Source: an uncultured Candidatus Saccharibacteria bacterium
GTDB lineage: Bacteria > Patescibacteriota > Minisyncoccia > Phycocordibacterales > WO2-35-19
Assembly (NCBI GenBank): GCA_964440955.1
Contig: CAYTTP010000001.1
Span: 14,388 to 78,387 of the forward strand
Reading direction: 5' to 3'
DNA length: 64,000 bases
Shown: in pieces, positions 1 to 64,000 of the stretch
Position numbering within the stretch: position 1 is the stretch's first letter
Layout of the letters: each line of letters opens with the position of its first letter
Notes under the pieces: model-generated
What the model was told of the DNA's origin: nothing
Databases searched by the model: none
What the model saw: only the letters and a program-made list of their open reading frames with translations
Position numbers and translations under genes: made by a program

Positions 1-997
1 GAGTCAAAATATTTGGTATCTCTTCATGGTCAGCAAGAGCGGCTGATAGAGCTTTGCCCGATTTCACTTCAAAAAGAGATCTTTCCAAAAGTTCGCGATA
101 AATTTGGTTATCAATGATCGAAGCAGTTACTTCAATCGCTCGCAACATTGGAATACCAGAGAGCACCATTGTACTCATGTTGTCAGAAAAACGTGAGAGA
201 TAGAGTTTGCGATAAAGGTCGCCAACGTAAGGTATATGCAAGCGAAAATCGGAGATCCAACGCTTCCCTTCTTCGGTCGAACCATACCAAATAAGAGCAG
301 TGACCGTACCTAGGACAAAAAGTATGAGTAATATCCAATGGTTCACAAAGAAATCCGAGGTCGACAAGACTATTTTTGTATAAAAAGGTATTTCCTGTCC
401 CGAATCTCGAATGATAACACCGATCTTCGGTACAATAACAGTAAACATAAGTACCATAACCGCAATAAAAGTGAAAATGACGAAGGCTGGGTAAATGAGA
501 GCGTTTTTCGCCTTAGAAGTGACTTCATAGTTTCGATCCATATAATCAGCAAGGTAAGCAAAAGACTGGTCAACATGACCAGACTCTTCACCAGAACGCA
601 CCATGTTTACATAAAAATCTGAAAAGATGCTCGGGTGCTTAGCGAGAGCTTTAGAAATAGTCGAGCCTCCCTGCAAATCGTCAACTATTTGTAGCATATG
701 ATCACGCAAGATAGGGTTTTCGGTTTCAGTACCAATAAGTTTAAAAATCCGTAAAGCTGAGACTTGCGATTGAAACAAAGTAGACATTTGTCTTGAAAGT
801 ATCACAATGTCTTTATTTGAAACTCGATTCAAAAAAGGGATCTTTCTCAAAATATCATCATCGCCCTTACCTTTGATATATGACACGATAAGACCTCGAC
901 GTTGAAGCAAGGTCACGGCCATATCCTCACTTAGGGCTTCAATTTGACCCTCTTCCCTTTTGCCGTCTTTGTTGACTGTTTTATAATTGAAAATCAT
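1..997 (-). CDS. pilC: type IV pilus platform protein PilC/GspF; the C-terminus runs off the window start
   Basis: Translating the minus strand from the ATG at 995-997 gives MIFNYKTVNKDGKREEGQIEAL...SGIPMLRAIEVTAS..., a GspF-like repeat architecture. It is absent from the ORF track because it is open at the window edge. It lies downstream of pilB and pilT. Confidence 0.8.
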   Translation of the reverse strand, partial: MIFNYKTVNKDGKREEGQIEALSEDMAVTLLQRRGLIVSYIKGKGDDDILRKIPFLNRVSNKDIVILSRQMSTLFQSQVSALRIFKLIGTETENPILRDHMLQIVDDLQGGSTISKALAKHPSIFSDFYVNMVRSGEESGHVDQSFAYLADYMDRNYEVTSKAKNALIYPAFVIFTFIAVMVLMFTVIVPKIGVIIRDSGQEIPFYTKIVLSTSDFFVNHWILLILFVLGTVTALIWYGSTEEGKRWISDFRLHIPYVGDLYRKLYLSRFSDNMSTMVLSGIPMLRAIEVTASIIDNQIYRELLERSLFEVKSGKALSAALADHEEIPNILT

Positions 998-1006
998 TTT
1001 TTAATT

Positions 1007-2056
1007 TTAAAGCATCCTTTCAAGTGAGCGCGGGTTGCTCGAATACATATAAGCATCCTCGATCTTTATTTCCCCTTTGTTAACCTTCTCGACCAAACAT
1101 CTGTTGAAATCGATCATCCCCTCACTCGAGCTAGTTTCGATAACCATATTTAGCTCGTGAGTTCGTTTTTCACGGATCAGGTTTGAAACAGCAGAGTTAT
1201 TGAGCAAAAGCTCATAACAAGGCACCAAACCACCTGAGACTTTAGGGATAAGCCTTTGTGAAAAAATACCAGATAGCGAAGCGGCAAGCTGCATGCGCAC
1301 CTGGTTTTGTTGGTTAGCATCAAAAGAGTCTATGATACGATCAACAGTTTGAGCGGCATTGTTGGTGTGCAAAGTCGAAAAAACAAGGTGGCCGGTTTCC
1401 GCAGCGGAGACAGCAGTGATCATTGTGTCCGGATCACGCATTTCACCGACCATGATTACATTCATATCCTCACGAAAACAGTCGTGTAAGGCTTCAGCAA
1501 ACCCTGGCGTATCGAGACCGACTTCGCGTTGGTGAATAACCGACTGCTTAGGGACAAAAAGGTGCTCGATCGGATCTTCGATTGTGATGATATTTTCGAC
1601 TCTCTCTTGGTTGATGATTTCGATCATCGAAGCCAATGTCGTTGATTTGCCGTGACCAGTAGGCCCCACTACCAAAAAGAACCCTGAACGAAGGCGGGCA
1701 AAATTAGCAAGAGATTCAGGTAGCCCAAGGTCCGAGAGAGTTGGCATTTGCTTAGGCACATGTCTGAAAGTGACACAAATCCTCTCTCGCTCAATGAAAG
1801 CATGGGCTCTAAACCTTTCCTGCTTGTGGCTATAAGCAAAGTCAGCACTTTGTTTTTGTTTGAAAGTAGCCTTTTTAAAATCGGAAAGTACGCTCTCGAG
1901 GATCTTTTCCATCATCACTCGCGAGAAGGCTTTGTATTTTGAAAGAGGCACCAATTGTCGAGAGACGCGCAGATAAGGCACCCGATCCTCCGAAATATGG
2001 AGGTCAGAAGCCCCTTCTCTTATCACCAAGTCAAACAATGTTGCTAAGTCTTCCAT
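1007..2056 (-). CDS. pilT: twitching-motility ATPase PilT (pilus retraction)
   Basis: 349 aa. It has a Walker A GPTGHGKST and the HLVFSTLHTNNA motif typical of PilT/PilU. Confidence 0.85.
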   Translation of the reverse strand: MEDLATLFDLVIREGASDLHISEDRVPYLRVSRQLVPLSKYKAFSRVMMEKILESVLSDFKKATFKQKQSADFAYSHKQERFRAHAFIERERICVTFRHVPKQMPTLSDLGLPESLANFARLRSGFFLVVGPTGHGKSTTLASMIEIINQERVENIITIEDPIEHLFVPKQSVIHQREVGLDTPGFAEALHDCFREDMNVIMVGEMRDPDTMITAVSAAETGHLVFSTLHTNNAAQTVDRIIDSFDANQQNQVRMQLAASLSGIFSQRLIPKVSGGLVPCYELLLNNSAVSNLIREKRTHELNMVIETSSSEGMIDFNRCLVEKVNKGEIKIEDAYMYSSNPRSLERML

Positions 2057-2109
2057 TTTTTAAATTATTTATTAAATTATATCGTGCTTTGTTCAAACTG
2101 TGCAAACAC

Positions 2110-3885
2110 CTATAGCGAATTATACTCCTCAAACGGAATCACTCGCTCAAAAACCTTGAGCAGAGCGTCGTCTTTCATGGTAAGCATTCCCTTTGCCCTT
2201 GCGCTCTTCCATATTTCCTGTTCAGTCGGGTTTTTCAAAATTATTTGACGAAGCTCATCATCCATCTCAAGCACTTCCATGACCGCGACCCGCCCCTTCA
2301 CTCCACTAGGACAATTTGGACCAGGCGCGATTTCATAAACTTCCTTACCAATTGTAATTTCTTTTTTGTATTTTTCTGGCAAGTCGTTAAACTGTTCTTC
2401 GATCATCATTTTCAAGCTTGCATCGACTGGTATCGGCTTGCCTGCCCCTGGACAAAAAGTCCTTGCAAGTCTTTGTGCCATCGCAAGTACCAAAGTCGGA
2501 GCAATGAGATATGGGTCAACACCCATATCAATAAGCCTAGGGACAACTCCAATAGCATTGTTGGTGTGAATAGTTGAAAACACCAAGTGACCAGTAAGGG
2601 CCGCTTGAATAGCGAGCTGGGCAGTTTCTTTGTCACGGATCTCACCTACCATTATAATGTCCGGATCTTGACGAAGAGTGGTACGCAAACCGGAAGCAAA
2701 GGTGTAACCAATTTCTGGCCGAACTTGCGACTGACTCATCCCCTCCATATTGTATTCAATCGGATCCTCAAGAGAGAGTACGTTTTTCGTATCTTTATCA
2801 ACCTCGTTTAACATCGAATAAAGAGTGGTTGACTTTCCACTACCAGTCGGACCAGAAATCAAAATGAGTCCATAAGGTTGATTGATGGCGTTCATTATTT
2901 TTTCCAAATTCCTTTTCGATAAACCCAATTCGGAAAGTTTTTTGATACCCTTTTCCTGATCAAGAATACGGATCACCACCTTCTCTCCAAAATAAGTTGG
3001 AAAAGTCGAAACACGAAAATCGACTTTTCGCTCATTCAACTTTGCACTAAAGCGACCGTCTTGCGGCTTTCTTTTTTCGTCTAGGCGCATATTGGACATT
3101 ATTTTTATTCGCGCCACAACCGCAGAATGTACTCTGGCCGGCAAGACAAGTGAAGTGTTCATGATACCATCCACCCGAAACCTCACCCTCACGCTCGAAA
3201 CAGTCGGCTCGATGTGAATGTCGGAAGCTCTGCCATCGATCGCGTAGCGAAGCATGGTCGCCACTATTTTGGTCACCGGAGCGTTTTCCATCACTTTCAC
3301 ACCACTGCCATCCCCACTCTCGACCGAAGCGGACAGGTCATTCACCTCTTCCTCCTCAGTCAATGTTTCTTTCTTTTCCTTATTTTTATCGTCTTCACTC
3401 TCATTCTCTTGGGTGACAAGTTCGGTTTCGAGTTCTGAAAGCACTTTGGTCACCTCTCCTGACAAACCCTTGTAAAGTCTTATGACTTTTTCAAAGTCCT
3501 CATCTGAAATCAAAAAAAGCTTAAACGGCAAATTTACTTTGGAAGAAATAAAGTTGAGCGCGTCCCGTGCTGGTATGTTATCCGGATCGACGACTCCGAC
3601 CTCAAGCACTCCGTCTACAAGCGCAAGTGGTACGAAATGATAATAAGTTGCCGACTCTTCCGGTATATATTCGAGCACCTTACCTGTCACTGACGATACA
3701 TCAACCTCTCTGGTCGGCACACCATAATATTCTGATTTGGCAGCTAAAACATCACCTTCAGAAACACCCATCTCCAAAAGTATTTGATCAATATTTTGTC
3801 TGGAAGATTCAGCTTTGTCACGAATAGCCGCGACCTCACTTGCTTCGATCAGCCCCTTTTTTGCCAAAATGTCCAGTATGCTCAT
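2110..3885 (-). CDS. pilB: type IV pilus assembly ATPase PilB/GspE
   Basis: 591 aa. It has an N-terminal GspII-like domain, an acidic linker, a Walker A GPTGSGKSTTLYSML and a VFSTIHTNNA motif. Confidence 0.85.
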   Translation of the reverse strand: MSILDILAKKGLIEASEVAAIRDKAESSRQNIDQILLEMGVSEGDVLAAKSEYYGVPTREVDVSSVTGKVLEYIPEESATYYHFVPLALVDGVLEVGVVDPDNIPARDALNFISSKVNLPFKLFLISDEDFEKVIRLYKGLSGEVTKVLSELETELVTQENESEDDKNKEKKETLTEEEEVNDLSASVESGDGSGVKVMENAPVTKIVATMLRYAIDGRASDIHIEPTVSSVRVRFRVDGIMNTSLVLPARVHSAVVARIKIMSNMRLDEKRKPQDGRFSAKLNERKVDFRVSTFPTYFGEKVVIRILDQEKGIKKLSELGLSKRNLEKIMNAINQPYGLILISGPTGSGKSTTLYSMLNEVDKDTKNVLSLEDPIEYNMEGMSQSQVRPEIGYTFASGLRTTLRQDPDIIMVGEIRDKETAQLAIQAALTGHLVFSTIHTNNAIGVVPRLIDMGVDPYLIAPTLVLAMAQRLARTFCPGAGKPIPVDASLKMMIEEQFNDLPEKYKKEITIGKEVYEIAPGPNCPSGVKGRVAVMEVLEMDDELRQIILKNPTEQEIWKSARAKGMLTMKDDALLKVFERVIPFEEYNSL

Positions 3886-3897
3886 ACATCTTTTTTA

Positions 3898-4185
3898 TTA
3901 AAGAGAGAAAGGATTTCTCTTTCCGATCAAATCCGAAATAAGCGGCGAAGCAATACTTTTGAGTGATTGAAATTTACCGTCTTCAATCACGGTGGTGTCA
4001 AAGTTTATTGCTTCGACTTGGTTGACCAAAAGGTCAATCGAAGAAGTATCTAGCGGCTCTGCAAAAACCACTTCGTCCGAACTACCACCAAAATTCAATT
4101 TTAATACGACTCCAATAAGGAGAACGAGGACTATCATCAATATTTTTGTTCGATTATTCATGTTTTTATAACCAATATGTTTCAA
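3898..4185 (-). CDS. small membrane-anchored protein in the pilus operon (PilP-like, uncertain)
   Basis: 95 aa with a single N-terminal TM helix. It is wedged between pilO and pilB. Confidence 0.35.
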   Translation of the reverse strand: MKHIGYKNMNNRTKILMIVLVLLIGVVLKLNFGGSSDEVVFAEPLDTSSIDLLVNQVEAINFDTTVIEDGKFQSLKSIASPLISDLIGKRNPFSL

Positions 4186-4705
4186 ACTCTACTGTATACT
4201 CATAAGTATTGTTTTGCTTTGGTGTGATATTTAGAGAGCGAATGTCAAGGATCCTTAAACTTTTTTCAAGCTCTTCCATAAACGAAAGGAAAGATTCGTA
4301 GGAAGTGGTGAAGTTGAAACCAATAAGCCCAGAATGAAAACCTTTTTGATTTGCTGAATCACCTATGGTTTGACCATTTGAAGCTGAAATTTCCTGTTCG
4401 GAAACCCTCTGAATCACGATGCCGTATTTTTTGCCGATCGCCTCCACATCGGCGGTGAGCCTTACAAAATCAAATGAATCAGGCAAGATAGTATCGATGT
4501 CTTGTTTATTTTTATCAGAAAGAGCTGAAAATTGAGCTGCTAGTTGCTGCTTCTTTTCTTCTATTTGATTGATAGTTTCAAGCGAAGCTTCTCGTGCACT
4601 TTTTTCATCCTGTAAGACCTTCATGTCGTTATACATTGGATACGAAAACAAATAACCGACGATCACCGTCATCAACAATATTGATATTTGAGATACGCTG
4701 TTCAT
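4166..4705 (-). CDS. pilO: PilO-like inner-membrane pilus alignment protein
   Basis: One N-terminal TM helix, then a coiled coil and a periplasmic domain. The likely start is MNSVSQ; the longer track ORF overlaps pilN. Confidence 0.55.
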   Translation of the reverse strand: MNSVSQISILLMTVIVGYLFSYPMYNDMKVLQDEKSAREASLETINQIEEKKQQLAAQFSALSDKNKQDIDTILPDSFDFVRLTADVEAIGKKYGIVIQRVSEQEISASNGQTIGDSANQKGFHSGLIGFNFTTSYESFLSFMEELEKSLRILDIRSLNITPKQNNTYEYTVEFETYWL

Positions 4706-4709
4706 GTTT

Positions 4710-5396
4710 TTATAAATCTTCAAATGAAATATCCCCCACTTCCAAATCAATCGGTGCTAAATCATCTTCCAAGGAAGTCGATGTTGCGGTAGAGGTAGAA
4801 ACCCGAAGCGGCACCGAAACTGAAATCGGCGGGTCATAACGAAGAGCACCAGCCTCAACTGTAATAACCGCATCAAAACTTATACTTCCCTTTTCTGAAA
4901 GAGTAAGATTAGAAAAACTAATAGACTGGAAACTTTTTTCGTTTTTCAAAGCATTCTCCTGCAAAGCAACTGCCGCATAGCTTGGTGCCGACCCCTTAAC
5001 ATTCATTCGAAATGTATTTAGATCAGAATCAAAGACAAAACTGTTCCAATTGACACTACGCACCGTTGAGGAGGAGAGCGCCTCAATAGCATTTGAAGCA
5101 ACAAGATGGTTTTGGACGATTCCGCGAGCGATCGAAAGTTTGCGGCTAAAATCGTACATCCTTTTTATGCTCTTGCTATCAATATTTTTTTCAGCTTCGA
5201 CTAGTTGAGACTTAAGCGATTCGATATTGCCTTCTAGCATTTTTTTATACATATATAGACCGGCAGTCATTATCAAGACCAAAATAAAAAAGATCACTAT
5301 CAAAGTCGAAAAAATACTACCCTTCTTTTTTTGAAATGGTTCACTGCTGGTCACTGGACCTTTGGGTATGAAAGAAGATTGAAAATTTGGACCCAT
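4710..5396 (-). CDS. pilN: PilN-like inner-membrane pilus alignment protein
   Basis: 228 aa with an N-terminal TM helix, a coiled coil and a Ser/Thr-rich tail. It sits between the pilM-side insert and pilO. Confidence 0.55.
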   Translation of the reverse strand: MGPNFQSSFIPKGPVTSSEPFQKKKGSIFSTLIVIFFILVLIMTAGLYMYKKMLEGNIESLKSQLVEAEKNIDSKSIKRMYDFSRKLSIARGIVQNHLVASNAIEALSSSTVRSVNWNSFVFDSDLNTFRMNVKGSAPSYAAVALQENALKNEKSFQSISFSNLTLSEKGSISFDAVITVEAGALRYDPPISVSVPLRVSTSTATSTSLEDDLAPIDLEVGDISFEDL

Positions 5397-5408
5397 AGTT
5401 TCCCTCTC

Positions 5409-5439
5409 ATTATACTAAAGAGAAAACAATAGTGTTCAA
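5409..5439 (-). promoter_or_regulatory. sigma70-like promoter plus SD for pilN
   Basis: On the minus strand: TTGAAC(A), an 18-19 nt spacer, TATAAT, then GAGAGGGAAA and ATG. Confidence 0.45.
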
Positions 5440-5456
5440 AAAATGTGTGAATTACA

Positions 5457-5729
5457 CTACATCAATCTTTTTAATTTACGGTACACTTCATCGTCATTTC
5501 TTTTACCAATTAAAAATATAAGGACTTCCGAATCTGAAAATGAATATATTATCCTATACTCACCACTATCAACTCGAAAATACCCGATAAACCCAGTCAT
5601 GGCCTTGCTATCAGGAGGCAATGGATCATTTCCAAGACTAATAGATTTTTTAACTACTTGCTTTTGATGTTTCGTAGGAAGTTTGGAAACAAATTTCTTT
5701 GAAAGTTTTGAAAATCTTATGTTAAGCAT
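5457..5729 (-). CDS. relE: RelE/ParE-family type II toxin
   Basis: 90 aa. The C-terminal ...YRIIYSF...EVLIFLIGKRND...Y pattern is typical of RelE/StbE. It overlaps the upstream antitoxin by 8 nt. Confidence 0.7.
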   Translation of the reverse strand: MLNIRFSKLSKKFVSKLPTKHQKQVVKKSISLGNDPLPPDSKAMTGFIGYFRVDSGEYRIIYSFSDSEVLIFLIGKRNDDEVYRKLKRLM

Positions 5730-5985
5730 TTAGCACAGAATCTATAAATTTTTTGCTTTCAGCGACTCCCAGAAAACCACTTTTTATAGCTTGCTTAGCT
5801 TTTCGTCCCCAATACATGTCAATAATCTTTTCAAAATCCTCGTAACGAGAATAATCTTCTTTTGAAATAAGTACGGCGACCTCACGTCCATTTTTCTTTA
5901 TACCAACAGGAAAGCGGCGGGCTTCATCCAAAAGCCTACCGAAGTTATTTTTTGCTTCCTTTGCTGTAAATATTGTTTTAGCCAT
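5722..5985 (-). CDS. phd: Phd/YefM-family antitoxin
   Basis: MAKTIFTAKEAKNNFGRLLDEA... is the Phd/YefM N-terminal signature. The track ORF extends to 6012 but an internal start fits better. Confidence 0.7.
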   Translation of the reverse strand: MAKTIFTAKEAKNNFGRLLDEARRFPVGIKKNGREVAVLISKEDYSRYEDFEKIIDMYWGRKAKQAIKSGFLGVAESKKFIDSVLNA

Positions 5986-6100
5986 AATAGCTATTATAGC
6001 CAAAGTAGCCACTTTGTCAAATAGATCGTAAATAAAAGACCACCCGTTTCCGAGCGATCGCGTTCACCTCCTTTCTGGTGATTGGTTGAGTTATGTGTAG

Positions 6101-6330
6101 TGTCGAGACTCCGGCAAGACTACCTTGTGATACAGAAACATCCCGAGGATGGATCCGAACAACAAAGTCATCACACCGCAGGAGAACCCGAACCAGATGA
6201 TTGCGATGTTCACGGCCTCGAATACCGGATCGACGTTGCCCACAACTACACATGCGGCTACGGCGATCGAAAAGAGGATGATGGTTATCCCATATCCGAT
6301 AGGTCAAATGACTCTCAAAAACAATCTCAT
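6101..6330 (-). other. small hydrophobic ORF (about 2 TM helices) with an SD and ATG, interrupted by an in-frame TGA after codon 8
   Basis: AGGAGA-N6-ATG MRLFLRVI, then TGA, then PIGYGITIILFSIAVAACVVVGNVDPVFEAVNIAIIWFGFSCGVMTLLFGSILGMFLYHKVVLPESRHYT. The region is GC-rich. Confidence 0.3.
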
Positions 6331-6454
6331 ATTTTTCTCCTAAAGAACTTGGATTTTACTCCCACCGCAGGAAACTTTTTCAAATTCTCTCTGGTAGAAG
6401 TCCGAGGTGTATTCACTCGGACACCGGTTCGTCACCGGATTTTATACTGGCGGG

Positions 6455-7342
6455 CTACTGGGCCTTCTCCACGCGTTTCCACATGGGGACGTAGTGAACG
6501 TCCGGATCAGCAACGTCGAGTTCGGGGTGGGGCTTCACGGTCCACACACCAGGTTTGCAGTAGATCGAAAGCTCGGTAGAGCCTTTACCTACATTCACCC
6601 GGATAGAACCGCAGCCTTCGCGTGTATACCCCTTCCGTTCCGCTTCTCTCTCGCCGTTGCCTTGAAAGACATTCAGCTTGAAATGTTCGGGACGAGCGAA
6701 GGAGAACTTGAACTCCTGCGACTTGGTCACGATCAATCCGGTTTTGTTTTCCAGATTGAACAATACGACCGAGTTCACTTCAGAGACAAGTGTGTTCGCA
6801 CGAGTTTGGCCGAAAAGCGCGTTGAACGCTTTCACACCATCACCCGCTTTCCACTCGAAGTTGTGGTCGTGAGATTCAATCGCTTGAACCTGCGCGACTA
6901 CCGGATATTCAGCGAGTAGCTTGGATTCGCGCTCGATCTTCTTGTCGATGTCGAGCACGCGCTCACCGGTTTTCCGAAGTAAGTTCCGTAATTTACGGAA
7001 TCCTTCGGCCTCAGCGAACATATTGATGGCGAGATGCGAGAAGCTCGGCATGATGCGTTCGGTGTTGCCGAACCCACCTTCAAGCCACTTGCATTCAATT
7101 TCAGCGGCAGCGAGAGCGTTGATCACATCTTCTCCAAAAACTGGAAAGTGGTGATCGGATTCGTGACAGTCGCCGACAATGATGACCTTGGTTTTTCCAG
7201 TGGCTTTCACCTCCTGGATCAACAGGTTCATGTCTACGACGGCCGGGCAGAAATTGCCGGCGATAACGACGCAATCCTCGGCTACCTTCATGTCCAACTC
7301 GTAGCCATTCTTCGGGTCCTGGGTGAACGTAACTTTCTTCAT
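6455..7342 (-). CDS. hypothetical protein; possibly a metal-dependent hydrolase (GDCHESDHH motif). GC-rich and likely horizontally acquired
   Basis: 295 aa ORF preceded by a GGAGA SD. GC content is well above the surrounding sequence. I cannot place it in a family confidently. Confidence 0.5.
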   Translation of the reverse strand: MKKVTFTQDPKNGYELDMKVAEDCVVIAGNFCPAVVDMNLLIQEVKATGKTKVIIVGDCHESDHHFPVFGEDVINALAAAEIECKWLEGGFGNTERIMPSFSHLAINMFAEAEGFRKLRNLLRKTGERVLDIDKKIERESKLLAEYPVVAQVQAIESHDHNFEWKAGDGVKAFNALFGQTRANTLVSEVNSVVLFNLENKTGLIVTKSQEFKFSFARPEHFKLNVFQGNGEREAERKGYTREGCGSIRVNVGKGSTELSIYCKPGVWTVKPHPELDVADPDVHYVPMWKRVEKAQ

Positions 7343-7435
7343 TGTCTTTCTCCTTCTGGGGTTGCCAGTATGTGATTTTCAAGTAGGGTTGGGGCTACCA
7401 ACCGCTTGTACATAGGGTTTAACCTATCTGGATAT

Positions 7436-7464
7436 ATTATAGCAAATTATACCTTATTTGTCAA
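7436..7464 (-). promoter_or_regulatory. consensus sigma70 promoter (TTGACA-17-TATAAT) driving the inserted GC-rich gene
   Basis: On the minus strand: TTGACAaataaggtataatttgcTATAAT. A second TTGACAAAT repeat lies 20 nt upstream. Confidence 0.5.
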
Positions 7465-7541
7465 TTATTTTTTAGATTTGTCAAACAAGTCCTAATAAGC
7501 CTATTTGTAATGGGTTTTTTAAATTATCGTTAGAGCAAAAT

Positions 7542-8633
7542 CTACAACTCCCCCAGTGCTCGGAGGGCACAGCCAACGGCGACTGTAAATTCGGGGCCAG
7601 TCACTTTCAAAACATTTTCCAAGAAAGCAGGAGTTTCTACTTTTTCAAATGGGTTACCTGACACCACTTCAACTTTAAAATTAGAGGCCGCGAGTTCACG
7701 TAAGCCCCGCAAAGCTGACCCGCCACCAGTCAAAAATACCGAGCGAATATTTTCGTTACGCTTTTTTTGAAAAGTAAATAGAAAACGATTGGCTTCAGCA
7801 AATATCTCGGCGGCAATCACACTTGCTGCTTCGCTCAAATCAACCCCTTCAGGTGTTCGCCCCATGCCGATGTTTCGCTTCAATACTTCTGCTTCTTCAG
7901 TAGAGACATTCAAAAGCCGTGCAATATTGGCTGTAATATCTTGCGAGCCTCGGTTTACCGTATGGGAATGGTGAACAAGCCCACGCTCGACAATATAGAG
8001 TTTGGTAGTTGAAGCCCCCATGTCAAAAATCATAAGCGGTCCCTTTACTCCCTCAAGCACTGCTCTCATCGAACTAAAAACCTCGATCTCAAAAAATTTG
8101 GCGTCGATACCAGTTTTGTCCACTATTTCTTTGTATTGATTGATGATGTTGTTGTGGATAGCAACAAGAAGGACATCGAGTGTTTTGGGCTTCATTTCAC
8201 TGTCATCATCAGACTCTATTTTAGGTACGATTGACCAATCAAGAGTCACATCAGAAATCGGCACGGGGATATATTTTCGCGCTTCAATCGGCACTAGGCT
8301 TGCAAGCTCTTTCTCGGTCATTTTTGGTACTTCTATAACCGACATCAAACTCGCTCTGAAAGGTATGGCGAGTCCGGCAATATGAGTACTTAATCCAACC
8401 TCTTTTTCTGCTAGCAAATCACCTATCGCTTGAATTATTTTTTCTGTCGGCAAATTGGTCGACTGACCAACCGACACCTCAGCATAAGGTCCGAGCGAAA
8501 GCTCCCCATAAGTATTGAGGATGGCTTTGTCCCCTTTCTTTTCGAGTTGCACCACTTTGATTGAAGATGAACCTATGTCTATACCCAAAGCGGAAACACT
8601 TTTCTTTTTGAAGATGTCCGAAAGAAAACTCAT
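7542..8633 (-). CDS. pilM: type IV pilus assembly ATPase-like protein PilM (actin fold)
   Basis: 363 aa. The N-terminal GIDIGSSSIKVVQL and the two actin-like (ASKHA) half-domains are typical of PilM and FtsA. Confidence 0.75.
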   Translation of the reverse strand: MSFLSDIFKKKSVSALGIDIGSSSIKVVQLEKKGDKAILNTYGELSLGPYAEVSVGQSTNLPTEKIIQAIGDLLAEKEVGLSTHIAGLAIPFRASLMSVIEVPKMTEKELASLVPIEARKYIPVPISDVTLDWSIVPKIESDDDSEMKPKTLDVLLVAIHNNIINQYKEIVDKTGIDAKFFEIEVFSSMRAVLEGVKGPLMIFDMGASTTKLYIVERGLVHHSHTVNRGSQDITANIARLLNVSTEEAEVLKRNIGMGRTPEGVDLSEAASVIAAEIFAEANRFLFTFQKKRNENIRSVFLTGGGSALRGLRELAASNFKVEVVSGNPFEKVETPAFLENVLKVTGPEFTVAVGCALRALGEL

Positions 8634-8684
8634 ATTGTATGATTATAACATCCTCATTTCGCTCTAGCTACGAGGTGGCAAGAT

Positions 8685-9341
8685 ATGAAAAACATAATAA
8701 GGAAGACGTGGCACAAAGCAATTCTTATACTTTTAGATATTATAGTCCCGGAAGATGTGCGTCTAAGAAAACTTATCCATACCCCACCCGCACAACTCTA
8801 CTCCCTGCTTCCCAAATCACCAGTAAATCTTGCTGATGCCCAAGTATTGTTCGAATACGGCAACAGCAGTGTCAAATTATTGCTTCATGCTTTCAAATAC
8901 AAAAATCATCCGGAAATAAAAAAACGATTTGCCTCCTACCTCCATGATGAGATCGTAGAAATGATTTCAGAGGTCAAGCTGTGGTATGGCGATGCACCCA
9001 TTATCGTACCAATGCCGATGAGCAAAAATGAGAAAAATAAAAAGGGGTTCAACCAATGCGAAGAACTTATTTTAGAATTAAAAAAGCTCGATCCTACTCT
9101 TGAAGTTTGCTTTGATGCTCTTTCAAAAATTAGAGAAACAAAGCGCCAAGCAACTCTCTCCAAGGAAGAACGCCTAAAAAACGTGGTGCATTCGATGTGC
9201 GCCAATCATCAAAAAGTAAAAGGTAAAAATATCATTGTTCTTGATGATGTTTACACCACCCTCTCTTCATTTACCGAAGCTCGTCGAGCGCTTAACGAAG
9301 CCGGCGCCAAAAAAGTTTTTGGAGTATTTATAGCACACTAA
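8685..9341 (+). CDS. comFC: ComF family phosphoribosyltransferase-domain competence protein
   Basis: The C-terminal IIVLDDVYTTLSSFTEARRALNEAGAKKVFGVFIAH is a PRTase-type motif. It is divergent from pilM. Confidence 0.7.
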   Translation: MKNIIRKTWHKAILILLDIIVPEDVRLRKLIHTPPAQLYSLLPKSPVNLADAQVLFEYGNSSVKLLLHAFKYKNHPEIKKRFASYLHDEIVEMISEVKLWYGDAPIIVPMPMSKNEKNKKGFNQCEELILELKKLDPTLEVCFDALSKIRETKRQATLSKEERLKNVVHSMCANHQKVKGKNIIVLDDVYTTLSSFTEARRALNEAGAKKVFGVFIAH

Positions 9342-9370
9342 GAGTCGTAGTTTGGCTACGACTCTTTTTT
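9341..9370 (+). terminator. rho-independent terminator after comFC
   Basis: Hairpin agagtcgtag/ctacgactct followed by TTTTTT. Confidence 0.6.
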
Positions 9371-9493
9371 GAACTTACTTTTTATTTGCTCCAGATAAGC
9401 GATTATGGCCACGAAAACAAAAAGGCCAATGAGTGAAAGTACAGATACAAATCTTGCCATACTTAACACACCATAACACAAACTAGGCCAAAC

Positions 9494-9519
9494 AAAAAAT
9501 CCGCGGAAGCGGATTTTTT
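9494..9519 (-). terminator. bidirectional hairpin terminator after rplE
   Basis: aaaaaatccgc ggaa gcggatttttt. Confidence 0.6.
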
Positions 9520-9535
9520 GTTTGATAATTTAAAA

Positions 9536-10075
9536 TTATTTTTTGAATGGAAAATCTAGAGCTTTGAAAAATTCTAATGCCTTTTTAGGATCTTTGATAT
9601 TGGTGACAATAGTTGCGGCAAAACCAAAGACGTCTTTCAAATCTTCGTCAGCTGTTTCGGGAAATACTGTATGTTCTTTTATTGATAGAGTGTAGTTGCC
9701 CATTTCATCGACGGCAGTAGCAGAAATACCACGAAAATCTTTGGTTCGAGGCAAAGCAACATTGAAAAGCCTGTCTAGGAAGCTCCACATCTTTTCGCCA
9801 CGCAAAGAAACTTGGACACCAACAATGTCGCCAATCCGTGACTTGAAAGTAGCAATCGCCTTTTTGGCGCCTCGCCTGATTGGTTTTTGACCTGTTATTT
9901 TAGCCAACCTATCTTCGACTATTTCTATTTTCTTTTTATCGCTAAAGGAACCAACACCAGAATTTACCACCACCTTTACTATTTTTGGCGCCTGCATGAC
10001 GTTTTTTAGACCCAATTTATCCTTGAGTTCTTTGTATGCTTCCTTTGTTTTTTCTTTCATCAATTTTGTTTTCAT
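9536..10075 (-). CDS. rplE: 50S ribosomal protein L5
   Basis: 179 aa with L5 family motifs (…VSLRGEKMWSFLDRL…). Confidence 0.9.
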   Translation of the reverse strand: MKTKLMKEKTKEAYKELKDKLGLKNVMQAPKIVKVVVNSGVGSFSDKKKIEIVEDRLAKITGQKPIRRGAKKAIATFKSRIGDIVGVQVSLRGEKMWSFLDRLFNVALPRTKDFRGISATAVDEMGNYTLSIKEHTVFPETADEDLKDVFGFAATIVTNIKDPKKALEFFKALDFPFKK

Positions 10076-10095
10076 GTTTTTGTTCTTGTCTGGTT

Positions 10096-10134
10096 CCCCC
10101 TCTCTTGTTGTGAGAGAGGGGGTTAGGGGGTGAG
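10096..10134. repeat. GC-rich palindromic repeat (family copy): ccccctctct…agagaggggg…gggggtgag
   Basis: A hairpin-forming GC-rich island in AT-rich intergenic DNA between rplX and rplE. It ends with the family tail GGGGTGAG. Confidence 0.6.
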
Positions 10135-10350
10135 TTATTGTTTCTTAACGTTCGATACGTGTATTGGTGTTGCTTGTTCAACGATCTTTCCTTTCTCACC
10201 CTGCTTTCGCGCTCTGCGGTGCAATTTTTTAATGTTTACACCATCAATCAAGACAAGAGAAAGTTTTGGAAATGCTTTCACTACTGGACCGGACTTGCCC
10301 TTGTCTTTGCCGGTTATCACTATTACTTTGTCTCCTTTTTTGATTTTCAT
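10135..10350 (-). CDS. rplX: 50S ribosomal protein L24
   Basis: 71 aa with a KOW motif (MKIKKGDKVIVITGKDKGK). Confidence 0.9.
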   Translation of the reverse strand: MKIKKGDKVIVITGKDKGKSGPVVKAFPKLSLVLIDGVNIKKLHRRARKQGEKGKIVEQATPIHVSNVKKQ

Positions 10351-10395
10351 GTTTTTATTCGTGTCATTCGCGCAAATCCGTGGATTGGTGTCGGG

Positions 10396-10773
10396 TTAAA
10401 TAATTTCCGGCGCCAAAGTAACGATCGCCTGGTGTCCAGCTTCTGCTATTTCCCTTGGGATCGGACCAAAAACACGACCAGCCTTTGGCAAGATTTCACC
10501 TTTCTTTTGTTCAACTACAATCACCGCATTTTCATCGAAACGAATGTACGACCCATCCTTACGGCGAAGTGGAGACTTTTGTCTCACCACCATCCCAAGC
10601 AAGACCGCCTTCTTCTTGACCTCTTTTCGGGGCTCAGCCTTTTGAACCGAAAATATTACCAACTCACCTATTTTGGCATATCTTTTTTTTGAGCTACCGA
10701 GTATTTTGAAAATGCGCCCGATTTTCGCTCCGGAATTATCTACCACTTTGACGATTGATCGAGGCTGAATCAT
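10396..10773 (-). CDS. rplN: 50S ribosomal protein L14
   Basis: MIQPRSIVKVVDNSGAK… is the classic L14 N-terminus. Confidence 0.9.
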   Translation of the reverse strand: MIQPRSIVKVVDNSGAKIGRIFKILGSSKKRYAKIGELVIFSVQKAEPRKEVKKKAVLLGMVVRQKSPLRRKDGSYIRFDENAVIVVEQKKGEILPKAGRVFGPIPREIAEAGHQAIVTLAPEII

Positions 10774-10788
10774 TTTAGTAAATTTAAA

Positions 10789-11049
10789 TTAAATGACGAT
10801 GAAGTGCTTGGTCTTTGAAATCGGCCTTGTTTCTCGTATTTCGACCTTGTCGCCCATTTGCTTCACATTGCCAACATCGTGGGCTTTGTATTTTTTGTTC
10901 ACTTTGTAGTACTTCTTGTACTTTGGGTGTTTAACAAAACGCACCACATCAACAACTACCGTGTCTTTCATCTTGTTCGACACGACTACCCCTCGGAGTA
11001 CTTTGCCTCCGACTTTGGTATTTTGCGTTTTTTGAGCCGTTTTTTTCAT
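10789..11049 (-). CDS. rpsQ: 30S ribosomal protein S17
   Basis: 86 aa, …[16 protein letters not shown]…. Confidence 0.85.
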
Positions 11050-11090
11050 TGTTTACAAGTTCTATAAATCTACACAAATTTTCAAAATTA

Positions 11091-11510
11091 TCAAGCGCGC
11101 GCGACCCCCTTTGCTTTTACCGGCAATTTGGTGCCACCTTTGCGAAGAGCTTCAAGACCAACTGCCGCAGTAACACCGTCAACCTCAAACATGATCTGTC
11201 CTGGCAAAACCCTAGCGCAATACCCTTCGATATCACCCTTACCTTTACCCATTTTTACTTCCGCTGGCTTTTTGGTGAAAGGCATGTCTGGGAAAATACG
11301 AATCCAAACGCGACCGGTTTTGCCGACCGCACGACTGATAGCCTTTCTGGCTGATTCGATTTGGTTTGAAGTTATCCTAGCTGCGGTGAGCGCTTTGAGC
11401 CCGTATGAACCAAAAGCTACGGTGATACCGCGAGTTGCTGGAGAAACACGAGCCGGATTGCGTCGCAAGGTCTGCCACTTTCGATATTTTACTTTTTTAG
11501 GAAACAGCAT
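11091..11510 (-). CDS. rplP: 50S ribosomal protein L16
   Basis: MLFPKKVKYRKWQTLRR… There is only a 42 bp gap to rpsQ and no L29 gene between them. Confidence 0.9.
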   Translation of the reverse strand: MLFPKKVKYRKWQTLRRNPARVSPATRGITVAFGSYGLKALTAARITSNQIESARKAISRAVGKTGRVWIRIFPDMPFTKKPAEVKMGKGKGDIEGYCARVLPGQIMFEVDGVTAAVGLEALRKGGTKLPVKAKGVARA

Positions 11511-11546
11511 GTTGGTAAATTAAAATTGAAGATTAAATATTGAAAA

Positions 11547-12206
11547 TTATTTTTTGGCAAAGATTTCACCTTTATATATCCAAACCTTAATACCAATTTT
11601 TCCAAGTGGCAAAAGCGCTTCATAAAAAGCATAGTCGATATCTGCGCGCAAAGTCTGGAGCGGGATACGGCCAACCTTTTTTGATTCAACTCTGGCCATA
11701 TTGGAGCCACCCATAATACCGGAGAGAGTTATCTTCACTCCCTTAACATCACGATTAGCAAACGCCTTTTCAATCATTTGCTTGACCACTCTCCTGAAAG
11801 GCAACCTCTTTTCAAGTCCTTCAGCTACCATTTGAGCCACAATCATTGAGCTCGACTCGGGCGACTTAACCTCTTTCACATCAATCTTAACCTCCTCTTT
11901 CACATTAAGCTTTGCTTTGCGAATAAAGCTCAAAACATCATCACGGAGCTTTGTCATACCCTCGCCACTTCGGCCAATGATAAGTCCTGGGCGTGAAGTC
12001 TCAATGATCACTCTAAAAGTTTTCATGTTGCGCTCGATCTCGATTGAGTTTACATACATACCCTTCAAGCGTTTGGTCAAATATTCGTATATCAAAACGT
12101 CGCCTTTCAAGTTTTCCTTGTATTTTGTTCTTACACCAAACCAACGAGATTTCCAGTCCCTGATTATGCCGAGTCGGTGTGCGTATGGATGTACTTTATG
12201 GCTCAT
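11547..12206 (-). CDS. rpsC: 30S ribosomal protein S3
   Basis: 219 aa with a KH domain (GLIIGRSGEGM). Confidence 0.9.
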   Translation of the reverse strand: MSHKVHPYAHRLGIIRDWKSRWFGVRTKYKENLKGDVLIYEYLTKRLKGMYVNSIEIERNMKTFRVIIETSRPGLIIGRSGEGMTKLRDDVLSFIRKAKLNVKEEVKIDVKEVKSPESSSMIVAQMVAEGLEKRLPFRRVVKQMIEKAFANRDVKGVKITLSGIMGGSNMARVESKKVGRIPLQTLRADIDYAFYEALLPLGKIGIKVWIYKGEIFAKK

Positions 12207-12229
12207 AATAAGTTTATTAAAATTGAAGA

Positions 12230-12577
12230 TTATTTTTTGACTGATATTTTTTCACCCAAAACTATTTTGACTTTGCTGGTTCGCTTTTTGATCGGATGAG
12301 CCGAACCTCGGGATACTGGCCTACGACGATGCAAGACCTGGCCCCCATTCACTTCGATCGATTTTACATACAAATCATTTATATCCAAACCGACATTTTT
12401 GGCATTTGCAACAGCTGACTGCAAAAGTTTATTGAGTGGAGTGCTTGCTCTCTTCACGATCACTTGCAACCTTGCTTCAGCTTCCGATATTTTTTTACCT
12501 CGAAGCGCATCAGCAACAACCCTCACCTTACGAGGTGATTGTCGGTAGTCGTTGAGTTGTGCTGTTACTTCTTTCAT
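12230..12577 (-). CDS. rplV: 50S ribosomal protein L22
   Basis: 115 aa, …SPRKVRVVADALRGK…. Confidence 0.85.
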   Translation of the reverse strand: MKEVTAQLNDYRQSPRKVRVVADALRGKKISEAEARLQVIVKRASTPLNKLLQSAVANAKNVGLDINDLYVKSIEVNGGQVLHRRRPVSRGSAHPIKKRTSKVKIVLGEKISVKK

Positions 12578-12631
12578 TTTCTTGTATTTATATTTGGGCC
12601 ATTCGTGTCAATTTGTGTATTAGGGTCAAAT

Positions 12632-12976
12632 CTATTTCTTCGCTCCTTCTGAGGCAGTCTTGGCTGCCTTCGCTGCGTTAAGCTCTGCCTCCTTCTTCTT
12701 CGCTTCCAATTCCTTTTGCATCTTACCTCCGTGTTTGTTGAACTTACGAGTCAGAGAAAATTCACCCAAGCGGTGGCCAACCATATCTTCAGAAACAAGT
12801 ACTTCAATATGTTCACGGCCATTGTGAACACCAAAAATAAAGCCAACCATTTCAGGCGCGATGACGCAGGCTCTCGACCAAGTTTTTATAACCCCAGTTT
12901 CCTGTGGCTTCTTACCTTCTATCTTTTTCAAGACTCGAGGGTCTACGTATGGTCCTTTTTTGAGTGATCTTGACAT
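12632..12976 (-). CDS. rpsS: 30S ribosomal protein S19
   Basis: [12 protein letters not shown]…HNGREH… with a Lys/Ala-rich C-terminal tail. Confidence 0.9.
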
Positions 12977-13045
12977 AATAAAAGCTCACACGAGCTTGGG
13001 CTCCATACTATACAAATATGAATCTGTTGTCAATCTAAAGGAAAA

Positions 13046-13084
13046 CCTCACCCCAGCCCTCCCCCAGATGCAGGAGAGGGAGCC
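13046..13084. repeat. GC-rich palindromic repeat (family copy, opposite orientation): cctcacccc…ccctcccccagatgcaggagaggg agcc
   Basis: Same family as the 10096 copy. It lies upstream of rpsS and marks the break between the L2 and S19 blocks. Confidence 0.55.
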
Positions 13085-13123
13085 AAAAAAAGCACAAAAC
13101 CCGCAGGCTTTGTGAGCTGCGGG

Positions 13124-13234
13124 TTAATGAGTTACCAAGTTTAGAGCATTTTGTAGCCCTGGAATGACGCACTGGAGAAGGTACCCAAGCACCAACACCA
13201 CTGCGCCCCAAAACACAATCTGGCCTTTTTTCAT
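13124..13234 (-). CDS. 36-aa hydrophobic peptide (MKKGQIVFWGAVVLVLGYLLQCVIPGLQNALNLVTH) with a strong SD
   Basis: A GGAGGAAAAGGCT-ATG Shine-Dalgarno site, unusually strong for this genome. It is flanked by hairpin terminators on both sides. Confidence 0.4.
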   Translation of the reverse strand: MKKGQIVFWGAVVLVLGYLLQCVIPGLQNALNLVTH

Positions 13235-13300
13235 AGCCTTTTCCTCCACTATCAATAGTATAACATTGTTTTACATAAATGTCCAGTGCTTGAAGCCCTA

Positions 13301-13327
13301 AACGCGGTGGGATAGCCCCACCGCGTT
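13301..13327 (-). terminator. hairpin terminator (aacgcggtggg-atagc-cccaccgcgtt)
   Basis: An 11-bp perfect stem followed by a T run, downstream of the 122-aa gene. Confidence 0.5.
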
Positions 13328-13345
13328 TTCAAACTCCATAGCGCC

Positions 13346-13714
13346 CTACTCCTTCTTTTTTCTTTCAAAAAGCAACCGAACAACCGGTGGCAATCTATCT
13401 ATCACCGTCTTGATCTTCTCGTCAGTAGGAGGATTACTCATACCTGCGCCTGACGGAGGATGGATATAGGTGCCATCTGAAAGCCGATAGACACAAACGC
13501 TTCTCGGCTCATAATTCTTTCCATCAATTGCACTTGCGATAGCTGCATCTTCTTTACGAAGATAGATCGCATCGTGAACGGAATCCCCCCCACGACCTTC
13601 AATCTCGACCGTCCATGCTTGAACTTCTGCCGTGATGGTACGACCAAGAGGCCATCGTTGATTATGGGGCTCATTGCTCGAAATTCTACCCCAAGAATCT
13701 TCATCATGACCCAT
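13346..13714 (-). CDS. hypothetical protein (GC-rich)
   Basis: 122 aa ORF with no recognisable motifs. Confidence 0.35.
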   Translation of the reverse strand: MGHDEDSWGRISSNEPHNQRWPLGRTITAEVQAWTVEIEGRGGDSVHDAIYLRKEDAAIASAIDGKNYEPRSVCVYRLSDGTYIHPPSGAGMSNPPTDEKIKTVIDRLPPVVRLLFERKKKE

Positions 13715-13776
13715 AGAATTCAGAATCTCCTTTCTGCTCCAGAGAATACGCTCAAAATTTTAAAAATCAAGCAACA

Positions 13777-15543
13777 TTACATTTTTTTCGGAACCTTTAT
13801 ACCCAAAAGTTTCAGACCTGATTCGAGTACCGTAGCAGTAGCATGAGTAAGAGCGATTTTGTATGGAGAAGTAGGATCACCCTCATCGATTATCTTCCCT
13901 TGCGCATAAAAAGCGTTGAAAGTGGAGGCGAGCTCGGTAAGGTAAGTCACCAGATAATGAGGTTCATATTCGTCGGCACATCTCTCCACTACTTCTGGAA
14001 AACGGTACAAATATCTTTCGAGGTTTGTGATTTCCATTTCATCTGGCCTTCGTGCATTGAAACGATTCAAAAAACTCTTTGAGAAAAATGTCTGGCCGAG
14101 CAAAGCAATGAGACCCGAGGACTTTTTTGAAAAGACGTTTTTTGAATCGTTTTTTTCAGCCTTTTCTAAAACACTCTTCGCCCTCACACAAGTGTATTGG
14201 AGATATGGTCCCGAATCGCCCTCAAACGACAGTGAACTATCAAAATCAAAGACAATGTCGCCACCTGTCGACTGCCGAAGTATCGAATACTTGATCGCCC
14301 CAATCGCTACAATATCTGATATTTCGTCTGCCTCCTTTTCATCAAAACCACGATCCTTTATCTTTTCTTTTATGAGTAATTTTAGATGTTCCAAAAGTGC
14401 TCCAAACGTTATCACTTCACCGGTTCGGGACGACATCTTGCCGGTGGGTAATCGGAGCATTCCATGAGAAATATGTTCGGTCTTTGTCGAAAGCTCCGGA
14501 AAGACTTCTCTCATTGCAGCTAACAATACTTTGAAATATTCGTTAATTTCATTGCCGGTAATAATAATTGATCTGTCATACGCATATTTGTCGTATTTTA
14601 TTTTTGATAGCCCAAGTTCTTTTGCTTCATACACAGGCAATCCTTGAGAATTAACGAAAACGCGAGTATGGAGCCTTGGATCATATTTTTCACCCCTAAA
14701 AATGATAGCTCCTTCACTTTCTTCAAACACTCCCTTCTTCAAAAATTCTAATACCACCTCCTTGGCATAATCAGACACTTCGCTTTCGAAAAAATAGAAA
14801 TCAAATTTTGTACCAAGTTTTTCATACCATATTTCAAAATATTCGAGGCTTACCTTCCTTCCCCACTCATAAAGCTTATTGATTTCCGGATCAGATTTGT
14901 CAAAAATCTTTTTATTTATCTCCTGCATTTCAGACCTAAAATATTCGTGCTCTTTTAGAGAAGTGGCGCCATGAGCATAACATTCACCCAAATACTTTGC
15001 CTTTTCAAATATGGAGCCGTTCACTGTTCCGCCCTTCCTTACCATACTCCAAACAGCATAAGCAACATGCATACCAACATCGCCTTGATAGTTGGCCCGC
15101 TTCACTTTTGCATTGGAAGCCTCAAATAGTCGAGCAACAGACTCACCGATAATATTGGGCATCAAGTGGCCAATATGAAATTCTTTGAACGGATTTGGGT
15201 CGGTATACTCGATAATAACTTTTTGATTTAGAAAATTATTATTTTCGCCATATTTTTCTTTCTTCTCCAAAATATCATCTACACTTTCTTCAAAAAACTT
15301 TTTGGAGAGATAGATATTTATAAAACGTGGAGCGACAAATTGGAGCTTCTCGATTTCTGCGATCTGATTTTCCTCCAACTTTTTAAATATTCCTTCCGCG
15401 TTATCACTGTTTACGATCAAAGTGTAGTCGCCGTTTTGCATTTCCTTTGGATGCACCAAAGTAGGCTCCGAAATATCGGCAACTTCCTTCACCCACCCTT
15501 CAATTTTTTGCTTTATTTGCATACATATATTTATACCACGCAA
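13777..15543 (-). CDS. argS: arginine--tRNA ligase
   Basis: 588 aa with a HIGH-type motif (FHIGHLMPNIIG) and a C-terminal anticodon-binding DALR domain. Confidence 0.9.
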   Translation of the reverse strand: MRGINICMQIKQKIEGWVKEVADISEPTLVHPKEMQNGDYTLIVNSDNAEGIFKKLEENQIAEIEKLQFVAPRFINIYLSKKFFEESVDDILEKKEKYGENNNFLNQKVIIEYTDPNPFKEFHIGHLMPNIIGESVARLFEASNAKVKRANYQGDVGMHVAYAVWSMVRKGGTVNGSIFEKAKYLGECYAHGATSLKEHEYFRSEMQEINKKIFDKSDPEINKLYEWGRKVSLEYFEIWYEKLGTKFDFYFFESEVSDYAKEVVLEFLKKGVFEESEGAIIFRGEKYDPRLHTRVFVNSQGLPVYEAKELGLSKIKYDKYAYDRSIIITGNEINEYFKVLLAAMREVFPELSTKTEHISHGMLRLPTGKMSSRTGEVITFGALLEHLKLLIKEKIKDRGFDEKEADEISDIVAIGAIKYSILRQSTGGDIVFDFDSSLSFEGDSGPYLQYTCVRAKSVLEKAEKNDSKNVFSKKSSGLIALLGQTFFSKSFLNRFNARRPDEMEITNLERYLYRFPEVVERCADEYEPHYLVTYLTELASTFNAFYAQGKIIDEGDPTSPYKIALTHATATVLESGLKLLGIKVPKKM

Positions 15544-15576
15544 AAAGGCAAAAGTAATTTCGTGTGCATTCGCGGA

Positions 15577-16812
15577 TTAGCGTCGCACTCGTAACACCTT
15601 ATCAATCTTCCTAGCAATCTGCATAAAGTCTTTTTCCTTCTTACCACGAGTAGTTTCGGCTGGAGTACCAAGCCTGATACCAGAAGGGTCAAAAGGGCTA
15701 CGCTCATCAAAAGGTACGGTGTTTTTGTTTACGATTATTCCCGCTTTTTCCAATCGCTCTTCCGCTTCTTTGCCCGGCACCCCCTTCCCACCCATCCATG
15801 TATCAACCAAGACAAGGTGTGAGTCAGTACCGCCCGAAACCACTCGCCAGTTTAGATTTTGTAATTCAAGAGCTAAAGCTTTCGCGTTTTTGACTACTTG
15901 CTTTGCATAAGCTTTAAATTTTGAACTATTTGCTTCCGCCAAAGCTACAGCGATCGAGGCTATCTGCCCCATGTGAGGCCCACCTTGCAACCCTGGGAAA
16001 ACTGCTTTATCTATTTTTTTGCCCAATTCGCGATTATCGATTTTTGAAAAAATCATTGCCCCTCTCGGACCGCGCAATGTTTTGTGAGTCGTCGTCGTCA
16101 CTACGTCAGCGTATAAAAACGGTGATGGGTAAACCCCGCCCGCGACAAGTCCAGCAAAATGCGACATATCAACCACCAGATATGTCTGTCGATCATCACC
16201 TTTGGTTCTTTTTTTATTTACCTCATCAACTATTTCTCTGCACTTTTTAAAATCGACAATGCGCGGATAAGCGGTAAAGCCAACAACAACAATGTCGGGC
16301 TTTTCTCTGAGTGCCTCCTCCCGCATTTTTTTGTAATCAACCAATTCGGTTTTTGGGTCAAGCGCTATCGGCACTTGTTGCCAAAACTTGCCAGTAGCCG
16401 AAACTTTGTGCCCGTGAGTAAGGTGGCCACCCGAGGAGAGAGGTAAACCCATGATCACAGGGCGAGTCATGAATTTTGAGTCATGAATTAAGGGAGGACA
16501 CAGAGCCATATACACAGCCAAGTTTGCTGGAGAGCCAGAGAGTGGTTGGACATTGACCTGCCAATCTTTTTCTTTCAATCCAAAAAGTTTGAGTGCTCGT
16601 TTTTGGCAAAGCTCTTCAACCTTGTCAGTGTTTTCCTGCCCGCCATAATACCGTGCCCTTGGATACCCTTCGGCATATTTGTTGTCAAAAATAGAACCAA
16701 GAGCCTCAAGCACATCATTCGAGACATAGTTTTCGGAAGCGATAAGATTGATCACCCTTTTTTGCCTCCCCTTCTCCGCTTCAATAAGTTTTTTTATTTG
16801 AGGGTCTTTCAT
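15577..16812 (-). CDS. glyA: serine hydroxymethyltransferase
   Basis: 411 aa, …LIASENYVS… with a PLP-lysine region (TTTHKTLRGPRG). Confidence 0.9.
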   Translation of the reverse strand: MKDPQIKKLIEAEKGRQKRVINLIASENYVSNDVLEALGSIFDNKYAEGYPRARYYGGQENTDKVEELCQKRALKLFGLKEKDWQVNVQPLSGSPANLAVYMALCPPLIHDSKFMTRPVIMGLPLSSGGHLTHGHKVSATGKFWQQVPIALDPKTELVDYKKMREEALREKPDIVVVGFTAYPRIVDFKKCREIVDEVNKKRTKGDDRQTYLVVDMSHFAGLVAGGVYPSPFLYADVVTTTTHKTLRGPRGAMIFSKIDNRELGKKIDKAVFPGLQGGPHMGQIASIAVALAEANSSKFKAYAKQVVKNAKALALELQNLNWRVVSGGTDSHLVLVDTWMGGKGVPGKEAEERLEKAGIIVNKNTVPFDERSPFDPSGIRLGTPAETTRGKKEKDFMQIARKIDKVLRVRR

Positions 16813-17775
16813 TTATTTTCTATCTTTTTCGTTAAATCCACCAGCTACCGTCATCTCTCCTTTTAAGGCTGGGTGTGGATCATACCCTTCAAGGGTGACC
16901 ATTTCTGGCCTAAAATTTTCTAGATCTTTAATTTCATCACTTAACACAAGTCTCGGTAGTGGTCGAGGTTCTCTAGTGAGCTGTTCTTTCACTTGCTCTA
17001 AATGATTGTGATAAATATGCACATCTCCAAGTGTATGTATAAACTCTCCCGGCTCATACCCAGCAATTTTGGCAATAATCATAGTCAATGCAGCATAACT
17101 TGCAATGTTAAATGGAACACCAAGAAATGTGTCGCAACTCCTTTGATACAAAAGGCAAGATAATTTATTGCCCGAAACATTAAAATGAAAAAGAATATGG
17201 CAGAGAGGAAAACTGAGCGCTTCCCCAGGAAGAGCCATTCCGTATAAAAACTGTGGATTCCAAGCTGACAAAACTGCATGCTTCCTTTCAGGAAAGTTTT
17301 TAAGAGTATCTACAACCCAAGCGAGTTGATCAATTTTTCTCCCATCTGCTGCAGGCCAGGCTCTCCACTGCTCTCCATAAATACGTGGGAGTTCTCCGTG
17401 CTCCTTTGCAAATTTTTCATCCTGCCTTATTTTTTCAACAAACTCCTCTTTGGTTAAGTTTGGCAATTGTCCTTTATCTGCTTTTGCTTTATATATTTTA
17501 TAAGGATAGTCATTCCAAATTGGTACCTTATGATCAACAAGATATTTTATATTCGTCTGACCAGACATAAACCAATAGAGCTCCTGAATGATACTATTCC
17601 AAGGAACTTTTTTTGTAGTCAAAAGAGGAAAACCTTTTGATAAATCGAAGCGTATTTGTCTTCCAAAAATACTAGTTAGACCATTACCCGTATTGTGATC
17701 TTTTTTTTCAACTCCATTATCCAATATATCTTGTAATAATTCGAGATACTGATACTCAGGGTGATCTTTTTTCAT
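16813..17775 (-). CDS. thyA: thymidylate synthase ThyA
   Basis: Catalytic region …LPPCHILFHFNV… and the DTFLGVPFNIASYA motif. The internal start MKKDHPEYQY is more plausible than the long track ORF. Confidence 0.85.
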   Translation of the reverse strand: MKKDHPEYQYLELLQDILDNGVEKKDHNTGNGLTSIFGRQIRFDLSKGFPLLTTKKVPWNSIIQELYWFMSGQTNIKYLVDHKVPIWNDYPYKIYKAKADKGQLPNLTKEEFVEKIRQDEKFAKEHGELPRIYGEQWRAWPAADGRKIDQLAWVVDTLKNFPERKHAVLSAWNPQFLYGMALPGEALSFPLCHILFHFNVSGNKLSCLLYQRSCDTFLGVPFNIASYAALTMIIAKIAGYEPGEFIHTLGDVHIYHNHLEQVKEQLTREPRPLPRLVLSDEIKDLENFRPEMVTLEGYDPHPALKGEMTVAGGFNEKDRK

Positions 17776-17779
17776 GGTA

Positions 17780-18346
17780 TTATTTTTTATTTTTAATAGA
17801 ATCCTCTTTTTTGGGAGTAAAATGATTTGAATTTTTCTTACCATAACGACCCGTCTTTTCGTACCCATTCCTTGTTTGGGAAGTAAGTCTTGCAAATAAT
17901 AATTGAGCAATTTCCATACCAGGTCTTAATATAAGAGGGACATTATTGGTATTTACCAATTCAAATGTAGGATAAAAATAATGCCCAGGATTAAATAACA
18001 TGGCCGTATTGTGTACAACAAGCCCAGCCCTAGCTAAACTGCTCTTACCCGACAATAAAATAAGATGTTCGTGATCTACGCCTATAAATTCCTTCTGTTT
18101 ACCCAAAACACTTTCCCCTGGGTGTAACACAAACTCTTCCCCATCTTTTACTTTTATAGTTCTTGTTTGTGGATATATCTTATTATATGGATCGATAACC
18201 TTTGTCTTGTGTCTATCAGTAACTTCAAATTCATTACCAAGCAATACATCATAACTTGCTGGTTGTAATTGTTTTTCAACAAATGGCTTAATTACAATTT
18301 TTCCCTTCTTAAGAGCCTCTCTTATGTCTACATCAGATAAAAACAT
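17780..18346 (-). CDS. dcd: dCTP deaminase
   Basis: 188 aa with the dCTP deaminase/dUTPase fold (…GLVVHNTA…). Confidence 0.8.
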   Translation of the reverse strand: MFLSDVDIREALKKGKIVIKPFVEKQLQPASYDVLLGNEFEVTDRHKTKVIDPYNKIYPQTRTIKVKDGEEFVLHPGESVLGKQKEFIGVDHEHLILLSGKSSLARAGLVVHNTAMLFNPGHYFYPTFELVNTNNVPLILRPGMEIAQLLFARLTSQTRNGYEKTGRYGKKNSNHFTPKKEDSIKNKK

Positions 18347-18347
18347 T

Positions 18348-19016
18348 TTATTCTATATTAAATACTTTATCCGTCCCATAATAATCTTTCCAATTTTCAT
18401 TATAATACTTAAACATTCTTTCCAACCTATCCTGAGGAAGTTCTGTAACTCCAAATTCAGCCATCAGGGCAAGTAAATCTGCTTTTATAGATTCTGTTTG
18501 TGTCTCGTCATTACTAATTTTTTCAAATTCTGCAAGGTAACCATATCCGGCATTTTTATCTAAACATATATTTATATCACCAACTTTATATTCTTCACGC
18601 TCACGAGACCATTTTGCTTGATAAGTTAAACCTGATTCAAGTAACAAATTATCAAGTCTGTCTAAAGTCATATCTATTTTTGATTCAAACTCCATTCTTG
18701 AGACACCATTTGCGCTTGAATCACTTCCTACAGATGCCTTAACCACTAAAAATACTTCTCCGTCTGCGTCTCTAGTGCGCACAGAAAAGTTTTTACCTTC
18801 CGTTAAAATTTTATTAAATAAATCTCTATCTTCTGATTTTATATGTGATTCAAGTTTATTTTTAAAAAGATTTGTATCTGAAATAATAAAATAATGATTT
18901 AACTGTTTATTTTGTTTTAAAAGCATTCCCCCCCGAGAATGTATTTTCTGTTTTAATGCATTTGCATTTTCTAAGCTTCCAAGCAGACTTTTTATTTCAA
19001 TTTCATAAGTAGACAT
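18348..19016 (-). CDS. CYTH-domain protein (triphosphate tunnel metalloenzyme-like), uncertain
   Basis: 222 aa. The N-terminal EIEIKSLL resembles the CYTH ExExK motif. It is the first gene of the minus-strand dNTP and folate operon. Confidence 0.4.
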   Translation of the reverse strand: MSTYEIEIKSLLGSLENANALKQKIHSRGGMLLKQNKQLNHYFIISDTNLFKNKLESHIKSEDRDLFNKILTEGKNFSVRTRDADGEVFLVVKASVGSDSSANGVSRMEFESKIDMTLDRLDNLLLESGLTYQAKWSREREEYKVGDINICLDKNAGYGYLAEFEKISNDETQTESIKADLLALMAEFGVTELPQDRLERMFKYYNENWKDYYGTDKVFNIE

Positions 19017-19062
19017 TCGTAGGTGATTAAATTATTGTGTAAGTATATCAACGTAAGTATGT

Positions 19063-19566
19063 ATGGCAAATATTGCAAAAAACAAAAAAATCAGCCTAAT
19101 TGTCGTCTTAAGCAAGAAAAATAGAGCTATTGGTATAAAAAATAAGCTTTTATGGAAGATAAATGGCGATTTGCCTCGTTTCAAAAAACTAACTACAGGT
19201 CACCCTATTATAATGGGACGCAAAACATATGAATCGATAGGGCGACCACTTCCAGATAGAACAAATATAATAATCACACGAAACCCTTCCCTAAAAATTG
19301 ATAATTGCCTTATTGCAAATTCTATAGAAGAAGCTGTTAGAATAGCCGAGTGTGCAGAAGGTAGCGATGAAATTTTCATTATAGGTGGTGGAGAGATATT
19401 CAAAGAGTCAATAACTTTAGCTGACCGACTCTATCTCACTGTCGTAAATGATGAGCCAGTGGCTGATACTTTTTTCCCCGAATACTCAAATTTTAGAAAA
19501 GAAATATTTCACGAAGACTGCCACGAACACAACCCGTCTTTTTCATACATAACTTTAGAAAAGTAA
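19063..19566 (+). CDS. folA: dihydrofolate reductase
   Basis: 167 aa, …IGIKNKLLWKINGDLPRFKKLTTGHPIIMGRKTYESIG…. Confidence 0.85.
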   Translation: MANIAKNKKISLIVVLSKKNRAIGIKNKLLWKINGDLPRFKKLTTGHPIIMGRKTYESIGRPLPDRTNIIITRNPSLKIDNCLIANSIEEAVRIAECAEGSDEIFIIGGGEIFKESITLADRLYLTVVNDEPVADTFFPEYSNFRKEIFHEDCHEHNPSFSYITLEK

Positions 19567-19620
19567 TATTTTGCGCAAAACTTGACCATGTGCTAGAAAT
19601 AACTTCGGAAGGAGTTTTCT

Positions 19621-20037
19621 ATGGACAAAACCCTTGTCCTCATTAAACCAGATGCTGTAGAAAAGAGGGTCTGGATCGAGATCATCGACATGTACCGGCA
19701 CAGCGCTGGTCTCGTGGTTTTAAATTCTCGGATAATGAGTCCGCTTCCGAGAGAACTTGCGGAAAGGCTCTATGCCGAACATGAAGGCAAGCCTTTCTAT
19801 CCAGAGCTCATCGGGCACATGACTCAAGGTACCACCATTGCCCTGCTCTTATCAGGGGCGGGCGCAGTCGAAATAGTTCGTAAATACAACGGTGCCACCA
19901 AGCCAGAAAATGCAGAAAGTGGCACAATCCGACGATTCTTTGGTACTCCTGGGAAGGGGCCGGCAAACGCGGTCCATGGATCAGCAAGTGCCGAAGATGC
20001 AGTGCGTGAGATCGCTATTTTCTTCGGAGAAGAGTAG
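19621..20037 (+). CDS. ndk: nucleoside diphosphate kinase (canonical 138-aa form; second ndk in the window)
   Basis: LIKPDAV, YAEHEGKPFYPELIGHMTQG and NAVHGSAS…REIAIFFGE line up closely with E. coli Ndk. GC content is higher than in flanking genes. Confidence 0.85.
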   Translation: MDKTLVLIKPDAVEKRVWIEIIDMYRHSAGLVVLNSRIMSPLPRELAERLYAEHEGKPFYPELIGHMTQGTTIALLLSGAGAVEIVRKYNGATKPENAESGTIRRFFGTPGKGPANAVHGSASAEDAVREIAIFFGEE

Positions 20038-20098
20038 GTCTCTGGGGTGGTTGCGCAATCTGCACAACCACCCTAAACTTTTTATATTAATTTTAAAT

Positions 20099-21118
20099 AT
20101 GACACATAAACGCCCTAAAAATGTTTTAGGTCAAATCCTCAAAAAAATTGCTCCGAAAATAAAGGCCAAAGTATTGCTTGAACCTTATTGGAATGTAGTT
20201 GGTCAGATCATTTTTAAAAATGGCAAAAAGAGCTATTTCCGATACAACACATTAGACCTCAACCCAATGGGAAGTTCGGAAATTGCGAGAGACAAAGATT
20301 ATTCAAATTTTTTCATCAAAAAATTAAAGTATCCGATAGTACCGAAAAGTAAAACTTTTTATTCCGACAATTGGGCACGGGCAATCGGAGAAAACAATAG
20401 AGACATCCATCATGGATGGCAATATGCATCCCAGATAGGGCTTCCGGTTATTGTAAAGCCAAACAGCGGTAGCCAAGGGTCACATGTCGCTTTAGTCCAC
20501 AACAAAAAGGAATTCTATTCGGCACTTAAGGCCATATTCAGAGGAGACAGAATAGCTCTGATCCAAAAACCTGTCTATGGTAAAGATTATAGGATCGTAG
20601 TTTTGGATAATGAAATTATTTCGGCCTATGAGCGAATACCTCTATCGGTACAAGGTGACGGTATATCAACAATACAAAAACTTCTTAAAATAAAACAAGA
20701 TGAATTTATAAAATCAGGCAGAGATACTCGAATAAAAACGAAAGACCCTCGAATACTAATTAAATTAAAACACCAAAAACTAAAGCTCGATTCTATTCCT
20801 AAAAAAGGAGAAGTTATTTTTCTTTTAGACAATGCGAACCTATCGACCGGAGGTGATTCAAACGACGTGACCAAGAAAATTCATCCAAAATTCAAAGATA
20901 TTGCAGTCAATCTCACTAGAGATATGGGGCTTCGATTGTGCGGTGTGGATCTTATTATTGAAGGTGATATAACACAAAAACCAAACAAATATTGGGTATT
21001 AGAAATTAATTCCGCTCCCGGTCTCGATCATTATGTGAAAATCGGCAAAATACAGGAAAAAATTGTTGAAAATTTATACTTAAAAGTCCTAAAACATCTC
21101 CAAAATGAACATCGATAA
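20099..21118 (+). CDS. RimK-like ATP-grasp ligase
   Basis: VIVKPNSGSQGSHVALV, YRIVVLDNEII and WVLEINSAPGL are ATP-grasp (RimK/GshB-like) motifs. The ATG at 20099 removes the overlap of the longer track ORF with ndk. Confidence 0.65.
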   Translation: MTHKRPKNVLGQILKKIAPKIKAKVLLEPYWNVVGQIIFKNGKKSYFRYNTLDLNPMGSSEIARDKDYSNFFIKKLKYPIVPKSKTFYSDNWARAIGENNRDIHHGWQYASQIGLPVIVKPNSGSQGSHVALVHNKKEFYSALKAIFRGDRIALIQKPVYGKDYRIVVLDNEIISAYERIPLSVQGDGISTIQKLLKIKQDEFIKSGRDTRIKTKDPRILIKLKHQKLKLDSIPKKGEVIFLLDNANLSTGGDSNDVTKKIHPKFKDIAVNLTRDMGLRLCGVDLIIEGDITQKPNKYWVLEINSAPGLDHYVKIGKIQEKIVENLYLKVLKHLQNEHR

Positions 21119-21539
21119 CTTAAGAAGTTTAACCAAAAAGTACGATTCATGTATACTCTACAAACCACTTAAGGATGAGATTGACTACACCCTCTCCCAC
21201 TTTCCTCTCCTACTACCTCAAGAAAAAATAATATTACCTTCTGATAAAAATAGTGACCCTTTTGAATTGGTAGATATTTGCATGGAACGTTGTCAAAGTT
21301 TAAAACCATTTATTTTAATACCTGGAAGGAAATTTGATATTTATGGTGCACGGATAGGACACGGCTATGGGTGGTATGATCGATTTCTTTCTAAACTTCC
21401 TCAAACATGGCTTCGAATTGGAGTAGGATACTATTCACAATTATCAATCGAAAAAATCGAAACAAAAATACATGATCAAAAAATGGACATTATTCTTATT
21501 CTAAAAGATCAGGATTGGAAAATTTATAAAGCCAAATAA
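21105..21539 (+). CDS. 5-formyltetrahydrofolate cyclo-ligase (MTHFS) family protein
   Basis: 144 aa with the IGHGYGWYDRFL motif (G-x-G-x-GYYD). Confidence 0.65.
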   Translation: MNIDNLRSLTKKYDSCILYKPLKDEIDYTLSHFPLLLPQEKIILPSDKNSDPFELVDICMERCQSLKPFILIPGRKFDIYGARIGHGYGWYDRFLSKLPQTWLRIGVGYYSQLSIEKIETKIHDQKMDIILILKDQDWKIYKAK

Positions 21540-21540
21540 A

Positions 21541-21572
21541 AACAAAACTCCGTTAAACGGAGTTTTGTTTTT
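21541..21572. terminator. bidirectional terminator between the MTHFS gene (+) and rplK (-)
   Basis: aacaaaactccg ttaa cggagttttgtt followed by T runs. Confidence 0.6.
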
Positions 21573-21591
21573 TAAGAAGTATAATTTGAGA

Positions 21592-22014
21592 TTAACCTTT
21601 TATATCTATCCCCATGCTTCTGCACTGACCTGCGATGATATTGACAGCGGCGTTGAGGTCGTTTGCGTTTAGGTCGGCCATTTTGACCTTAGCGATGTCT
21701 TCGAGTTGAGCGCGAGTTATTTTGCCCACCTTTTGAGTATTTGGTTTGCCCGAACCCTTTTCAACACCGATTGCCTTTAGGATGAGGCTTGAAGCAGGAG
21801 GAGTCTTTAGAATGAAATCAAATGTCCTGTCTTCATAGACTGATATTTCAGCCGGTATTGGACCCGACATGCCTTTGGTTGCATCGTTGAATTTGGTGAC
21901 AAATTCACCAATATTTATACCGGCAGGACCCAAAGCAGTACCTACAGGAGGCGCAGGGGTAGCCTTACCAGCCACAATCACAAGCTTTATTTTTTTGGTT
22001 ATTTTCTTTGCCAT
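21592..22014 (-). CDS. rplK: 50S ribosomal protein L11
   Basis: 140 aa, …[17 protein letters not shown]… No rplA (L1) gene follows it. Confidence 0.9.
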
Positions 22015-22057
22015 TTGCTCTGCTACATTACTATATATAGGTTATTTTTGCAATGTA

Positions 22058-22089
22058 TCCTTTCGATCCCCCTCTTAGGATAATAGGGG
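22058..22089. repeat. GC-rich palindromic repeat (family copy): ccccctcttagga…taggggttaggggtga
   Basis: Intergenic, between nusG and rplK. Confidence 0.55.
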
Positions 22090-22104
22090 TTAGGGGTGAT
22101 ACCT

Positions 22105-22650
22105 TTAAATCTTTTTAATCTGCAAGAAATCAAGTTCTACTGGCGTTTCCCGACCAAACATTGGCACCAACACCTTCACCTTGCCCCGAGATTCATCAAC
22201 CTCACCAACCTTACCTTCCAAATCCTTGAATGGTCCATCGACGATCTTCACAGCATCATCAATCGAAAGGTCAATATTGTGTTTTACTATTTCGCTACTC
22301 ATTCGCTTCATCAAACTATCAACCTCTTTTTGTTCGAGCGGTACTGGGAAAACTCCCGAACCAACAAACCCTGTCACTCGAGGGGTGTTTCTAACTACAT
22401 ACCACGAATCGTCGGTCACGATCATGTCTACCAATACATAACCGGGGTATATTTTTTCCTCTTCCTCGACCCTCTTGTTGCCTTTTATTTTTATTTTCTT
22501 TTCAGTGGGGACGACAACGTTAAATATTTTGTCTCCCATACCAAGTGAATCGATTCTTTGTTTCAAATTTCTAAGAACCGCATTCTCATAGCCAGAATAC
22601 GTATGTATGGCATACCAATGACGACCTTCTTGTATTTGCTGTTTTGACAT
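22105..22650 (-). CDS. nusG: transcription termination/antitermination factor NusG
   Basis: 181 aa with an NGN domain plus a C-terminal KOW. Confidence 0.85.
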   Translation of the reverse strand: MSKQQIQEGRHWYAIHTYSGYENAVLRNLKQRIDSLGMGDKIFNVVVPTEKKIKIKGNKRVEEEEKIYPGYVLVDMIVTDDSWYVVRNTPRVTGFVGSGVFPVPLEQKEVDSLMKRMSSEIVKHNIDLSIDDAVKIVDGPFKDLEGKVGEVDESRGKVKVLVPMFGRETPVELDFLQIKKI

Positions 22651-22666
22651 ATATTAACTAAGAAAT

Positions 22667-22846
22667 TTAGCTGATAAATAAGTTTAATATTTTAGAAAAG
22701 ACGAAATCAAAAAATCCCAAAAAAGCAGCGGTAGCGACCGAAACTATAACAACAACGATTGAGAACAATATTGATTGCCTTTGCGTCGGCCAATTAACCG
22801 AAGACAATTCCGATTTTGTTTCCCTTATATAGCTTCCGATTGACAT
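22667..22846 (-). CDS. secE: preprotein translocase subunit SecE (59 aa)
   Basis: MSIGSYIRETKSELSSVNWPTQRQSILFSIVVVIVSVATAAFLGFFDFVFSKILNLFIS has a single TM helix and sits in the canonical position upstream of nusG. It falls below the ORF-track size cutoff. Confidence 0.7.
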   Translation of the reverse strand: MSIGSYIRETKSELSSVNWPTQRQSILFSIVVVIVSVATAAFLGFFDFVFSKILNLFIS

Positions 22847-22971
22847 AATTTTATGAGTTAACTAATAAAGTCTCCTAAAGAAAAACCCCTTTCGGGGGTC
22901 CTTCTCTATTGATTTGTAATCCCTATTATACTCTTTTACACCAACCTGTCAAATTACTCTTCCTCCCCTCT

Positions 22972-23006
22972 TAGGGTAAGAGGGGGCGAGCGTAGCGGTG
23001 AGGGCG
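22972..23006. repeat. GC-rich palindromic repeat (family copy): cctcccctcttagggtaagagggggcgagcgtagcggtgagggcg
   Basis: Intergenic, between the SIMPL gene and secE. Confidence 0.55.
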
Positions 23007-23031
23007 TTATTTCGGATTTAGCGAGAGTAGG

Positions 23032-23838
23032 CTACTTGATCTCGTAAGTTATTGTCACTTGAGAAGTGATCCTATTTTCACCTACTGGCAATGAAGCTTG
23101 GTTTGCGCCACCCATTCCCATGTCTTTTTCCATATAAGCACCGCCATAGTACATAGGCATATAATTACCCTGTTCATTGATGTACATCACCTTGCCAAGC
23201 TTCACACCAAGCTGTTTAGCCATAGTCTTTGCTTGTTCCTTTGCTTTCTTGATCGCCTCTGCTCTAGCTTGTGCGATAAATTCATCCTTATTGTCTACTG
23301 TGAAATCAAGACCACTAACATTTGAAATCTTTAGAGCACCAATAGCCCCAACCAAGTCACCTGCCTTCTTAGTATCACGAACTTTTACCAAGATAGTTTG
23401 ACTTGCCTCATAACCTACAAGCTCACTCTTGCCTGAAGGGCAAGACATACCATAAACACAAGGAGGTTGATTCCACTCATATTTTGGGTAAACATTGTAG
23501 CTTATTGTCTTGATATCCTTTTCATCTACACCAAAAGACTTGAGTGACGATAGGGCCGCATTCACTTTGGTATTCATGGCCTCTTGAGCTGACTGCACCG
23601 ATTCGGAAGTCTCGGTTACTGTAAAATTGAAAGACGCGATATCAGGTATTGCATAAGCCTCACCTTCGCCACTTACCATGATAGTCGACTGCGGATACAC
23701 TTCATTGCCTGCTCGAGGAAGACGCTTAAGATCGGCAAAAACTTTGACTAGCAAAAACAGTGAAAGAAGTCCGAGAGTAACCACGATAAACTGACCGATT
23801 TTTTTCGAGTATTCCTCACCAAAAAATTGATTCAACAT
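23032..23838 (-). CDS. SIMPL-domain (DUF541/YggE-like) periplasmic protein
   Basis: 268 aa with an N-terminal TM helix. The fold pattern matches the 26 kDa periplasmic immunogenic protein family. Confidence 0.55.
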   Translation of the reverse strand: MLNQFFGEEYSKKIGQFIVVTLGLLSLFLLVKVFADLKRLPRAGNEVYPQSTIMVSGEGEAYAIPDIASFNFTVTETSESVQSAQEAMNTKVNAALSSLKSFGVDEKDIKTISYNVYPKYEWNQPPCVYGMSCPSGKSELVGYEASQTILVKVRDTKKAGDLVGAIGALKISNVSGLDFTVDNKDEFIAQARAEAIKKAKEQAKTMAKQLGVKLGKVMYINEQGNYMPMYYGGAYMEKDMGMGGANQASLPVGENRITSQVTITYEIK

Positions 23839-23965
23839 TTTATTTTTAAATTAACCTTATAATATGATTTTCGCTCCCAAGAAACGTCTCTTCGAAAAGG
23901 TCCTCGGGTGAGGTCCCCAGACCATTTTCTCAGAGAGTTTCTTGTTCGCTCAACTTCCGCCAATA

Positions 23966-24775
23966 CTAACACAGATCGAGTAAGTTTTGGAATAAGCTCG
24001 CGACCGTAAGCGGCCCGACCCCACCCGGCACCGGCGAAAGTGCGTCAACAATCGGCTCGACTTCGTCAAATATAACGTCACCAACCACCTTACCTGTGTC
24101 TAAGCGCCTAATACCAACATCAATCACTATTTGACCCTTGCTTACGAAGCGAGCATCTATAAGGTGAGGTACGCCGGTTGCCGACACGACAATATGAGCC
24201 CCCTTACACTTCTCCCTTAGCTCATCGGGCGGAGTTTCCTTGTCACACACAAGCACAATAGCTCCTCCTCGAGAAAATTCCTTGGCAATAGGGCTGCCAG
24301 CTACTCTAGAATTGCCGACTACTGTCACTCTTTTGCCAGTGTAATCTATTTCATAAAATTTTAAAATTTCAAAAACACCGCGAGCAGTAGCCGGTATAAC
24401 ACGAGAAGACCCGGATAGCCCATCTGCATCCTTCTTCTCAGGAATAAGCGAAACTAGTTTTTCTGTGTCAATTTTCTCTGGCAGAGGCAGTTGCACGATA
24501 ACACCATTTATATTTTCATCAGCAATTATTTTTAACAGCTCATGTTCTAATTCCTCATGCAAAACATCCTCACCAAACTTTGAGATAGACACTCCCACCC
24601 CTATTTCTTCGCCAAATTCCTTTTTGCGTTTCAAATAAATAGCGGTGTCCGGTGAGTCGCCAACGGTCAATATAGAAAGAGTAGGCTTGTGTGTCTTTTC
24701 CCTTATCCTTGCTTTGAGTTCAGCTCTTATTTTTTCTGCAACCGGCTTACCAAAAAGTATTTTTGCCATTTCCAC
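23966..24775 (-). CDS. folD: bifunctional methylenetetrahydrofolate dehydrogenase/cyclohydrolase
   Basis: 269 aa, …VVGNSRVAGSPIA… and …PVPGGVGPLTVA…. Confidence 0.85.
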   Translation of the reverse strand: MEMAKILFGKPVAEKIRAELKARIREKTHKPTLSILTVGDSPDTAIYLKRKKEFGEEIGVGVSISKFGEDVLHEELEHELLKIIADENINGVIVQLPLPEKIDTEKLVSLIPEKKDADGLSGSSRVIPATARGVFEILKFYEIDYTGKRVTVVGNSRVAGSPIAKEFSRGGAIVLVCDKETPPDELREKCKGAHIVVSATGVPHLIDARFVSKGQIVIDVGIRRLDTGKVVGDVIFDEVEPIVDALSPVPGGVGPLTVASLFQNLLDLC

Positions 24776-24811
24776 ACTATACCACAGCTTCAGGATGTTA
24801 TTATAATATGT

Positions 24812-25381
24812 ATGAATCGATCGAAAATAAAAAATGTCTTTTTCATTATTTTCCTCTTCCTCTGCGCAGTGGCTGCTCTTTTGTACGGTCTTTACGGTGA
24901 ATCAATAAGCCTCGCTCGGGCAGTCGAATACATAGACAGTTTTGGAGCTAAAGGTCCAATAGTGTTTATGGTTATTTATATAATTGTCACCATATTTTTG
25001 CCCTCAACTCCACTCATGATCCTTTCCGGTATTCTCTTTGGTTTCTATAATGGTTTACTCTATACTGTCCTTGCAGGCTTCATAAACTCAGTGATCGTAT
25101 TTGCCGCGAGCCGCCAGTTGGGCAAAGATTTCATCGAAAACCTACTGTCCAAAAAATACCTTTCCAAAATAGAAAGATACAACAAACGGCTCGAGGGTGG
25201 CGCAATTTCCGACTTGGTTATTTTGCGCATCCTACCAATAATGCCTTTCAATGTATTGAATATTGCAATGGGTGTCTCTAAAATAAAATTCAAAGACTAT
25301 TGTATAGGCACTCTTATAGGACTCGCACCTTCAAACATATTTTCAGTCTATGCTGGAGCCTTTCTAACCAAAATTTTCTAA
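24812..25381 (+). CDS. DedA/TVP38 family membrane protein
   Basis: Multi-TM protein with the conserved G-x-x-x-PS-x-x-x-Y region. The internal start MNRSKIK avoids overlap with folD. Confidence 0.6.
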   Translation: MNRSKIKNVFFIIFLFLCAVAALLYGLYGESISLARAVEYIDSFGAKGPIVFMVIYIIVTIFLPSTPLMILSGILFGFYNGLLYTVLAGFINSVIVFAASRQLGKDFIENLLSKKYLSKIERYNKRLEGGAISDLVILRILPIMPFNVLNIAMGVSKIKFKDYCIGTLIGLAPSNIFSVYAGAFLTKIF

Positions 25382-25386
25382 ATACA

Positions 25387-27132
25387 CTAATCCTTCCTCT
25401 CGCCTATTTGTTCACGCCACATCGCCGAGTATAGACCACCTTGAGCCACAAGCTCATCATGGTTCCCCGCTTCCACCACCGAGCCCTTTTCCAACACAAA
25501 AATACGGTCAGCGTGCATAATAGTCGAAAGACGATGAGCAATGAGCACAGTAATGTGAGTCTTCAAAGCGGATATATTTCTCAGGGTTTTACCGATCTCC
25601 CCTTCGGTAATCGAATCGAGTGCGGAGGTAGCTTCATCAAAAATAAGAAGTCCTGGATCTCGCAACAGAGCACGAGCAATCGAGAGTCTTTGCTTTTCGC
25701 CTCCAGAAACTTTAACTCCCCCTTCCCCGATCACCGTGTCGAGACCTTTTCCTCCACGCGTGAGCAAATTTTGACATTGAGCTTTTTGGAGTGCATCGAT
25801 ACATTCTTCATCGGTTGCTTTTGGATTGACGAAAAGTAAGTTTTCGCGAATAGTGCCAGAAAATAGTTGCGTATCTTGAGTGACAAAACCGATTTGAGAA
25901 CGCAATTCCTCCTTATCGATTTGGTCGTACCGCTCGCCATTATACAAAATAACACCTGAAGTTGGGTTATAAAGACCGACCAACAACTTTACGAGAGAAG
26001 TCTTACCTGAACCAGATGGACCAACAAAGGCAATCGTCTCACCTTTGACTACCCTAAACGAAATATCAGCCAAAGCCATCGAGGTACTGGATGCGTAGCC
26101 GAAAGCGACATTTTCAAATTGAAGAGTATCGAGTTTGCCAATACTTCTTGGCGAGACAGACCTCGGCTCGGCAGAAGTCTGCATAAGTTTTTCATAATTT
26201 GCGAGCGAAGCTTCGGCCTGACGATAAGTGGCAATGAAGCTTGTGATTTGAGAAAGTGGGAAAAATAACCAAAACGAATAAATATTGAGCGATAAATATT
26301 GGCCAAAAGTTATCCTTTCGGTGAAGATGAGGTAAAACAAAAACAAATACAAACCTGCGCGAATAAAATTTGTCACCGTACCTTGGACAAAGTCGAGCAA
26401 GCGTAAGTAACGTAATTTTTTGAGTTCGAGCTTCAATATCTTTTCAGTGACTAAGTTTAAACGTTCCACCTCTTGCTTCGCGAGTCCGAGCGACTTCACA
26501 AGCTCGATGTTGCGAAGTGACTCGGTCGTTGCCCCAGCAAGAGCGGTCGTCTCAGCGACGATTACCTGCTGGATTTCCTTTATCTTTTTCGAAAACAAAA
26601 GCGTGATTGTCGAAACAACCGCAATCATTCCAATAAAAATAATTGGGATAAGCCAATACACAAGTGCGGTATAGACCAAAATAAACCCAAGAATGATAAC
26701 CGAAATAAATACGACATTCACTGTTTCAATGACAAGCTTTTCGGTATCTTGCCTTGCTTTTTGAAGCTTCCCCAGAGTCTCACCGCTCCGCTCGTCTTCA
26801 AAAACTGCATAAGGTAGATCAAGTGAATGCTTCACCCCCTCGCGATACATGTCGGCGCCTGAACGCTGGCTCACCGTATTCAAGAAATAATCCTGAAAAT
26901 TTTTTGCGACCCTTGAGACAAGTGCGTTGCCAACAAAAACCAACAAAAGAAATATCGTCCCGCGGAAAAAATCATCCTGCGAGATGTCGCGAAAGCGCAA
27001 GGCGTAGTCGTCAATGATCCGTTGGAAGATAATAGGTTCAAAAAGACTAAATACTTGATTCACAATTGCAAGTAAAACCACCCCAGCACACATCCATCGG
27101 TATTTATTTAGATATGAAAATAGTATTTTCAT
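25387..27132 (-). CDS. ABC exporter (fused TMD-NBD, MsbA-like)
   Basis: 581 aa with 6 TM helices, a Walker A GPSGSGKTS, the signature VSGGEKQRLSIARAL and a Walker B LLIFDEATSALD. Confidence 0.85.
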   Translation of the reverse strand: MKILFSYLNKYRWMCAGVVLLAIVNQVFSLFEPIIFQRIIDDYALRFRDISQDDFFRGTIFLLLVFVGNALVSRVAKNFQDYFLNTVSQRSGADMYREGVKHSLDLPYAVFEDERSGETLGKLQKARQDTEKLVIETVNVVFISVIILGFILVYTALVYWLIPIIFIGMIAVVSTITLLFSKKIKEIQQVIVAETTALAGATTESLRNIELVKSLGLAKQEVERLNLVTEKILKLELKKLRYLRLLDFVQGTVTNFIRAGLYLFLFYLIFTERITFGQYLSLNIYSFWLFFPLSQITSFIATYRQAEASLANYEKLMQTSAEPRSVSPRSIGKLDTLQFENVAFGYASSTSMALADISFRVVKGETIAFVGPSGSGKTSLVKLLVGLYNPTSGVILYNGERYDQIDKEELRSQIGFVTQDTQLFSGTIRENLLFVNPKATDEECIDALQKAQCQNLLTRGGKGLDTVIGEGGVKVSGGEKQRLSIARALLRDPGLLIFDEATSALDSITEGEIGKTLRNISALKTHITVLIAHRLSTIMHADRIFVLEKGSVVEAGNHDELVAQGGLYSAMWREQIGERKD

Positions 27133-27134
27133 AA

Positions 27135-27671
27135 TTACATCGCACCATCAACACCACGCCAGAGGTTGGAAGTGTTTATTGCTTCGTTGCCGGAAGCTTT
27201 GACATACAAGAAGAGTTGCATTTTGTATGAAGGCAACATCTTGACGATCATATCGAGCAAAAGATTGCCCTTTGTTTCCATACCAGCACCCCACAAGTCT
27301 ATCTCTTTTTTTAATTCTTCGTCATCAAATTTGAAAAAAGTTTCTTTCATTTCTATCTCCTGCTTGTCGATCATTTCAGCAAAGTTTTCAAGAGTGACCT
27401 CATTCTTTGCTTTTTCGCTGTACTCTTTATAAAGTGACGGATTATTTTCCAAAATCACTTTTAGCGAAGCTGCGCCAGAATACGCCAAATATTGCAACAA
27501 TTCGAGAGTCGTCCTTTGTTTTTCGGTCGGCTTATAATTTTCTGAACCCTTTGGCACCTTAGTCGCCAAGTGTTTAATAATCCGCAAATCGTTTGCAATA
27601 CCGTTCCAAATTTGTTCTTTCGAAAACATATTTATACTGGTTATGGATAAGAGATGAGTAGTATAGCACAC
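27135..27671 (-). CDS. hypothetical protein
   Basis: 178 aa ORF. The likely start is the internal MFSKEQIW. No family assigned. Confidence 0.4.
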   Translation of the reverse strand: MCYTTHLLSITSINMFSKEQIWNGIANDLRIIKHLATKVPKGSENYKPTEKQRTTLELLQYLAYSGAASLKVILENNPSLYKEYSEKAKNEVTLENFAEMIDKQEIEMKETFFKFDDEELKKEIDLWGAGMETKGNLLLDMIVKMLPSYKMQLFLYVKASGNEAINTSNLWRGVDGAM

Positions 27672-27731
27672 TCAATTTTTCAAAGACAAAATAAAGGATA
27701 AAAATCCATCATTTTGTTGAAAAATTAATGG

Positions 27732-27804
27732 GTGACCAGTGGGCTTTGCTCCCACGACCTCTTCTTCCACAGAGAAGCGCTCTACTAGCTGAGCTATGGC
27801 CACC
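27732..27804 (-). tRNA. tRNA-His(GUG) with an encoded G-1/C73 pair; the T-loop is non-canonical
   Basis: The reverse complement reads G-GTGGCCA-TA-GCTCAGCTAGTAGAGC-G-CTTCT CTGTGGA AGAAG-AGGTC-GTGGG AGCAAAG CCCAC-TGGTCAC-C. The cloverleaf folds. The T-loop AGCAAAG lacks T54-Psi55. Confidence 0.55.
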
Positions 27805-27888
27805 AATAAGACAAAAATACTTTGTCGAAAGTATTGTGTCATAAAAACATATATTTTTCCAGAAGCATTAAATTAAATAAGGAGACTG

Positions 27889-27908
27889 GTGCGCAGGACA
27901 GGAGTTGA
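27889..27908. repeat. exact 20-bp direct repeat of the tRNA-Leu 3' end (att-like)
   Basis: gtgcgcaggacaggagttga occurs at 27889-27908 and again at 28011-28030, where it is the 3' end of tRNA-Leu. Confidence 0.6.
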
Positions 27909-28011
27909 TTCTTACAGAATCTGTACAGGTTTCCTATTTTTTCGAACAAAGTTCTCAAAAATTAGGAGAACCTTTTCAACTCCGCTCACAAATTTCCATG
28001 TATTCAATTTG

Positions 28012-28093
28012 TGCGCAGGACAGGAGTTGAACCTGCAAGCCTCTCGGCGCTACCACCTCAAGGTAGTGCGTCTACCAGTTTCGCCACCTGCGC
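28012..28093 (-). tRNA. tRNA-Leu(GAG)
   Basis: The reverse complement reads GCGCAGG-TG-GCG AAACTGGTAGA CGC-A-CTACC TTGAGGT GGTAG-long variable arm-GCAGG TTCAACT CCTGT-CCTGCGC-A. The anticodon is GAG. Confidence 0.8.
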
Positions 28094-28139
28094 AATACAA
28101 ACGAGTCTACATCAAAAATCACCTTTTTTCAACGAGTTC

Positions 28140-28176
28140 GCCCAGCCGCAGTAATTACTGCGGCTGGGCTTTTTTG
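28140..28176 (+). terminator. perfect 15-bp palindromic hairpin followed by TTTTTT (plus-strand orientation) next to tRNA-Leu
   Basis: gcccagccgcagtaa/ttactgcggctgggc then ttttttgc. There is no obvious plus-strand gene upstream. Confidence 0.4.
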
Positions 28177-28178
28177 CT

Positions 28179-28448
28179 TCATGGGCGACGGGTCGAGTAG
28201 TTCGATCTCCGCCCATCGCCTCCGTAGGCCGAGCCATAAGTTGGCTGCTTTGATTCTTCAATGAGTCTTTTTGTCTCTTCAACGGCTTTTTCACCAGCCC
28301 TAAGCCGCCTATTCCTGAGAAAAACAAAATTCTCGATTTCCAAGAGCCTTTTTCGCTCAGATGGAGTAAAATCCTCTGGACGACGTCCTAAACAAAATGA
28401 CAATATCTTGTCATCAGCAGTCCAGTCACGGTCTCTTCGTCTTGACAT
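28179..28448 (-). CDS. hypothetical small basic protein
   Basis: 89 aa ORF, GC-rich. It ends just before the palindromic hairpin. Confidence 0.3.
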   Translation of the reverse strand: MSRRRDRDWTADDKILSFCLGRRPEDFTPSERKRLLEIENFVFLRNRRLRAGEKAVEETKRLIEESKQPTYGSAYGGDGRRSNYSTRRP

Positions 28449-28501
28449 GTTGAGCTAAACCTCCACCCGCAAAATAACACATTATAAAAAATTTAGCAAA
28501 C

Positions 28502-28525
28502 AAAAAATCCCACTTGGGATTTTTT
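28502..28525 (-). terminator. hairpin terminator after rplS
   Basis: aaaaaatccca ctt gggatttttt. Confidence 0.6.
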
Positions 28526-28527
28526 GT

Positions 28528-28560
28528 TCCCTCCCCTTTGGGGAGGGTCAGGGAGGGGCC
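28528..28560. repeat. GC-rich palindromic repeat (family copy): ccctcccctttggggagggtcagggaggggcc, abutting the rplS stop codon
   Basis: Same family. The final C of the repeat is the first base of the L19 stop codon on the minus strand. Confidence 0.55.
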
Positions 28561-28988
28561 TATTCTAGATTTTTTTCCTCACTAACTTCTTCCGATTCAG
28601 TTTCCTCTACTTCAGGGAGTTGTTGGATATTTCGCATCTGTCGGCGAATGTCTTTAGCTGCTTTTTCGCGAATATGATACAGCTTGGCACGGCGCACTTT
28701 AGAACGCTTGACTAGTTCTATTTTCTCAATAAGAGGTGAATAAATCGGAAAAATGCGCTCCACTCCGACCCCGCTTGCTACCTTGCGAAGAGTGAAAGTA
28801 CCACCCGCTTCCTTGCCGTGCTTAACCGCCAAACAAAGCCCTTCAAACTGCTGGAGGCGAGTTTTTGGTTTACCTGTTTTTTTATCCTTCTCGATAATCT
28901 TTTGGGTAACACGCACAGTATCCCCACTTCGAATGTCGAGGTCCTTTCTTTCCTTCATATTCACGTTTGAAATTTTTATGTTATTCAT
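28560..28988 (-). CDS. rplS: 50S ribosomal protein L19
   Basis: …GDTVRVTQKIIEKDKK…RLQQFEGLCLAVKHGKEAGGTFTLRKVASGVGVERIFPIYSPLIEKIELVKRSKVRRAKLYHIR. Its position directly after rplB is unusual. Confidence 0.85.
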   Translation of the reverse strand: MNNIKISNVNMKERKDLDIRSGDTVRVTQKIIEKDKKTGKPKTRLQQFEGLCLAVKHGKEAGGTFTLRKVASGVGVERIFPIYSPLIEKIELVKRSKVRRAKLYHIREKAAKDIRRQMRNIQQLPEVEETESEEVSEEKNLE

Positions 28989-29836
28989 TATTTGTTTTTG
29001 CCTACCTTCCTCCTCGATACAATAAATTTATTCGAATACTTCTTCGAGCGGCGTGATTTTTGGCCCTTGCCAGTTGGCTTACCCCAAAGCGATATCGCTC
29101 GACGACGACCACGGCCTTGCCTACCCTCACCTCCTCCATATGGATGGTCAACTGGGTTTTGGGCCGTACCACGAACAGTAGGGCGAATACCCTTCCACCT
29201 GCTTTTGCCAGCTTTACCATAGCTCTCAAGACGCTTTTCTTCATTTGAAACTTCACCAATACTTGCAAAACAAGTTTCTTTCACTTTTCGGATTTCAGTT
29301 GAAGGCATTTTCAAATCTACAAAACCAGCATCCTTTGCCACTACTTGGACAAAATTACCTGCTGAACGAGCGATTTTTGCCCCACCTTTCGGCTTCAATT
29401 CAACGTTGTAAACAAAAGTACCGACTGGTATTTCCTTGAGCATTGTGCGGTTGCCGGGTTTGATATCAGCAGTTTCGCTTGTGATGCAAACATCACCCAC
29501 CCTCACATTCCTAGGCAAAAGTACATAGCGCTTTTCACCATCGTGATAAACAGCAAGGCCAATGAAGCCAGTACGGTTTGGGTCGTACTCAACCGATTTT
29601 ATAGTATAAGGAATATTTATTTTGTTGTATGAAAAATCAACATCCCGAAAAAGTCGCTTGTGACCACCTCCTTTGTGGCGCACACTGATCCGGCCGGCAT
29701 TGTTTCTACCTACTCGCCTTGCATTACCGAAAGTGAGCGACTTTTGAGGTGTATGACCACTAAGCAAATCACCATAGCGAACTACCGACATGTTGCGCCT
29801 TGATTTTGATGTTGGTTTGTATGTTTTAAGTGCCAT
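28988..29836 (-). CDS. rplB: 50S ribosomal protein L2
   Basis: 282 aa, …GRNNAGRISVRHKGGGHKRLFR…. Confidence 0.9.
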   Translation of the reverse strand: MALKTYKPTSKSRRNMSVVRYGDLLSGHTPQKSLTFGNARRVGRNNAGRISVRHKGGGHKRLFRDVDFSYNKINIPYTIKSVEYDPNRTGFIGLAVYHDGEKRYVLLPRNVRVGDVCITSETADIKPGNRTMLKEIPVGTFVYNVELKPKGGAKIARSAGNFVQVVAKDAGFVDLKMPSTEIRKVKETCFASIGEVSNEEKRLESYGKAGKSRWKGIRPTVRGTAQNPVDHPYGGGEGRQGRGRRRAISLWGKPTGKGQKSRRSKKYSNKFIVSRRKVGKNK

Positions 29837-29859
29837 TGCGATAAATTAAAAATTGAAGA

Positions 29860-30150
29860 TTATTCTATTTTGTCACCATCCTTCAAATAAACGTAAGCTT
29901 TTTTAACCCCCGGCTTAGACCCACGCTTGCCACGAACAAAAACGCGCTTGGCTGGGTTTTTAACAATACGTACAGACTTTGGTTTTACCTTATGATATTC
30001 AGCCACAGCCTTAGCAACACTTTTTTTGGTAGCCGTGCTTTCAATCTCAAAAACATAAACATTTTTAGACATCAGTACGCTCGCCTTTTCGGTCACACGA
30101 GGCGCCTTCAAAGTATGGGTGTATTCTGTTTTATTTTTTGCCTTAGTCAT
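29860..30150 (-). CDS. rplW: 50S ribosomal protein L23
   Basis: 96 aa, …LKAPRVTEKAS…. Confidence 0.85.
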   Translation of the reverse strand: MTKAKNKTEYTHTLKAPRVTEKASVLMSKNVYVFEIESTATKKSVAKAVAEYHKVKPKSVRIVKNPAKRVFVRGKRGSKPGVKKAYVYLKDGDKIE

Positions 30151-30153
30151 TAT

Positions 30154-30813
30154 TTATTTCGTCTTAGTGGTGAAAGTTTTGATCGCGACCTCCGGATCAG
30201 TCATCACTAAATATTTGTATTGCAAAAGGTCAATTACGTTCAAATCTTTAGCGAGACCGACTTCGATATTACCAAAGTTGCTGAAGCTCTTTTCTACGTT
30301 CAAATCACGCTTAGAAAGCGAAATATAGGCCGTATTCTTGCGTCTTGAAAGGCCAGAAAAATCTTTGTTTTTTGAAAGAGAAGTAAGGACAGCCTTTGCT
30401 TCCTTTGTCTTTGGAGCAGCAAACAAAAGAGTGTCGAGGAAAATTATCTCACCGTCTTTAAATTTTTGAGAAAGTACAGTGAAAAGAGCTTTGGTTTTCA
30501 TCTTCTTATTTATTTTTCGGCTGTAGTCACGCTCATTCCTTGGGCCATGTGAAATACCTCCACCAACCCAAATAGGGCTACGACGTGAACCATGCCTTGC
30601 ACGACCGGTACCCTTTTGGCGCCATGGCTTGATGCCCGAACCAGAAACCTCGCCACGATTTTTGGTATGAGCTATCGGAGTGCGCATATTGCCCATGATC
30701 GAAGTGACGACCTGGTGGACCAAAGCGTCATTTTTTGGCAAACCGAAAATGCTTTCTGGGAGTTTTACCTTTCCGATTTCCTTTCCTGTTTGGTTGTATA
30801 TTGCTGATTCCAT
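30154..30813 (-). CDS. rplD: 50S ribosomal protein L4
   Basis: 219 aa, …[25 protein letters not shown]…. Confidence 0.9.
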
Positions 30814-30860
30814 GTTTGTAATTGAATTATGAATCTTGATTTATGAATTATGCATAATTC

Positions 30861-31508
30861 TTACCTGCCCGAATGACTCGGTCGGGCGGGATTCATACTT
30901 CGTACTTCAACTATCGTACCGCGGCGACCAGGGACTGCGCCTCTCAACATTACAGTGTTCGATTCAGCATCAATGCCCGCGACCATCAAATTTTTGACAG
31001 TCACCCGCTCGCCACCCATCCGGCCGGCCATGCGCATACCCTTGATGACGCGACCTCCAGCACGACCACCGCCACCAATAGAACCCGGCTCACGTTCAGA
31101 GTGTTTTTGACCATGACTTCTTGGTCCCCCATGGAAGCCGTGTCGCTTAACCACACCTTGAAAGCCCTTACCTTTTGAAATGGCTGAAACAGTAACAAAA
31201 TCACCAACTTTGACCGCTTCAAGAGAGATAGTGTCGCCCTTCTTCAAGTCACCAACTTCTGCCGTCCTATATTCTTTGATGACCTCGGGAAGAGCCATAT
31301 CCTTCAATTGTCCTTTGACCGCCTTCGAAACATTCTTATCTTTTCGAGTGCCGGCCCCAATTTGTACTGCGTTATAGCCATCTTTCTCTGTATTTTTGGT
31401 AGTGATCACCGTCATTGGCATGACCGACAAAACAGTCACCGGCAAAACAGCTCCTTCTTCAGAGAAAATTTGGGTCATATTCACTTTTTTCGCCAACAAA
31501 AATTTCAT
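30861..31508 (-). CDS. rplC: 50S ribosomal protein L3
   Basis: 215 aa, …GKGFQGVVKRHGFHGGPRSHGQ…. Confidence 0.9.
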   Translation of the reverse strand: MKFLLAKKVNMTQIFSEEGAVLPVTVLSVMPMTVITTKNTEKDGYNAVQIGAGTRKDKNVSKAVKGQLKDMALPEVIKEYRTAEVGDLKKGDTISLEAVKVGDFVTVSAISKGKGFQGVVKRHGFHGGPRSHGQKHSEREPGSIGGGGRAGGRVIKGMRMAGRMGGERVTVKNLMVAGIDAESNTVMLRGAVPGRRGTIVEVRSMNPARPSHSGR

Positions 31509-31668
31509 TGTTTTGAAGTTGACTGCCGCAGGCTCGCCATAAGGAGAACCCAGAGCAAAATAAAAGGCCTACTGGCTTTTGCATAGACTAACAAACCGCC
31601 TCAAAAAAGTCAAAGGGCGGGACGTCTTCGACACCCCGCCCTATATTAACTTCTAGTGGTCTCACCCC

Positions 31669-32070
31669 CTAACTCCGAAAAGTCAGGTCGCCCGGAGACA
31701 GGCGATCAAACTTCTTCCGAGCCATATGACTGGTTACGGGAAGAATAGAAAACAAGACCACTATGCTGATACCGACCATCAATAGACCCGTTTTCGGTTC
31801 AATGAAGGCCAAGATTGACCCGAAAAATAAAAACGCGAGGAAAAGACCAATCATCCGAGCAATCAACGCATCCCGATATTCAGAGATTTTCTCCCTTTTT
31901 TCATCGGCGGCGCGCTGTTCTTGTCCCAACTTCACAGTCCTGACCACTTGGTCTAGATAATCAGCGACAAGTTCTTCGGGCGACCCTGTGTCTCTGTTGA
32001 GCTCTCGAAGCCGAGTCATTGTGGATATTGGAATCTTCACAAGAATGAAGGATCCTTGCTCTTCGTTCAT
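31669..32070 (-). CDS. hypothetical membrane protein inserted between rpsJ and rplC
   Basis: 133 aa with a soluble N-terminal part and two C-terminal TM helices. It occupies the normally tight S10-L3 junction. Confidence 0.5.
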   Translation of the reverse strand: MNEEQGSFILVKIPISTMTRLRELNRDTGSPEELVADYLDQVVRTVKLGQEQRAADEKREKISEYRDALIARMIGLFLAFLFFGSILAFIEPKTGLLMVGISIVVLFSILPVTSHMARKKFDRLSPGDLTFRS

Positions 32071-32103
32071 GCTTCCACCTCCTCCCAGTTTTATACCACA
32101 AAA

Positions 32104-32140
32104 ACAAAAACCCCGCCGGTGTGCCGGCGGGGTTTTTGTT
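32104..32140 (-). terminator. GC-rich hairpin terminator downstream of rpsJ
   Basis: aaaaaccccgccgg tgtg ccggcggggttttt. Confidence 0.6.
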
Positions 32141-32158
32141 TTTGTGTCGTTTGCCTTG

Positions 32159-32207
32159 CCCCTCCCTCTCCTAAGTCTAGGAGAGGACGAGCGAAGCGAG
32201 GGTGAGG
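32159..32207. repeat. GC-rich palindromic repeat (family copy): cccctccctctcctaagtctaggagagga cgagcgaagcgagggtgagg, abutting the rpsJ stop
   Basis: Consensus-like copy with a CTAGGAGAGG core and a GGGTGAGG tail. Confidence 0.6.
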
Positions 32208-32208
32208 T

Positions 32209-32577
32209 CTACGCTATCTTCACATCAATGTTCACGCCACTAGGGAGTGAAAGATTGGTGAGGGCGTCCATTATTTTTGGAGTCGGGTTTATGATGTCGA
32301 TCACCCGGCGGTGTACCCGCATTTCAAACTGTTCACGAGCGTTTTTGTATACGAATGGCGCGCGGTTTACGGTGTACTTTTTGATTTCAGTCGGCAAAGG
32401 GATCGGTCCTACCACCTGCGCATCATAGCGCAAAGCGGTATCGATGATTTGCTTAACCGAAATATCAAGTACCTTATACTCGTAAGCCATCACTCGAATA
32501 CGAAGCTTCGAAACAGCTTCCTCCTTTTTCTTTGAGACTTTCTTGGTTTTAGATTCTTTTTTTAACGTGCTTTCCAT
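32209..32577 (-). CDS. rpsJ: 30S ribosomal protein S10
   Basis: The C-terminal 100 aa match S10 (…RIRVMAYEYKVLD…VHRRVIDI…). The N-terminus carries a Lys-rich extension. Confidence 0.85.
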   Translation of the reverse strand: MESTLKKESKTKKVSKKKEEAVSKLRIRVMAYEYKVLDISVKQIIDTALRYDAQVVGPIPLPTEIKKYTVNRAPFVYKNAREQFEMRVHRRVIDIINPTPKIMDALTNLSLPSGVNIDVKIA

Positions 32578-32634
32578 ATTCTGATTGAAAATTGAAGATT
32601 AAAAATTTTTAATTTCTAATTTTCAATTTTTAAT

Positions 32635-33837
32635 TTACTTAATGATCTTGGTCACTACTCCCGCACCGACAGTTTTGCCTCCTTCACGGATAGCAAATTT
32701 TTGCTTTTCTTCAAGAGCGATCGGCGAAACGAGTTTGACATTGAAGGTTGCAGTATCGCCAGGCATTACCATTTCAACACCCTGGGCAAGAGTCACTTCG
32801 CCAGTCACGTCGGTAGTACGGATATAGAATTGAGGTTTGTATCCAGTGAAAAATGGAGTGTGGCGACCACCTTCTTCCTTTTTCAAGATGTAAACTTCAG
32901 ACTCAAACTCAGTATGAGGAGTCACGCTACCTGGCTTTGCAAGCACCTGACCTCGGTGTACGTCTTCCTTTTTCAAGCCTCGGATCAAGATACCTGCATT
33001 GTCTCCAGCTTCACCACGATCGAGTGATTTGTTGAACATTTCGATACCGGTCACTGTTGTTTTTTGAGCATCTTTAAGACCGATAACCTCAACATCTTCA
33101 CCTACTTTGATGACACCGCGCTCGATTTTTCCAGTTACTACTGTACCTCTACCTTCAATCGAGAAGATATCTTCAACAGGCATAAGGAATGGCTTATCAA
33201 GATCACGAATAGGATTTGGAATATAAGTATCAACGGTGCTTATAAGTTCAAGAACTTTTTGAGCCCATTCATCAGAAGGATCTTTGGCTTCAAGAGCCTT
33301 GAGTCCAGAGCCACGGATGACAGGAGTGTTTGCTCCGTCATAGCCGTTTTTAGTAAGGAGTTCACGAATTTCTTCTTCTACCAAGTCAATAAGGTCCTTG
33401 TCAGGCACCATGTCGCACTTGTTCAAAAAGACTACGATCTTAGGCACACCGACTTGTTTAGCAAGCAAGATGTGTTCACGAGTTTGAGGCATCACACCAT
33501 CAGTAGCAGCAACCACAAGGATGGCGCCATCCATTTGAGCTGCACCAGTGATCATGTTTTTGATGTAGTCAGCGTGACCTGGAGCATCAATGTGAGCGTA
33601 GTGACGACCTGGGGTCCAATATTCGGAGTGGTGGAGAGCGATGGTTATTCCTCGAGCTTTTTCTTCAGGGGCATTATCAATGCTGTCGACTGCTTCGACA
33701 CGTGCACCGTAGCCAGTCGCTTTGTTTAAATCAAGGACATGAAGAATAGACGCGGTCAAAGTTGTCTTGCCGTGGTCGACGTGACCAACTGTTCCAACGT
33801 TTACGTGTGGTTTTGAACGATCAAAAGTTTCTGCCAT
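32635..33837 (-). CDS. tuf: elongation factor Tu
   Basis: 400 aa with [18 protein letters not shown] and NKCD motifs. Confidence 0.95.
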
Positions 33838-33930
33838 AATTTTTAAATATTAAATTCCCTATAATTTTTAAACGCTTCCAAAGAGCGCCCTTTTCATTGT
33901 CCTTCAAATGTAACAAATAGTTCAAAACTG

Positions 33931-34230
33931 TCAAGCAAATATGGCAGCGGTGGCTTTTTTGAGACGCGCCATTTCTTCGGAGACTATAGCCGAGAAGTCT
34001 GGTACCCGAGTTTTTAGAAACTTTATTACTTCCTCATAGTTGCCTTCGGCCTTGCCTACCACCTCTTCAAACTCATTCATTTTGGCCTCGTCAAGCTCAT
34101 CCACCGAACGCTCAATGACAGCCTCAAAAAGCAAGTTACCTATCTTTTCGATCATTTCATCCTGCTCGGTCGACACAACCCCCTCCAGGCCGAAGTCTTT
34201 TATTATTTTTGTTTTAAGTTCGTTGTTCAT
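33931..34230 (-). CDS. hypothetical acidic protein
   Basis: 99 aa ORF immediately downstream of the 880-aa gene. No family assigned. Confidence 0.4.
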   Translation of the reverse strand: MNNELKTKIIKDFGLEGVVSTEQDEMIEKIGNLLFEAVIERSVDELDEAKMNEFEEVVGKAEGNYEEVIKFLKTRVPDFSAIVSEEMARLKKATAAIFA

Positions 34231-34241
34231 GTTTTTTAAAG

Positions 34242-36884
34242 TTATGCGGCCCTGCTTTGGAGTTGGTGTTTCGATACAGCAAGCTCATTGAGCCGACCAA
34301 AAAATTGTTCTACGGTCTCGTTTTCATAAGGCTTTATGTCATTACCGACATACTGCATCATTTGATTCATCCTCTCCATCAATGCTTGATGAGTTTTTGA
34401 AGCACCAAGTACCTCAACCGCCGCCTCATCCAACCCTGGTGAAATCGAGTTTTGGGTAAAAAATGTTATAACCGCCTTGGCCGGCATTTTTTTGACTGCA
34501 AGCCATTCCGGGTTTATTTCCCCACCCTGTTTTGGGCCGGTACCAAAAAATCCAGTTTTCTTGCCATACAAATCATCAAGTTCATATTTCAAATTGTTTT
34601 CTAGAGAGTTCGACGCCATCAAAGAGTTTGTATGGCGATCGACATCGCTACTCATTGATCGCACAAGTTCGAGTTCGGGTTTTGCTTTGGGTAATGGCTC
34701 CAAAACGGCAGGTGGCTCCTCGGCTTCTGGTATCTTATTTTTTATTTCTTCTATTATGTCCTGAAATTCTTTCATAAAATCTCTGAATTCAGGGCTACTG
34801 ATATCTTTATTTTTATAAAAGGTTTTTATTTTTTCTCCTGAATCTTGCAAATAACTTATCCATTCATCCAACTCTTTTGGTTTATCAAGAGAAGTGGAGA
34901 CTTTCATTTTTTGCATTTGCAAAAGTTCCAAAAAAACTCTCCTTTCCTTTTGGACCTCCGAAAAAGTATGGAAAACTTGATTTTCCATAGGATCCAAACC
35001 TTCTGGAGCTTTAAATGACTCGTCTGATGTTGCATCCACTATACCTGCCGCCTTAGGTTTTTGACTCAAAATCTCTTCTACCTTCACTTCGGTATTTGGG
35101 TTTGCTTCGACCCAGGCCGATATTTTTTTATTATTTTCCAATATCAAATCCTGCTTTGCCGAGTCAAGTCCATCGGCCTTTTCAAAAACACCTTCGATGT
35201 ATTTTTTGTCTTCAAAAAGCTTGGTGAAATCGAGTTTGTCACCTTGCCAAATCACCCCACCACTTCTCGTACCAAAGGCAGTCGGGTCACTATTGACCTC
35301 ATTTATCAAATGATTTACGACAAAAGTCTTTTGGGCTTCGCTCATATTGGCAAAGCGTTCGTTGCTCTCGAGTGAACCGTGCAAAATTTTCCAAAGAGAG
35401 TCTCCTTTCTCAACAGTGTGAAGCGCGCGCGAAGGGTCCTTCAGGATCGACTCATTTTCAACTTTCGCTTTAGCCAAGACTTCCTCTTTTGCTTCCATCT
35501 CCGATGGGCCAGTTGATTGAGTTTTTGACACTCCAACTTCGGTAGTTCCTGTTTTTGGCTTTTCTTCAAAAGAGACGCCGGTTTTTATGTTGCCGTTTAA
35601 CAGGCCTTCCGTTAACCCAACAATAAGTCCTGTACCCGCACCTGCCCCAATAGTGACCGCCGCTTTTTTGATTTTTGCGTTTCGTCTTTCTTTTTCATAA
35701 TACTCGGCTATAGAGCGTAGTTTTTGGGCCTGTTCGGCAAGCGAAATGTTTTCATCGTTTAGCACCAACTGCTTTTCCTCCTCCTCTTTTTTGTTAAGCT
35801 CTTCCACTGACCAGCTTTTCTTGTTTTCGGCCCATATACCAGCCGCAGTCGAAAAACCAAACGAAGCCGCTCTCTTTGCTACACCAAAACCACCGTAAGC
35901 GATAGCTCCTCCGGCTGTTAGCGTCCCCAAAGCATAACCAACTCCACCTCCCACCAAAACCAAAGAGGAAGTGATAGCAAACCTTGTCAATTTATCCTGT
36001 TTCAAAAACCAAGAAACCGCCTTGTTTTTCAAAAGCCCTCTCGCCTTTTCAAGTACCTTGTCTCCCAAAGTTTCGCCCCACACCTTTCTAAATTCCTCCA
36101 AGTATTCTTTTTGATCATTGATCAAAAATTCGTTTCGGGCTTCTTTGAGCAGATCGGGGTTTTCGCCATATTCAGACTTCATTTCATCTACAACCAAAAC
36201 TCTCGCCTGCTCGTACAAACTCTTAGCCCTTTCTCGATCGTCTACGATTCTTTTATGCTCTTCTTCAGTTGTCCCACCTTTTAGACTTTTTTTGGCCACA
36301 TACTCAAGCTCGGCATACCGGCTTCTTGCTTGTTTAAAATTTTTATAGGCTTCGCTCTCTCGCCAACCTTCAACATTTACCTGCTTAGCTTCTGGGACAG
36401 CTCCGCTTTTTTTATCTTGAGTGTCAAATAAATCAGGGTAAAGCGTCAGCCTATCTTTATTAGAAGATTTTCTGGAATTCTGTATTTCAAGCAAAAATTC
36501 AGTAAGACTTTCTAGATCAGCGTCAGGTCCCAAAGTAAGGAAACCTGATGTACCAACCATATCGTGAGCCGTCGAACCATTGGTGGATAATCTTACTTTA
36601 TCTATATAGGTATCAATCGGATCTTTCAATCCAGCCTTTCTTAGAGCATCCAAAAATGTTTCAAATAACTTCTCATTTGACCCCCTAGCCGCGTCTATTT
36701 CAAAACCCATCTTTTGAATCTCCTGCTTGACCTCCTCAGCATGGGCAACCTCCGCTTTGGTCCGCCCATCCGGACCAACTACCAAATCATCGTTGCTTAT
36801 ACCATCAAGGTTTAAATCTTTAATAGCCTGTGTGTCAGCATCACTCAAAACATAATGTGACAAATCATCTTTTGAAGGATTCAT
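34242..36884 (-). CDS. large hypothetical membrane protein (880 aa) with central glycine-zipper TM hairpins and a LysM-like segment
   Basis: Continuous 880-aa ORF with a coiled-coil N-terminal region and central GGGVGYALGTLTAGGAIAYGGFGVA and GAGAGTGLIVGLTEGLL segments. VEKGDSLWKIL resembles a LysM core. Confidence 0.6.
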   Translation of the reverse strand: MNPSKDDLSHYVLSDADTQAIKDLNLDGISNDDLVVGPDGRTKAEVAHAEEVKQEIQKMGFEIDAARGSNEKLFETFLDALRKAGLKDPIDTYIDKVRLSTNGSTAHDMVGTSGFLTLGPDADLESLTEFLLEIQNSRKSSNKDRLTLYPDLFDTQDKKSGAVPEAKQVNVEGWRESEAYKNFKQARSRYAELEYVAKKSLKGGTTEEEHKRIVDDRERAKSLYEQARVLVVDEMKSEYGENPDLLKEARNEFLINDQKEYLEEFRKVWGETLGDKVLEKARGLLKNKAVSWFLKQDKLTRFAITSSLVLVGGGVGYALGTLTAGGAIAYGGFGVAKRAASFGFSTAAGIWAENKKSWSVEELNKKEEEEKQLVLNDENISLAEQAQKLRSIAEYYEKERRNAKIKKAAVTIGAGAGTGLIVGLTEGLLNGNIKTGVSFEEKPKTGTTEVGVSKTQSTGPSEMEAKEEVLAKAKVENESILKDPSRALHTVEKGDSLWKILHGSLESNERFANMSEAQKTFVVNHLINEVNSDPTAFGTRSGGVIWQGDKLDFTKLFEDKKYIEGVFEKADGLDSAKQDLILENNKKISAWVEANPNTEVKVEEILSQKPKAAGIVDATSDESFKAPEGLDPMENQVFHTFSEVQKERRVFLELLQMQKMKVSTSLDKPKELDEWISYLQDSGEKIKTFYKNKDISSPEFRDFMKEFQDIIEEIKNKIPEAEEPPAVLEPLPKAKPELELVRSMSSDVDRHTNSLMASNSLENNLKYELDDLYGKKTGFFGTGPKQGGEINPEWLAVKKMPAKAVITFFTQNSISPGLDEAAVEVLGASKTHQALMERMNQMMQYVGNDIKPYENETVEQFFGRLNELAVSKHQLQSRAA

Positions 36885-37047
36885 AGGTACTTCAAATTAT
36901 ACGTTCAAAATCGTTTTAAACAAAACTTGACTGTGAAGAACGTAGGGTATATAATGTGATCCAATACTGAATGACCCGAAATTCCGCCCGAAAGCGGAAT
37001 TTCTGTTTATAAGTACTTATAATTTATCCGCATAATCTTCGTATTAT

Positions 37048-38208
37048 ATGTTTGACCTAAAAATCATAAATTCAGTCCTTGACCAGCTCGAAGAGGAGCG
37101 CGGCATCCCAAAGGAAAAAGTACTCGAAGCAATCGAGCTTTCCCTCGCTGCCGCCTACAAAAAAGAGTACGGCAAGCGCGGGCAAATCATCCGTGCCACT
37201 TTCAACATTCAAACCGGTGAAGTTGAAATGAATCAAGTAAAAATCGTAGTTGATGAGAGCAAGGTTTTCATGAACAAGGAAGATCTTGAAGAAGCTCTTG
37301 AAGACGCCGAGGCAAACGACGATGACCGAGTCCTCTACAACCCCGAGCACCACATCCTCCTTGAAGATGCGAAGAAGATAAAGAAAGGGGCCGAGCTCGG
37401 CGACGAAATCTCCTTCCCTCTCGAATCAAAAGGCGACTATGGACGCATTGCCTCCCAAACAGCAAAACAAGTCATCATGCAAAAAATCCGCGAAGCTGAA
37501 CGGTCTTCGGTACTCGATGAATTTGGCGCTCGTGAAGGCGACATCGTAACAGGTACTGTCCAGCGTATTGAGCGCGGCAATATTTTTATCGATGTCGGAC
37601 GTGCTGTCGGTATCCTCCCTTATGAAGAACAAATCCCCGGTGAACGCTTTACTCAAGGTGAGCGAGTTCGGAGCTTTATGTACAAAGTTGAGGATGGCCC
37701 CAAAGGAGTTGTCCTTAGGCTTTCACGCTCACATCCGAAGTTTTTGATAAAGCTTTTCGAAAACGAAGCGCCAGAACTAGCAAGCGGCACAATCGAGATC
37801 AAGGCCGTAGCTCGCGAAGCAGGCTCGCGCTCAAAAATAGCGGTCGCCACCAATGATCAATATATTGATCCGGTAGGTGCCCTTGTAGGTCAACGCGGAG
37901 TACGTGTCTCGACAGTGACTGGAGAATTACACGGTGAAAAAATAGATGTTATTGAATGGTCAGAAAATCCTAGTGAATTTATCGAAGACGCTCTCTCTCC
38001 GGCCAAAATAGCAAGTGTCGAAATAGACGAAGAAAACCGTGAAGCAAAAATAACAGTAAGTGAAGACCAGCAGTCGCTTGCTATCGGTAAAGGCGGCCAA
38101 AACGTACGCCTCGCGGCCAAACTGACTGGCTGGAGAATTGATATCAAATCAGTAGCCGGCCAAGAGCTAGAAACAGCTGACGGTACGAAGACAAACAACG
38201 AAGAATAG
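37048..38208 (+). CDS. nusA: transcription termination/antitermination factor NusA
   Basis: 386 aa with an N-terminal domain, an S1 domain and two KH domains (…IAIGKGGQNVRLAAKLTGWRIDIK…). Confidence 0.9.
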   Translation: MFDLKIINSVLDQLEEERGIPKEKVLEAIELSLAAAYKKEYGKRGQIIRATFNIQTGEVEMNQVKIVVDESKVFMNKEDLEEALEDAEANDDDRVLYNPEHHILLEDAKKIKKGAELGDEISFPLESKGDYGRIASQTAKQVIMQKIREAERSSVLDEFGAREGDIVTGTVQRIERGNIFIDVGRAVGILPYEEQIPGERFTQGERVRSFMYKVEDGPKGVVLRLSRSHPKFLIKLFENEAPELASGTIEIKAVAREAGSRSKIAVATNDQYIDPVGALVGQRGVRVSTVTGELHGEKIDVIEWSENPSEFIEDALSPAKIASVEIDEENREAKITVSEDQQSLAIGKGGQNVRLAAKLTGWRIDIKSVAGQELETADGTKTNNEE

Positions 38209-38256
38209 CCCTTCCTCCTTCCCTCTCTTAACTCTAGGAGATGGGTTGAGGTGAGG
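38209..38256. repeat. GC-rich palindromic repeat (family copy): cccttcctccttccctctcttaactctaggagatgggttgaggtgagg
   Basis: Intergenic, between nusA and ppa. It has the CTAGGAGA core and a GGTGAGG tail. Confidence 0.6.
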
Positions 38257-38280
38257 TATTAAAATTAATTTTAAATCACT

Positions 38281-38805
38281 ATGAACTTATGGCACGAAAT
38301 TGATCCGGGCTCGAAAGAAAGCATGAATGTAATAATCGAGATCAATAAAGGATCAAAAAACAAATACGAAATCGACAAAAAAACCGGTCTTATCGCCCTT
38401 GACCGTGTTGCGCACACCGCCCAAGACTTCCCTTTTGATTATGGTTTTGTCCCTCAAACTCTTTGGCACGACAATGACCCGCTCGATGTAATACTCCTTA
38501 CTACTCACCCACTATTACCTGGTATATTGGTCCACGCAAGACCAATCGCCATCATGAACATGATAGATAGCGGTGAAGGTGATGACAAAATAATCGCAGT
38601 ACCAACTGATGATCCACGTTTTGCTGATATCAAAGATTTGACCGACATCAACAAACACACCATAAAGGAAATAGAGCACTTCTACTCGACCTACAAGAAA
38701 CTTCAAAACAAAGTAGTTGAAGTACATGGTTTTAAAGGAAAAGAAGTTGCTGAATCTGCTTTTGAAGAAGGGCGCAAACTATACGCTGACAAGTACTCAA
38801 AATAA
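38281..38805 (+). CDS. ppa: inorganic pyrophosphatase (family I)
   Basis: 174 aa, …DPLDVILL… and …DDKIIAV… are PPase signatures. Confidence 0.85.
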   Translation: MNLWHEIDPGSKESMNVIIEINKGSKNKYEIDKKTGLIALDRVAHTAQDFPFDYGFVPQTLWHDNDPLDVILLTTHPLLPGILVHARPIAIMNMIDSGEGDDKIIAVPTDDPRFADIKDLTDINKHTIKEIEHFYSTYKKLQNKVVEVHGFKGKEVAESAFEEGRKLYADKYSK

Positions 38806-38853
38806 GCTATAATATATTCATCCCGACACGGCTGATTACTATTAACGTTTAAA

Positions 38854-39471
38854 ATGAAAAAAATATTACTATCCGTTGCCGCACTTTCGTTTGCGGTTAT
38901 ACCTACTATAAGCTTTGCCCAAGAAGCTGAGGTTGAAGCACGAGTCGAAGCAAAAACCAATATCAAAGCAAATATTGGTCAAAAGCGTGATGATATAAAA
39001 AGCGCGATCCAAGAAAAGAAGGAGGAATTAAAAACAAATATGCAGGAAAGGCGTGATGAAGCGCGTAGCAAAATCGAAGACAGGATCAAACAATTTGTAA
39101 GCAATGTTAAGGAGAGATTTGGTGCAGCAATAGAAAGACTCAATACTCTCTCTGCCCGTATTGATTCCCGAATCGAAAAGCTCGAACAGGAAGGCAAACA
39201 AGACGTAAGCGAAGCTAAAACCCTTTCAGCGACAGCTAAAGTCAAAATCACTACCGCAAGCGAGAGTGTTGCTAAAATAACAGTGAATGTTTCTTCTGAT
39301 TCAAACGCTACTACTACCGAAGCCATTAAATCGGCTTTCGAAATAACTCGCAAATCAATTGAACAAGCTAAAAAGGATATAAAATCGGCTCACGAAGCAC
39401 TTATTGACGTTGTTGAATCATTGAAAGCAAGCGCCGAAGCAAATGTTGAAGTAAAAGCAGAAACAAATTAA
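38854..39471 (+). CDS. secreted coiled-coil protein (signal peptide; apolipoprotein-like repeats)
   Basis: N-terminal MKKILLSVAALSFAVIPTISFAQE signal peptide followed by amphipathic helical repeats. Confidence 0.5.
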   Translation: MKKILLSVAALSFAVIPTISFAQEAEVEARVEAKTNIKANIGQKRDDIKSAIQEKKEELKTNMQERRDEARSKIEDRIKQFVSNVKERFGAAIERLNTLSARIDSRIEKLEQEGKQDVSEAKTLSATAKVKITTASESVAKITVNVSSDSNATTTEAIKSAFEITRKSIEQAKKDIKSAHEALIDVVESLKASAEANVEVKAETN

Positions 39472-39490
39472 AAAATTATAAAATAACCAC

Positions 39491-39799
39491 ATGGATAACA
39501 TGAATCCAAACCAAATGCCTCCGATGGGTATGATACCGGAGCAAAAATCAGGCAAGGGCCCTCTTATTGCCGTCATTATCATCCTCATACTGATCGTAAT
39601 CGGTAGCCTATACTTCTTGAAACAAAGAAACTCCCAAATGAAATATACTCCGCAAATACAGAGTGAGAGCGATGAGGTAACCGCCTCCCTCAAAGCTCAG
39701 AGTTCTTCAGATGAATTAGATTCGATCGAGGCCGACCTCAAATCTTCGAACTACGACAACCTAGACCAAGGCGCCGCCGCCCTACAAGCTGAGTTATAA
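39491..39799 (+). CDS. small membrane-anchored protein
   Basis: 102 aa with a Pro/Met-rich N-terminus, one TM helix and an acidic tail. Confidence 0.45.
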   Translation: MDNMNPNQMPPMGMIPEQKSGKGPLIAVIIILILIVIGSLYFLKQRNSQMKYTPQIQSESDEVTASLKAQSSSDELDSIEADLKSSNYDNLDQGAAALQAEL

Positions 39800-39806
39800 T
39801 TTTTTC

Positions 39807-39829
39807 AAAAACCGCCTGAAGCGGTTTTT
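39807..39829 (+). terminator. hairpin terminator
   Basis: aaaaaccgc ctgaa gcggttttt. Confidence 0.6.
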
Positions 39830-39867
39830 GTTTACAACAAAGCTTTTTCGATGTAGACTCATTTTCT

Positions 39868-41031
39868 ATGAAATACAACATAACGGTCAAAAAACTACCC
39901 CAATCGGAAGTAGAGATTTCCTGCTCACTTGAAGCAAGTCTACTAGAAGCTGCTCACAAAAAAGCCTTTGAGATGATAGGTCTTTCCCTCGATGTGCCAG
40001 GTTTTCGCAAAGGTCACATTCCTCAAAACATCATTCTCGAAAAAGTTGGTGAGCGATTTATCCTCGAAGAAGCAGCTGATATTTTGCTCAAAGAGCATTT
40101 CCCTAAAATCGTGCTTGAGGAGAAGCTTGACCTCATCGGCCGCCCACAAATCGCAATCAAAAAACTTGCTTTGGGTAATCCATTCGAGTTTAGTGCGACA
40201 ATTGCGGTGATGCCTGAAGTGAAGTTGCCTGATTATAAAAAACTAGCTTCTGCCGTTATGAATGAAGCCACCTCCGCAAAAATAGAAACCACGGCGACCG
40301 AGGGAGAAGTGGACGAGGTGCTTTTACAAATAAGAAAAAACAAAGCACATTTTGATTGGCATAAGATGCAAAAAGAAAAGCCCCTCCCCAACCCTCCCCA
40401 AAAGGGAGGGAGCCAAAATGAAGGACACGAGGCACATGCTCATATTGATTTTAACGACGAAAAAAATCTACCAGTCTTGGACGACGAGTTTGCCAAAGCT
40501 GCCGGCAATTTCAAAAATCTTGCTGAACTAAAAGAAAAAGTAAAAGAAAATTTGGAAAAAGAGAAAGAGTTGAAAAATATCGAAAAGCGACGAGCCAAAA
40601 TATTGGACCAATTGGTCGAGGCAACCAAAATAGATGTACCAAAGATTTTGGTAGAGAGTGAAATAGATAAGTCGCTCGCCCAAATGAAAGACAGCGTCAC
40701 TCAAATGGGCCTCACTTGGGAAGCTTATCTTTCAAACTCAATCAAAGATGAGCAAAAAAACAAGGACAGCAAGGAAGTGATAGCCGAAGCTGAAGCCAAA
40801 TTGCGCGAAGATCTAAAAGAAAGTGCTCTCAAAAAAGCCAAGACCCAACTCATCTTCAATGAGATCGCCACCAAAGAAAATATAAAAATTGACGAAACCG
40901 TCCTCCAAAACGAAGTCCAAACCCTTCTCACTCACTACCCTGATGCTAAGGAAGAATCGGCTCGTATTTACGTCTCCACCATCCTCATGAATTCCGAAGT
41001 CTTAAAACTACTCGAAAAAGCCTCTGACTAA
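39868..41031 (+). CDS. tig: trigger factor (short form, apparently without a PPIase domain), with a GC-rich repeat inserted in frame
   Basis: N-terminal ribosome-binding region (…VPGFRKGHIPQNIILEK…) and a C-terminal TF domain. The segment 40381-40414 cccctccccaaccctccccaaaagggagggagcc encodes KPLPNPPQKGGS within the ORF. Confidence 0.75.
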   Translation: MKYNITVKKLPQSEVEISCSLEASLLEAAHKKAFEMIGLSLDVPGFRKGHIPQNIILEKVGERFILEEAADILLKEHFPKIVLEEKLDLIGRPQIAIKKLALGNPFEFSATIAVMPEVKLPDYKKLASAVMNEATSAKIETTATEGEVDEVLLQIRKNKAHFDWHKMQKEKPLPNPPQKGGSQNEGHEAHAHIDFNDEKNLPVLDDEFAKAAGNFKNLAELKEKVKENLEKEKELKNIEKRRAKILDQLVEATKIDVPKILVESEIDKSLAQMKDSVTQMGLTWEAYLSNSIKDEQKNKDSKEVIAEAEAKLREDLKESALKKAKTQLIFNEIATKENIKIDETVLQNEVQTLLTHYPDAKEESARIYVSTILMNSEVLKLLEKASD

Positions 41032-41144
41032 TCATCATCTCGCCTAAATATCATTATTTTAAAGAATATTTTGCGATCTTCCTTGTTTTTTGATTGACAA
41101 ATAACATATAATCATGATATAATTGATTTTAGAAAGAAGGTCCC

Positions 41145-41375
41145 ATGAATATCAAAGAGATAGAAAAGTTGTTAGGTCGTATCCAACACAGAAACCCGCT
41201 CCCATGGAAAGCAGAGAGGCGCGGTGATTACGTTTTCGTAGCCTCGCCCAGAGAAGGACGGGAACCTGTGATTGTTGCTCACATCCCCGGCCCAAATCAA
41301 GAAGAAAACCTCGCGGTTGCAAGATTGATTGCAGAAGCAGTCAATTCGCTGTCTCAACAACCGATCTCAGGGTAA
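41145..41375 (+). CDS. hypothetical small protein (GC-rich)
   Basis: 76 aa ORF with a GAAGG SD. Confidence 0.3.
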   Translation: MNIKEIEKLLGRIQHRNPLPWKAERRGDYVFVASPREGREPVIVAHIPGPNQEENLAVARLIAEAVNSLSQQPISG

Positions 41376-41397
41376 GGTCGTCTGATCTTCCCACACA

Positions 41398-41440
41398 CAA
41401 AAGGTCACTGAATGATGATATCGAACAGTGACCTTTTTTG
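41398..41440. terminator. bidirectional hairpin terminator
   Basis: aaaaggtcactg-N16-cagtgacctttttt (12-bp stem). Confidence 0.55.
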
Positions 41441-41450
41441 CACAAAAAAA

Positions 41451-41696
41451 CTACTTCTTCGAATCAAGGTGACGAAACATTGCCTTCGTATCTTTGAAAG
41501 GCCCGATAGTTTTTTTTGATTTTACCTCTAAAAGACCGTTAGCGATTTCCCTATCAAGAATAGTTTTTGGTTCAAGTTTGATACCACCCGGCACCACCTT
41601 CACTTCCAAAAAGTCTCCTATTTCTACCTTAGCCCCCTTCCTTATTATTTCAGGGATAACAATTTGGTATTTATTTTTTACTTTTACTAGTTCCAT
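41451..41696 (-). CDS. AbrB/SpoVT-type DNA-binding small protein (antitoxin-like)
   Basis: 81 aa. The N-terminal KYQIVIPEIIRKGAKVEIGDFLEV resembles a swapped-hairpin AbrB/MazE fold. Confidence 0.45.
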   Translation of the reverse strand: MELVKVKNKYQIVIPEIIRKGAKVEIGDFLEVKVVPGGIKLEPKTILDREIANGLLEVKSKKTIGPFKDTKAMFRHLDSKK

Positions 41697-41783
41697 AACT
41701 CCATAGTATCACTCTCTATTCCATAGTTCAACTATCCAACTATTCAACTAATATCAATACAAATGAATAGTTTGTGAGGTTTA

Positions 41784-42515
41784 TTAGATAACTAATTTAG
41801 CCAAAGCGGCAATTGCGGCGGTTTCGGCACGAAGAGTTAGGGGTCCGAGAGAGTGAATTTGAGCACCGTGAGCTTTGGCTAGCTCGACTTCCTTTTCACT
41901 CCAACCCCCTTCAGGACCGATGAATAGGACTGAATTATGAAGCTTGAATTTCGAATCATGAAATATATTTTCACCCTCTCCTAGATCTAGGAGAGGGTCA
42001 GGCGTAGCGAGGGGTGAGGTTGTATGGAAAATAAATGCCCCCTTCCCATAATTCATAATACACTCTTCATAATCAACCGACTCCCCCACCTCCGGCACAT
42101 CGCCCCTACCACACTGCTCGGAGGCTTCAATCGCTATTTTTCGCAAACGTTCCATATTTATATTTTTCTTCTCGCTTCTCTCCGAGATCGTAGGCACGAT
42201 CTTTGACACCCCTAGCTCGGTCGCTTTTTCAACTACCCATTCCATCTTGTCTTTTTTAACAATCGCCTGAAAAAGTGTGATTTTATTTTTTGGTATTATA
42301 CTCCCCCTCTTTTCCAAAACCTCTACTTCCGCCTCTCTATTGTTCAAAACATTGATGGTACAAACATATTCAAAACCACTACCATCAAAAAGCACGACTT
42401 GATTGCCAACATTATAACGAAAAACATTGCGCCATTGATGGACGATAACCTCATCATCAATTTTGACTCGTTTACCTTTTAATTCTGTATTTAAATAAAA
42501 CCTATGCAAACGCAT
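41784..42515 (-). CDS. rsmE: 16S rRNA (uracil1498-N3)-methyltransferase RsmE, with an in-frame GC-rich repeat insertion
   Basis: RsmE N-terminal PUA-like and C-terminal SPOUT motifs (…FIGPEGGWSEKE…). The repeat 41973-42019 is translated in frame as TSPLATPDPLLDLGEGE. Confidence 0.7.
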   Translation of the reverse strand: MRLHRFYLNTELKGKRVKIDDEVIVHQWRNVFRYNVGNQVVLFDGSGFEYVCTINVLNNREAEVEVLEKRGSIIPKNKITLFQAIVKKDKMEWVVEKATELGVSKIVPTISERSEKKNINMERLRKIAIEASEQCGRGDVPEVGESVDYEECIMNYGKGAFIFHTTSPLATPDPLLDLGEGENIFHDSKFKLHNSVLFIGPEGGWSEKEVELAKAHGAQIHSLGPLTLRAETAAIAALAKLVI

Positions 42516-42538
42516 AATTTTATGCTATCATTTTTCGC

Positions 42539-43132
42539 ATGAAAAACAAAGAATACAATTCAATACTTGTCCCAACCGTTATCGAAAAAACCCATCAAGG
42601 CGAACGAGCTTATGACATCTATTCCCGTCTTTTAAAAGATCGGATCATTTTTTTGGGTGGCCAAATTGAAGACACAATGGCAAACCTTATCATTGCCCAA
42701 CTACTTTTCCTTCAAGCGGAAGATTCCAAAAAAGACATTCACATGTACATAAACTCTCCCGGCGGCTCGGTCACTTCCACTCTTGCCATTATTGACACGA
42801 TGAAATTCATCAAGCCCGAAATTGCCACTTATTGTGTCGGTATTGCGGCCTCTGGCGCCGCCATGGTGCTCTCGGCTGGCACCAAAGGGAAAAGATTTAT
42901 TTTGAAAAATGCGGAAGTGATGATCCACCAGCCATTAGGTGGTGCTGAGGGTCAAGCAACTGATATTGCTATAACTGCAAAGCATATCCTTAAAACAAAA
43001 GACAATTTGAACAAAATGCTCTCTGAACACACAGGCCAACCTCTTTCAAAAATTGAAAACGATGTCGAGCGCGACTTCTTCATGTCAGCTGACGAAGCCA
43101 AAAAATACGGCATCGTCGATAAAATACTCTAA
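42539..43132 (+). CDS. clpP: ATP-dependent Clp protease proteolytic subunit
   Basis: 197 aa with a Ser (GIAASGAAM), His (MIHQPLGG) and Asp catalytic triad context. Confidence 0.9.
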
Positions 43133-43211
43133 AATCTTCGGGCTGGAAAAAGTTTGCAAAATATTGTAAACTCTAGGTGTTAACCATAAATCAACAAATT
43201 GAAAACTTATC

Positions 43212-44741
43212 ATGTCATTAAAATTAACGATGTTCCTTGCGGGGTTTGCCTCGCTTATAGGAATAGGTTTTGGATATTTCCTTAGGTGGATCATATCCCT
43301 AGGGCAAAAAGGTTCGGTTGAGCTCCGCATCAAGCAGATGGAGCTCCACGCCAGAGAAGAAGCTAAACGAATAGTCGAAGAAGCAGAGTCGAAAGCCGAA
43401 CAAACAATCAAAGAGTCACGAATAGAATTTAAAGAGCGCGAAGAAAAAGTAAAAAAAACCGAGGATAGATTGATCAAAAAAGAAGAATTTCTAGACAAAC
43501 GCCAGCTCGATATTGACAAAGAAGTCGAACACATCAAAGAAAAAGTAGCAGAGGTCAAAAATCTTCGGGAAAAAGCCGAAGCGATTGAAAAGCAAAAATA
43601 TGAAGAGCTTCAAAAAGTTGCTAAGCTTGGCGAGAGTGAGGCTCGTGAAATCCTAATCAAAGAAATCGAAAGAAAATCGGAAGAGGATATTTTGGTGCGC
43701 CTTCAAAAACTAGAGAGCCAAGGTTTGGAAAAGATCGAAGCAAGAGCAAAAGAAATACTTGCTATCTCAATCCAACGTTTTGCAAACTCGGTATCGTCGG
43801 AGATATTTTCGACCAGTGTCCCAATTGCTTCTGACGAAATCAAGGGTAAGATAATCGGCAAAGAAGGACGCAACATCAAAGCTTTTGAACGCGCTTCGGG
43901 AGTTGAAGTTATTGTTGATGATACACCAGGAGTCATCACCCTTTCTTCGCATGACCCAGTACGTCGCCAAATCGCCCGCCTCGCTCTTGAAAACCTAATC
44001 CAGGACGGACGCATCCAGCCGGCTAAAATCGAAGAAATGATAGACAAAGCCAAGCAGGAAATAAACAAGATAATGAAAGAAAAGGGCGAACAGGCGGTTT
44101 ATGAATGTGGTGTATTCAATCTTGACCCACGCATCGTCGCCATTTTAGGCCGTTTACATTTCCGTACTTCCTACGGCCAAAATGTTTTGCAACATTCAAT
44201 CGAAATGTCTCATGTCGCTGGTATGATAGCCTCCGAACTTGGAGCAAATGTAGCGATAGCTAAGGCAGGTGCCCTCCTACACGACATTGGTAAAGCAGTC
44301 GATCATGAAATAGCTGGTACCCATGTAGAAATTGGTCGCCGTATTCTCCAAAAATTTGGCGCCGACGAACGCATCATCCGAGCGATGGAGTCTCACCACA
44401 ACGAGTACCCGTATTCAACTCTCGAATCTTACATCGTCCAATCGGCTGACGCTATTTCCGGAGCTCGCCCAGGCGCAAGGAAGGATAGCGTCGAAAACTA
44501 TTTGAAGCGCCTAGGTGAACTTGAATCCATCGCTCTAAACCAAAAAGGAGTTGAAAAAGCCTATGCCCTGCAAGCTGGCCGAGAAATACGAGTTTTCGTC
44601 ACTCCTTCCGAAGTGACTGATGTCGAAGCTAAGTCCCTCGCTCGCAATATCGCTATCCAAATCGAAAACGAACTCAAATATCCAGGTGAAATTAGAGTGG
44701 TGGTGATAAGAGAATCCCGAACTATCGAATTTGCTAGGTAA
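43212..44741 (+). CDS. rny: ribonuclease Y
   Basis: N-terminal TM helix, a coiled coil, a KH domain (IIGKEGRNIKAFE) and an HD domain (LLHDIGK). Confidence 0.85.
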   Translation: MSLKLTMFLAGFASLIGIGFGYFLRWIISLGQKGSVELRIKQMELHAREEAKRIVEEAESKAEQTIKESRIEFKEREEKVKKTEDRLIKKEEFLDKRQLDIDKEVEHIKEKVAEVKNLREKAEAIEKQKYEELQKVAKLGESEAREILIKEIERKSEEDILVRLQKLESQGLEKIEARAKEILAISIQRFANSVSSEIFSTSVPIASDEIKGKIIGKEGRNIKAFERASGVEVIVDDTPGVITLSSHDPVRRQIARLALENLIQDGRIQPAKIEEMIDKAKQEINKIMKEKGEQAVYECGVFNLDPRIVAILGRLHFRTSYGQNVLQHSIEMSHVAGMIASELGANVAIAKAGALLHDIGKAVDHEIAGTHVEIGRRILQKFGADERIIRAMESHHNEYPYSTLESYIVQSADAISGARPGARKDSVENYLKRLGELESIALNQKGVEKAYALQAGREIRVFVTPSEVTDVEAKSLARNIAIQIENELKYPGEIRVVVIRESRTIEFAR

Positions 44742-46137
44742 GCTGATATTTTTTCCCCTCCTCTGGAAATATAGCTTCCACACCCACATAGTCTCGGATA
44801 CGCTGACATAGAAAAAGTGAAGATTTTGGTTCGCCCATAATAACAAAAACTTTTTTGAGTCCTGTCTGACTCCCCTCTCCTGCGTCTAGGAAAGGGGTCG
44901 GGGGTGAGGTCTTCACACTCTCGACAAACTCCACCAAGTGCTCAGAGTCCATGTGCGAAGAATACCCGTCCACTTTGGCGACCGTCGCCTCAACCTTTAT
45001 CTTTTCTCCGTCTATTTTTACCTCCTTCGCCCCATCTTCGAGCCTACGCCCCAGAGTACCAACCGATTGATAACCCACCATGATCAGGGTATTTTTTGCA
45101 TCTCCCAAAATACGTTCCTCGTGACTCCTTATCCTCCCACCTTCCGACATACCCGAACCGGCGAGGATGATTTTTGGATCTGGAGTATTTTCGATAAGCG
45201 CCGACTCTCTCGCTCCATGAGTCATTATAAGTTTTGGAAATTTAAAAATATCATCACCCGACTCGATTTCGTCCCTCACTTCTTTTTTGAAATCATGTGC
45301 ATATTTTTTATAAATACCGGTCACCCGAAGTGCAAGCGGTGAATCCAAAAAAACCGGCACCTCTGGTAGTTCCCCTGACTCGATCATTTTGTTAAGTTCG
45401 TACAAAATGACTTGCGTCCGCTCAATCGAAAAAGCGGGAATCACAATCGTCCCCTGTTTCTTGATGCCAGCCAAAATCAAATCTCTCAGTCTTTCCTTTC
45501 TTTGGTCTCGATTTTCGTGGTTTCGATCACCATAGACGCTCTCCATTACCATATAATGAGCCCCTTTGGGTATTTCTACATCCGGCAAAAGAGGCGATGG
45601 CGAGTTACCCAAATCACCAGTAAAGGCAATCGTCCTTGCCTCTTTGCCGCTATCGCAAGTAACAAGGCAGATAGCCGAACCAAGCACATGACCGGCATTT
45701 ATGCATTTTAGTTTACAATTTTTAAAAAGCTCTTTTTCCTCATCATAACCAACCCCCTCCCACAACGAAAAAGCTTGAGCAATATCAGACTTTTCATATA
45801 ACGAACCACCCCGCACAAGCATCACCTTATAAGCATCTTCAAGCATGGGTAAAGAGAGCTCTTTGGTTTCTATTGTCGAAATTATTTTGCCCCTAAAACC
45901 ATCGCTCACCAATTTTGGCACTCGCCCAATATGATCCATATGAGCATGAGTAATGATTAAAAAATCAATGGTGGTAGGATCATAAGCAAAGTCGCTTTCG
46001 TTCAATTGGTTTGCCTCCAAGTCGCCCTGGATCAAACCACAATCAACCAAAATCCTTTTATTATCCCATTCCAATAAAATATTGGCCCCAGTCGCTCGGC
46101 CAACTCCTCCAAAAAAAGTCAAAAATTTTTCGCTCAT
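44734..46137 (-). CDS. metallo-beta-lactamase fold / beta-CASP ribonuclease (RNase J-like), with an in-frame GC-rich repeat insertion near the C-terminus
   Basis: HAHMDH motif plus beta-CASP region. The repeat 44872-44909 is translated as TSPPTPFLDAGEGS. Confidence 0.7.
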   Translation of the reverse strand: MSEKFLTFFGGVGRATGANILLEWDNKRILVDCGLIQGDLEANQLNESDFAYDPTTIDFLIITHAHMDHIGRVPKLVSDGFRGKIISTIETKELSLPMLEDAYKVMLVRGGSLYEKSDIAQAFSLWEGVGYDEEKELFKNCKLKCINAGHVLGSAICLVTCDSGKEARTIAFTGDLGNSPSPLLPDVEIPKGAHYMVMESVYGDRNHENRDQRKERLRDLILAGIKKQGTIVIPAFSIERTQVILYELNKMIESGELPEVPVFLDSPLALRVTGIYKKYAHDFKKEVRDEIESGDDIFKFPKLIMTHGARESALIENTPDPKIILAGSGMSEGGRIRSHEERILGDAKNTLIMVGYQSVGTLGRRLEDGAKEVKIDGEKIKVEATVAKVDGYSSHMDSEHLVEFVESVKTSPPTPFLDAGEGSQTGLKKVFVIMGEPKSSLFLCQRIRDYVGVEAIFPEEGKKYQLT

Positions 46138-46559
46138 ATCGAAAGCTGTTTATTCCTATCTTGGTCAAGCTCTTTCATGTAGGCATACATACAGGCCACC
46201 AAGGCTCCTAAGGTATCCATGATAAGGTCGAGGACCGTATCGGGAATATATTCGCGAGTCGCGGTTGAGGTAATACCAAAAAATAATTCAAAAGCCTCCC
46301 AAAATACTCCGATTATGATAAGTGACAAAAGTGAGACTAGCAAAAAATTTAGGCCACGACGCGACGTAGGCTCAAAAATCCCCGAAAAAAAGTAAAGCCA
46401 GAGAGTGAAAAGTGCAATCCACGCACCGCCCAAAAAGTGCATGAACGAGTCAAATTCGTGGATCGTCCAATAAAAGTATAAAGTGGTAGCTAACTGATGT
46501 AGAGCTCCAATCACTATCAAAAGGCCAAACATTTCCTTAAACAGGGGTTTTTTGAACAT
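46134..46559 (-). CDS. hypothetical 4-TM membrane protein
   Basis: 141 aa hydrophobic ORF. Confidence 0.45.
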   Translation of the reverse strand: MFKKPLFKEMFGLLIVIGALHQLATTLYFYWTIHEFDSFMHFLGGAWIALFTLWLYFFSGIFEPTSRRGLNFLLVSLLSLIIIGVFWEAFELFFGITSTATREYIPDTVLDLIMDTLGALVACMYAYMKELDQDRNKQLSI

Positions 46560-46594
46560 AATAAAATCTTATCATCCAAAACCTCGTTTGCCCA

Positions 46595-46639
46595 CCGACG
46601 AAAAATCCCAAAACGTATTGCTTTGGGATTTTTCGTCGG
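46595..46639 (-). terminator. terminator at the end of the S14…ndk operon
   Basis: ccgacgaaaaatccc-N15-gggatttttcgtcgg (15-bp stem). A second small hairpin follows it. Confidence 0.6.
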
Positions 46640-46771
46640 ACCGCCCGGAATATTCCCTATTTTTTAGAATAGGTGGGTGGCCTCGATTGGGACTTTACGT
46701 CACAAAAAGTTAGCCTCCCTGAATATAAATTAAGTAGAAAATACCGAACGGTCCTAGAGTCAATTATACTC

Positions 46772-47392
46772 CTACTCCAAGAGGCCATCCATATTTACAT
46801 CATACAAAATTTGTTCTTGGATAAGTTTGTAGTTTATAAGTTCATCGTCATTAAACCAATGCTTTATTTCCATCTCTGCCTCCTTCACCGAACCAGAACC
46901 ATGAACCAAGTTTCTAACCGAGCGACCATCTTGATCAGCTAGTTCATAAGAATCAAGAACAAAATCACCCCTTATTGAACCAACATCAGACGAACGAGGC
47001 TCGGTGCCTCCAGTTATTTTGCGAGCAAGCTCAACTGCATGCAAACCCTGCCAGACCATGAGGATAACTGGACCGCTTGTCATATATTTTTTTAGTTTCT
47101 CCAAGACGATTGCGGTTATCTCATACGGATCCTCTGAAGGCGGTTTATTACCACGTTCACGTGCCATTTTTATACGCTTTTCTCCGGTCACTCTCCGCCA
47201 TTCTGGGTCAAGAGTGTAAAATTGCTCGATTTGCTCTTCAGTTGGCAAAGCCATTTTAGTAGCAACGAGTTTTAAACCCCTTCTTTCAAAACGACCTATT
47301 ATCTCACCGATTAGTGATCGTTGAATACCGTCAGGTTTTATTATTATCAAAGTTCTCTCTGTTTTTGGATGCATAAAATTTTCAATCTTCAA
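46772..47392 (-). CDS. ndk: nucleoside diphosphate kinase (long 206-aa form with insertions)
   Basis: TLIIIKPDGIQR… and NLVHGSGSVKEAEMEIKHWF match Ndk. It is the last gene of the r-protein/secY/adk/map operon. Confidence 0.75.
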   Translation of the reverse strand: MKIENFMHPKTERTLIIIKPDGIQRSLIGEIIGRFERRGLKLVATKMALPTEEQIEQFYTLDPEWRRVTGEKRIKMARERGNKPPSEDPYEITAIVLEKLKKYMTSGPVILMVWQGLHAVELARKITGGTEPRSSDVGSIRGDFVLDSYELADQDGRSVRNLVHGSGSVKEAEMEIKHWFNDDELINYKLIQEQILYDVNMDGLLE

Positions 47393-47399
47393 TTTTTAA

Positions 47400-48164
47400 T
47401 TACTTTGTCAACACTTCTATTTTCCCATCATACCCTACTGCAACCGTGTGTTCAAAATGAGCCGAGAGCGATTTGTCACGAGTAATGTAGGTGTAGCCAT
47501 CAGAGAGCTTTTTGATATCACGACTACCTAGAGTAAGCATAGGTTCGATAGCAATCACGAGCCCCGGCGAGAGCTTTGGACCCTCCCCACGCTTGGCTTT
47601 GTTTGGTACAAAAGGCTCTTCATGAACATGATAACCCACCCCATGCCCCGAGAGGCCTTCCACTATACCAAGATCGTGTTTTATCGCTGTTTGCATAACC
47701 GCATCGCCTATATCACCTATATGACCATTTAGTCTCATTGCTTTAATACCACGATCAAGGGCTTCGCGAGTAGCTTGGATTAGGGTAGATGCTTCTTTGG
47801 AAATCGAACCGACTGCAACTGTGATCGCTGCATCTGTTATCAAACCTTCATAAACAAGCCCTAAATCAAGAGTGACCACATCACCCTCAAAGAGCATGCG
47901 CTCATCAGGTATACCATGCACTATTTCTTCATTTATCGAAACACACAGAGAGGCCGGGTATGGGTATTTGGCATCACGCGGCTGATAGCCTAAAAACGCA
48001 GCTGTGCAACCAGCCTCGTCGATCAACTGCTCAGCATAAGCATTCAAATCACTTGTCCTTACACCTGGCTTAACCCTCTTCGCCACCTCTCTCAAAATGC
48101 GGGCGTGGATCGCTCCACCCTTCTTCATGGTTTCTATTTCTTCTTTAGTTTTATATTTGATCAT
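47400..48164 (-). CDS. map: methionine aminopeptidase type I
   Basis: 254 aa with pita-bread fold metal ligands (…D…D…H…E…E pattern). Confidence 0.85.
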   Translation of the reverse strand: MIKYKTKEEIETMKKGGAIHARILREVAKRVKPGVRTSDLNAYAEQLIDEAGCTAAFLGYQPRDAKYPYPASLCVSINEEIVHGIPDERMLFEGDVVTLDLGLVYEGLITDAAITVAVGSISKEASTLIQATREALDRGIKAMRLNGHIGDIGDAVMQTAIKHDLGIVEGLSGHGVGYHVHEEPFVPNKAKRGEGPKLSPGLVIAIEPMLTLGSRDIKKLSDGYTYITRDKSLSAHFEHTVAVGYDGKIEVLTK

Positions 48165-48762
48165 TTTTATCGAGTGTCATCTTCAAAATATCTTGGTGAA
48201 CTTCTTCAATTGGACGGTTGCCATCTATACTTATAAACTGATAGCGCGAATTATTTTTGAAATACTCCAGAGCCTGGACCGCATTTTCATCGTACCAATC
48301 AAGACGTCTTTCGACATCTTCTTTGGTATCATCAGCGCGCTTTCGATTTAAAAGCCTTTCGGCAGCTACTTCCCGAGGAATATCGATCAATATGACATAA
48401 GGGTTTTCCCTTCCAAAAAACTTCATAGCCGAATCAAGGATTGGTGCTTCGTGCGACCGACGAGAGAGACCATCGAGCACCATATGTTCCTCTCCCGAAA
48501 CATGCTTCACCAAATATTCTGTCCAAACCCAAATCGGCAAAAACTCAGGCAAAAGACCTCCCTCCGCCATTATTTCCCTTGTTTTTTTAGCGGTAAGTGA
48601 AGCTTCTTTGGCAAATTCACGAAACTTCTGCCCCGTCTCCAAATACAAAACATCACGCTTAGGGTCACGCTCTTTTAGCTTCTCGATGAGCATTTTGGCC
48701 TGGGTACCCTTACCACAACCCGATCGCCCAAAAAATATAAATGTTTGAAGATTTAGAGACAT
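48151..48762 (-). CDS. adk: adenylate kinase
   Basis: 203 aa with a P-loop GRSGCGKGTQ. Confidence 0.85.
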   Translation of the reverse strand: MSLNLQTFIFFGRSGCGKGTQAKMLIEKLKERDPKRDVLYLETGQKFREFAKEASLTAKKTREIMAEGGLLPEFLPIWVWTEYLVKHVSGEEHMVLDGLSRRSHEAPILDSAMKFFGRENPYVILIDIPREVAAERLLNRKRADDTKEDVERRLDWYDENAVQALEYFKNNSRYQFISIDGNRPIEEVHQDILKMTLDKNDQI

Positions 48763-48865
48763 TGAATTATGAAGTAAGGATTATAAGTTAAGCATAATAA
48801 TGAAAATGATTATGCACAAGCCCTTGCTTTTTGCATAATTCATTATTCATTATTGCTAATTCAAT

Positions 48866-50137
48866 CTAGTACTCCCTCGCTGAAATTTGAGCGTCAATTT
48901 TCTTTACAAGATCAATAACCACAGATACAACAATGAGCAAACTTGTACCACCGATAGCGACTGCGCTTATACCGGTCACCGCCTGCATCACAAGAGGCAA
49001 AACTGCGATCACTGCCAAAAAGAGGGCGCCAACCAAGGTCAAACGAAGCAAAATGTTGGAGATATGGGAAGAAGTCGGAAGTCCAGGCCTTATACCTGGT
49101 ATGAATGCTCCACTCCTTTGTAGGTTTTTTGATATAGAGTCAGGGTCAAAAGTGACCGCAGTGTAGAAATAAGTGAAAATAAAAACAAGTGCAAAATAAG
49201 CAATTGCATAAAATGTCTGGTTGGTCATAAATGAAAGCACTGCCGCCGATGCACTTTGAACAAAACTATTTTGTACGTTTGCCAAAAACTGAACCAACAT
49301 TTGAGGCAACATCAAGATAGCAAGAGCAAAAATTATTGGTATTACTCCAGCCTGGTTAACCCTAAGTGGGATATAGGTCGAAGCGCCACCATACATTTTG
49401 TTGCCCCTCACCTGCTTTGCATAAGTGACTGGTATTGGACGCTCTGCTTCAGTCACGACGACTACCCCCCATATAACAAGCGCTGCGGCAGCAATGAAGC
49501 CGAGGTAGGAAGGTAGCTGGGAAGCATCGAAAGAGAAGAAGAGTTTCCCTATCTCGTTTGGCAAAACCGAAACAATACCAGCAAAAATAATGAGCGACAC
49601 ACCATTACCTATACCAAACTCAGTGATAAGTTCTCCAAGCCACATAAGTAGGAGCGAGCCAGCCGTAATGACAAGCAAATTGGTCGCTAGGTCAAAATAA
49701 CCAAGTCTTGCCAAAATACCCTGATTTTGAAGCAACGAAATGAAAGCAAAACCCTGCATGACTCCAAGCGGGATAGTGAGCAGTCGCGAATATTGTGAAA
49801 ATTTCCTTCGGCCCGCCTCACCTTCCTCTTGATACATTTCCTTCATCTTTGGAAAGATGATGGTGAAAAGTTGCATGATAATGGAAGCAGTGATGTAAGG
49901 CGAAACACCAAGCATGATGATCGAAAGCTTAGCTAAACCACCACCCGAAAAAAGGTTCAACAAATTGAAAAAATCGTTGTTGGAAAGAAACTGCTCGAGA
50001 CGCAAAGTATCAATCCCTGGGATTGGGATCACCGCCAAGAGCCTAAAAGCAACAAGGATGAAAAGAGTGAAAAAAATCCTCTTTCGGAGCACCCTGTCGC
50101 CGAAGACCAAATTTAGTTTATGAGCGAAGGTATTCAT
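48866..50137 (-). CDS. secY: preprotein translocase subunit SecY
   Basis: 423 aa with 10 TM helices and the usual SecY conserved blocks. Confidence 0.9.
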   Translation of the reverse strand: MNTFAHKLNLVFGDRVLRKRIFFTLFILVAFRLLAVIPIPGIDTLRLEQFLSNNDFFNLLNLFSGGGLAKLSIIMLGVSPYITASIIMQLFTIIFPKMKEMYQEEGEAGRRKFSQYSRLLTIPLGVMQGFAFISLLQNQGILARLGYFDLATNLLVITAGSLLLMWLGELITEFGIGNGVSLIIFAGIVSVLPNEIGKLFFSFDASQLPSYLGFIAAAALVIWGVVVVTEAERPIPVTYAKQVRGNKMYGGASTYIPLRVNQAGVIPIIFALAILMLPQMLVQFLANVQNSFVQSASAAVLSFMTNQTFYAIAYFALVFIFTYFYTAVTFDPDSISKNLQRSGAFIPGIRPGLPTSSHISNILLRLTLVGALFLAVIAVLPLVMQAVTGISAVAIGGTSLLIVVSVVIDLVKKIDAQISAREY

Positions 50138-50148
50138 TTATGCTTATT

Positions 50149-50598
50149 TTATTCTTCTTTTGAAACTTTACCACCTAAGGATTCGATCGCTGTGCGAGCC
50201 CCGGCCGAAACTTCTACGCCGATAAAATTGAAATTTTTAGTAAGTTCACCACCAACCAATATCTTGATACGAGGAGTGACTCCGCTTTTAATAGAAACGA
50301 GCTCCTTAGCAACAAGTGTCGCTGGGCTTATAGTTGCACCCTTTTCAAAAACTTTTTCGATGTCACCAAGTTTTATAGCTTTCGCTTCATCCAAGCGAGT
50401 TTTCAAAGAGTTTTTGCCACGACCACGAAGTTTTGGTAGTCGTTTTATAATATCGCGCCATTCAGGTCGCTTTTTTCTACCTGATCGAGCATTTTGACCC
50501 TTGGTACCACGTCCCGAAGTCTTACCTCGAGAACCGCCACGACCAACCTGCTTCGCCTTTCGATTGGAACTATTCTTTTTTAGGTTATGGAATTGCAT
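50149..50598 (-). CDS. rplO: 50S ribosomal protein L15
   Basis: 149 aa with a Gly/Arg-rich N-terminus. There is no L30 gene between it and rpsE. Confidence 0.85.
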   Translation of the reverse strand: MQFHNLKKNSSNRKAKQVGRGGSRGKTSGRGTKGQNARSGRKKRPEWRDIIKRLPKLRGRGKNSLKTRLDEAKAIKLGDIEKVFEKGATISPATLVAKELVSIKSGVTPRIKILVGGELTKNFNFIGVEVSAGARTAIESLGGKVSKEE

Positions 50599-50635
50599 AT
50601 TTCTGATTGAAGATTAAAAATTGAAAATTTGGAGT

Positions 50636-51250
50636 TTAACTTTTAACTTTCAACTGTTGCAATGCTTTAATGGTAGCGCGAGCAATGTTGAGTTTATTTT
50701 TTGATCGAGAGAGTATCTTCGAAGATACTTGGCTTACTCCAGCAAGCTCAAGGACAGTACGTACGGCGCTTCCGGCAATCACTCCCTTACCTGGAGCTGG
50801 CATAATGCTAACTTGTGCACTTGAATATTTAGCAAAAACCGGATGATTGATAGACTTTTTGTCGTTGAGTGCAACCTTGACCATCTCTTTTTTAGCAGCT
50901 CGCATCGCTTTGTCGACTGCGATCGGAGTGTCAGACGACTTACCAACACCAACACCTACCCGACCCTTTCGGTCGCCAATTGCAATCGCGATCGAAAAAC
51001 TAAAACGACGACCACCGGAAGTCACACGAGTAACCCGCCTAACATTCAAGATTTTGTTATCAAATTCTTGCTTAACTCGCTCCACCCGACGTGAAGGTCG
51101 GCGCTCGTTTTTGCGACGATCGCCTCGTGGACCAAAGTCCTTTTTGCCCTCCGGTGCCAAAGCGCCACTATCGGTCGCGACTGCGTTAAGAGTCGCTTCT
51201 TCAACCACCTCCTCTGTACCTTCTATTATTTTTTCCTCTTGATTGTCCAT
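50636..51250 (-). CDS. rpsE: 30S ribosomal protein S5
   Basis: 204 aa. The core …VTRVTSGGRRFSFSIAIAIGDRKGRVGVGVGKS… follows an acidic and basic N-terminal extension. Confidence 0.85.
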   Translation of the reverse strand: MDNQEEKIIEGTEEVVEEATLNAVATDSGALAPEGKKDFGPRGDRRKNERRPSRRVERVKQEFDNKILNVRRVTRVTSGGRRFSFSIAIAIGDRKGRVGVGVGKSSDTPIAVDKAMRAAKKEMVKVALNDKKSINHPVFAKYSSAQVSIMPAPGKGVIAGSAVRTVLELAGVSQVSSKILSRSKNKLNIARATIKALQQLKVKS

Positions 51251-51257
51251 TGTTTAA

Positions 51258-51608
51258 TTAAAATTTAAGTCCACCTTCACGGGCGCCGAGAGCAAGAGCT
51301 GCGACAACACCAGTGTATTCAAAACCTCCTCGATCGAAAACCACCTTTATAACACCCTCTTTGAGAGCTGCCCCCGCCAAAGTTTGTCCAACCTTAAGAG
51401 CTTTTTCCAACAAAGTACCTTTGCCTTTCATCTTTTCACTTGTAGCCATAACCAAAGTCATGCCTTTGGTATCATCAATGATTTGAGCAGAAATATGTTT
51501 GTTTGAACGAAAGACCGAAAGTCGAGGCTTTTCTGATGTGCCAAAAATCTTGGCTCGTACTCGCTTCCTACGTCTATCCCTTTGCTGTTGTTTTGTTTTA
51601 GTATCCAT
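51258..51608 (-). CDS. rplR: 50S ribosomal protein L18
   Basis: 116 aa, …[17 protein letters not shown]…. Confidence 0.85.
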
Positions 51609-51645
51609 CGAGATTGATTGAAAATTGAAGATTCAAAATTAAAAA

Positions 51646-52179
51646 TTAGACAGACTTTTTTCCTTGCTTTCGGCGGATCACTTCGCCCTCGTACCTAAAG
51701 CCCTTGCCTTTGTAAGGTTCAGGCTTCTTCAAAGAACGAACCTTGGCTGCGAAGCTTCCCACCAATTCCTTGTCTATACCAGAAACCGTGATAAGGTTCT
51801 TTTCCGCCTTTACGGTAAGACCTTGAGGTATTTCAACATTGACTGGGTGGGAAAATCCGAGCGCCAAGACCAAAGTATTGCCATTCACTTGAGACTTATA
51901 GCCGACACCCTCGAGAATGAGCTTCTTTTCAAAACCCTCATTCACGCCCTTGATCATATTCTTTATATGAGAGCCATAAGTCCCCCAAAGAGCGCGGGTT
52001 TCCTTAGTGTCCTTAACTAAAGCAAGGCGAATATCGTTTCCTTCAATCATGATAGCAATATCTGGACGAAACATCCGGTCAAGCGACCCTTTAGGTCCTT
52101 TGACAGACAAAAGACCATTGTCGAATTTTACTTCGGTCTTCTCTCCAATCATTATTCCTTTTTTGCCTATTCTACTCAT
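51646..52179 (-). CDS. rplF: 50S ribosomal protein L6
   Basis: 177 aa with two L6 repeats. Confidence 0.85.
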   Translation of the reverse strand: MSRIGKKGIMIGEKTEVKFDNGLLSVKGPKGSLDRMFRPDIAIMIEGNDIRLALVKDTKETRALWGTYGSHIKNMIKGVNEGFEKKLILEGVGYKSQVNGNTLVLALGFSHPVNVEIPQGLTVKAEKNLITVSGIDKELVGSFAAKVRSLKKPEPYKGKGFRYEGEVIRRKQGKKSV

Positions 52180-52230
52180 TGTTTTTATATTTGTATCATT
52201 CGTGTGAATTCGTGAATCTAGTGTTGCACT

Positions 52231-52626
52231 TTACCAGATATTAAACAAAAATTCGCCACCAAGGTTTGCTTTCTTAGCATCCATATCAGCCATAATACCT
52301 TTTGGAGTTGAGAAAACCGACATTCCAAAACCTCGACGAAAACGCTTTATTTCCTTCGCTTTAGCGTACAATCGGCGCGATGGCTTTGAAATACGGTCTA
52401 CATCTTGGACTTTTGGTTTACCATCTTCACCGTATAAAAGAGCGACGTTCAAGACAAAGTGGTTGCCTTTGGTTGTTTTTGAAACTTCGCCCACAAAGCC
52501 CTTCTCGGAGAGCAAAGTAGCGATTGCAAACTTCATTTTTGAAAAAGGTAGGGAAATATTCGCCTTGCCGACACGGCCCGCGTTTTTGATTCGTATTATA
52601 AAATCTCCGATTGTGTCTGTAGTCAT
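52231..52626 (-). CDS. rpsH: 30S ribosomal protein S8
   Basis: MTTDTIGDFIIRIKNAG…. Confidence 0.9.
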   Translation of the reverse strand: MTTDTIGDFIIRIKNAGRVGKANISLPFSKMKFAIATLLSEKGFVGEVSKTTKGNHFVLNVALLYGEDGKPKVQDVDRISKPSRRLYAKAKEIKRFRRGFGMSVFSTPKGIMADMDAKKANLGGEFLFNIW

Positions 52627-52704
52627 TGTTTTTCGAGGCGATTTTTCCCTTCGACAGGCTCAGGGTAAAGAGCCTAAAAAGAAGTGAAATCTACCAAGAT
52701 ATTG

Positions 52705-52926
52705 TTACCAAGATGATTTCTTAACTCCCGGTATTCTACCGGTATTTGCAAGCTCCCTGAAGCATATACGACAGAGACCAAAGTCACCCATATATGCTCT
52801 CGATCGGCCACATTTGAAACAGCGTCGAACGATCCGAGTGCTGAATTTCGGCTTCTTTTGTGATCTTGCGATTACTGAAGTTTTTGCCATTTCTATTAAA
52901 TAACCCCGTATAAAAGGGGCTTCCAT
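52705..52926 (-). CDS. rpsZ: 30S ribosomal protein S14 type Z (zinc-binding)
   Basis: 73 aa with CFKCGRS…CRIC, a CxxC…CxxC arrangement. Confidence 0.8.
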
Positions 52927-52985
52927 ACATTATCAAAAGACTAAAAAATAGTCAAACTCTTGGGAAAGATAGATCGGCGACAGCA

Positions 52986-53333
52986 ATGGTATTGCAACAT
53001 ATCACTAAAACGTGGTATAAATTTGGCGGAAAGGAAGAAAAAATGCGGGAATTTCTCACCACGCCAGATACCCAGACAACGCCAGACCGTGGACTAAAAT
53101 GCCTGGAGGGATTGAACTTCGTCTTCACCTGCAACGGCCGAGACGGGAAATCAAACACCCTCACAGGCTCCATCACTGAGGCGCACACTCATGATGGCGA
53201 GATGCGACTAAAAGTATCAGCAAGGTTATTTCGGGGAGAGGAAGTAGATTTCTTAGCCTTCAAAGAAGAAGGCTATTGGGTGGTGAAGACGACGCACAGC
53301 ACCATACCAGGTTATTTCAAAATCGTCCCCTAG
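52986..53333 (+). CDS. hypothetical protein (GC-rich)
   Basis: 115 aa ORF; an alternative start is MREFL at 53042. It is followed by a terminator. Confidence 0.35.
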   Translation: MVLQHITKTWYKFGGKEEKMREFLTTPDTQTTPDRGLKCLEGLNFVFTCNGRDGKSNTLTGSITEAHTHDGEMRLKVSARLFRGEEVDFLAFKEEGYWVVKTTHSTIPGYFKIVP

Positions 53334-53356
53334 CTCGCCCACCACTACCACCTCCC

Positions 53357-53386
53357 AGGCCGCCTTCGCGGCCTTTTATTTTTTAA
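53357..53386 (+). terminator. hairpin terminator (aggccgcc ttc gcggcct plus T run)
   Basis: GC stem followed by TTTTATTTTTT. Confidence 0.6.
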
Positions 53387-53397
53387 GTTTTAAAAAA

Positions 53398-53883
53398 CTA
53401 TTGGATATTTCTAGCCTTATCATACAGATCAAAAATAATATCTACCGTATATGAACGGTTTTGAGGCAATTCATCTCTTTTAAACCAACCGGCTTCCAAT
53501 ACTTCAAAACCATCGACTTCAAATTTTCTACTATCAGCTTGGGCCAAATACACATATACCGTATCTTTTTTATACTCCCTCGTATTTAGAAAACTTCCTA
53601 TTGATTGAATATTGTTAGCGGCAACCCCAGCCTCTTCTTTTAGTTCTCTTGCTGCCGCCCGCTCTGGACTCTCCCCGCGTTTTATCCCACCGCCGGGCAC
53701 TGTCCAACACTTATGTCCATAACTTATCCGCACCAACAAAAATTCTCCATGAGACTCTACCAAACATTTCACCCCGCTCGTGTGAGGGCGAAATACAAAG
53801 TAGTATAAAGTTCTCAAATAATCGGCGATTTTTAATATATACATATTTGAGTATTTTAATACTAAAATTATAAAACCTTGCAA
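53398..53883 (-). CDS. NUDIX hydrolase
   Basis: Nudix box GGGIKRGESPERAAARELKEEAGV. Confidence 0.75.
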   Translation of the reverse strand: MQGFIILVLKYSNMYILKIADYLRTLYYFVFRPHTSGVKCLVESHGEFLLVRISYGHKCWTVPGGGIKRGESPERAAARELKEEAGVAANNIQSIGSFLNTREYKKDTVYVYLAQADSRKFEVDGFEVLEAGWFKRDELPQNRSYTVDIIFDLYDKARNIQ

Positions 53884-53995
53884 TATTAATCAAATAAAAA
53901 GACTAGTCTACCACAAGGCCAGCCCACTAGAACGGGCTGGCCTTAGACTTTTAAAAACATTGAATTCGTGTAGAATGATCAATATTGATCAGATA

Positions 53996-54128
53996 ATAAG
54001 GAAGGGTGTCAGAGTGTTGATTTCCGAGCCTACGCAGGAAATCAAAGCCGGACCGAGCGTAGGCGAGGGAGGCGGGGTCGCGAGATTTTTCTAGCCAGAA
54101 AAATACTTGTGACCTAATGTGCACCTCG
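53996..54128 (+). repeat. degenerate partial duplicate of tRNA-Ser (5' 17 nt, then about 94 nt containing a GC-rich repeat-family fragment, then a D/anticodon-like segment)
   Basis: ataaggaagggtgtcagagtg is shared with the real tRNA at 54163-54183. gtgacctaatgtgcacct echoes tRNA positions 17-33. gagcgtaggcgagggaggcggggtcgcg resembles the repeat-family tail. Confidence 0.45.
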
Positions 54129-54168
54129 TTTATTTTGGAGGAGTAAGGTAAGGTATAAAAATAAATAA

Positions 54169-54257
54169 GGAAGGGTGTCAGAGTGGTCTAATGTGCATCT
54201 TTGCTAAAGATGTGTGCCCTTTAAAAGGCACCGAGGGTTCGAATCCCTCCCCTTCCG
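54169..54257 (+). tRNA. tRNA-Ser(GCU)
   Basis: GGAAGGG acceptor; anticodon arm CATCT-TTGCTAA-AGATG with GCT at positions 34-36; long variable arm GTGCC…GGCAC; T-arm GAGGG-TTCGAAT-CCCTC; acceptor 3' strand CCCTTCC; discriminator G. One mismatch in the D-stem. Confidence 0.75.
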
Positions 54258-54472
54258 CAAAAAAGCGAGAGCACGCAAGCTTTTTTGCGGAAGTCGCTCT
54301 ACAAGAGCGAGTTTCGCGTAGCGAAATGGGAGGGATTCGAAGGCCGGAAGAAATTTTTTAGCAAAAAAATTTCTGAGGCGGGGTCGCGCAAAAATTTAGC
54401 AAAATTTTATGTGTGACCGAATCCCTAGAAACACTCTCGAGTCGTGAAAATTTTTGGTTTTGGTTCCAACGC

Positions 54473-55255
54473 TTATTTTTTATTGAAGCGCTTAAAGTAG
54501 TCATCGATTTCGCCACGAAGTTCAATTCCAACTCGTTCAAAACAATCTAATAAATCTTTGTATGTGCCTTTACCACCAAGAAAATCCCAAAATTCATCAG
54601 CTACTTTAAGCTCATTATCCAAATCAAGCATTCCACGCATTGTCCATCGAGTGTAGGGTTCTGGTTCGTAAGGATTATATGGAATTGCGATAAATGTGTT
54701 TATATCGGCTTTTGGATTGTTCGCCAAAGTTACAGCGACCCATTCAAGTAGTGTTCGTTTAAATTCCTTAAATCCTCCAGCATTAGGTTTTGCTGTTTTT
54801 ATATCAAATAAATAATAACCGCCGTCTTTTGATTCAAACATTAAATCTACTTTGGTAGGTTTTGCTTTTATCATCTCACCAGACTGACAAACTTTTCTTA
54901 TTCGTTCAATTTCTTCTTTTTTGTTTGGTGATGATGTCGCTGTCGTTAGCCCGTCAATAATTTTCTGTATTTCTGCTTGTGCGCCAGTGCTTATACGATC
55001 TCCGGCAGTAGCTTGGCATGTAGCCATTTTAAAATTCTTTTGTGCTAAAGCTAAGCCAACCGGTTCAAAAATACTTGTTCCAAAATTAGTATTGAGCGAA
55101 TGGATAAATGAATAAAGTGCCAATCTATCCTTACCCAAAAGACGAGTATGGAATGGCATCGAAGCCGGTTCCGGTTTGTAATTTTGGAATTTGTTTCTGA
55201 GACTTGCTTTTAATACATCCTCAACATTCTTAACTTGTTCTTTTGATAGTGTCAT
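54473..55255 (-). CDS. type II restriction endonuclease (PD-(D/E)xK fold)
   Basis: 260 aa. The putative catalytic region is …MFESKDGGYYLFDIKTAK… It lies 4 nt downstream of a DNA methyltransferase gene. Confidence 0.6.
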   Translation of the reverse strand: MTLSKEQVKNVEDVLKASLRNKFQNYKPEPASMPFHTRLLGKDRLALYSFIHSLNTNFGTSIFEPVGLALAQKNFKMATCQATAGDRISTGAQAEIQKIIDGLTTATSSPNKKEEIERIRKVCQSGEMIKAKPTKVDLMFESKDGGYYLFDIKTAKPNAGGFKEFKRTLLEWVAVTLANNPKADINTFIAIPYNPYEPEPYTRWTMRGMLDLDNELKVADEFWDFLGGKGTYKDLLDCFERVGIELRGEIDDYFKRFNKK

Positions 55256-55259
55256 AAAA

Positions 55260-56834
55260 TTATACTGATTTAAAATGAAAAATTATTTCGGAATATGGAT
55301 TCCTGTCCCGTTCTGTTCGATTCAAAACAGGTCTTTTAAATTGATTCACAATCTTCATTCCAGATTTTTCAGCAATTTCTGGATAGAGATTGTATTTATC
55401 GTTTGCCACAAGGAAAATGTCATAATCATCTTTTAAGTATTTCTTACAATTATTTAGCACATCAGCTATTCCTTGGGCGTATGATCTACGTGCCTCCTGT
55501 CCTTGTCCTTTGTAAAGAGGACCAATTTCTAGATCGTCTTTTCTCTTAAAACCCAGCAAATCATAAGCATAGGCGTGTTGTTCGTGATAATCTATCTGTC
55601 CAACATATGGAGGCGAGCAAAATATACCCGAAATTTTTTGTTTTTTGAGAATCTTTGCAAACTCCGGATTTTGCTTTTCAACTTTTTCAAAAATATCCAC
55701 AGCTCTTGAATCACCAGCAATAGCCGAGTAATGGACTGGTTTTCGCAATCTTTCAAATTCCTTAATTCTTGAAACTGTATCGTAAGCGTAACGATTAAGC
55801 ATTGTTTTTATAGAGAACAACGGCTTGCAAATCTTTTTATGCTTATAACAATAGTATGTAGTTAGTTGAGGTTCTTTTAGAGTAGCAAGATCACTGTGTG
55901 TTGTAGCTCGGCATGACCTAATTGTTCGACTCAAAATCAGAGCTAAAATCTTTTTTGTTTTCACATCCTTCTCTTGCTTTATGGTGTTAAAGACATGATT
56001 AATTTCTTTTCTCACATTATCCATAAACCAAGTGTCTAAAAATGATTCAGTCTTGTCTTGTTTCAGTTTTATTGAATATTTTTTGAGTAATTTTTGATAT
56101 GTAGGCAAAAACTCCTTTTCTTTTTCTGAAGAAAACTTTTTTTCATCAAAATTTCCCTGATTTATTTTATATTTGAAATCTGAGCCGGGAAAATGTTTGT
56201 TATTAAATTTTGCCAATTCTGCCAACAACTCTGTTTCAAATTCTTGTATTCTGTTATCATGCTCAAAAGTATCTATTGCGGAGAGCATTTTTTTAATTGC
56301 TTTCTGTAAATAGTCGTGATCATAGTTTGTTGCCTTGCAACTCGCAATCATGCAATTAAACTCAGACACATCAATACCCACGGAATGGATACCCATTTCT
56401 AGTGACTGAATAATTGTTGTTCCTGAACCTAAAAAAGGATCGAGGACTATATCACCGGTTTTAAAATAAACTTCTTTTTTAAAATCATCAGTATGGGAAT
56501 CAATAAAATATTCAACCAGTTGCGGAATATATTTTCCTTTGTATGGATGTAATCTATGAACATGCTTCGTCGTATCTTTTTCCCTGAGATTATCAAAAGA
56601 CAACGCCCAGTTTAAGTCATCGCCAAGTTGTTTTTTCCAATCAATCTCTCGTTTACCTTTCCATGATTCGTAATACTTTTTCAAATCATTCAAATCAACA
56701 AGGGTTGATCCATTTTCTCCAAGTTTCTTAACCTTACCGTATTGAACAAGGTAAGAAATATTTGTTGGCGATACTTCTTTTTCAAGATAGTCCGTCGCCC
56801 ATTTTGATGCTTCGTGTATAGTTACTAATGACAT
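55260..56834 (-). CDS. DNA methyltransferase (amino-MTase with motif I DPFLGSGTT and motif IV SPPY; N6-adenine or N4-cytosine)
   Basis: 524 aa. FxGxG-type DPFLGSGTT lies near residue 130 and CSPPYVGQIDY near residue 415, an alpha-like motif order. Confidence 0.75.
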   Translation of the reverse strand: MSLVTIHEASKWATDYLEKEVSPTNISYLVQYGKVKKLGENGSTLVDLNDLKKYYESWKGKREIDWKKQLGDDLNWALSFDNLREKDTTKHVHRLHPYKGKYIPQLVEYFIDSHTDDFKKEVYFKTGDIVLDPFLGSGTTIIQSLEMGIHSVGIDVSEFNCMIASCKATNYDHDYLQKAIKKMLSAIDTFEHDNRIQEFETELLAELAKFNNKHFPGSDFKYKINQGNFDEKKFSSEKEKEFLPTYQKLLKKYSIKLKQDKTESFLDTWFMDNVRKEINHVFNTIKQEKDVKTKKILALILSRTIRSCRATTHSDLATLKEPQLTTYYCYKHKKICKPLFSIKTMLNRYAYDTVSRIKEFERLRKPVHYSAIAGDSRAVDIFEKVEKQNPEFAKILKKQKISGIFCSPPYVGQIDYHEQHAYAYDLLGFKRKDDLEIGPLYKGQGQEARRSYAQGIADVLNNCKKYLKDDYDIFLVANDKYNLYPEIAEKSGMKIVNQFKRPVLNRTERDRNPYSEIIFHFKSV

Positions 56835-56843
56835 AAGTTTATT

Positions 56844-57470
56844 TTATAATTCTTTTCTTAATACTCCTACGACCTTTCCTTGAATGACGACATTTGATTC
56901 GTAAAACGGCTTCATGGTTTGATTTGCTGGAACAAGTTTTACCCTATCTTTTTCCCTGTATATTTTTTTAAGTGTTACTTCGTTTCTATCTGGCATATAC
57001 GCAACTGCTTTTTCTCCATCTTCGATAGTTTGTTGATCGTGAACAATAACAATATCGCCATCCATAATTCCTTCCTCAATCATACTTAATCCAGAAACTT
57101 TGAGCGCATAATATTGAGAAGGACTACGAAGCATTGATCGTGGCACTTCAATCATTTCTTCGGTGCGTATTGCTTCAATGGGACCACCAGCAGAAATAAT
57201 TCCGAGAAGTGGTATATCGACAAGTGGTGATTTATAATCCTGTGGAGCAATGATCGATCGTTTCCTGCCTCTTTCCATTTTTAATAAACCTTTTTTCCAT
57301 AAAGCGTGAACATGTTGATGTATTGTCGGCACTGACACATCAAAATGCTTCGCTGTTTCGACTTGCGAAGGGGCATAACCATTCTCTCGTCGATAAGCAC
57401 GAATAAAATCCAAAACCTCGGCCTCACGCTTGGTTGGTTTATCTGTTGTAACACTTGACTCTTCTTTCAT
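56844..57470 (-). CDS. lexA: LexA repressor (S24 peptidase)
   Basis: 208 aa. The N-terminal LexA winged HTH (…EVLDFIRAYRRENGYAPSQVETAKHFDVSVPTIHQHVHALWKKGLL…), a cleavage-site region and the S24 Ser/Lys dyad region (VSGLSM…GDIVIV…K) are present. Confidence 0.85.
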   Translation of the reverse strand: MKEESSVTTDKPTKREAEVLDFIRAYRRENGYAPSQVETAKHFDVSVPTIHQHVHALWKKGLLKMERGRKRSIIAPQDYKSPLVDIPLLGIISAGGPIEAIRTEEMIEVPRSMLRSPSQYYALKVSGLSMIEEGIMDGDIVIVHDQQTIEDGEKAVAYMPDRNEVTLKKIYREKDRVKLVPANQTMKPFYESNVVIQGKVVGVLRKEL

Positions 57471-57475
57471 GAGTT

Positions 57476-57485
57476 TAGTATACTA
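57476..57485. promoter_or_regulatory. perfect 10-bp palindrome TAGTATACTA 6 nt upstream of the lexA start; candidate operator
   Basis: A self-complementary sequence overlapping the lexA ribosome-binding region, in the 91-bp divergent lexA/HNH intergenic region. Confidence 0.35.
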
Positions 57486-57561
57486 CCTAAAGATAACCTA
57501 AACAAGCACTGGTTATCCACAGAATTAAAGGTCGAAACAATAAGCTAAACAATTAACCATT

Positions 57562-57861
57562 ATGGCAAGAAATCGAAGTACAAAACGCGATGGAGCATCT
57601 TTTGATGAAGCAGTAATTGAAGCTGTTTGGAAAAAAGGAACTCCGGAATCATATGAAAGTTTTCGGAAAGATGTCTGCGGCGCTAGTATGCAACGTTCAA
57701 AATACGGAGAGACTGTACAATGGGGTTGGGAGATTGATCACATCAAACCAGTCGCCTTGGGTGGCTCAGACGATTTGAGCAATTTGCAACCGCTCCAGTG
57801 GGAAAATAATCGTGCGAAGAGCGATGAGTACCCACACAAAACATGTGCTGTCAGAAGCTAG
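57562..57861 (+). CDS. HNH endonuclease (99 aa, free-standing)
   Basis: HNH motif …WEIDHIKPVALGGSDDLSNLQPLQWENNRAK…. Confidence 0.75.
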   Translation: MARNRSTKRDGASFDEAVIEAVWKKGTPESYESFRKDVCGASMQRSKYGETVQWGWEIDHIKPVALGGSDDLSNLQPLQWENNRAKSDEYPHKTCAVRS

Positions 57862-57975
57862 GTGCTTGGAAAACGTGCTGATGTAAATAGAGCCTGCGTA
57901 CTTGATACGACACTCTGAACTTCAGCTACGATGGAACGGCACGCACAAAGGCGATTGGAAAGCACACCTTCCAAC

Positions 57976-58000
57976 AAAATCCCCTTACGGGGATTTTGTT
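57976..58000 (+). terminator. hairpin terminator after the HNH gene
   Basis: aaaatcccc ttac ggggatttt. Confidence 0.55.
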
Positions 58001-58717
58001 ATTGTGAATCTTATAGGGAGCCGTCCGCGTTAGCTGGCGAATTCGTGCGCGCATTGGGCGGGCGGGGCAAGCACATATAGATTTGCTTGTGCCTAGCACA
58101 ATCCGCTTTTTAGAGTTATCACAGGCTCAATCGAAGCCACAGAGCGAATACGAAGCAAACACCGAGCAGGCATCGTGAGCGAATGCGAACGGCCTATGCG
58201 AGGTGGTTGCGAAGTGTGAGCGTACTCTCGAACTATCACAAAACGCAGATACGGGGAGCGCCTCGCACCGACGCGAATGACGGAGGAAAGGACGGACAAA
58301 ATATCGCCACAATGCTAAAATATAAATACAAGTCCTTTCTGGAGGAATGAAGCGTCGGAATCAAAACCAAAAATTTCCTTTCCATTTTTTGTCGGCTCCC
58401 CCCACACCCCCCGCCGAAAATCTAAGAAAGGAAGGAAAATTTTTGGTTTTGTACCGCGACCGAAGGGAGCGGACGAGGCGCGCATTAGCATTTAGTCATT
58501 TGGATTCTGCTCGAAATACATTCGAACTTTGTCCAACAAACACCGCAAACGCAAACTGTCTGTCGCAGACAGAAACAGTTTTCAGTTTGCGGAAGGGAGA
58601 AAGTGCTTTGAATAGCACTTTCGTGAGGATTCGAAAGGCGGAGCGGGCCCCGCTTTAGCAAAAGCGGGAGCGAGCCAGGGTCGTGAAAATTTTTGAGCGA
58701 CGGCGAAAAAATTATTC

Positions 58718-58741
58718 ATGACCGAATCCCCTCTTCCGCCA
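58718..58741 (+). repeat. degenerate direct repeat of the tRNA-Ser 3' end (att-like)
   Basis: tgaccgaatcccctcttccgccag compared with the tRNA 3' end ggttcgaatccctccccttccgcaa. Flanking motifs (ttagcaaaa, gtcgtgaaaatttttg, ggattcgaa) are shared with 54330-54455. Confidence 0.5.
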
Positions 58742-58842
58742 GTATTTTTGAAAAACAATGCTCAAAATTCTTTTGTTTTGCGGTACATTTAAAAACTAAG
58801 AAGTGATAAAATAGGTGAGCCTCCAAAAGACCAAAAACAAAA

Positions 58843-59439
58843 ATGAAAGATAAAGAAATACCCACAAATCCAGATCAATTTTTCCCTTGGTTAAAGACAG
58901 AGAGCGAGAAACTTTGGGAAGACATTGAACTCAATAATACTATTTACGGATTTCAATTGCAGGCTGGAACAAAATGGCTCCCCGGTCTCAATGACGAGCA
59001 AATCGCAAACTATGAGAAAGACGTTGGATTTATTTTTCCTAAAGTCTTTAGAACATTCCTTAAATACATGAATGGTACTGATAAACAAACAATAAATGTA
59101 TATGGTGGTTCCGACAAACCACATACTTATGGTGTCGGTTACTATTCTTATCCAAGAGATATTCAAGCAGTCAAAGACATGATCACTTGGATTTTTGAAG
59201 AATACAAGATATCAGAAAAAGACTTAGAGAAACAAACCATTCCTCATGTGTTGCCAATCATATCGCACAGATTTATCGTGGCAGATAGGTGCGAAACAAA
59301 TCCGGTACTGTCAATGCATGGTACAGATACGATTTTATACGCTAATTCTTTGCAAGACTTTTTAATTAGCGATATTTTCGCCAATCATCAACGAGAGTCA
59401 GATTTACAAAATATAGAAGTGAAGTTTTGGTTGGATTAA
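58843..59439 (+). CDS. SMI1/KNR4 (SUKH-1) family protein, a putative immunity protein
   Basis: 198 aa. …FFPWLKTESEK… and …KWLPGLNDEQIANYEKDVGFIFPKVFRTFLKYMNGTD… follow the SUKH pattern (W, LP, Y, FL, NG). Confidence 0.6.
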   Translation: MKDKEIPTNPDQFFPWLKTESEKLWEDIELNNTIYGFQLQAGTKWLPGLNDEQIANYEKDVGFIFPKVFRTFLKYMNGTDKQTINVYGGSDKPHTYGVGYYSYPRDIQAVKDMITWIFEEYKISEKDLEKQTIPHVLPIISHRFIVADRCETNPVLSMHGTDTILYANSLQDFLISDIFANHQRESDLQNIEVKFWLD

Positions 59440-59459
59440 TCATCATTTATAATAAAAAT

Positions 59460-59687
59460 ATGAACAAACAACTTGTGGTTATCTTAATAGTTATTATCTT
59501 TATCCTCGGCGGGCTTTTGTATGTTTACAATAGCGAACCTACCACCTACCAAAACGAAGTGGCCTGCACTATGGATGCTATGCTTTGTCCCGATGGATCA
59601 TACGTAGGTAGACAGGGTCCAAACTGCGAATTCGCCCCTTGCCCAATACCAGAGGGAGCAATGATGGAAGACGGCACGATCGAATAG
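59460..59687 (+). CDS. small membrane-anchored Cys-rich protein
   Basis: MNKQLVVILIVIIFILGGLLYVY TM helix, then CTMDAMLCPDGSYVGRQGPNCEFAPCP. Confidence 0.4.
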   Translation: MNKQLVVILIVIIFILGGLLYVYNSEPTTYQNEVACTMDAMLCPDGSYVGRQGPNCEFAPCPIPEGAMMEDGTIE

Positions 59688-59739
59688 TTGGTATTACATA
59701 CAAGATTGCGCAATACTTCATGTACCGCATAATAAGGTC

Positions 59740-61959
59740 ATGAAATTAAATGACAGTATCGAAACAATAGGCAGACTTACCCCCACTCAAAAAAAGGCTT
59801 TGGCCGTTTTAGGAATACGAAAAATTGGTGACCTTTTGAGGCATTTCCCCACTCGTTATGGCAACCAAGTGCCGATAAAGTCGATAGAGTTTTTGACAGC
59901 CGGCGAAGAAGCTGTTTTGTACGGCAAAATATCAAAACTAAAAACCGGAAAAACTTTTAGAGGCAGAGTGCCAATAGGAAGCGCGACAATCGAAGACTCG
60001 ACTGGCAAAATACAAGCCACTTGGTTTAGCCAACCCTACATCGCCAAAATGTTCAGCGAAGACACTTTAGTGCGCATAGAAGGCAAAGTTTCCCAAAAAA
60101 AGTCCGGCGAACTTTCATTCATAAATCCAAAAATAGAAAAAGCAACTTCCATACCCGAAGGTACAAGCGACTCTCTCTTTGGTTCAAAAGACGATCATAG
60201 CCTCTCCCCCACCTACCCAGAAACAAGAAATATTTCGAGCAACTGGATATACCATCACATCCAAAAAATATTCAAAAGTGGCATCCTCGACTCTCTAGAA
60301 GACCCAATACCAGAAATATTGCTCAAAAAATATTCCCTGCCTTCAATCTCGACTGCACTTTTTTGGATACACGCGCCACGCAAAAAAGAAGATGCCGAAA
60401 TAGCAAGGAAACGATTTGCCTTCGAAGAAATATTTTTGATCCAGCTCGACCGCCAAAAAGAGCGGTTGCTCGCCGAACGAGAAAATACATTTAAAATCGA
60501 TATTGGAAAAGAAGAGCTAGAAAAATTTATCAGCGATTTTGAATTCCCCCTTACCAATGCCCAAAGGAGATGCATCGACAGTGCTATTGCCGATATGAAA
60601 AGCGGTCACCCAATGTCGCGACTTATCGAGGGCGATGTCGGGAGTGGCAAAACAGCAGTAGCAGCCTCGGTATGCCATGCAATAGTCCAAACGACTCCAC
60701 CCAATCGCGAATACGGTTCGTTGCAAGTAGCTTATATGGCACCAACCGAAATACTCGCCGAACAACACTTTGAGTCATTTATAAAATATTTCAAAAAATA
60801 CAATATTCCCGTCGGTCTCATCACCGGCAGTGGTGCCAAAAAATTTCCCTCCAAGACAAACAGCGCTGAAGCTACCAAGATCTCAAAACCACAAATGCTC
60901 AAGTGGGTGAAAGATGGTCAAATACCAATCCTAATCGGCACCCATGCCCTCATCCAAAAAAGTGTATCTTTCAAAAACTTAGGCCTTATCGTCATTGACG
61001 AACAACACCGCTTCGGAGTTAAACAAAGAAAAGAGTTGCGAAAGAAACAACCTGCCCGAACGACTAGCATTCAGTTGGGCGGGGATATTGCGCCACATTT
61101 ACTTTCAATGACCGCAACCCCCATCCCGCGAACTTTAGCCCTCACTCTTTTTGGCGACCTCGACCTTTCAATACTCGACGAACTCCCGCCGGGCAGAAAA
61201 CCGGTTGAAACCAAAATAATACTCCCTCATCAAAGGGAAGAGGTGTATGAAAAAGTACGCGAAGAACTAAAATCAGGCAGACAGGCGTATGTGATTTGCC
61301 CTCGCATTGCAGAGGCCGATCCCGCCCGCCTCGATGACGTGTCGGGCAGGCAAAATTCAACATCGCAATTATTAAATTTACGTTCAGTCACCGAAGAAAC
61401 AAAATATCTTCAAGAAAAAATATTTCCAGAATACAAAATAATGAGCATCACCGGCAAAATGACTCCAAAGGAAAAGGAGGAAACGATGCGCCACTTTAAG
61501 GAAGGTAAGGGCAATATTTTGGTCGCCACCTCTGTTGTAGAAGTAGGGGTAAATGTTCCAAACGCAACCGTGATCATAATCGAAAACGCCGAGCGGTTTG
61601 GTCTTGCCCAGCTTCACCAATTGCGCGGAAGAGTCTTGCGGAGTAGTCACAAACCATACTGTTTTGTCTTTGCTCAATCAAATTCACAAAAGACTATCGT
61701 CCGCTTAAAATCATTTACCACTGCCAAAAACGGTTTTGAACTCGCTGAAGCCGACTTGAAACAGCGTGGCAGTGGCGATTTGTTTGGCAATAAACAATGG
61801 GGGGTTTCGGACCTAGCAATGGAAGCTCTAAAAAATTTGAAAATGGTCGAGTTTGCCCGTAGTGAAGCAAGGGCCTTGCTCGAAGAAGATATCGAGCTAT
61901 CCAAATTCCCCATCCTCAAAAAACATCTTCTCGAAAAAACCTCGGTACATATGGAGTAG
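59740..61959 (+). CDS. recG: ATP-dependent DNA helicase RecG
   Basis: 739 aa with a wedge domain, helicase motifs (GDVGSGKT, DEQHRFGV, a QLRGRV-type motif VI) and a C-terminal RecG-specific region. Confidence 0.85.
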   Translation: MKLNDSIETIGRLTPTQKKALAVLGIRKIGDLLRHFPTRYGNQVPIKSIEFLTAGEEAVLYGKISKLKTGKTFRGRVPIGSATIEDSTGKIQATWFSQPYIAKMFSEDTLVRIEGKVSQKKSGELSFINPKIEKATSIPEGTSDSLFGSKDDHSLSPTYPETRNISSNWIYHHIQKIFKSGILDSLEDPIPEILLKKYSLPSISTALFWIHAPRKKEDAEIARKRFAFEEIFLIQLDRQKERLLAERENTFKIDIGKEELEKFISDFEFPLTNAQRRCIDSAIADMKSGHPMSRLIEGDVGSGKTAVAASVCHAIVQTTPPNREYGSLQVAYMAPTEILAEQHFESFIKYFKKYNIPVGLITGSGAKKFPSKTNSAEATKISKPQMLKWVKDGQIPILIGTHALIQKSVSFKNLGLIVIDEQHRFGVKQRKELRKKQPARTTSIQLGGDIAPHLLSMTATPIPRTLALTLFGDLDLSILDELPPGRKPVETKIILPHQREEVYEKVREELKSGRQAYVICPRIAEADPARLDDVSGRQNSTSQLLNLRSVTEETKYLQEKIFPEYKIMSITGKMTPKEKEETMRHFKEGKGNILVATSVVEVGVNVPNATVIIIENAERFGLAQLHQLRGRVLRSSHKPYCFVFAQSNSQKTIVRLKSFTTAKNGFELAEADLKQRGSGDLFGNKQWGVSDLAMEALKNLKMVEFARSEARALLEEDIELSKFPILKKHLLEKTSVHME

Positions 61960-62000
61960 GAGAAATATAGAAAAATAAAAATACAAATTACAAACAGAAG

Positions 62001-62027
62001 GCGGTGCGGACCCTCTGTCCGCACCGC
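62001..62027. terminator. GC hairpin (gcggtgcggac-cctct-gtccgcaccgc) between recG and a convergent gene
   Basis: An 11-bp stem. It has no strong T run, so it is a weaker terminator call. Confidence 0.4.
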
Positions 62028-62035
62028 TAATCCCA

Positions 62036-62299
62036 TCACTTCTTTCCGTAGTGTTTGTTGATCTCTTCCAAAAAGGCGTCACGGACGCCCTTAGGAAGCC
62101 CTTTCTTCATCCTAACAACAGCCCAATATGCGCTTATGGCCATGTCTTCACTCAGCGGAGTTGCCCCCTCTCTTCCCACAAGAAAAAGTTCCTTTAGGGT
62201 ATGTGATTCGAAGGAGACAGGACCTTCATCCAATCTCTCAACCATCCACGCTGATTCGCTGGCAGTATCTCCAATACTGAATCTTTTGATTCTGAACAT
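62036..62299 (-). CDS. hypothetical protein
   Basis: 87 aa ORF. Confidence 0.35.
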   Translation of the reverse strand: MFRIKRFSIGDTASESAWMVERLDEGPVSFESHTLKELFLVGREGATPLSEDMAISAYWAVVRMKKGLPKGVRDAFLEEINKHYGKK

Positions 62300-62401
62300 C
62301 TAAGCTCCTTCTACGAATAAGAATACCTAAATACCATAATTATTCAAACTATCAACAATCGAACCTTTAAATACATAGTATGTAATACTATAATTAGATA
62401 T

Positions 62402-63067
62402 ATGAAAAAACCCAAAGAAAAAGAATCAGCTTTGAAGATGAGAGCGAGAGGCATGAGCTATTCTCAGATAAAATCAAAAATAAAAGTTAGCAAAAGTACT
62501 TTAAGTACTTGGTTAGAAAATCACCCTCTTTCACCAGAAGACATAGTCAGGCTTCGCGACTTGAACCCAATCAGAATAGAAAAATATCGCAATACACGAT
62601 TAAAAAATAGAGAAGAAAAATTAAAAAATATATATAACCAAATTTCTAAAGAAATAGGTATTTTGTCTGAGAGAGAATTGTTTTTAGCTGGCTTATTTTT
62701 ATACTGGGGAGAAGGAACAAAAGCCGCAAGAGATATGGTCGCTTTTACAAATACCGATCCTGATATGGTTAAATTTTTTATAAGATGGATCAATCTATTT
62801 GGTATAGAAAAAAATAGTCTAAAAGTAAAATTGCATCTATACAGCGATATGGATGTAGAAGAAAAAGTGGAGTTTTGGTCAAATCAATTATCTATACCAA
62901 AACAAAATTTTAGAAAACCTTATATAAAAGAGTCTAAATTTTCTTCACTCACCTATAAAAATTCTTTCGGTCAAGGTACCTGTACAGTAATTTATGGAAG
63001 TTCAGAAATCCATAATAGAATAATTATGGGATTAAAATATCTACGAGAAGTTGTTTCTGGTAAATAA
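62402..63067 (+). CDS. HTH-domain protein with a LAGLIDADG-like segment (homing-endonuclease-like, uncertain)
   Basis: N-terminal resolvase-type HTH (MSYSQIKSKIKVSKSTLSTWL). The central LAGLFLYWGEGTK resembles a LAGLIDADG motif. It lies immediately upstream of a tRNA. Confidence 0.4.
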   Translation: MKKPKEKESALKMRARGMSYSQIKSKIKVSKSTLSTWLENHPLSPEDIVRLRDLNPIRIEKYRNTRLKNREEKLKNIYNQISKEIGILSERELFLAGLFLYWGEGTKAARDMVAFTNTDPDMVKFFIRWINLFGIEKNSLKVKLHLYSDMDVEEKVEFWSNQLSIPKQNFRKPYIKESKFSSLTYKNSFGQGTCTVIYGSSEIHNRIIMGLKYLREVVSGK

Positions 63068-63087
63068 TTATATTAGTATGAAATTAT

Positions 63088-63160
63088 GCGCGCATAGCTC
63101 AGTTGGTAGAGCATTCCGCTTATACCGGAACGGTCCTTGGTTCGAGTCCAAGTGCGCGCA
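63088..63160 (+). tRNA. tRNA with anticodon UAU (tRNA-Ile reading AUA)
   Basis: GCGCGCA-TA-GCTC AGTTGGTA GAGC-A-TTCCG CTTATAC CGGAA-CGGTC-CTTGG TTCGAGT CCAAG-TGCGCGC-A. A textbook cloverleaf with positions 34-36 reading TAT. Confidence 0.7.
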
Positions 63161-63206
63161 CAAAATATTTACGACGACAAACGTCTAAAAAACTTAAAAA
63201 AGCAAA

Positions 63207-63662
63207 TTAAAGTGACGAAGCAACGAGAGAGCAGTCCATGCCAGAGCTAAGAGAAGCAAGTGTTATTTGTACCGAGCGGTTGTCACTATCGACACACCAA
63301 GCGTTTGCATTGTTGCTCTCAAGAGGCATAGCAACTACAAAACCAGAGCCGTTAGACTGACACCTACCATCAGCACCAGACTTTGCAAAAGCATCATCTA
63401 TATAAGTTTGAACGCTGGCGTTACCCAACAATCCGGTCAAAGTAGAGGCGCTACAAGTAGTACTTTGTGCCTGAGTACCATAACCATTGTTATCGCCATA
63501 ATAAATCTCGGCTACTGATCGAATATTTACAAGAGCCGTCTTGATGGCAGCATCGGCGCCTTTGGCTCGAGAGTTACTTAAGGAGGTAAGTACGATTGAA
63601 GAGAGTACTCCAATAATGGCTATTACGACCAAAAGCTCAATAAGTGTAAAACCTCTATTCAT
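63207..63662 (-). CDS. type IV pilin / pseudopilin (prepilin-type N-terminal cleavage and methylation domain)
   Basis: MNRGFTLIELLVVIAIIGVLSSIV… is the class III signal peptide. Paired Cys residues sit in the C-terminal region. Confidence 0.8.
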   Translation of the reverse strand: MNRGFTLIELLVVIAIIGVLSSIVLTSLSNSRAKGADAAIKTALVNIRSVAEIYYGDNNGYGTQAQSTTCSASTLTGLLGNASVQTYIDDAFAKSGADGRCQSNGSGFVVAMPLESNNANAWCVDSDNRSVQITLASLSSGMDCSLVASSL

Positions 63663-63720
63663 GGTTGATTAACCAATTATAACAAAAGCCAAGCTCCAAA
63701 AGTTTGGAGCTGTGGATAGG

Positions 63721-64000
63721 CTATATTGTTTCGATCCTTTTTGGCTGGATGCCATTTGCAATCAAAATAGATTCAAATTCGTCACGTTCAATATTTTCGA
63801 CTTCAATCAAGCGTTTAGCGATCGTATCCAAAAGAGGACGATGATTTTTTATTATTTCTTCCGCTCTAGCATAAGCCTCCTTCATTATTTTCGAAACCTC
63901 CTTGTCAATAAGTGCCCCTACCTCTTCAGAATATTCCTTTTCATCTACTCCCCGACCAAAAAGTGCTTTTCCACCCGAACTTTCAAGGGCCATGGGGCCA
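63721..64000 (-). CDS. ftsH: ATP-dependent zinc metalloprotease FtsH (C-terminal fragment; the gene continues beyond the window end)
   Basis: …YSEEVGALIDKEVSKIMKEAYARAEEIIKNHRPLLDTIAKRLIEVENIERDEFESIL matches the FtsH C-terminal helical region. The reading frame stays open to the window edge. Confidence 0.65.
   Translation of the reverse strand, partial: GPMALESSGGKALFGRGVDEKEYSEEVGALIDKEVSKIMKEAYARAEEIIKNHRPLLDTIAKRLIEVENIERDEFESILIANGIQPKRIETI

What the first reader, a model, noticed from the sequence alone, without database searches (positions are those of the whole stretch)
15577..21539. Folate and thymidylate gene cluster containing a RimK-like ATP-grasp ligase and a second, canonical NDK
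glyA-thyA-dcd-CYTH on the minus strand diverges from folA-ndk-ATPgrasp-MTHFS on the plus strand, and folD lies 2.4 kb away. The 339-aa ATP-grasp protein has RimK-type motifs (KPNSGSQGSHV, WVLEINSAPGL). RimK-family enzymes (RimK, MptN, CofF) add glutamates. In this neighbourhood it is a plausible non-orthologous folate or pterin poly-gamma-glutamyl ligase replacing FolC, or a nucleotide-ligating enzyme. The embedded 138-aa NDK is near-canonical and more GC-rich than its neighbours. A divergent 206-aa NDK also sits at the end of the secY-adk-map operon. The cluster is arranged so that dCTP to dUMP to dTMP to dTTP runs from one locus.
Basis: inference. Interest (0 to 1): 0.6.

Follow-up and report, generated by a model that had tools for sequence, protein, structure and literature searches.

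The report
Folate-linked ATP-grasp ligase in Patescibacteria
A real folate/thymidylate gene cluster from a tiny symbiotic (CPR) bacterium contains a very strongly conserved, uncharacterised ATP-grasp ligase that sits beside folate genes in about 60% of related genomes, often right next to a folate polyglutamate ligase, so it probably acts alongside FolC rather than replacing it.

Summary
glyA-thyA-dcd-CYTH (minus strand) diverges from folA-ndk-ATP-grasp-MTHFS-like (plus strand). folD lies 2.4 kb away, and a second 206-aa NDK follows secY-adk-map.

The 339-aa ATP-grasp is not a RimK, MptN or CofF family member. By sequence and predicted fold its nearest relatives are the cyanophycin synthetase G domain and the C-terminal ATP-grasp domain of GshF.

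It belongs to an orthogroup that is 60-75% identical across Parcubacteria-type Patescibacteria. In 80 related genomic loci:
- 49-50 have folate or dTMP genes within three genes of it, in at least nine different arrangements.
- 11 have a bona fide FolC next to it.
- 21 have a CofE-like FolC2 next to it. FolC and FolC2 never occur together.
- 16 have the truncated MTHFS-like gene next to it.

So the folate link is strongly supported, but "replaces FolC" is not supported at family level.

My best reading is inferred, not shown. The enzyme ligates an amino acid, probably glutamate, to an alpha-carboxylate of the folate glutamate tail. This would parallel CofE/CofF on F420 and the M/G domains of cyanophycin synthetase.

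The ndk is a GC-rich cassette with its own terminator hairpin. Its origin is unresolved.

The parts
15577..16812 (-). glyA, serine hydroxymethyltransferase (411 aa)
   Evidence: Pfam SHMT 1.9e-148. NCBIfam NF000586 scores 487.6 bits, above its cut-off of 335.
16813..17775 (-). thyA, thymidylate synthase (320 aa from the ATG at 17775)
   Evidence: Pfam 4.9e-101. TIGR03284 scores 374 bits, above its cut-off of 108. 86-89% identical to orthologues in L008 and L032.
17780..18346 (-). dcd, dCTP deaminase family (188 aa)
   Evidence: Pfam DCD 1.3e-38. TIGR02274 scores 148 bits, above its cut-off of 92.8. Whether it is mono- or bifunctional was not determined.
18348..19016 (-). CYTH-domain protein (222 aa), function unknown
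   Evidence: Pfam CYTH 1.1e-12. The class IV adenylate cyclase model scores below its cut-off. The gene is conserved between dcd and folA in 6-7 related loci.
19063..19566 (+). folA, dihydrofolate reductase (167 aa)
   Evidence: Pfam DHFR_1 3.9e-50.
19621..20037 (+). ndk, short canonical nucleoside diphosphate kinase (138 aa), a GC-rich cassette
   Evidence: Pfam NDK 1.2e-36. The catalytic-His motif NAVHGS aligns to solved NDKs. GC 0.511 and GC3 0.504, against 0.30-0.37 for the flanking genes. Nearest relatives are 50-64% identical.
20043..20075 (+). Strong hairpin followed by a T-rich tract, probably the ndk terminator
   Evidence: RNA fold of 20036-20092: -23.3 kcal/mol, z = -5.66, and 0 of 200 shuffles fold as well. 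The sequence is shown.
20099..21118 (+). Stand-alone ATP-grasp ligase (339 aa) of the CphA-G / GshF-C clade. Member of a Patescibacteria orthogroup linked to folate genes.
   Evidence: NCBIfam: cyanophycin synthetase G region 1.7e-47 and GshAB C-terminal region 2.9e-44, against rimK_fam 3.5e-17. PDB sequence search: 3ln7 at 7e-31. AF2 model pLDDT 96.2. Foldseek: 3ln6 and 7wae near 1.5e-23, RimK 2.9e-13. 500 species loci found. Neighbourhood statistics.
21105..21539 (+). N-terminally truncated 5-formyl-THF cyclo-ligase (MTHFS) family protein (144 aa). Its start overlaps the ATP-grasp stop by 14 nt.
   Evidence: Pfam 5-FTHF_cyc-lig 2.8e-12, matching profile positions 120-184 only. TIGR02727 scores 55.5 bits, below its cut-off of 84.9. 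The family profile aligns to solved MTHFS only from chain residue about 39-69 onward, and the GxGxGWYDR motif is kept. It lies immediately downstream of the ATP-grasp in 14 of 80 loci and adjacent to it in 15.
21538..21572 (.). 16-bp hairpin between the convergent MTHFS-like and rplK genes, terminator-like
   Evidence: Terminator-like hit. The total number of such hits in the region does not exceed the number found in shuffled sequence.
23966..24775 (-). folD, methylene-THF dehydrogenase/cyclohydrolase (269 aa)
   Evidence: Pfam THF_DHG_CYH_C 1.9e-46 and THF_DHG_CYH 3e-26.
46772..47392 (-). Second, longer NDK (206 aa from a TTG start) with an insertion of about 35 aa, downstream of secY-adk-map
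   Evidence: tblastn against ndk1: 25% identity, 4e-13. Pfam NDK 132 bits in two stretches. Context.

Best explanation
The region is the folate/thymidylate unit of a folate-auxotrophic Patescibacteria (Parcubacteria-type) genome.

What each part does:
- ThyA, DHFR and SHMT run the dTMP cycle.
- Dcd feeds the cycle with deoxyuridine nucleotide.
- FolD and an MTHFS-like protein interconvert or recycle one-carbon folates.

The 339-aa ATP-grasp protein is an intact ATP-dependent carboxylate-amine ligase. It belongs to the clade that contains the cyanophycin synthetase G domain, the C-terminal domain of GshF and N-acetylglutaminylglutamine synthetase. All of these extend a substrate at a C-terminal alpha-carboxylate through an acyl-phosphate intermediate.

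Its orthologues are tied to folate genes, and above all to the two alternative folate gamma-glutamyl ligases, FolC and the CofE-like FolC2.

Most likely mechanism (inferred, not shown):
1. It uses ATP to activate an alpha-carboxylate on the glutamate tail of salvaged folate.
2. It adds an amino acid there, probably L-glutamate.
3. This caps or extends the tail that FolC or FolC2 builds through gamma linkages.
4. The result helps to retain or stabilise the scavenged cofactor.

On this reading it is a partner of FolC/FolC2, not a general substitute for them.

The ndk between folA and the ATP-grasp is a separately acquired or separately expressed cassette. It is not part of the conserved unit.
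For: Shown:
- Gene identities are established.
- The ATP-grasp catalytic apparatus is conserved. K120, D284, E302 and N304 are invariant or nearly so across 130 homologues, and they align to the GshF residues.
- The model is confident (pLDDT 96.2). Its best structural matches are GshF and CphA1/CphA2 at about 1e-23, against RimK, ArgX and Ddl at about 1e-12 to 1e-13.
- Purifying selection is extreme. The protein is 60-75% identical across many candidate phyla, comparable to NusG and higher than glyA, folA or argS in the same loci.
- Neighbourhood in 80 species loci: 49-50 have a folate or dTMP gene within three genes. FolC2-type occurs in 21, the MTHFS-like gene in 16, FolC in 11, folD in 9-10, folA in 8-11, and a RibD_C/DHFR-like gene in 8.
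- There are at least nine distinct architectures. Examples are folD-/grasp+, FolC-/grasp+/MTHFS+, grasp+/FolC2-, glyA+ folD+ grasp+, and purL-/grasp+/folA-.
- Whenever FolC or FolC2 is present in a locus, it lies within three genes of the ATP-grasp. The two never co-occur.
- Family assignments of the neighbours: TIGR01499 folC scores 291 bits, above its cut-off. TIGR04132, 'putative folate metabolism gamma-glutamate ligase', hits at 8e-65.

From the literature:
- COG1478 FolC2 functionally replaces FolC in Chlamydia (PMC1971073).
- CofF adds a terminal alpha-glutamate after CofE on F420 (PMC8498797).
- MptN, MyfA and MyfB are ATP-grasp glutamate ligases acting on C1-carrier coenzymes (PMC8141765).
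Against: - No biochemical data exist, and the substrate cannot be read from the sequence.
- About 30 of the 80 loci show no folate gene nearby.
- More distant full-length homologues (37-52% identity; a Patescibacteria-like contig, Nostocales, Acidobacteria) have no folate context. They nevertheless share almost all conserved residues: only 14 positions are specific to the orthogroup. The pocket is therefore not obviously folate-specific.
- The known coenzyme-tail ATP-grasp ligases (CofF, MptN, MyfB) belong to the RimK family proper. This protein does not.
- Whole-genome co-occurrence with FolC or FolC2 could not be computed.
- The 80 loci are not phylogenetically independent.
Confidence: 0.45

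Rival explanations
1. The ATP-grasp is a non-orthologous folylpolyglutamate synthetase that replaces FolC in these genomes.
For: - No FolC or FolC2 homologue is present in the 64-kb window (tblastn with 32 family members).
- None is present in about 10 kb beyond either end of the window.
- Loci with the same architecture as the window (L008, L055, L062, L065) also lack one within 10 kb.
- The folate context is strong.
Against: - In 32 of 80 orthologue loci, a FolC (11) or FolC2-type ligase (21) sits within three genes of the ATP-grasp. The two activities therefore coexist.
- In L032, the locus most similar in layout to the window, a FolC2 gene lies between ndk and the ATP-grasp.
- The homologous enzymes act on alpha-carboxylates, not gamma-carboxylates (family knowledge).
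- Only about 84 kb of this genome was inspected.
Confidence: 0.12
2. The ATP-grasp works with the N-terminally truncated MTHFS-like protein as a two-part ATP-dependent enzyme. The target would be the one-carbon or pterin end of folate, for example 5-formyl-THF recycling or formate activation, rather than the glutamate tail.
For: - The MTHFS-like gene is the most frequent neighbour directly flanking the ATP-grasp (15 of 80 loci). In the window the two genes overlap by 14 nt.
- The MTHFS-like family lacks the N-terminal 35-50 residues of solved MTHFS enzymes. From my own knowledge of human MTHFS, that segment contributes phosphate-binding Lys and Arg residues.
- ATP-grasp enzymes such as PurT activate formate (family knowledge).
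Against: - 64 of 80 loci have the ATP-grasp without an adjacent MTHFS-like gene.
- The closest homologues are peptide-bond ligases, not PurT or PurK types.
- The exclusive, tight pairing with FolC or FolC2 points to the tail.
Confidence: 0.1
3. The ATP-grasp makes a small peptide or amide unrelated to folate, such as a glutathione-like thiol, an NAGGN-like osmolyte or another dipeptide. Its position near folate genes would then reflect co-regulation or inherited synteny only.
For: - The closest characterised relatives make glutathione, cyanophycin and N-acetylglutaminylglutamine.
- About 30 of 80 loci, and all five distant homologues whose surroundings could be examined, lack folate context.
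- Few residues are specific to the orthogroup.
Against: - The association recurs in many rearranged architectures and with different folate genes. That is hard to explain by inherited synteny.
- Folate and dTMP genes make up about 9.6% of ORFs in these loci. My own rough estimate for such a genome is about 1-2%.
- No gshA-like or other partner gene recurs nearby.
Confidence: 0.2
4. The ATP-grasp modifies the C-terminus of a protein, in the manner of RimK on S6 or LysX on LysW. A ribosomal protein encoded nearby could be the target.
For: - Pfam RimK-like domain hit, 58.6 bits, above the gathering cut-off.
- rplK and nusG lie next to the cluster in the window and in 6 loci.
Against: - The rplK/nusG proximity is limited to loci that share the window's extended synteny.
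- Scores against RimK and LysX models are far below their cut-offs.
- RimK and ArgX are structural matches ten orders of magnitude weaker than GshF and CphA.
Confidence: 0.05

Closest known systems
Cyanophycin synthetase CphA1/CphA2, G (ATP-grasp) domain (PDB 7wae, 7lg5, 7ta5, 8fxi)
   Same: - Best or joint-best match by sequence and by fold: TIGR02068 region 236-470 at 1.7e-47, Foldseek 1.6e-23.
- It shares the inserted subdomain carrying the ...DNANLSTGGD... motif.
- It shares the Lys, Asp, Glu and Asn catalytic residues.
- The G domain extends a chain at a backbone alpha-carboxylate, while the Mur-ligase-like M domain acts on a side-chain carboxylate. A FolC + ATP-grasp gene pair would divide the work in the same way.
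   Different: - Only 23-25% identical.
- It is a stand-alone 339-aa protein with no N or M domain, and scores 162 bits against a cut-off of 850.
- The neighbouring Mur-type ligase is a true FolC (291 bits to TIGR01499 but only about 35 bits to the CphA model), and it is a separate, divergently transcribed gene.
- Public annotations of this family as 'cyanophycin synthetase' are therefore misleading.
Bifunctional glutathione synthetase GshF/GshAB, C-terminal ATP-grasp domain (PDB 3ln6, 3ln7)
   Same: - Top PDB hits: phmmer 7e-31, Foldseek 1.5e-23, 26-27% identity.
- Same subdomain insertion.
- It ligates an amino acid (Gly) to a C-terminal alpha-carboxylate.
   Different: - There is no GshA domain, fused or nearby.
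- It scores 151.6 bits against a cut-off of 425.
- The genomic context is folate, not thiol metabolism.
CofE + CofF on coenzyme F420. Also MptN (tetrahydrosarcinapterin synthase) and MyfA/MyfB (methylofuran).
   Same: - Same functional logic: a gamma-glutamyl ligase (CofE family, to which FolC2 belongs) is paired with an ATP-grasp ligase that adds an alpha-linked glutamate to a coenzyme tail (PMC8498797, PMC8141765).
- In 21 loci the ATP-grasp here lies beside a CofE-family gene whose best match is the 'folate metabolism gamma-glutamate ligase' model.
   Different: - CofF, MptN and MyfB are RimK-family proteins. This protein scores far below their cut-offs: CofF 36.7 against 300, MptN 49.9 against 350.
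- The proposed cofactor is folate, not F420, H4MPT or methylofuran.
- No ATP-grasp is known for folate tails. That statement rests on my own knowledge and on literature searches that found none.
FolC, and FolC2 (COG1478, Chlamydia CT611)
   Same: - Same pathway neighbourhood.
- The proposed product class, folate with an extended amino-acid tail, overlaps.
   Different: - The folds are unrelated: FolC is a Mur ligase and FolC2 is CofE-like.
- They are found next to the ATP-grasp rather than being replaced by it.
RimK (ribosomal protein S6 poly-alpha-glutamate ligase)
   Same: - Same superfamily.
- The Pfam PF08443 domain hit is above its gathering score.
- Same alpha-carboxylate ligation chemistry.
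   Different: - TIGR00768 scores 62.7 against a cut-off of 143.4, and NF007764 scores 33.3 against 331.
- Foldseek 2.9e-13, against about 1e-23 for GshF and CphA.
- RimK lacks the inserted subdomain. This is inferred from the sequence alignments, not from a structural comparison.

Membership tests
ATP-grasp superfamily | Three-domain ATP-grasp fold with the conserved ATP-binding Lys and the Mg-binding Asp, Glu and Asn | tested here: met
   - AF2 model pLDDT 96.2.
- Foldseek probability 1.0 to many ATP-grasp structures.
- K120 and D284 are invariant, and E302 and N304 are at least 90% conserved, in 130 homologues.
- These residues align to GshF residues.
RimK family alpha-L-glutamate ligases (TIGR00768; RimK NF007764) | Score at or above the curated family cut-off | tested here: not met
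   - TIGR00768: 62.7 bits against 143.4.
- NF007764: 33.3 bits against 331.
- Only the generic Pfam domain PF08443 passes, at 58.6 against 21.
MptN / CofF coenzyme alpha-L-glutamate ligases | Score at or above the equivalog cut-off | tested here: not met
   - MptN NF040720: 49.9 bits against 350.
- CofF TIGR04443: 36.7 bits against 300.
Cyanophycin synthetase (CphA1) | Full N + G + M architecture (about 870 aa) and a score at or above the cut-off | tested here: not met
   - Only model positions 236-470 of 862 are matched.
- The score is 162 bits against 850.
- The protein is 339 aa and has no Mur-ligase domain.
CphA-G / GshF-C / NAGGN-synthetase clade of ATP-grasp domains | Best reciprocal similarity to these domains, including the inserted subdomain with the ANxSTGG motif | tested here: met
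   - E-values of 1.7e-47, 2.9e-44 and 5.2e-25, against 3.5e-17 or weaker for every other family.
- The alignment to 3ln7 runs through ...LLDNANLSTGGDS....
- These domains are the top Foldseek hits.
Bifunctional GshF | An N-terminal glutamate-cysteine ligase domain | tested here: not met
   - Only positions 521-750 of 756 are matched, at 151.6 bits against 425.
- No gshA-like gene family recurs among the neighbours.
FolC (Mur-ligase-type DHFS/FPGS) | Mur ligase M and C domains | tested here: not met
   The ATP-grasp protein has no Mur_ligase hit. By contrast the neighbouring gene family f5 does: TIGR01499 at 291 bits against 162.65.
D-Ala-D-Ala ligase | Score at or above the cut-off | tested here: not met
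   - NF002378: 39.1 bits against 243.
- TIGR01205: 34.5 bits against 245.65.
Folate-tail amino-acid ligase (proposed function) | ATP-dependent ligation of an amino acid to a folate (poly)glutamate | not testable with these tools
   Only gene-neighbourhood evidence and homology to alpha-carboxylate ligases are available.
5-formyltetrahydrofolate cyclo-ligase (MTHFS), for the 144-aa protein | Full-length match above the equivalog cut-off, including the N-terminal helix | tested here: inconclusive
   - The Pfam family score passes (47.4 against 27), but only profile positions 120-184 are matched.
- TIGR02727 scores 55.5 bits against 84.9.
- The family profile aligns to PDB MTHFS enzymes only from residue about 39-69 onward.
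- The GxGxGWYDR motif is conserved.
Nucleoside diphosphate kinase, for the 138-aa protein | NDK domain with the catalytic His | tested here: met
   - Pfam 126 bits against 27.
- It aligns end to end with 3vvt, including ...NAVHGS....
- The NCBIfam equivalog NF001908 scores 129.9 against 155, just below its cut-off.

The most novel reading that the evidence does not exclude
Patescibacteria decorate salvaged folate with a non-canonical tail. FolC, or its analogue FolC2, adds gamma-linked glutamates. This ATP-grasp adds alpha-linked residues to cap, extend or branch the tail.

That would make it the first identified folate alpha-amino-acid ligase. It would also be an unfused counterpart of the M and G domains of cyanophycin synthetase.

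It would give a gene family to an activity reported biochemically for E. coli (alpha-linked glutamates in folylpolyglutamates). To my knowledge that activity has never been assigned to a gene. This last point rests on recollection, not on a tool result.
Probability: 0.27. Interest if true: 0.8.

Novelty: new variant of a known kind. Interest (0 to 1): 0.55.

Why it matters
Patescibacteria are a large fraction of bacterial diversity. They cannot make folate, yet almost all keep folate-using enzymes (PMC11974145). How they capture and keep the cofactor is unknown.

This protein is one of the most conserved in these genomes and has no assigned function. Public records label it "cyanophycin synthetase" or "D-Ala-D-Ala ligase-like". 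It is tightly linked to the two alternative folate glutamyl ligases.

If it modifies the folate tail, three things follow:
- It would define a new step in folate salvage.
- It would explain a family-wide misannotation.
- It would extend to folate the pairing of a gamma-ligase with an ATP-grasp alpha-ligase, which is known for F420 and methanopterin.

The hypothesis can be tested directly with a recombinant enzyme and commercially available folates.

Tried and rejected
1. RimK, MptN or CofF membership. Rejected on curated cut-offs and on fold ranking.
2. A real cyanophycin synthetase, or a split one. Rejected. The protein has the G-like domain only, and the adjacent Mur-type ligase is a true FolC by score.
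3. Domain fusions as functional clues. The long relatives are tandem ATP-grasp domains plus acylphosphatase, which is uninformative.
4. First structure prediction from 21 close sequences. It gave pLDDT 55. It was replaced by a 130-sequence alignment that gave pLDDT 96.
6. A THF or other riboswitch near the cluster. Rfam found only tRNAs in the window and in seven loci.
7. The promoter and terminator scan found no more sites than in shuffled sequence.
8. Distant homologues as a guide to function. Six look-ups were made (37-54% identity; a Patescibacteria-like contig, Nostocales, Acidobacteria, unknown). None showed folate context. One of them (P0125) lay on a 1.4-kb contig with no neighbouring genes, so it was uninformative.
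9. Orthogroup-specific residues as specificity determinants. Only 14 were found, with no obvious pattern.
10. Donor of the GC-rich ndk. The nearest relatives are 50-64% identical and unnamed. Beyond those it is 47-49% identical to NDKs of many phyla. The donor is unresolved.
11. Search for FolC or FolC2 in this genome. None was found in the window or in about 10 kb beyond each end.
12. Literature. No paper was found linking an ATP-grasp to folate in CPR bacteria.

Full report

Yes. The ORF list, together with Pfam and NCBIfam, confirms a tightly packed minus-strand operon:
- CYTH 18348-19016
- dcd 17780-18346
- thyA 16813-17775
- glyA 15577-16812
- argS follows at 13777-15543

It diverges from a plus-strand set:
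- folA 19063-19566
- ndk 19621-20037
- ATP-grasp 20099-21118
- MTHFS-like 21105-21539

folD (23966-24775) lies 2.4 kb further on, beyond rplK, nusG and a SIMPL-family gene.

The 339-aa reading of the ATP-grasp, from the ATG at 20099, is the right one. Homologues align from that residue, and an identical 339-aa gene call exists in public data (P0001).

The ndk has GC 0.511 and GC3 0.504. Its neighbours have GC 0.30-0.37 and the window has 0.416.

A second NDK lies at 46772-47392 on the minus strand. It is 206 aa, carries an insertion of about 35 residues, and closes the secY-adk-map operon.

The organism is a Patescibacteria (CPR) bacterium of the Parcubacteria type. The best-matching loci come from Parcubacteria, Paceibacterota and related candidate phyla.

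**2. What the ATP-grasp is**

The generic Pfam RimK-like domain does pass its threshold (58.6 bits). The curated family models do not pass:

| Model | Score (bits) | Cut-off (bits) |
|---|---|---|
| rimK_fam | 62.7 | 143.4 |
| RimK | 33.3 | 331 |
| MptN | 49.9 | 350 |
| CofF | 36.7 | 300 |
| Ddl | 39 | 243 |

The strongest matches by a wide margin are:
- the G (ATP-grasp) region of cyanophycin synthetase, 1.7e-47, model positions 236-470
- the C-terminal ATP-grasp domain of bifunctional glutathione synthetase GshAB, 2.9e-44
- N-acetylglutaminylglutamine synthetase, 5e-25

PDB sequence search agrees: 3ln7 at 7e-31 and CphA1 at about 1e-25, against RimK and Ddl at about 1e-5.

A first AlphaFold model from 21 close sequences was poor (pLDDT 55). 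With 130 diverse homologues the model reached pLDDT 96.2. Foldseek then ranked GshF, CphA1 and CphA2 at about 1e-23, and RimK, ArgX and Ddl at 1e-12 to 1e-13.

The ATP-binding Lys and the Mg-binding Asp, Glu and Asn (K120, D284, E302, N304) are conserved. The protein therefore looks like an active ligase. It is a stand-alone domain of the CphA-G/GshF-C clade. It is not a cyanophycin synthetase, although many public records carry that name.

**3. How conserved and how widespread it is**

The word-indexed search found 3,324 homologues. The best 120 are 65-75% identical and come from many candidate phyla.

The exhaustive search of 50%-identity representatives found 323 clusters below 1e-30. Full-length relatives of about 330 aa extend down to about 30% identity.

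A scan of one genome per species found 500 species with a relative, and the best 80 loci were kept. Within those loci the ATP-grasp is 60-73% identical to the window protein. For comparison, in the same loci:

| Gene | Identity to window protein |
|---|---|
| argS | 40-47% |
| glyA | 46-65% |
| folA | 35-61% |
| nusG | 71-82% |

This is the conservation level of a core informational protein.

**4. Gene neighbourhood, the key evidence**

I called ORFs in the 80 loci and clustered them. I then re-detected the families with HMMs built from the clusters and checked the weak hits.
- Family f5 (about 427 aa) is a bona fide FolC. TIGR01499 scores 291 bits against a cut-off of 162.65.
- Family f1 (about 236 aa) is a CofE/F420-ligase family protein. 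Its best model is TIGR04132, "putative folate metabolism gamma-glutamate ligase" (8e-65). This is the FolC2 type that replaces FolC in Chlamydia (PMC1971073).

Counts among the 80 loci:

| Neighbour | Loci |
|---|---|
| FolC2-type | 21 |
| MTHFS-like | 16 (15 adjacent to the ATP-grasp, 14 of them immediately downstream) |
| FolC | 11 (all divergently adjacent) |
| folD | 9-10 |
| folA | 8-11 |
| thyA / glyA / dcd | 11-13 |
| RibD_C/DHFR-like reductase | 8 (always beside FolC or FolC2) |

In all, 49-50 loci have at least one such gene within three genes of the ATP-grasp.

FolC and FolC2 never occur in the same locus. Whenever either is present in the roughly 21 kb, it lies within three genes of the ATP-grasp.

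The arrangements are varied. They include:
- folD-/grasp+
- FolC-/grasp+/MTHFS+
- grasp+/FolC2-
- RibDC+ FolC2+ grasp+
- glyA+ folD+ grasp+ FolC2-
- the window's own glyA-thyA-dcd-CYTH/folA-grasp layout
- purC-purM-purE-purQ-purL/grasp/folA-dcd-thyA

A rough tree of the ATP-grasp sequences interleaves the FolC-linked and FolC2-linked members. Inherited synteny alone does not explain this.

Folate and dTMP genes make up 125 of 1,303 ORFs in these loci. That is several-fold above what a 700-800-gene genome with about ten such genes would give; the background figure is my own estimate.

Six more distant homologues were looked up. One (P0125, 54% identity) sits on a 1.4-kb contig with no neighbouring genes and tells nothing. 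The other five show no folate context:
- 52% identity, Patescibacteria-like contig
- 45% identity, taxon unknown
- 37% identity, taxon unknown; its neighbours are large sensor kinases, unlike a Patescibacteria genome
- a Cylindrospermum (Nostocales) member
- an Acidobacteria member

. The link is therefore a property of the highly conserved Patescibacteria orthogroup.

**5.

The folate connection is strongly supported. The specific idea that the ATP-grasp replaces FolC is not supported for the family. In 32 of 80 genomes, a FolC or its known analogue is encoded within three genes of it.

For this particular genome I found no FolC or FolC2 in the window, nor in about 10 kb beyond either end. 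Only about 84 kb was visible. In L032, the locus closest to the window in layout, a FolC2 gene sits between ndk and the ATP-grasp. Replacement in this lineage cannot be excluded, but it is not the economical reading.

**6. Most likely mechanism**

Shown:
- An intact ATP-grasp ligase.
- Membership of a clade whose characterised members all activate a C-terminal alpha-carboxylate as an acyl-phosphate and add an amino acid: Asp in CphA, Gly in GshF, Gln in NAGGN synthetase. This rests on established knowledge of those families.
- Tight and exclusive genomic pairing with the two alternative folate gamma-glutamyl ligases.

Inferred:
- The substrate carboxylate is the alpha-carboxylate of the glutamate tail of salvaged folate.
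- The added residue is probably glutamate.
- The product is an alpha-capped or alpha-extended tail.

There is precedent. CofE builds the gamma-glutamyl tail of F420, and the ATP-grasp CofF caps it with an alpha-glutamate (PMC8498797). MptN, MyfA and MyfB are ATP-grasp glutamate ligases acting on methanopterin and methylofuran (PMC8141765).

The pairing also mirrors cyanophycin synthetase. There, a Mur-ligase-like domain acts on the side-chain carboxylate and the ATP-grasp domain acts on the backbone carboxylate.

My probabilities:

| Claim | Probability |
|---|---|
| A folate-related role | about 0.8 |
| A tail ligase working alongside FolC/FolC2 | about 0.45 |
| Alpha-glutamate specifically | about 0.3 |

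**7. The MTHFS-like protein**

It keeps the C-terminal GxGxGWYDR signature and the conserved acidic residues. The family profile aligns to solved MTHFS enzymes only from residue about 39-69 onward, and the equivalog score is below its cut-off.

The N-terminal helix is therefore missing. In human MTHFS, as far as I recall, that helix supplies phosphate-binding Lys and Arg residues.

Because its start overlaps the ATP-grasp stop by 14 nt, and because it is the commonest downstream neighbour, a two-component enzyme is a real alternative. I rate that at about 0.1. Most ATP-grasp loci lack the MTHFS-like gene nearby.

**8. The NDKs**

ndk1 is a canonical short NDK with the catalytic His. It has the following features:
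- a Shine-Dalgarno-like GGAAGGAG upstream
- a strong hairpin directly downstream (-23.3 kcal/mol, z = -5.7)
- sharp GC boundaries

Only one of the 80 loci (L032) has an ndk at this position. That copy is also GC-rich (0.52 against a locus value of 0.41), yet it is only 38% identical to ndk1.

The nearest database relatives of ndk1 are 50-64% identical and unnamed. Beyond them it is 47-49% identical to NDKs from Chloroflexota, Gammaproteobacteria, Clostridia and Minisyncoccia.

It behaves like an inserted cassette and is not part of the conserved unit. No donor can be named.

No dTMP kinase or dUTPase is among the cluster genes, and I did not determine whether Dcd is bifunctional.

**9. Novelty and verdict**

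The folate/thymidylate cluster is ordinary. CPR genomes are known to keep folA, glyA and folD (PMC11974145).

The ATP-grasp family and its link to FolC/FolC2 do not appear in the literature I could search. An ATP-grasp acting on folate tails would be a new variant of a known kind of enzyme, the coenzyme-tail amino-acid ligases.

The evidence is comparative only. The decisive tests are a whole-genome phyletic profile and a simple in vitro ligase assay.

Interest 0.55.

Noticed in passing
L004-L080 (e.g. L005:8561-9835, L071:11005-11715): FolC (11 loci) and the CofE-like FolC2-type ligase (21 loci) are mutually exclusive neighbours of the ATP-grasp. They are interleaved on a rough ATP-grasp tree. 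This suggests repeated non-orthologous displacement of the folate gamma-glutamyl ligase within Patescibacteria.
   Followed up: partly
L005:8018-8551, L012:8620-9144, L069:11741-12283 and five other loci: A 180-aa RibD_C/DHFR-like reductase (Pfam RibD_C 5e-18, DHFR_1 5e-12) is always immediately beside FolC or FolC2 (8 of 8 loci). It is possibly an alternative DHFR in genomes where canonical folA is not nearby.
   Followed up: partly
window 18348-19016 (-): A CYTH (triphosphate tunnel) protein is conserved between dcd and folA in 6-7 loci. It scores below the adenylate cyclase cut-off. Its fixed position next to dCTP deaminase hints at a (deoxy)nucleoside triphosphate-related role. No dUTPase is present in the cluster.
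   Followed up: no
window 19573-20090; L032:8595-8990: The ndk cassette has GC 0.51 inside a cluster of GC 0.30-0.37, with its own ribosome-binding site and a terminator hairpin. The 8-nt palindrome TTGCGCAA occurs on both sides of it (about 19574 and 20054). L032 carries an ndk at the same position that is also GC-rich but only 38% identical.
   Followed up: partly
L069:11044-11769, also L036 and L080: A 241-aa multi-pass membrane protein with no Pfam or NCBIfam hit lies between the ATP-grasp and the RibD_C-like/FolC2 pair in three loci. It is a candidate folate transporter.
   Followed up: no
L051, L057, L064, L066 (upstream of the ATP-grasp): A purine operon (purC, purM, purE, a HAD hydrolase, purQ, purL) abuts the ATP-grasp, with folA-dcd-thyA on the other side in L051, L057 and L066 (L064 is a short contig on which only a weak folA match was seen there). 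Some Parcubacteria-type genomes therefore retain part of de novo purine synthesis next to the folate unit.
   Followed up: partly
window 6001-7400: A local GC peak (0.50, against 0.35 in the preceding kilobase) coincides with a 295-aa ORF (6455-7342, minus strand) of unknown function. It lies between type IV pilus genes and a pilM/actin-like gene.
   Followed up: no
window 12980-13780: A stretch of about 0.8 kb between rpsS and argS contains only short overlapping ORFs with no Pfam hit (e.g. 13346-13714). The ribosomal protein operon is interrupted here by the argS-glyA-thyA-dcd-CYTH operon.
   Followed up: no
P0399-P0482 (Nostocales), L091:6001-7023: Stand-alone homologues of about 330 aa in Nostoc, Anabaena and Cylindrospermum are auto-annotated as "cyanophycin synthetase", "glutathione synthase" or "D-Ala-D-Ala ligase". 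They contain only the G-like domain and sit in unrelated contexts. This is probably a family-wide misannotation.
   Followed up: partly
L044, L059, L069 record titles: Some loci carrying the Patescibacteria-type ATP-grasp are titled Gammaproteobacteria or Vicinamibacterales MAGs. Mis-binned Patescibacteria contigs are more likely than real transfers.
   Followed up: no

Follow-up and report, generated by a model that had tools for sequence, protein, structure and literature searches.

A probable decayed copy of a modular mobile defence cassette, carrying a lexA-methyltransferase-restriction trio, beside tRNA-Ser(GCU) in Patescibacteria

Features and borders of the block beside tRNA-Ser(GCU)

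In the window (the whole 64-kb stretch of DNA that was analysed), a tRNA-Ser(GCU) gene is followed by a 4,483-nt block (54259-58741) that is closed by a direct copy of the tRNA 3′ end. The features of the locus are as follows.

53995-54168, plus strand: partial 5′ tRNA-Ser duplicate (22 exactly matching nt, followed by an insert with a hairpin and by a D-arm-like piece), outside the island
54169-54258, plus strand: intact tRNA-Ser(GCU), the proposed integration target (ARAGORN, Rfam, synteny with L169 and L170)
54259-54445, no strand: left junction debris (repeat comparison; L008 repeat)
54446-54474, no strand: remnant of the left inverted repeat (IR_L), 29 nt, of which 27 nt are 93% complementary to 58350-58376
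54473-55255, minus strand: RE, TdeIII-family type II restriction endonuclease, 260 aa (PF09520, E = 8.5e-96; PADLOC REase_II)
55260-56834, minus strand: MTase, type II N4/N6 DNA methyltransferase, 524 aa (PF01555; PADLOC MTase_II, 775 bits, full length)
56844-57470, minus strand: lexA, LexA-type repressor, 208 aa (TIGR00498, 167 bits, cutoff 111)
57471-57561, no strand: divergent control region (conservation in relatives, promoter match)
57562-57861, plus strand: HNH endonuclease, 99 aa, in a variable effector slot (PF01844, 28.6 bits, cutoff 21.4)
58016-58549, plus strand: GC-rich structured non-coding element (distribution, borders, structure, covariance model)
58550-58741, plus strand: right junction mini-unit, the right island border (each pattern unique, 0 expected by chance)

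Profile matches place the lexA, methyltransferase, endonuclease and HNH genes where the original prediction had them, and its gaps of 9 and 4 nt along lexA, MTase and RE are right. The tRNA is also found at the claimed site, at 54169-54258 by ARAGORN and at 54169-54257 by Rfam (51.5 bits).

The left border of the block is the tRNA 3′ end (...CTTCCGCA). The debris that follows contains a terminator-like hairpin built on this 3′ end, T-arm/acceptor sequence in an inverted copy (54321-54344), and a truncated direct tRNA copy (54411-54428); a comparable mini-unit of ~190 nt lies between tRNA and cassette in L003. At the right border, a hairpin (58589-58635) splits an inverted copy of the tRNA 3′ end, the direct repeat (58719-58741) comes next, and a piece related to this mini-unit occurs in L041. 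The two borders also share a 16-nt exact repeat, at 54441 and 58680. The pattern CGAATCCC-N3-8-TTCCGC, which spans T-arm and acceptor strand, occurs exactly twice in the 64 kb (0 expected by chance), both times on the plus strand: in the tRNA itself and at 58723-58739. Since the distal copy includes the acceptor-specific TTCCGC, the similarity is more than the generic T-loop motif, and exact-repeat shuffles and pattern counts over the 64 kb indicate that the proposed repeats are genuine.

The restriction-modification and lexA block has a GC content of 0.35, compared with 0.416 for the whole window. Two relatives, L169 and L170, share the synteny of the site (L6-S8-S14 / tRNA-Ser(GCU) / RecG / tRNA-Ile) and carry none of lexA, M, R, or HNH. 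The best non-self match of RecG has 72% protein identity; M and R reach 98-99% with their counterparts in L007-L009. Judged from these sequence comparisons, 54259-58741 is a foreign island beside tRNA-Ser(GCU). A 5′ duplicate of the tRNA had been described as well, and 53995-54016 indeed matches the tRNA 5′ end exactly over 22 nt (reached in 0 of 100 shuffles). Its supposed part in the integration does not hold, because both the duplicate and its hairpin are present in island-free L169; the duplicate is therefore older than the island rather than its scar.

The lexA-M-R trio and its predicted control

The LexA protein combines a winged-helix DNA-binding domain with an S24 peptidase domain, and alignment to E. 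coli LexA shows that the Ala-Gly site and the Ser/Lys dyad are kept. We rejected the idea of lexA as a normal housekeeping gene that an island happened to capture: instead, it forms a fixed trio with the M-R genes, intact in all contexts examined (16 loci). Elsewhere, the trio adjoins tRNA-Ser(GCU), Ser(GGA), or Asn genes, and in L008 a 5.1-kb lexA-M-R block is bracketed by a direct repeat of the tRNA 3′ end (20/24). Nucleotide identity in lexA is 63-81% where that of M and R is 93-99%, and thus the trio itself is mosaic. In L052 and L119, LexA is fused to methyltransferases. Other genes fill the slot upstream of lexA in relatives, which is occupied by the HNH gene here.

Within the control region, lexA has a promoter with a palindromic -10 box (AGTATACT, 57477-57484) and a -35 box at 57500-57505. 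This promoter is overlapped by a candidate operator, GATAACC-N12-GGTTATC (57492-57517), which is kept in 16 relatives with one copy per locus, always upstream of lexA; across ~1.3 Mb of loci, it occurs only at lexA's own promoter. The region also contains a plus-strand promoter (TTGACT-18-TATACT). The trio is probably transcribed from the operator-overlapped promoter, beside a divergent effector promoter. A likely logic is that LexA keeps the restriction genes and the effector low. DNA damage, whether from phage attack or self-restriction, would activate RecA and trigger LexA self-cleavage, and both transcription units would then be derepressed.

This arrangement can be compared with two classes of regulated systems. 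In C-protein type II restriction-modification systems such as PvuII and EcoRV, an operon-encoded regulator sets M and R expression. The trio is similar in having a dedicated DNA-binding regulator in the operon and a palindromic (here, candidate) operator at the regulator's own promoter. It differs in that lexA is the first gene of the lexA-M-R operon, can be fused to the methyltransferase in sister cassettes, and encodes a complete LexA, with winged helix and S24 autopeptidase, rather than a small Xre-type C protein, so that control could be sensitive to RecA and DNA damage. SetR of SXT and lambdoid CI are S24 autocleaving repressors that tie mobile-element genes to the SOS signal. The same type of coupling is predicted here, although what it would control is an exchangeable effector together with a restriction-modification pair, instead of functions in transfer or lysis. 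We found no literature on such a lexA-M-R trio.

A conserved structured element and a serine recombinase in relatives

As originally noted, the 57.9-58.8 kb stretch is GC-rich (0.48-0.51) and free of ORFs, with no conserved ORF and no Pfam match. We find that it contains a structured non-coding element (58016-58549) with sharp borders, which recurs on at least 120 metagenome contigs and adjoins restriction-modification cargo that varies. Its secondary structure includes a hairpin P1 (58144-58221) with an invariant loop (GAGCGAAUGCGA, 58177-58188), P2 (58268-58358), P3 (58362-58451), and a long-range helix P4 that pairs 58258-58265 with 58474-58481. In the covariation analysis, 96.7% of cells are paired, compared with ~40% in slid controls, and 18 pairs show compensatory changes, a result reached in 0 of 500 shuffles. 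Alifold gives -71 kcal/mol for the plus strand and -42 for the reverse complement. The element matches no family in Rfam 15, even at E values up to 10, and has no match in phage, plasmid, and viral collections. Like HEARO/omega RNA, GOLLD, ROOL, OLE, and group I/II introns, it is long, GC-rich, structured, and non-coding in an AT-rich genome, and it adjoins mobile or defence genes, including the HNH gene in the window; it differs in belonging to no Rfam 15 family. The HNH neighbour is incidental, because other loci hold other genes in that slot.

The effector-side transcription unit has the element at its 3′ end, and the terminal third of the element is a recombination/repeat arm: the last ~200 nt (58347-58549, ending ...ACACCGCA) form the right inverted repeat, IR_R. 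In relatives, an IR_L of 120-270 nt occupies the position of the window's 29-nt remnant (full length ~200 nt). The remnant overlaps the RE stop codon, and the outer ~170 nt are absent.

In relatives, the tRNA and the cassette are separated by a gene for a large serine recombinase of ~470 aa with Resolvase, Recombinase, and Zn_ribbon_recom domains. The gene is located between tRNA and IR_L in L009, L048, L052, L083, L089, L093, L120, and L144. It is just outside IR_L in L080/L121, where the sequence covered shows no tRNA, and on the opposite side, at IR_R, in L073. It is flanked by inverted repeats of its own (120-150 nt), which are 99-100% identical even where the proteins share only 39-58% identity. 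The junctions have a short common core, which in L009 (CCGCCAAAATT) includes the last tRNA bases. Gene position and shared cores suggest that the recombinase acts at these sites. The window has no homologue of it. Thus, the earlier proposal that an integrase had been lost or had decayed stands as far as loss is concerned; a decayed remnant in the GC-rich stretch is ruled out by the conserved structured element found there instead.

A mobile cassette and its alternatives

Near-identical cassette copies are found at other tRNAs in other Patescibacteria; for example, the L003 cassette is 91% identical over 4 kb, and lies at tRNA-Ser(CGA) among different flanking genes. Together with the island-free relatives, the repeats, and the relatives' recombinase, this supports the original idea of an accessory island formed by site-specific recombination at a tRNA 3′ end. 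Complete copies are ordered as tRNA, repeat-flanked recombinase gene, IR_L, cargo, ~340-nt structured segment, and IR_R, with a variable cargo of 2-7 kb consisting mostly of restriction-modification genes. Insertion by the recombinase at the tRNA 3′ end is the most likely mechanism. Each insertion would leave the tRNA restored, so that more modules could accumulate there. The window cassette has lost the recombinase module and the outer IR_L, probably through deletion between two GAAAATTTTTG words, and would now be mobile only with a recombinase supplied in trans.

We consider it likely that the block at 54259-58741 belongs to a class of modular mobile defence cassettes common in Patescibacteria and is a decayed copy without a recombinase, a judgement that takes in the insertion and lexA-control schemes. 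Cassettes marked by the folded element apparently constitute an undescribed family. Several points count against this reading. The core that both window borders have in common is short (CCGCA plus an A-run), and neither a recombinase nor an excised circle nor an empty site was seen for the window cassette. The mosaic make-up of the trio counts against it too, as do the lexA-M-R loci that have neither element nor recombinase (below). To our knowledge, moreover, serine integrases do not require long perfect inverted repeats. Invertible switches might explain such repeats, instead of or besides integration modules. Under this phase-variation model, the repeat-bounded cargo and recombinase segments are flipped by an enzyme that is mainly an invertase, like Hin or Gin. 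Repeat pairs are 95-100% identical within a locus and only ~80-90% between loci, diverged family members have the recombinase gene inside its own repeat pair, and both ends of many contigs fall in repeats. Assemblers, however, break contigs at repeats with or without inversion, and the Recombinase and zinc-ribbon domains are typical of integrases and transposases, not of small invertases. Furthermore, inversion alone is insufficient for the same cassette at different tRNAs with tRNA-end direct repeats, which needs insertion, and no switch could operate in the window, where one repeat is down to 29 nt. We therefore regard the switch model as unlikely. It is slightly less probable still that lexA is the host's vertically inherited SOS repressor, with M-R and effector swapped alongside it by homologous recombination at a hot spot without any inserted island. 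Passing the LexA equivalog cutoff would fit, as would a lexA far more diverged than M-R between loci, which is expected under M-R swapping. Yet lexA lies within the repeat-bounded cassette in L003, L006, L007, L009, and L041, has a different chromosomal neighbourhood in every genome, and is missing at the syntenic site of L169 and L170. The confinement of the candidate operator to lexA's own promoter and the methyltransferase fusions in sister cassettes also argue against a resident regulator. A remnant of a prophage or tyrosine-integrase island is highly improbable: insertion at a tRNA 3′ end with direct repeats is classic for tyrosine integrases, but neither phage genes nor a tyrosine recombinase occur in the block or any related locus, the element is absent from the phage, plasmid, and viral collections, and relatives have serine recombinases instead.

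For the element, we favour a cis-acting cassette end (terminator, insulator, and recombination arm) that would also be made as RNA. Its structure could instead act in single-stranded DNA. Less probable, though a real contender, is an element that works as DNA alone, providing recombination arms, protein sites, and a terminator, with its structure reflecting palindromic binding sites and with no functional RNA. The inverted duplication of its last ~200 nt as DNA, its end at the recombination core, and the lack of any promoter of its own that we could find are all consistent with this. In contrast, the 5′ 340 nt are single-copy and outside the repeat, yet contain the hairpin that is conserved best. 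On one strand, G-U-type changes preserve helices more often than those of the mirror A-C type (50 versus 22), the reverse strand folds much worse, and the halves of P4 are 210 nt apart, a long-range helix that protein sites do not predict.

About half of the lexA-M-R loci have neither the structured element nor a nearby recombinase, and therefore the trio also moves, or persists, in other ways.

Two groups of known elements resemble the proposed cassettes. Integrative mobilizable elements and cis-mobilizable elements (CIMEs) are islands at tRNA or gene 3′ ends with att-type direct repeats. The window's island likewise has no recombination genes of its own, and accretion or decay at a site of frequent integration would have produced it; classical CIMEs, however, need the tyrosine integrases and conjugation of ICEs, and no conjugation genes are linked here. 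Staphylococcal cassette chromosome (SCC) elements carry variable cargo, including restriction-modification genes, and large serine recombinases integrate them at a single site, the 3′ end of a conserved gene. Short direct repeats flank them, their ends have inverted repeats, and they form tandem stacks; copies lacking ccr (pseudo-SCC) occur commonly and can move with a recombinase acting in trans. Variable restriction-modification cargo, a serine recombinase at a gene 3′ end, stacking (predicted for the cassettes described here), and recombinase-less copies are common to both. The cassettes described here differ in their target (the 3′ end of a tRNA gene, in most cases tRNA-Ser, instead of rlmH/orfX) and in having one recombinase instead of a CcrA/CcrB pair. 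Perfect, very long inverted repeats (120-270 nt) enclose their recombinase as well as their cargo, and they have a conserved structured element of ~0.5 kb and Patescibacteria as hosts.

An accessory island at tRNA-Ser(GCU)

The tRNA-Ser(GCU) gene is intact at 54169-54258 (ARAGORN and Rfam), and an accessory island starts immediately 3′ of it, at 54259. The T-arm and acceptor strand of this tRNA, CGAATCCC-N-TTCCGC, is found in two copies on the same strand of the 64 kb, one in the tRNA and one at 58723-58739; none is expected by chance. These two copies define the island as a block of 4,483 nt (54259-58741). The original prediction of flanking tRNA-end repeats is thus confirmed, the distal T-arm and acceptor copy being the key one. 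GC content is 0.48-0.51 in the ORF-free stretch and 0.35 in the block of restriction-modification (R-M) genes and lexA, compared with 0.416 for the whole window.

Two comparison loci on other contigs, L169 and L170, have the same backbone: L6-S8-S14, tRNA-Ser(GCU), a variable stretch, an 86-aa ORF with RecG, and tRNA-Ile(UAU). At this syntenic locus, neither has homologues of the lexA, methyltransferase (M), endonuclease (R), HNH, SUKH, or NUDIX genes, so that an occupied tRNA-Ser locus can be set beside two that lack the island genes. Both are distant relatives, with RecG about 70% identical; since no RecG relative is closer, the host lacks a close relative in the databases.

Cassettes of this kind shuttle R-M and other defence genes between distant lineages: core proteins are about 70% identical, but the island M and R proteins share 98-99% identity with their counterparts in three other Patescibacteria (L007-L009). 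Together with the synteny and the distal tRNA-end copy, this bears out the predicted accessory island at a tRNA 3′ end. Patescibacteria have tiny genomes and are often called poor in defence systems and mobile elements. The whole 4-kb cassette recurs at 91% nucleotide identity in L003, adjoining tRNA-Ser(CGA) and different surrounding genes. Elsewhere, the lexA-M-R trio adjoins tRNA-Ser(GCU), tRNA-Ser(GGA), or tRNA-Asn genes, and sister cassettes with different cargo occupy tRNA-Arg or tRNA-Leu. In L008, the trio lies in a 5.1-kb block between two direct copies of the tRNA 3′ end that match at 20/24 positions. The sequences used for comparison all come from metagenome contigs, many of which break at the repeats.

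LexA-linked restriction genes and a variable effector slot

The island carries the following genes.

Genes of the trio and the divergent slot
LexA: minus strand, 208 aa; TIGR00498 at 167 bits (equivalog cutoff 110.95), with PF01726 and PF00717 both matching
Methyltransferase (M): minus strand, 524 aa; N4/N6 type, PF01555; PADLOC MTase_II over the full length, 775 bits
Endonuclease (R): minus strand, 260 aa; TdeIII-family type II, PF09520 (E 8.5e-96); PADLOC REase_II
HNH gene: 57562-57861, plus strand, divergent from lexA, 99 aa; followed by about 0.98 kb without a conserved ORF

Gene calls and profile matches agree with the predicted gene order and close packing of the three minus-strand genes, with intergenic gaps of 9 and 4 nt, the latter between M and R. 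Adjacent methyltransferase and endonuclease genes, both with family matches, form the signature of a type II R-M system. Restriction-site avoidance in the window, judged from the numbers of GGNCC, GANTC, and similar sites, is uninformative on specificity. Alignment with Escherichia coli LexA places SAGGP, SGLSM, and TLKK at the expected positions of the Ala-Gly cleavage site and the Ser/Lys dyad; the protein is predicted to be cleavable, with RecA stimulating self-cleavage.

We find the order lexA, 524-aa methyltransferase, 260-aa endonuclease in all 16 contexts of this LexA clade (73-95% identity), within unrelated chromosomal neighbourhoods. lexA belongs to the mobile cargo. Between the window and L007/L009, nucleotide identity is 93-99% for M and R and 63-81% for lexA; by this comparison, the trio itself is mosaic. 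In two sister cassettes of the same repeat-bounded kind, L119 (892-aa ORF) and L052 (834-aa ORF), a single polypeptide joins an N-terminal LexA (DNA-binding domain and S24 peptidase) to an Eco57I/N6_Mtase/TaqI_C methyltransferase. The permanent coupling of a LexA repressor to R-M genes, in places by outright fusion, looks new and would tie restriction to a DNA-damage signal. The literature searched, which took in few subscription journals, held nothing specific on LexA-linked R-M systems or trios, or on serine-recombinase cassettes in Patescibacteria.

All 16 contexts share a conserved stretch of about 55 nt upstream of lexA. It includes a palindrome, GATAACC-N12-GGTTATC, that overlaps a TTGTTT-17-TATACT promoter and has a single copy in the window and in each locus, only at lexA's own promoter, across the window and about 1.3 Mb of loci. 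The -10 box, AGTATACT, is itself palindromic and is also used by a promoter-like site on the plus strand, TTGACT-18-TATACT. LexA would presumably bind this candidate operator, which could repress both divergent transcription units.

The genes divergent from lexA vary by locus. The window and L003 have HNH; other occupants of this effector slot are TIR-domain proteins, a KAP NTPase, a predicted nuclease, DUF4145, and others. A variable slot under the same candidate operator likewise looks new. The HNH protein matches IscB in NCBIfam at 22 bits against a cutoff of 175, which we take as generic HNH similarity. Reading the GC-rich segment beside it as an omega RNA was dropped, because unrelated genes fill the slot in other loci. 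Downstream of the HNH gene and just ahead of that segment, AAAATCCCC-TTAC-GGGGATTTT forms a perfect hairpin at 57976-57997. Its sub-threshold matches to CRISPR repeats in Rfam are at chance level, and it is probably the HNH terminator.

Structured element, inverted repeats, and large serine recombinases

The original prediction pointed to a GC-rich, ORF-free stretch as a place to find remnants of a decayed integrase. The stretch is indeed GC-rich and without an ORF, but it is not integrase debris. Homologues compared in six frames show shifting frames and stops, and so no conserved reading frame; eight ORF fragments have no match in Pfam; and tblastn with a sister serine recombinase finds no pseudogene remnant. 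It contains instead a conserved structured element (58016-58549), the cassette's right arm, which has sharp borders in L003, L004, L006, L007, and L009. In Rfam, the region 57862-58842 has no match at the gathering score and only chance-level ones at E up to 10, and six sister loci yield only tRNAs and chance matches.

We aligned 26 family members with MAFFT to obtain a consensus structure. In this structure, 96.7% of cells are paired and 18 pairs have changes on both sides, a result reached by none of 500 shuffles (slid controls are about 40% paired), with the proviso that the structure was derived from the very sequences tested, which are related. The plus strand folds better than the opposite strand in the consensus (-71 versus -42 kcal/mol), and the single-sequence z-score is -4.05 (plus strand) versus -1.87. 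Single-side changes are of G-U type in 50 cases versus 22 of A-C type. In a divergent subfamily, several adjacent base pairs of the hairpin P1 (58144-58221) are swapped in a compensatory manner. A covariance model of P1 finds one more, diverged copy beside the trio in L166 and none in eight other trio loci. Thus, element and trio are separable modules.

A 27-nt core motif of the element has matches on at least 120 metagenome contigs; among the matches listed, about half belong to this family and the rest to an unrelated repeat of about 105 nt. One tRNA-linked locus in this way leads to a widespread modular cassette system. Viral contigs have no match to the 27-nt motif, and phage, plasmid, and viral collections none to the element. 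The unrelated repeat, of two hairpins and absent from Rfam, lies in GC-rich metagenome contigs (L051, L053, L055, L056, L064, L065, L094, L096, and others), each of which carries it several times, in both orientations (e.g., L094 1805-1831 and 9829-9855). We set it aside as a separate family: apart from the 27-nt motif, the two have nothing in common, and what they share is the hairpin loop GAGCGAAUGCGA with its closing stem.

Across 2-7 kb of cargo, most family loci have an inverted copy of the element's final 120-270 nt. The inverted arms are 95-100% identical within a locus and about 80-90% identical between loci. Cargo is mostly R-M: N4/N6 methyltransferases, TdeIII-type endonucleases, LexA-methyltransferase fusions, a RadC-Dcm fusion, and a Bro-N protein. 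The RadC-Dcm fusion, in L139, is a 557-aa ORF joining a RadC-like JAB domain to a C-5 cytosine methyltransferase.

Beyond the left repeat, where contigs reach, there is usually a protein of about 470 aa that combines Resolvase, Recombinase, and zinc-ribbon domains; at least 10 sister loci encode it. This large serine recombinase points towards the tRNA gene on the element's strand (tRNA-Ser in L009, L048, L083, and L093; tRNA-Arg in L052). Its gene lies inside its own pair of 120-147-nt inverted repeats, 99-100% identical, even where the recombinases are only 39-58% identical.

Inverted repeat pairs flanking the recombinase gene
L009: 13193-13312 and 14715-14834
L083: 5698-5831 and 7320-7453
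L052: 2042-2188 and 3651-3797
L080: 5653-5783 and 7199-7329

This design is kept despite sequence divergence. In L009 and L083, where both gene and repeats were located, the 3′ end of the recombinase gene (13335-14750 in L009) extends into the repeat.

A core, CCGCCAAAATT, containing the last bases of the tRNA, is common to three junctions in L009: those between the tRNA and the recombinase module, between the latter and the cargo module, and between the cargo module and the host. The island borders in the window share just CCGCA and an A-run. No serine-recombinase homologue is present in the 64 kb; L003, L006, and L119 are also recombinase-less. Given the sister loci, the window copy is thus a recombinase-less derivative, which supports the predicted loss of the integrase and identifies its family as large serine recombinases. 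The window keeps merely 29 nt of the left repeat. The junction GTCGTGAAAATTTTTG|GTTTTGG at 54441-54463, with one GAAAATTTTTG word surviving at 58680-58695, suggests that the rest was lost by deletion between two such words.

We consider it most likely that modules would be inserted at tRNA 3′ ends by the serine recombinase, with stacking and decay, the crossover presumably lying at a defined site and following serine-recombinase chemistry. Module stacking and decay recall the staphylococcal SCC and pseudo-SCC elements. Integron attC-type features were not found: there is no tyrosine recombinase, and paired inverted repeats of 120-270 nt, instead of single attC sites, form the boundaries. For the cargo, the most likely reading is that LexA would exert damage-responsive control over the restriction genes and a swappable effector.

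The association of large serine recombinases with a conserved structured element and with long perfect inverted repeats also looks new. Element and repeats may each have a role of their own, and the element is presumably transcribed. A further reading is speculative and, in our judgement, rather unlikely. The element might represent a novel class of structured RNA (or a folded single strand) and be an integral working part of an undescribed family of serine-recombinase defence cassettes in Patescibacteria, with the LexA-wired R-M genes and effector forming a two-tier, damage-triggered defence. In such a scheme, the damage signal would come from restriction, and a second, toxic effector would be freed once LexA is cleaved. 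The element could, for example, govern the direction of recombination, the exchange of modules, or expression of the cassette. Large serine recombinases are valued genome-engineering tools; natural tRNA-targeting recombinases with defined sites are therefore also of practical interest.

The variable interval around the island

A partial 5′ duplicate of the tRNA had been read as a further product of integration. The duplicate is present, at 53995-54168, with an inserted hairpin (TTGATTTCCGAGCCTACGCAGGAAATCAA). As an integration scar of the island it is ruled out, because island-free L169, with RecG identity of only 70%, has the same duplicate and hairpin insert (8285-8450); the duplicate is thus older than the island. 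Each duplicate includes a few genome-specific bases from upstream of that genome's tRNA, which suggests gene conversion or a function. Within the window duplicate is a small GC-rich repeat (GAGGCGGGGTCGCG...TTTTTCTAGCCAGAAAAATA; 54063-54113) that also occurs in unrelated Patescibacteria loci (L025 81-121, L026 138-180, and L038 754-821); its first 14 nt have a second window copy at 54375-54388.

The interval from S14 to RecG (window 52627-59739) is a variable hot spot in this lineage: its length is 7.1 kb in the window, 8.2 kb in L169, and 3.5 kb in L170, and the genes in the three are unrelated. Its NUDIX gene (53398-53883) and low-GC SUKH-1 immunity-type gene (58843-59439) are both missing from the relatives. 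L169 has a second tRNA-Ser-like gene, called with anticodon ACT, about 0.9 kb downstream of tRNA-Ser(GCU) (7185-7272 and 8195-8284). A 161-aa ORF lies between the two, and the second gene may mark another insertion at the same type of site.

Follow-up and report, generated by a model that had tools for sequence, protein, structure and literature searches.

A restriction-modification (R-M) system has to keep methylation and cutting in balance, upon entry into a new cell as well as later. Lambda CI and SXT SetR are RecA-sensitive, self-cleaving repressors of the S24 family that carry an Xre/CI-type HTH and control lysis or transfer genes, and CapH/CapP of CBASS represent a regulator family common to defence islands. 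The SOS network of Patescibacteria was reportedly the subject of work by Sanchez-Osuna et al. in 2017. For the control of R-M systems, a 2025 review lists C proteins, fusions of an HTH to the methyltransferase, methylation of promoters, and antisense RNA; that review is silent on LexA, no link between LexA and R-M control was found in the literature searched, and LexA-type control of R-M defence systems is apparently an undescribed mode.

The locus described here lies in a 64-kb window (the whole stretch of DNA analysed) and carries a type II R-M system headed by a LexA-family repressor. In C-protein type II R-M systems (PvuII, BamHI, AhdI, Esp1396I; PMC12707154), a small dedicated DNA-binding protein likewise heads the R-M genes, binds its own promoter, autoregulates, and determines when and how strongly the R-M genes are expressed, as is proposed for LexA here. 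C proteins, however, are Xre-type HTH proteins of ~80-100 aa with no sensory domain, which activate and then repress at C-boxes, whereas the LexA found here has 208 aa and combines a winged HTH with a self-cleaving S24 domain. Its gene precedes that of the methyltransferase rather than that of the endonuclease, and a direct repeat is the candidate for its operator. The HTH-methyltransferases of the SsoII and Ecl18kI type (PMC12707154) have their counterpart in relatives of the locus that fuse the LexA DNA-binding domain in frame to a methyltransferase, and their competing, overlapping divergent promoters are matched here by overlapping divergent promoter-like sites. The part fused in these relatives differs from that of those enzymes: it is a winged helix of the LexA type, in some cases accompanied by the complete S24 protease. 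In the window, the repressor is a separate protein.

Canonical LexA of the SOS response shares with the protein described here the same domains, cleavage site and Ser/Lys dyad; it has an operator in the lexA promoter, for which there is a candidate at this locus. This candidate is a direct repeat of period 11, and the LexA box of Alphaproteobacteria is likewise a direct repeat of that period, GTTC-N7-GTTC (PMC8565304). In contrast to canonical LexA, no repair gene is tied to this LexA in the window and related loci, its genomic context varies, and a DNA methyltransferase almost always follows its gene or is fused with it. The likeness to CI and SetR lies in a self-cleaving-type repressor on horizontally moving DNA; here, however, the cargo is R-M, and none was found on the viral contigs scanned. 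As with BrxR/WYL (PMC9122589), one regulator family adjoins many defence systems; some of the regulators in this group, which comprises BrxR/WYL and CapH/CapP, respond to DNA damage, but their protein families and sensing chemistry differ from LexA. Restriction alleviation, in which ClpXP degrades HsdR of type I systems after DNA damage (PMC12707154), likewise ties the restriction/modification balance to DNA damage and spares repaired, unmethylated DNA; it acts at the protein level under host control, whereas the coupling proposed here would be transcriptional and module-encoded. We judge the chances to be even that the window holds one instance of a modular LexA-promoter platform with interchangeable R-M cargo, widespread in Patescibacteria (CPR).

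Gene content of the locus and its LexA protein

The genes of the locus are as follows.

56844..57470, minus strand: lexA, encoding a LexA-family repressor of 208 aa (winged HTH, self-cleaving S24 domain)
55260..56834, minus strand: DNA methyltransferase (M), 524 aa, N6_N4 family
54473..55255, minus strand: TdeIII-family type II restriction endonuclease (R), 260 aa
57562..57861, plus strand: divergent HNH endonuclease gene, 99 aa, Pfam HNH

Three co-oriented ORFs follow one another on the minus strand in the order lexA, N6/N4 methyltransferase and TdeIII-family endonuclease, separated by intergenic gaps of 9 nt (lexA-M) and 4 nt (M-R). The linkage of the three genes, pointed out from the sequence alone, was confirmed: in 16/16 loci with a LexA 68-95% identical to this one, the same M and R lie directly downstream, while the flanks are unrelated. 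Pfam analysis of M revealed an N6_N4_Mtase match (PF01555, 1.5e-15), and its sequence shows FxGxG (DPFLGSGTT) and SPPY, with motif I preceding motif IV (SPPY). R is matched over its full length by RE_TdeIII (8.5e-96). The pair shows two hallmarks of a type II R-M system, a methyltransferase with AdoMet-binding and catalytic motifs and an adjoining endonuclease of a recognised family. Relatives of R on Clostridium and Vibrio plasmids carry the same annotation and have no LexA adjoining them. Palindrome avoidance within the window gave no clear candidate for the recognition sequence (ratios of 1.0 for GANTC and 0.88 for GGNCC). The 64-kb window contains no further lexA and no DNA-damage genes such as recA, uvrA or translesion polymerases, and Rfam matches in and around the locus are tRNAs only.

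The designation of the regulator as a bona fide LexA is supported by several lines of evidence. It has a LexA_DNA_bind domain (PF01726, 3.4e-11, residues 13-71) and a C-terminal Peptidase_S24 domain (PF00717, 2.2e-26), and passes the NCBIfam lexA equivalog TIGR00498 with 167 bits against a cut-off of 111. Alignment to the E. coli and Thermotoga LexA structures places the cleavage site at A94-G95 and the catalytic dyad at S129/K168. These residues are kept in 75/81 family members, the 6 exceptions being fusions that have the DNA-binding domain only, and the recognition helix PTIHQH is conserved in the family. RecA-stimulated self-cleavage is predicted from the catalytic residues. An Xre-type HTH controller is absent, this LexA being the sole regulator at the locus.

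Promoter-like elements of lexA and of the methyltransferase

The block upstream of lexA contains the following elements.

57512..57521, minus strand: conserved upstream element TGTGGATAAC (reverse complement TTATCCACA), left edge of the DNA common to the loci
57500..57505, minus strand: putative -35-like hexamer TTGTTT in the lexA direction, 17 nt from the -10
57484..57503, minus strand: tandem direct repeat GTTTAGGTTATCTTTAGGTA in the promoter spacer, TTTAGGT twice (TTTAGGT-N4-TTTAGGT), period 11
57482-57477, minus strand: -10 hexamer TATACT in the lexA direction, 6 nt before the ATG
57476-57485: palindrome TAGTATACTA, holding the -10 hexamers of two overlapping, opposite promoter-like sites
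57455..57484, plus strand: divergent promoter-like site TTGACT-18 nt-TATACT toward the HNH gene, its -35 inside lexA codons 4-6
57479-57484, plus strand: -10 of the divergent promoter-like site, within the palindrome

DNA homology among the loci begins at ~57521-57530 and is confined to window positions 57528-54446. The element TG[T/G]GGATAA lies 14-16 nt 5' of the tandem repeat in 101/110 unique promoters and was outside the search pattern by which the promoters were retrieved, and CTTGTTT is invariant in 14/14 loci from the protein search. The tandem repeat is unique in the window, allowing up to 3 mismatches, and is invariant in 13/14 protein-ascertained loci, in which LexA identity falls as low as 68%. 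A metagenome scan provided a second set of loci, ascertained by the 19-nt repeat alone, in which ~116/120 exact matches precede lexA or sit at a contig end that carries this promoter. In these 120 loci the repeat is invariant by construction, because it was used to retrieve them, and only the 14 protein-ascertained loci are unbiased in this respect. The repeat is the best candidate for the LexA operator, and a better one than the palindrome; it overlaps the promoter, is highly conserved, and may serve the autoregulation of lexA. No further repeat-like sites beyond chance were found in 0.89 Mb of window and loci, a small sample that lies close to lexA. The conserved block has a direct repeat and a -10 palindrome, and no C-box repeats were found in it. 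The reverse complement of the upstream element, TTATCCACA, resembles a DnaA box. Pairing of GATAACC...GGTTATC as a hairpin or long LexA palindrome was considered and rejected, as the outer pairs are not kept and the spacing varies from 14 to 16 nt.

The distance from the -10 to the lexA ATG is exactly 6 nt in 98/110 promoters, which fits leaderless geometry. In the opposite direction, the divergent site scored 10/12 in a promoter scan, joint best among 12 sites. Codon 5 of lexA is TCA in 95/99 promoters, with TTGACT on the opposite strand in 88/99, and the site is thus conserved as DNA. Judged from these elements, the module would illustrate clearly how leaderless, divergent promoters can overlap in uncultivated bacteria.

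The palindrome had been put forward as a candidate autoregulatory operator, 6 nt from the lexA ATG. Its coordinates stand, but the gap to the ATG is 5 nt, and it is the -10 TATACT that lies at 6 nt. TAGTATACTA has a single exact copy in the window. Perfect 10-bp palindromes number 67 there, against 69 +/- 8 in shuffled sequence, so that any significance must rest on conservation across loci; similar sites with up to 2 mismatches number 18, with 16 expected. The perfect 10-mer is present in only 19/110 unique related promoters and coincides with the -10 on both strands, which speaks against the operator role. The inner 8-mer is AGTATACT in 57 of the 110 promoters, ATTATAAT in 34 and asymmetric in 18, and its two-fold symmetry is thereby kept in 91/110 through paired change, the two states being found within several LexA subgroups. 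Such symmetry would be expected of an operator for a symmetric protein, LexA or another, which would be compatible with the platform reading; we nevertheless consider such an operator improbable. A -10 required on both strands of overlapping divergent promoters explains the symmetry equally well, 8 bp is short for a LexA dimer, and the promoter sequences are related, so that the association of paired changes is no clean statistic.

A further promoter-like element was found at the junction of lexA and M.

56841..56846, minus strand: -10-like TAAAAT that overlaps the stop codon of lexA and lies 6 nt ahead of the ATG of M

This box probably serves M as a leaderless promoter of its own, as judged from its recurrence: of 29 unique cassette variants, 20 have TANNNT at a spacing of 6 before M, usually in the extended -10 form TGnTAAAAT, and no other spacing occurs in more than 3. 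The view of LexA as the only control upstream of the R-M genes is therefore probably not correct for M, and the leaderless spacing of the box suggests that M, and perhaps R, may be largely LexA-independent. That there is no regulatory link whatever, with LexA regulating only itself, M and R expressed from their own promoters, and the tight spacing reflecting genome compaction, is a further step that we regard as unlikely. Some variants do show -10-N6-ATG geometry before R too, and among the genes of the window very few have a Shine-Dalgarno sequence and several have -10-N6-ATG. In the window, however, R lacks a -10-like box at the right spacing, no terminator-like site was found on the coding strand between lexA, M and R, and the LexA-methyltransferase fusions and near-universal methyltransferase association among relatives favour a functional link.

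Cargo of related loci and a model for its control

Among the repeat-ascertained loci with at least 1.7 kb of downstream sequence, which were not de-replicated by organism, 66/70 have a same-strand methyltransferase after lexA, and in another 2/70 Vsr comes next and then a diverged C5 methylase. Pfam analysis confirmed cargo of several families: N6_N4 with TdeIII, Eco57I/TaqI_C types, beta-class N6_N4, D12/Dam, and C5 DNA_methylase, with or without Vsr, plus a HindVP endonuclease. In-frame fusions of two types were found on independent contigs, one comprising LexA_DNA_bind, Peptidase_S24 and N6_N4_Mtase, the other LexA_DNA_bind and N6_N4_Mtase. On the other side, a divergent ORF begins beside the conserved block in 109/122 loci, and these ORFs are very diverse (ThsB_TIR, SMODS+AGS_C, GIY-YIG, MBL). 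M and R of the window are 98-99% identical to those of three loci (L011-L013) whose LexA is only 73-75% identical, and the DNA breakpoint relative to these loci lies ~500 nt into lexA. A diverged LexA beside near-identical M and R indicates separate histories of cargo and repressor, and the position of the breakpoint suggests mobile cargo beside a lexA that remains in place. The sequence-only reading had offered SOS control of the R-M genes, or a CI/SetR-type regulator of an island; neither fits exactly, and the data show a conserved LexA-plus-promoter platform with many R-M cargoes.

A resident lexA beside a recombination hot spot would account for the mosaic pattern just as well. LexA could be the ordinary SOS repressor of the cell, with the site 3' of its gene, between the conserved lexA 3' end and the hairpin or tRNA-Ser described below, gathering R-M genes; induction of M and R would then be a by-product, or would help to a modest degree, for instance by adding methylation once repair synthesis has taken place. 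The equivalog match and retained cleavage machinery, the breakpoint within lexA that leaves near-identical M-R beside diverged lexA 5' parts, the occurrence of one LexA-plus-promoter unit with many cargoes, and the promoter-like element of M's own are all consistent with this explanation. It is harder to reconcile with a methyltransferase of one or another unrelated family after lexA in at least 94% of loci, with in-frame LexA-methyltransferase fusions, which are difficult to square with a global regulator, or with the absence of an extra operator-like site from the 0.89-Mb sample. Other Patescibacteria LexAs, at ~40% identity, occupy a conserved housekeeping context (tyrS-lexA-glycosyltransferase-xseA) with different upstream sequence and no R-M, whereas the flanks here are variable. 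On balance, the ordinary SOS repressor is a credible but minority explanation.

We read the platform as a control unit for swappable R-M cargo that is spread across Patescibacteria and probably responds to DNA damage. Its core consists, in order, of TG[T/G]GGATAA, the -35, TTTAGGT-N4-TTTAGGT, the -10, 6 nt and the ATG of the LexA-family repressor, with methyltransferase or R-M cargo directly 3' of lexA (here the N6/N4 methyltransferase and TdeIII-type endonuclease) and a variable defence gene divergent on the 5' side; in the window this is the HNH nuclease gene, the left-hand cargo of a putative bidirectional promoter. Gene order, domains, catalytic residues, conservation of the promoter block, linkage to methyltransferases, fusions and mosaic exchange of cargo are observed, whereas we infer each step of the following mechanism. 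A leaderless transcript would yield LexA, which would bind the tandem repeat within its own promoter and repress both overlapping promoters, and hence read-through into M and R, while basal M would be supplied from M's own -10-N6-ATG promoter. RecA filaments, arising from self-restriction of under-methylated DNA, repair synthesis or phage attack, would stimulate self-cleavage of LexA at A94-G95 and derepress the operon. In a naive host without repressor, the module would fire once and then shut itself down. LexA would thus take the role played elsewhere by C proteins or HTH-methyltransferase fusions, with an added DNA-damage input.

If this is true, a self-cleaving LexA common to unrelated R-M systems would be a control device with a built-in DNA-damage sensor, linking defence to the SOS signal and helping to explain how CPR bacteria manage and exchange defence genes in tiny genomes. 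More tentatively, and with less than even confidence, we propose an integron-like defence platform in Patescibacteria, in which a resident, RecA-sensing LexA-family repressor and a bidirectional leaderless promoter serve R-M systems and other defence genes that are swapped by recombination. Expression of type II R-M systems would then be coupled directly to DNA breakage. The platform would be the transcriptional equivalent of restriction alleviation and would define a new class of R-M controller, with the LexA-methyltransferase fusions as its most compact form. The promoter block (60 bp) and the protein (208 aa) are small enough for direct tests.

Possible mobility landmarks around the cassette

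Three landmarks flank the cassette.

54448..54474: initial 27 nt of a hairpin element, which in other loci follows the endonuclease stop in full length
58362-58451: full copy of the hairpin element
54169..54258, plus strand: tRNA-Ser(GCT), convergent with the cassette

LexA had also been read as the CI/SetR-type regulator of the island itself. A peptide scan of IMG/VR viral contigs with LexA found no copy of the module, which counts against a prophage CI; 45 matches to the repeat on viral contigs proved to be coding tandem repeats in unrelated phage contigs. A related possibility is that LexA is a CI/SetR-like repressor of a small integrative island, controlling its excision or transfer through a large serine recombinase, with R-M as stabilising addiction cargo. 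In SCCmec, large serine recombinases are known to be under the control of LexA (PMC5397144), and among the related loci a large serine recombinase (Resolvase + Recombinase + Zn_ribbon) lies downstream of the cargo in L013, L039, L101, L180, L192 and L206, in L013 between cargo and tRNA. M and R have a GC content of 30-36%, versus 42-45% in the flanks, and tRNA-Ser follows the cassette in most loci, with tRNA-Ser fragments around it in the window. The window, however, contains no recombinase, no operator copy was found near the recombinase genes of relatives, the module was not found on the IMG/VR viral contigs scanned, and the DNA-binding domain is of the LexA type rather than the Xre/CI type; we regard an integrative island under LexA control as very unlikely.

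A tRNA-like fragment at ~58720-58741 was considered as the far end of an island and set aside as a weak hint without BLAST support. The tRNA-Ser(GCT) gene itself is a likely integration or recombination landmark: in 7 of 11 scanned sequences the cassette is followed by tRNA-Ser, with gct, gga or cga as anticodon, and in 2 more by a tRNA called as Asn.

The lexA-linked cassette and its relatives

Tight linkage of a restriction-modification (R-M) pair to lexA, proposed in the sequence-only reading, was borne out: three packed genes lie on the minus strand, with gaps of 9 nt between lexA and the methyltransferase gene (M) and 4 nt between M and the endonuclease gene (R). The features of the locus are as follows.

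57470-56844, minus strand: lexA, 208 aa; Pfam LexA_DNA_bind and Peptidase_S24
56834-55260, minus strand: methyltransferase gene M, 524 aa; Pfam N6_N4_Mtase
55255-54473, minus strand: endonuclease gene R, 260 aa; full-length match to Pfam RE_TdeIII, 8.5e-96
57562-57861, divergent from lexA: HNH nuclease gene, 99 aa
54169-54258, convergent with the endonuclease gene: tRNA-Ser(GCT)

The same reading had identified the first gene as a bona fide LexA, and the protein indeed scores above the threshold of the NCBI lexA equivalog model. Alignment to solved LexA structures revealed the A94-G95 cleavage site, the S129 nucleophile and the K168 lysine. The suggested search for a second lexA, run within the 64-kb window, found none there. 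A site scan detected no terminator-like sites on the coding strand within the operon. The GC content of M and R is 30-36%, compared with 42-45% in the flanks, and the neighbours include ribosomal-protein, secY, pilus and recG-type genes, as in a small-genome bacterium. A genome scan identified the Parcubacteria MAG NIOZ-UU136 (JACNGX01) as the nearest public relative, with 91% DNA identity to the window; MFTV01, JAKLGL01 and DAONFW01 are further MAGs with the module.

LexA homologues with 68-95% identity to the window protein are numerous. The same methyltransferase and TdeIII endonuclease lie directly 3' of lexA in 16/16 related loci, collected by look-ups and one genome scan, while the flanking genes differ. 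DNA similarity between loci corresponds to window positions 57528-54446, from ~58 nt ahead of the lexA start codon to just past the endonuclease stop. Relative to the related loci L011-L013, the M and R proteins are 98-99% identical and LexA only 73-75%; DNA identity is 59-68% across the first ~500 nt of lexA, and 94-100% from its last ~130 nt through M and R. This jump within the gene points to the conserved lexA 3' end as a crossover point for cargo exchange, with cargo and repressor moving separately. In two cassette variants, L170 (ORF 6237-7949) and L205 (ORF 4414-5541), an extra gene of 570 or 375 aa, respectively, separates M from the TdeIII endonuclease gene.

Unlike in the window cassette, no LexA adjoins the TdeIII-family endonucleases encoded on Clostridium and Vibrio plasmids. 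Patescibacteria LexAs of ~40% identity (loci L014, L016 and L018) have tyrS on one side and a glycosyltransferase-xseA pair on the other; their upstream sequence is unlike that of the window module, and R-M genes are absent.

The lexA promoter block

A perfect 10-bp palindrome 6 nt upstream of the lexA ATG had been put forward as a candidate operator. The palindrome, TAGTATACTA, is present at 57476-57485, 5 nt rather than 6 nt from the ATG; its role as an operator found little support. The window contains 67 perfect 10-bp palindromes, compared with 69 ± 8 in shuffles, and relaxed copies of TAGTATACTA occur at chance frequency. Among the matches listed, the exact 10-mer is found in 19 of 110 unique related promoters, where the inner 8-mer is AGTATACT in 57, ATTATAAT (also a palindrome) in 34 and asymmetric in 18. 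Since the palindrome is unremarkable alone, its meaning was drawn from comparison across loci.

Fourteen loci found via protein similarity, and thus unbiased with respect to promoter-block conservation, share the block TG[T/G]GGATAAC-N5-CTTGTTTAGGTTAT[C/G]TTTAGGTA[G/T]TATA[C/A]T-N6-ATG. We read this as a -35 element TTGTTT, a 17-nt spacer, a -10 element TATACT or TATAAT and a start codon 6 nt on, with TAGTATACTA coinciding with the -10 region. This geometry would give a leaderless lexA mRNA. The -10 to ATG distance is 6 nt in 98/110 unique promoters among the matches listed, with variable sequence in the 6 nt; a Shine-Dalgarno-like motif precedes only 5 of the 66 window genes, and several others have the -10-N6-ATG layout.

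Promoter spacers are normally not conserved. Here the spacer is occupied by a tandem TTTAGGT-N4-TTTAGGT of period 11, and conservation extends to the recognition helix of LexA, PTIHQH, among the family members compared. On the strength of this joint conservation, the repeat was taken as the candidate LexA operator. LexA boxes built as direct repeats with a period of 11 have precedent in Alphaproteobacteria (PMC8565304). At its left edge the block is marked by TGTGGATAA (57513-57521), the reverse complement of which is the DnaA-box consensus TTATCCACA; in 101/110 related promoters among the matches listed, TG[T/G]GGATAA precedes the repeat by 14-16 nt.

The symmetry of the palindrome is plausibly explained by an additional promoter on the opposite strand. 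A promoter-like TTGACT-18-TATACT at 57455-57484 (plus strand) scores 10/12, joint best of 12 sites, and its -35 element falls inside lexA codons 4-6. Codon 5 is TCA in 95/99 cases among the matches listed, a near-invariance indicating conservation at the DNA level. A divergent ORF begins beside the block in 109/122 loci among the matches listed. The divergent genes are very diverse (HNH, ThsB-type TIR, SMODS with AGS_C, GIY-YIG, metallo-beta-lactamase fold) and look defence-like.

Proposed control of M and R

The sequence TAAAAT at 56841-56846 overlaps the lexA stop, with exactly 6 nt separating it from the start codon of M. At this spacing, TANNNT occurs in 20/29 cassette variants, mostly as an extended -10 TGnTAAAAT, and hardly at other spacings. 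A -10-like box at leaderless spacing makes it likely that M has its own separate, leaderless basal promoter. In the window, R has no -10-like box at the right spacing and would rely on upstream transcription. LexA is probably not the sole control of the operon. With regard to a possible SOS regulon of this LexA, no further repeat-like sites were found in the window, and 0.89 Mb of associated sequence, all of it close to lexA, held no more than expected by chance.

In the control scheme proposed here, LexA would bind the repeat within its own promoter and keep both overlapping promoters low, with a basal supply of M coming from M's own promoter. RecA filaments would induce LexA self-cleavage and raise operon expression; in a naive cell, the module would fire and then repress itself. 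Such a scheme would act as a transcriptional counterpart to C-protein control, with DNA damage as an added input, and is reminiscent of restriction alleviation in Type I systems (PMC12707154). That 2025 review of R-M biology describes promoter methylation, HTH-methyltransferase fusions, antisense RNA and C proteins as control devices and nowhere mentions LexA. Full-text searches, whose reach did not extend to a Patescibacteria SOS-network paper, returned no link between LexA and R-M control.

Other cargo and the tRNA-Ser site

A metagenome scan with the 19-nt repeat returned at least 120 loci. Among the matches listed, about 116 of 120 are immediately followed by a LexA gene or show the same promoter where the contig ends; three of the rest appear fortuitous, and one is a degenerate promoter lacking lexA. 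In this last locus (L171, ~position 632) a complete promoter block carries a mutated -10 (TATTATGCC) and is not followed by lexA; it is apparently what is left of a decayed module. As scan loci were selected by the repeat, its invariance among them follows from the selection itself; the scan pattern did not include the cargo, the TG[T/G]GGATAA element, the spacing or the TCA codon. Scans of viral contigs found no copies of the module.

Among the matches listed, many LexAs, 45-66% identical to the window protein, precede other methyltransferases instead of the TdeIII cassette. Of the 70 listed loci with enough sequence, 66 have a same-strand methyltransferase right after lexA, and two more have Vsr and a diverged C5 methylase.

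Cargo types, assigned by Pfam
C5 DNA_methylase with or without Vsr, with a convergent HindVP endonuclease
Eco57I/TaqI_C-type enzymes, three
Beta-class N6_N4 enzyme, one
D12/Dam enzyme, one

On several contigs, the whole LexA or its winged helix alone is fused in frame to an N6_N4 methyltransferase (L139, L155, L106, L110, L130; L118, L135, L161, L167, L186, L203). The linkage of lexA to R-M genes is one face of a broader modular system, apparently undescribed.

A tRNA-Ser of varying anticodon (gct, gga, cga) is usually next after the cassette in other loci. Behind the cargo there is often a large serine recombinase gene, which in L013 separates the cargo from the tRNA. In the window, tRNA-Ser pieces flank the tRNA-Ser(GCT) gene at 53995-54016 and 54328-54341, as a 5'-end copy and an inverted T-arm copy. 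Together, the pieces, varied isoacceptors and recombinase suggest repeated site-specific insertion.

Beyond the HNH gene, a non-coding stretch of ~850 nt lies within 57900-58800; its GC content is near 50%, compared with 42% for the flanking DNA, and Rfam gave no match to it. Within it is a 90-nt hairpin (58362-58451), copies of which lie immediately 3' of the endonuclease stop codon in six related loci (L005, L007, L008, L010, L011 and L013); at that position the window keeps just 27 nt (54448-54474). Just past the non-coding stretch, a low-GC (32-34%) gene at 58843-59439 encodes a protein of the SUKH/SMI1-KNR4 family, members of which often confer immunity against polymorphic toxins. Elsewhere in the window, an 880-aa ORF (34242-36884) had no match in an NCBIfam search, and a tRNA-Ile with the anticodon TAT, believed to be uncommon in bacteria, lies at 63088-63161.
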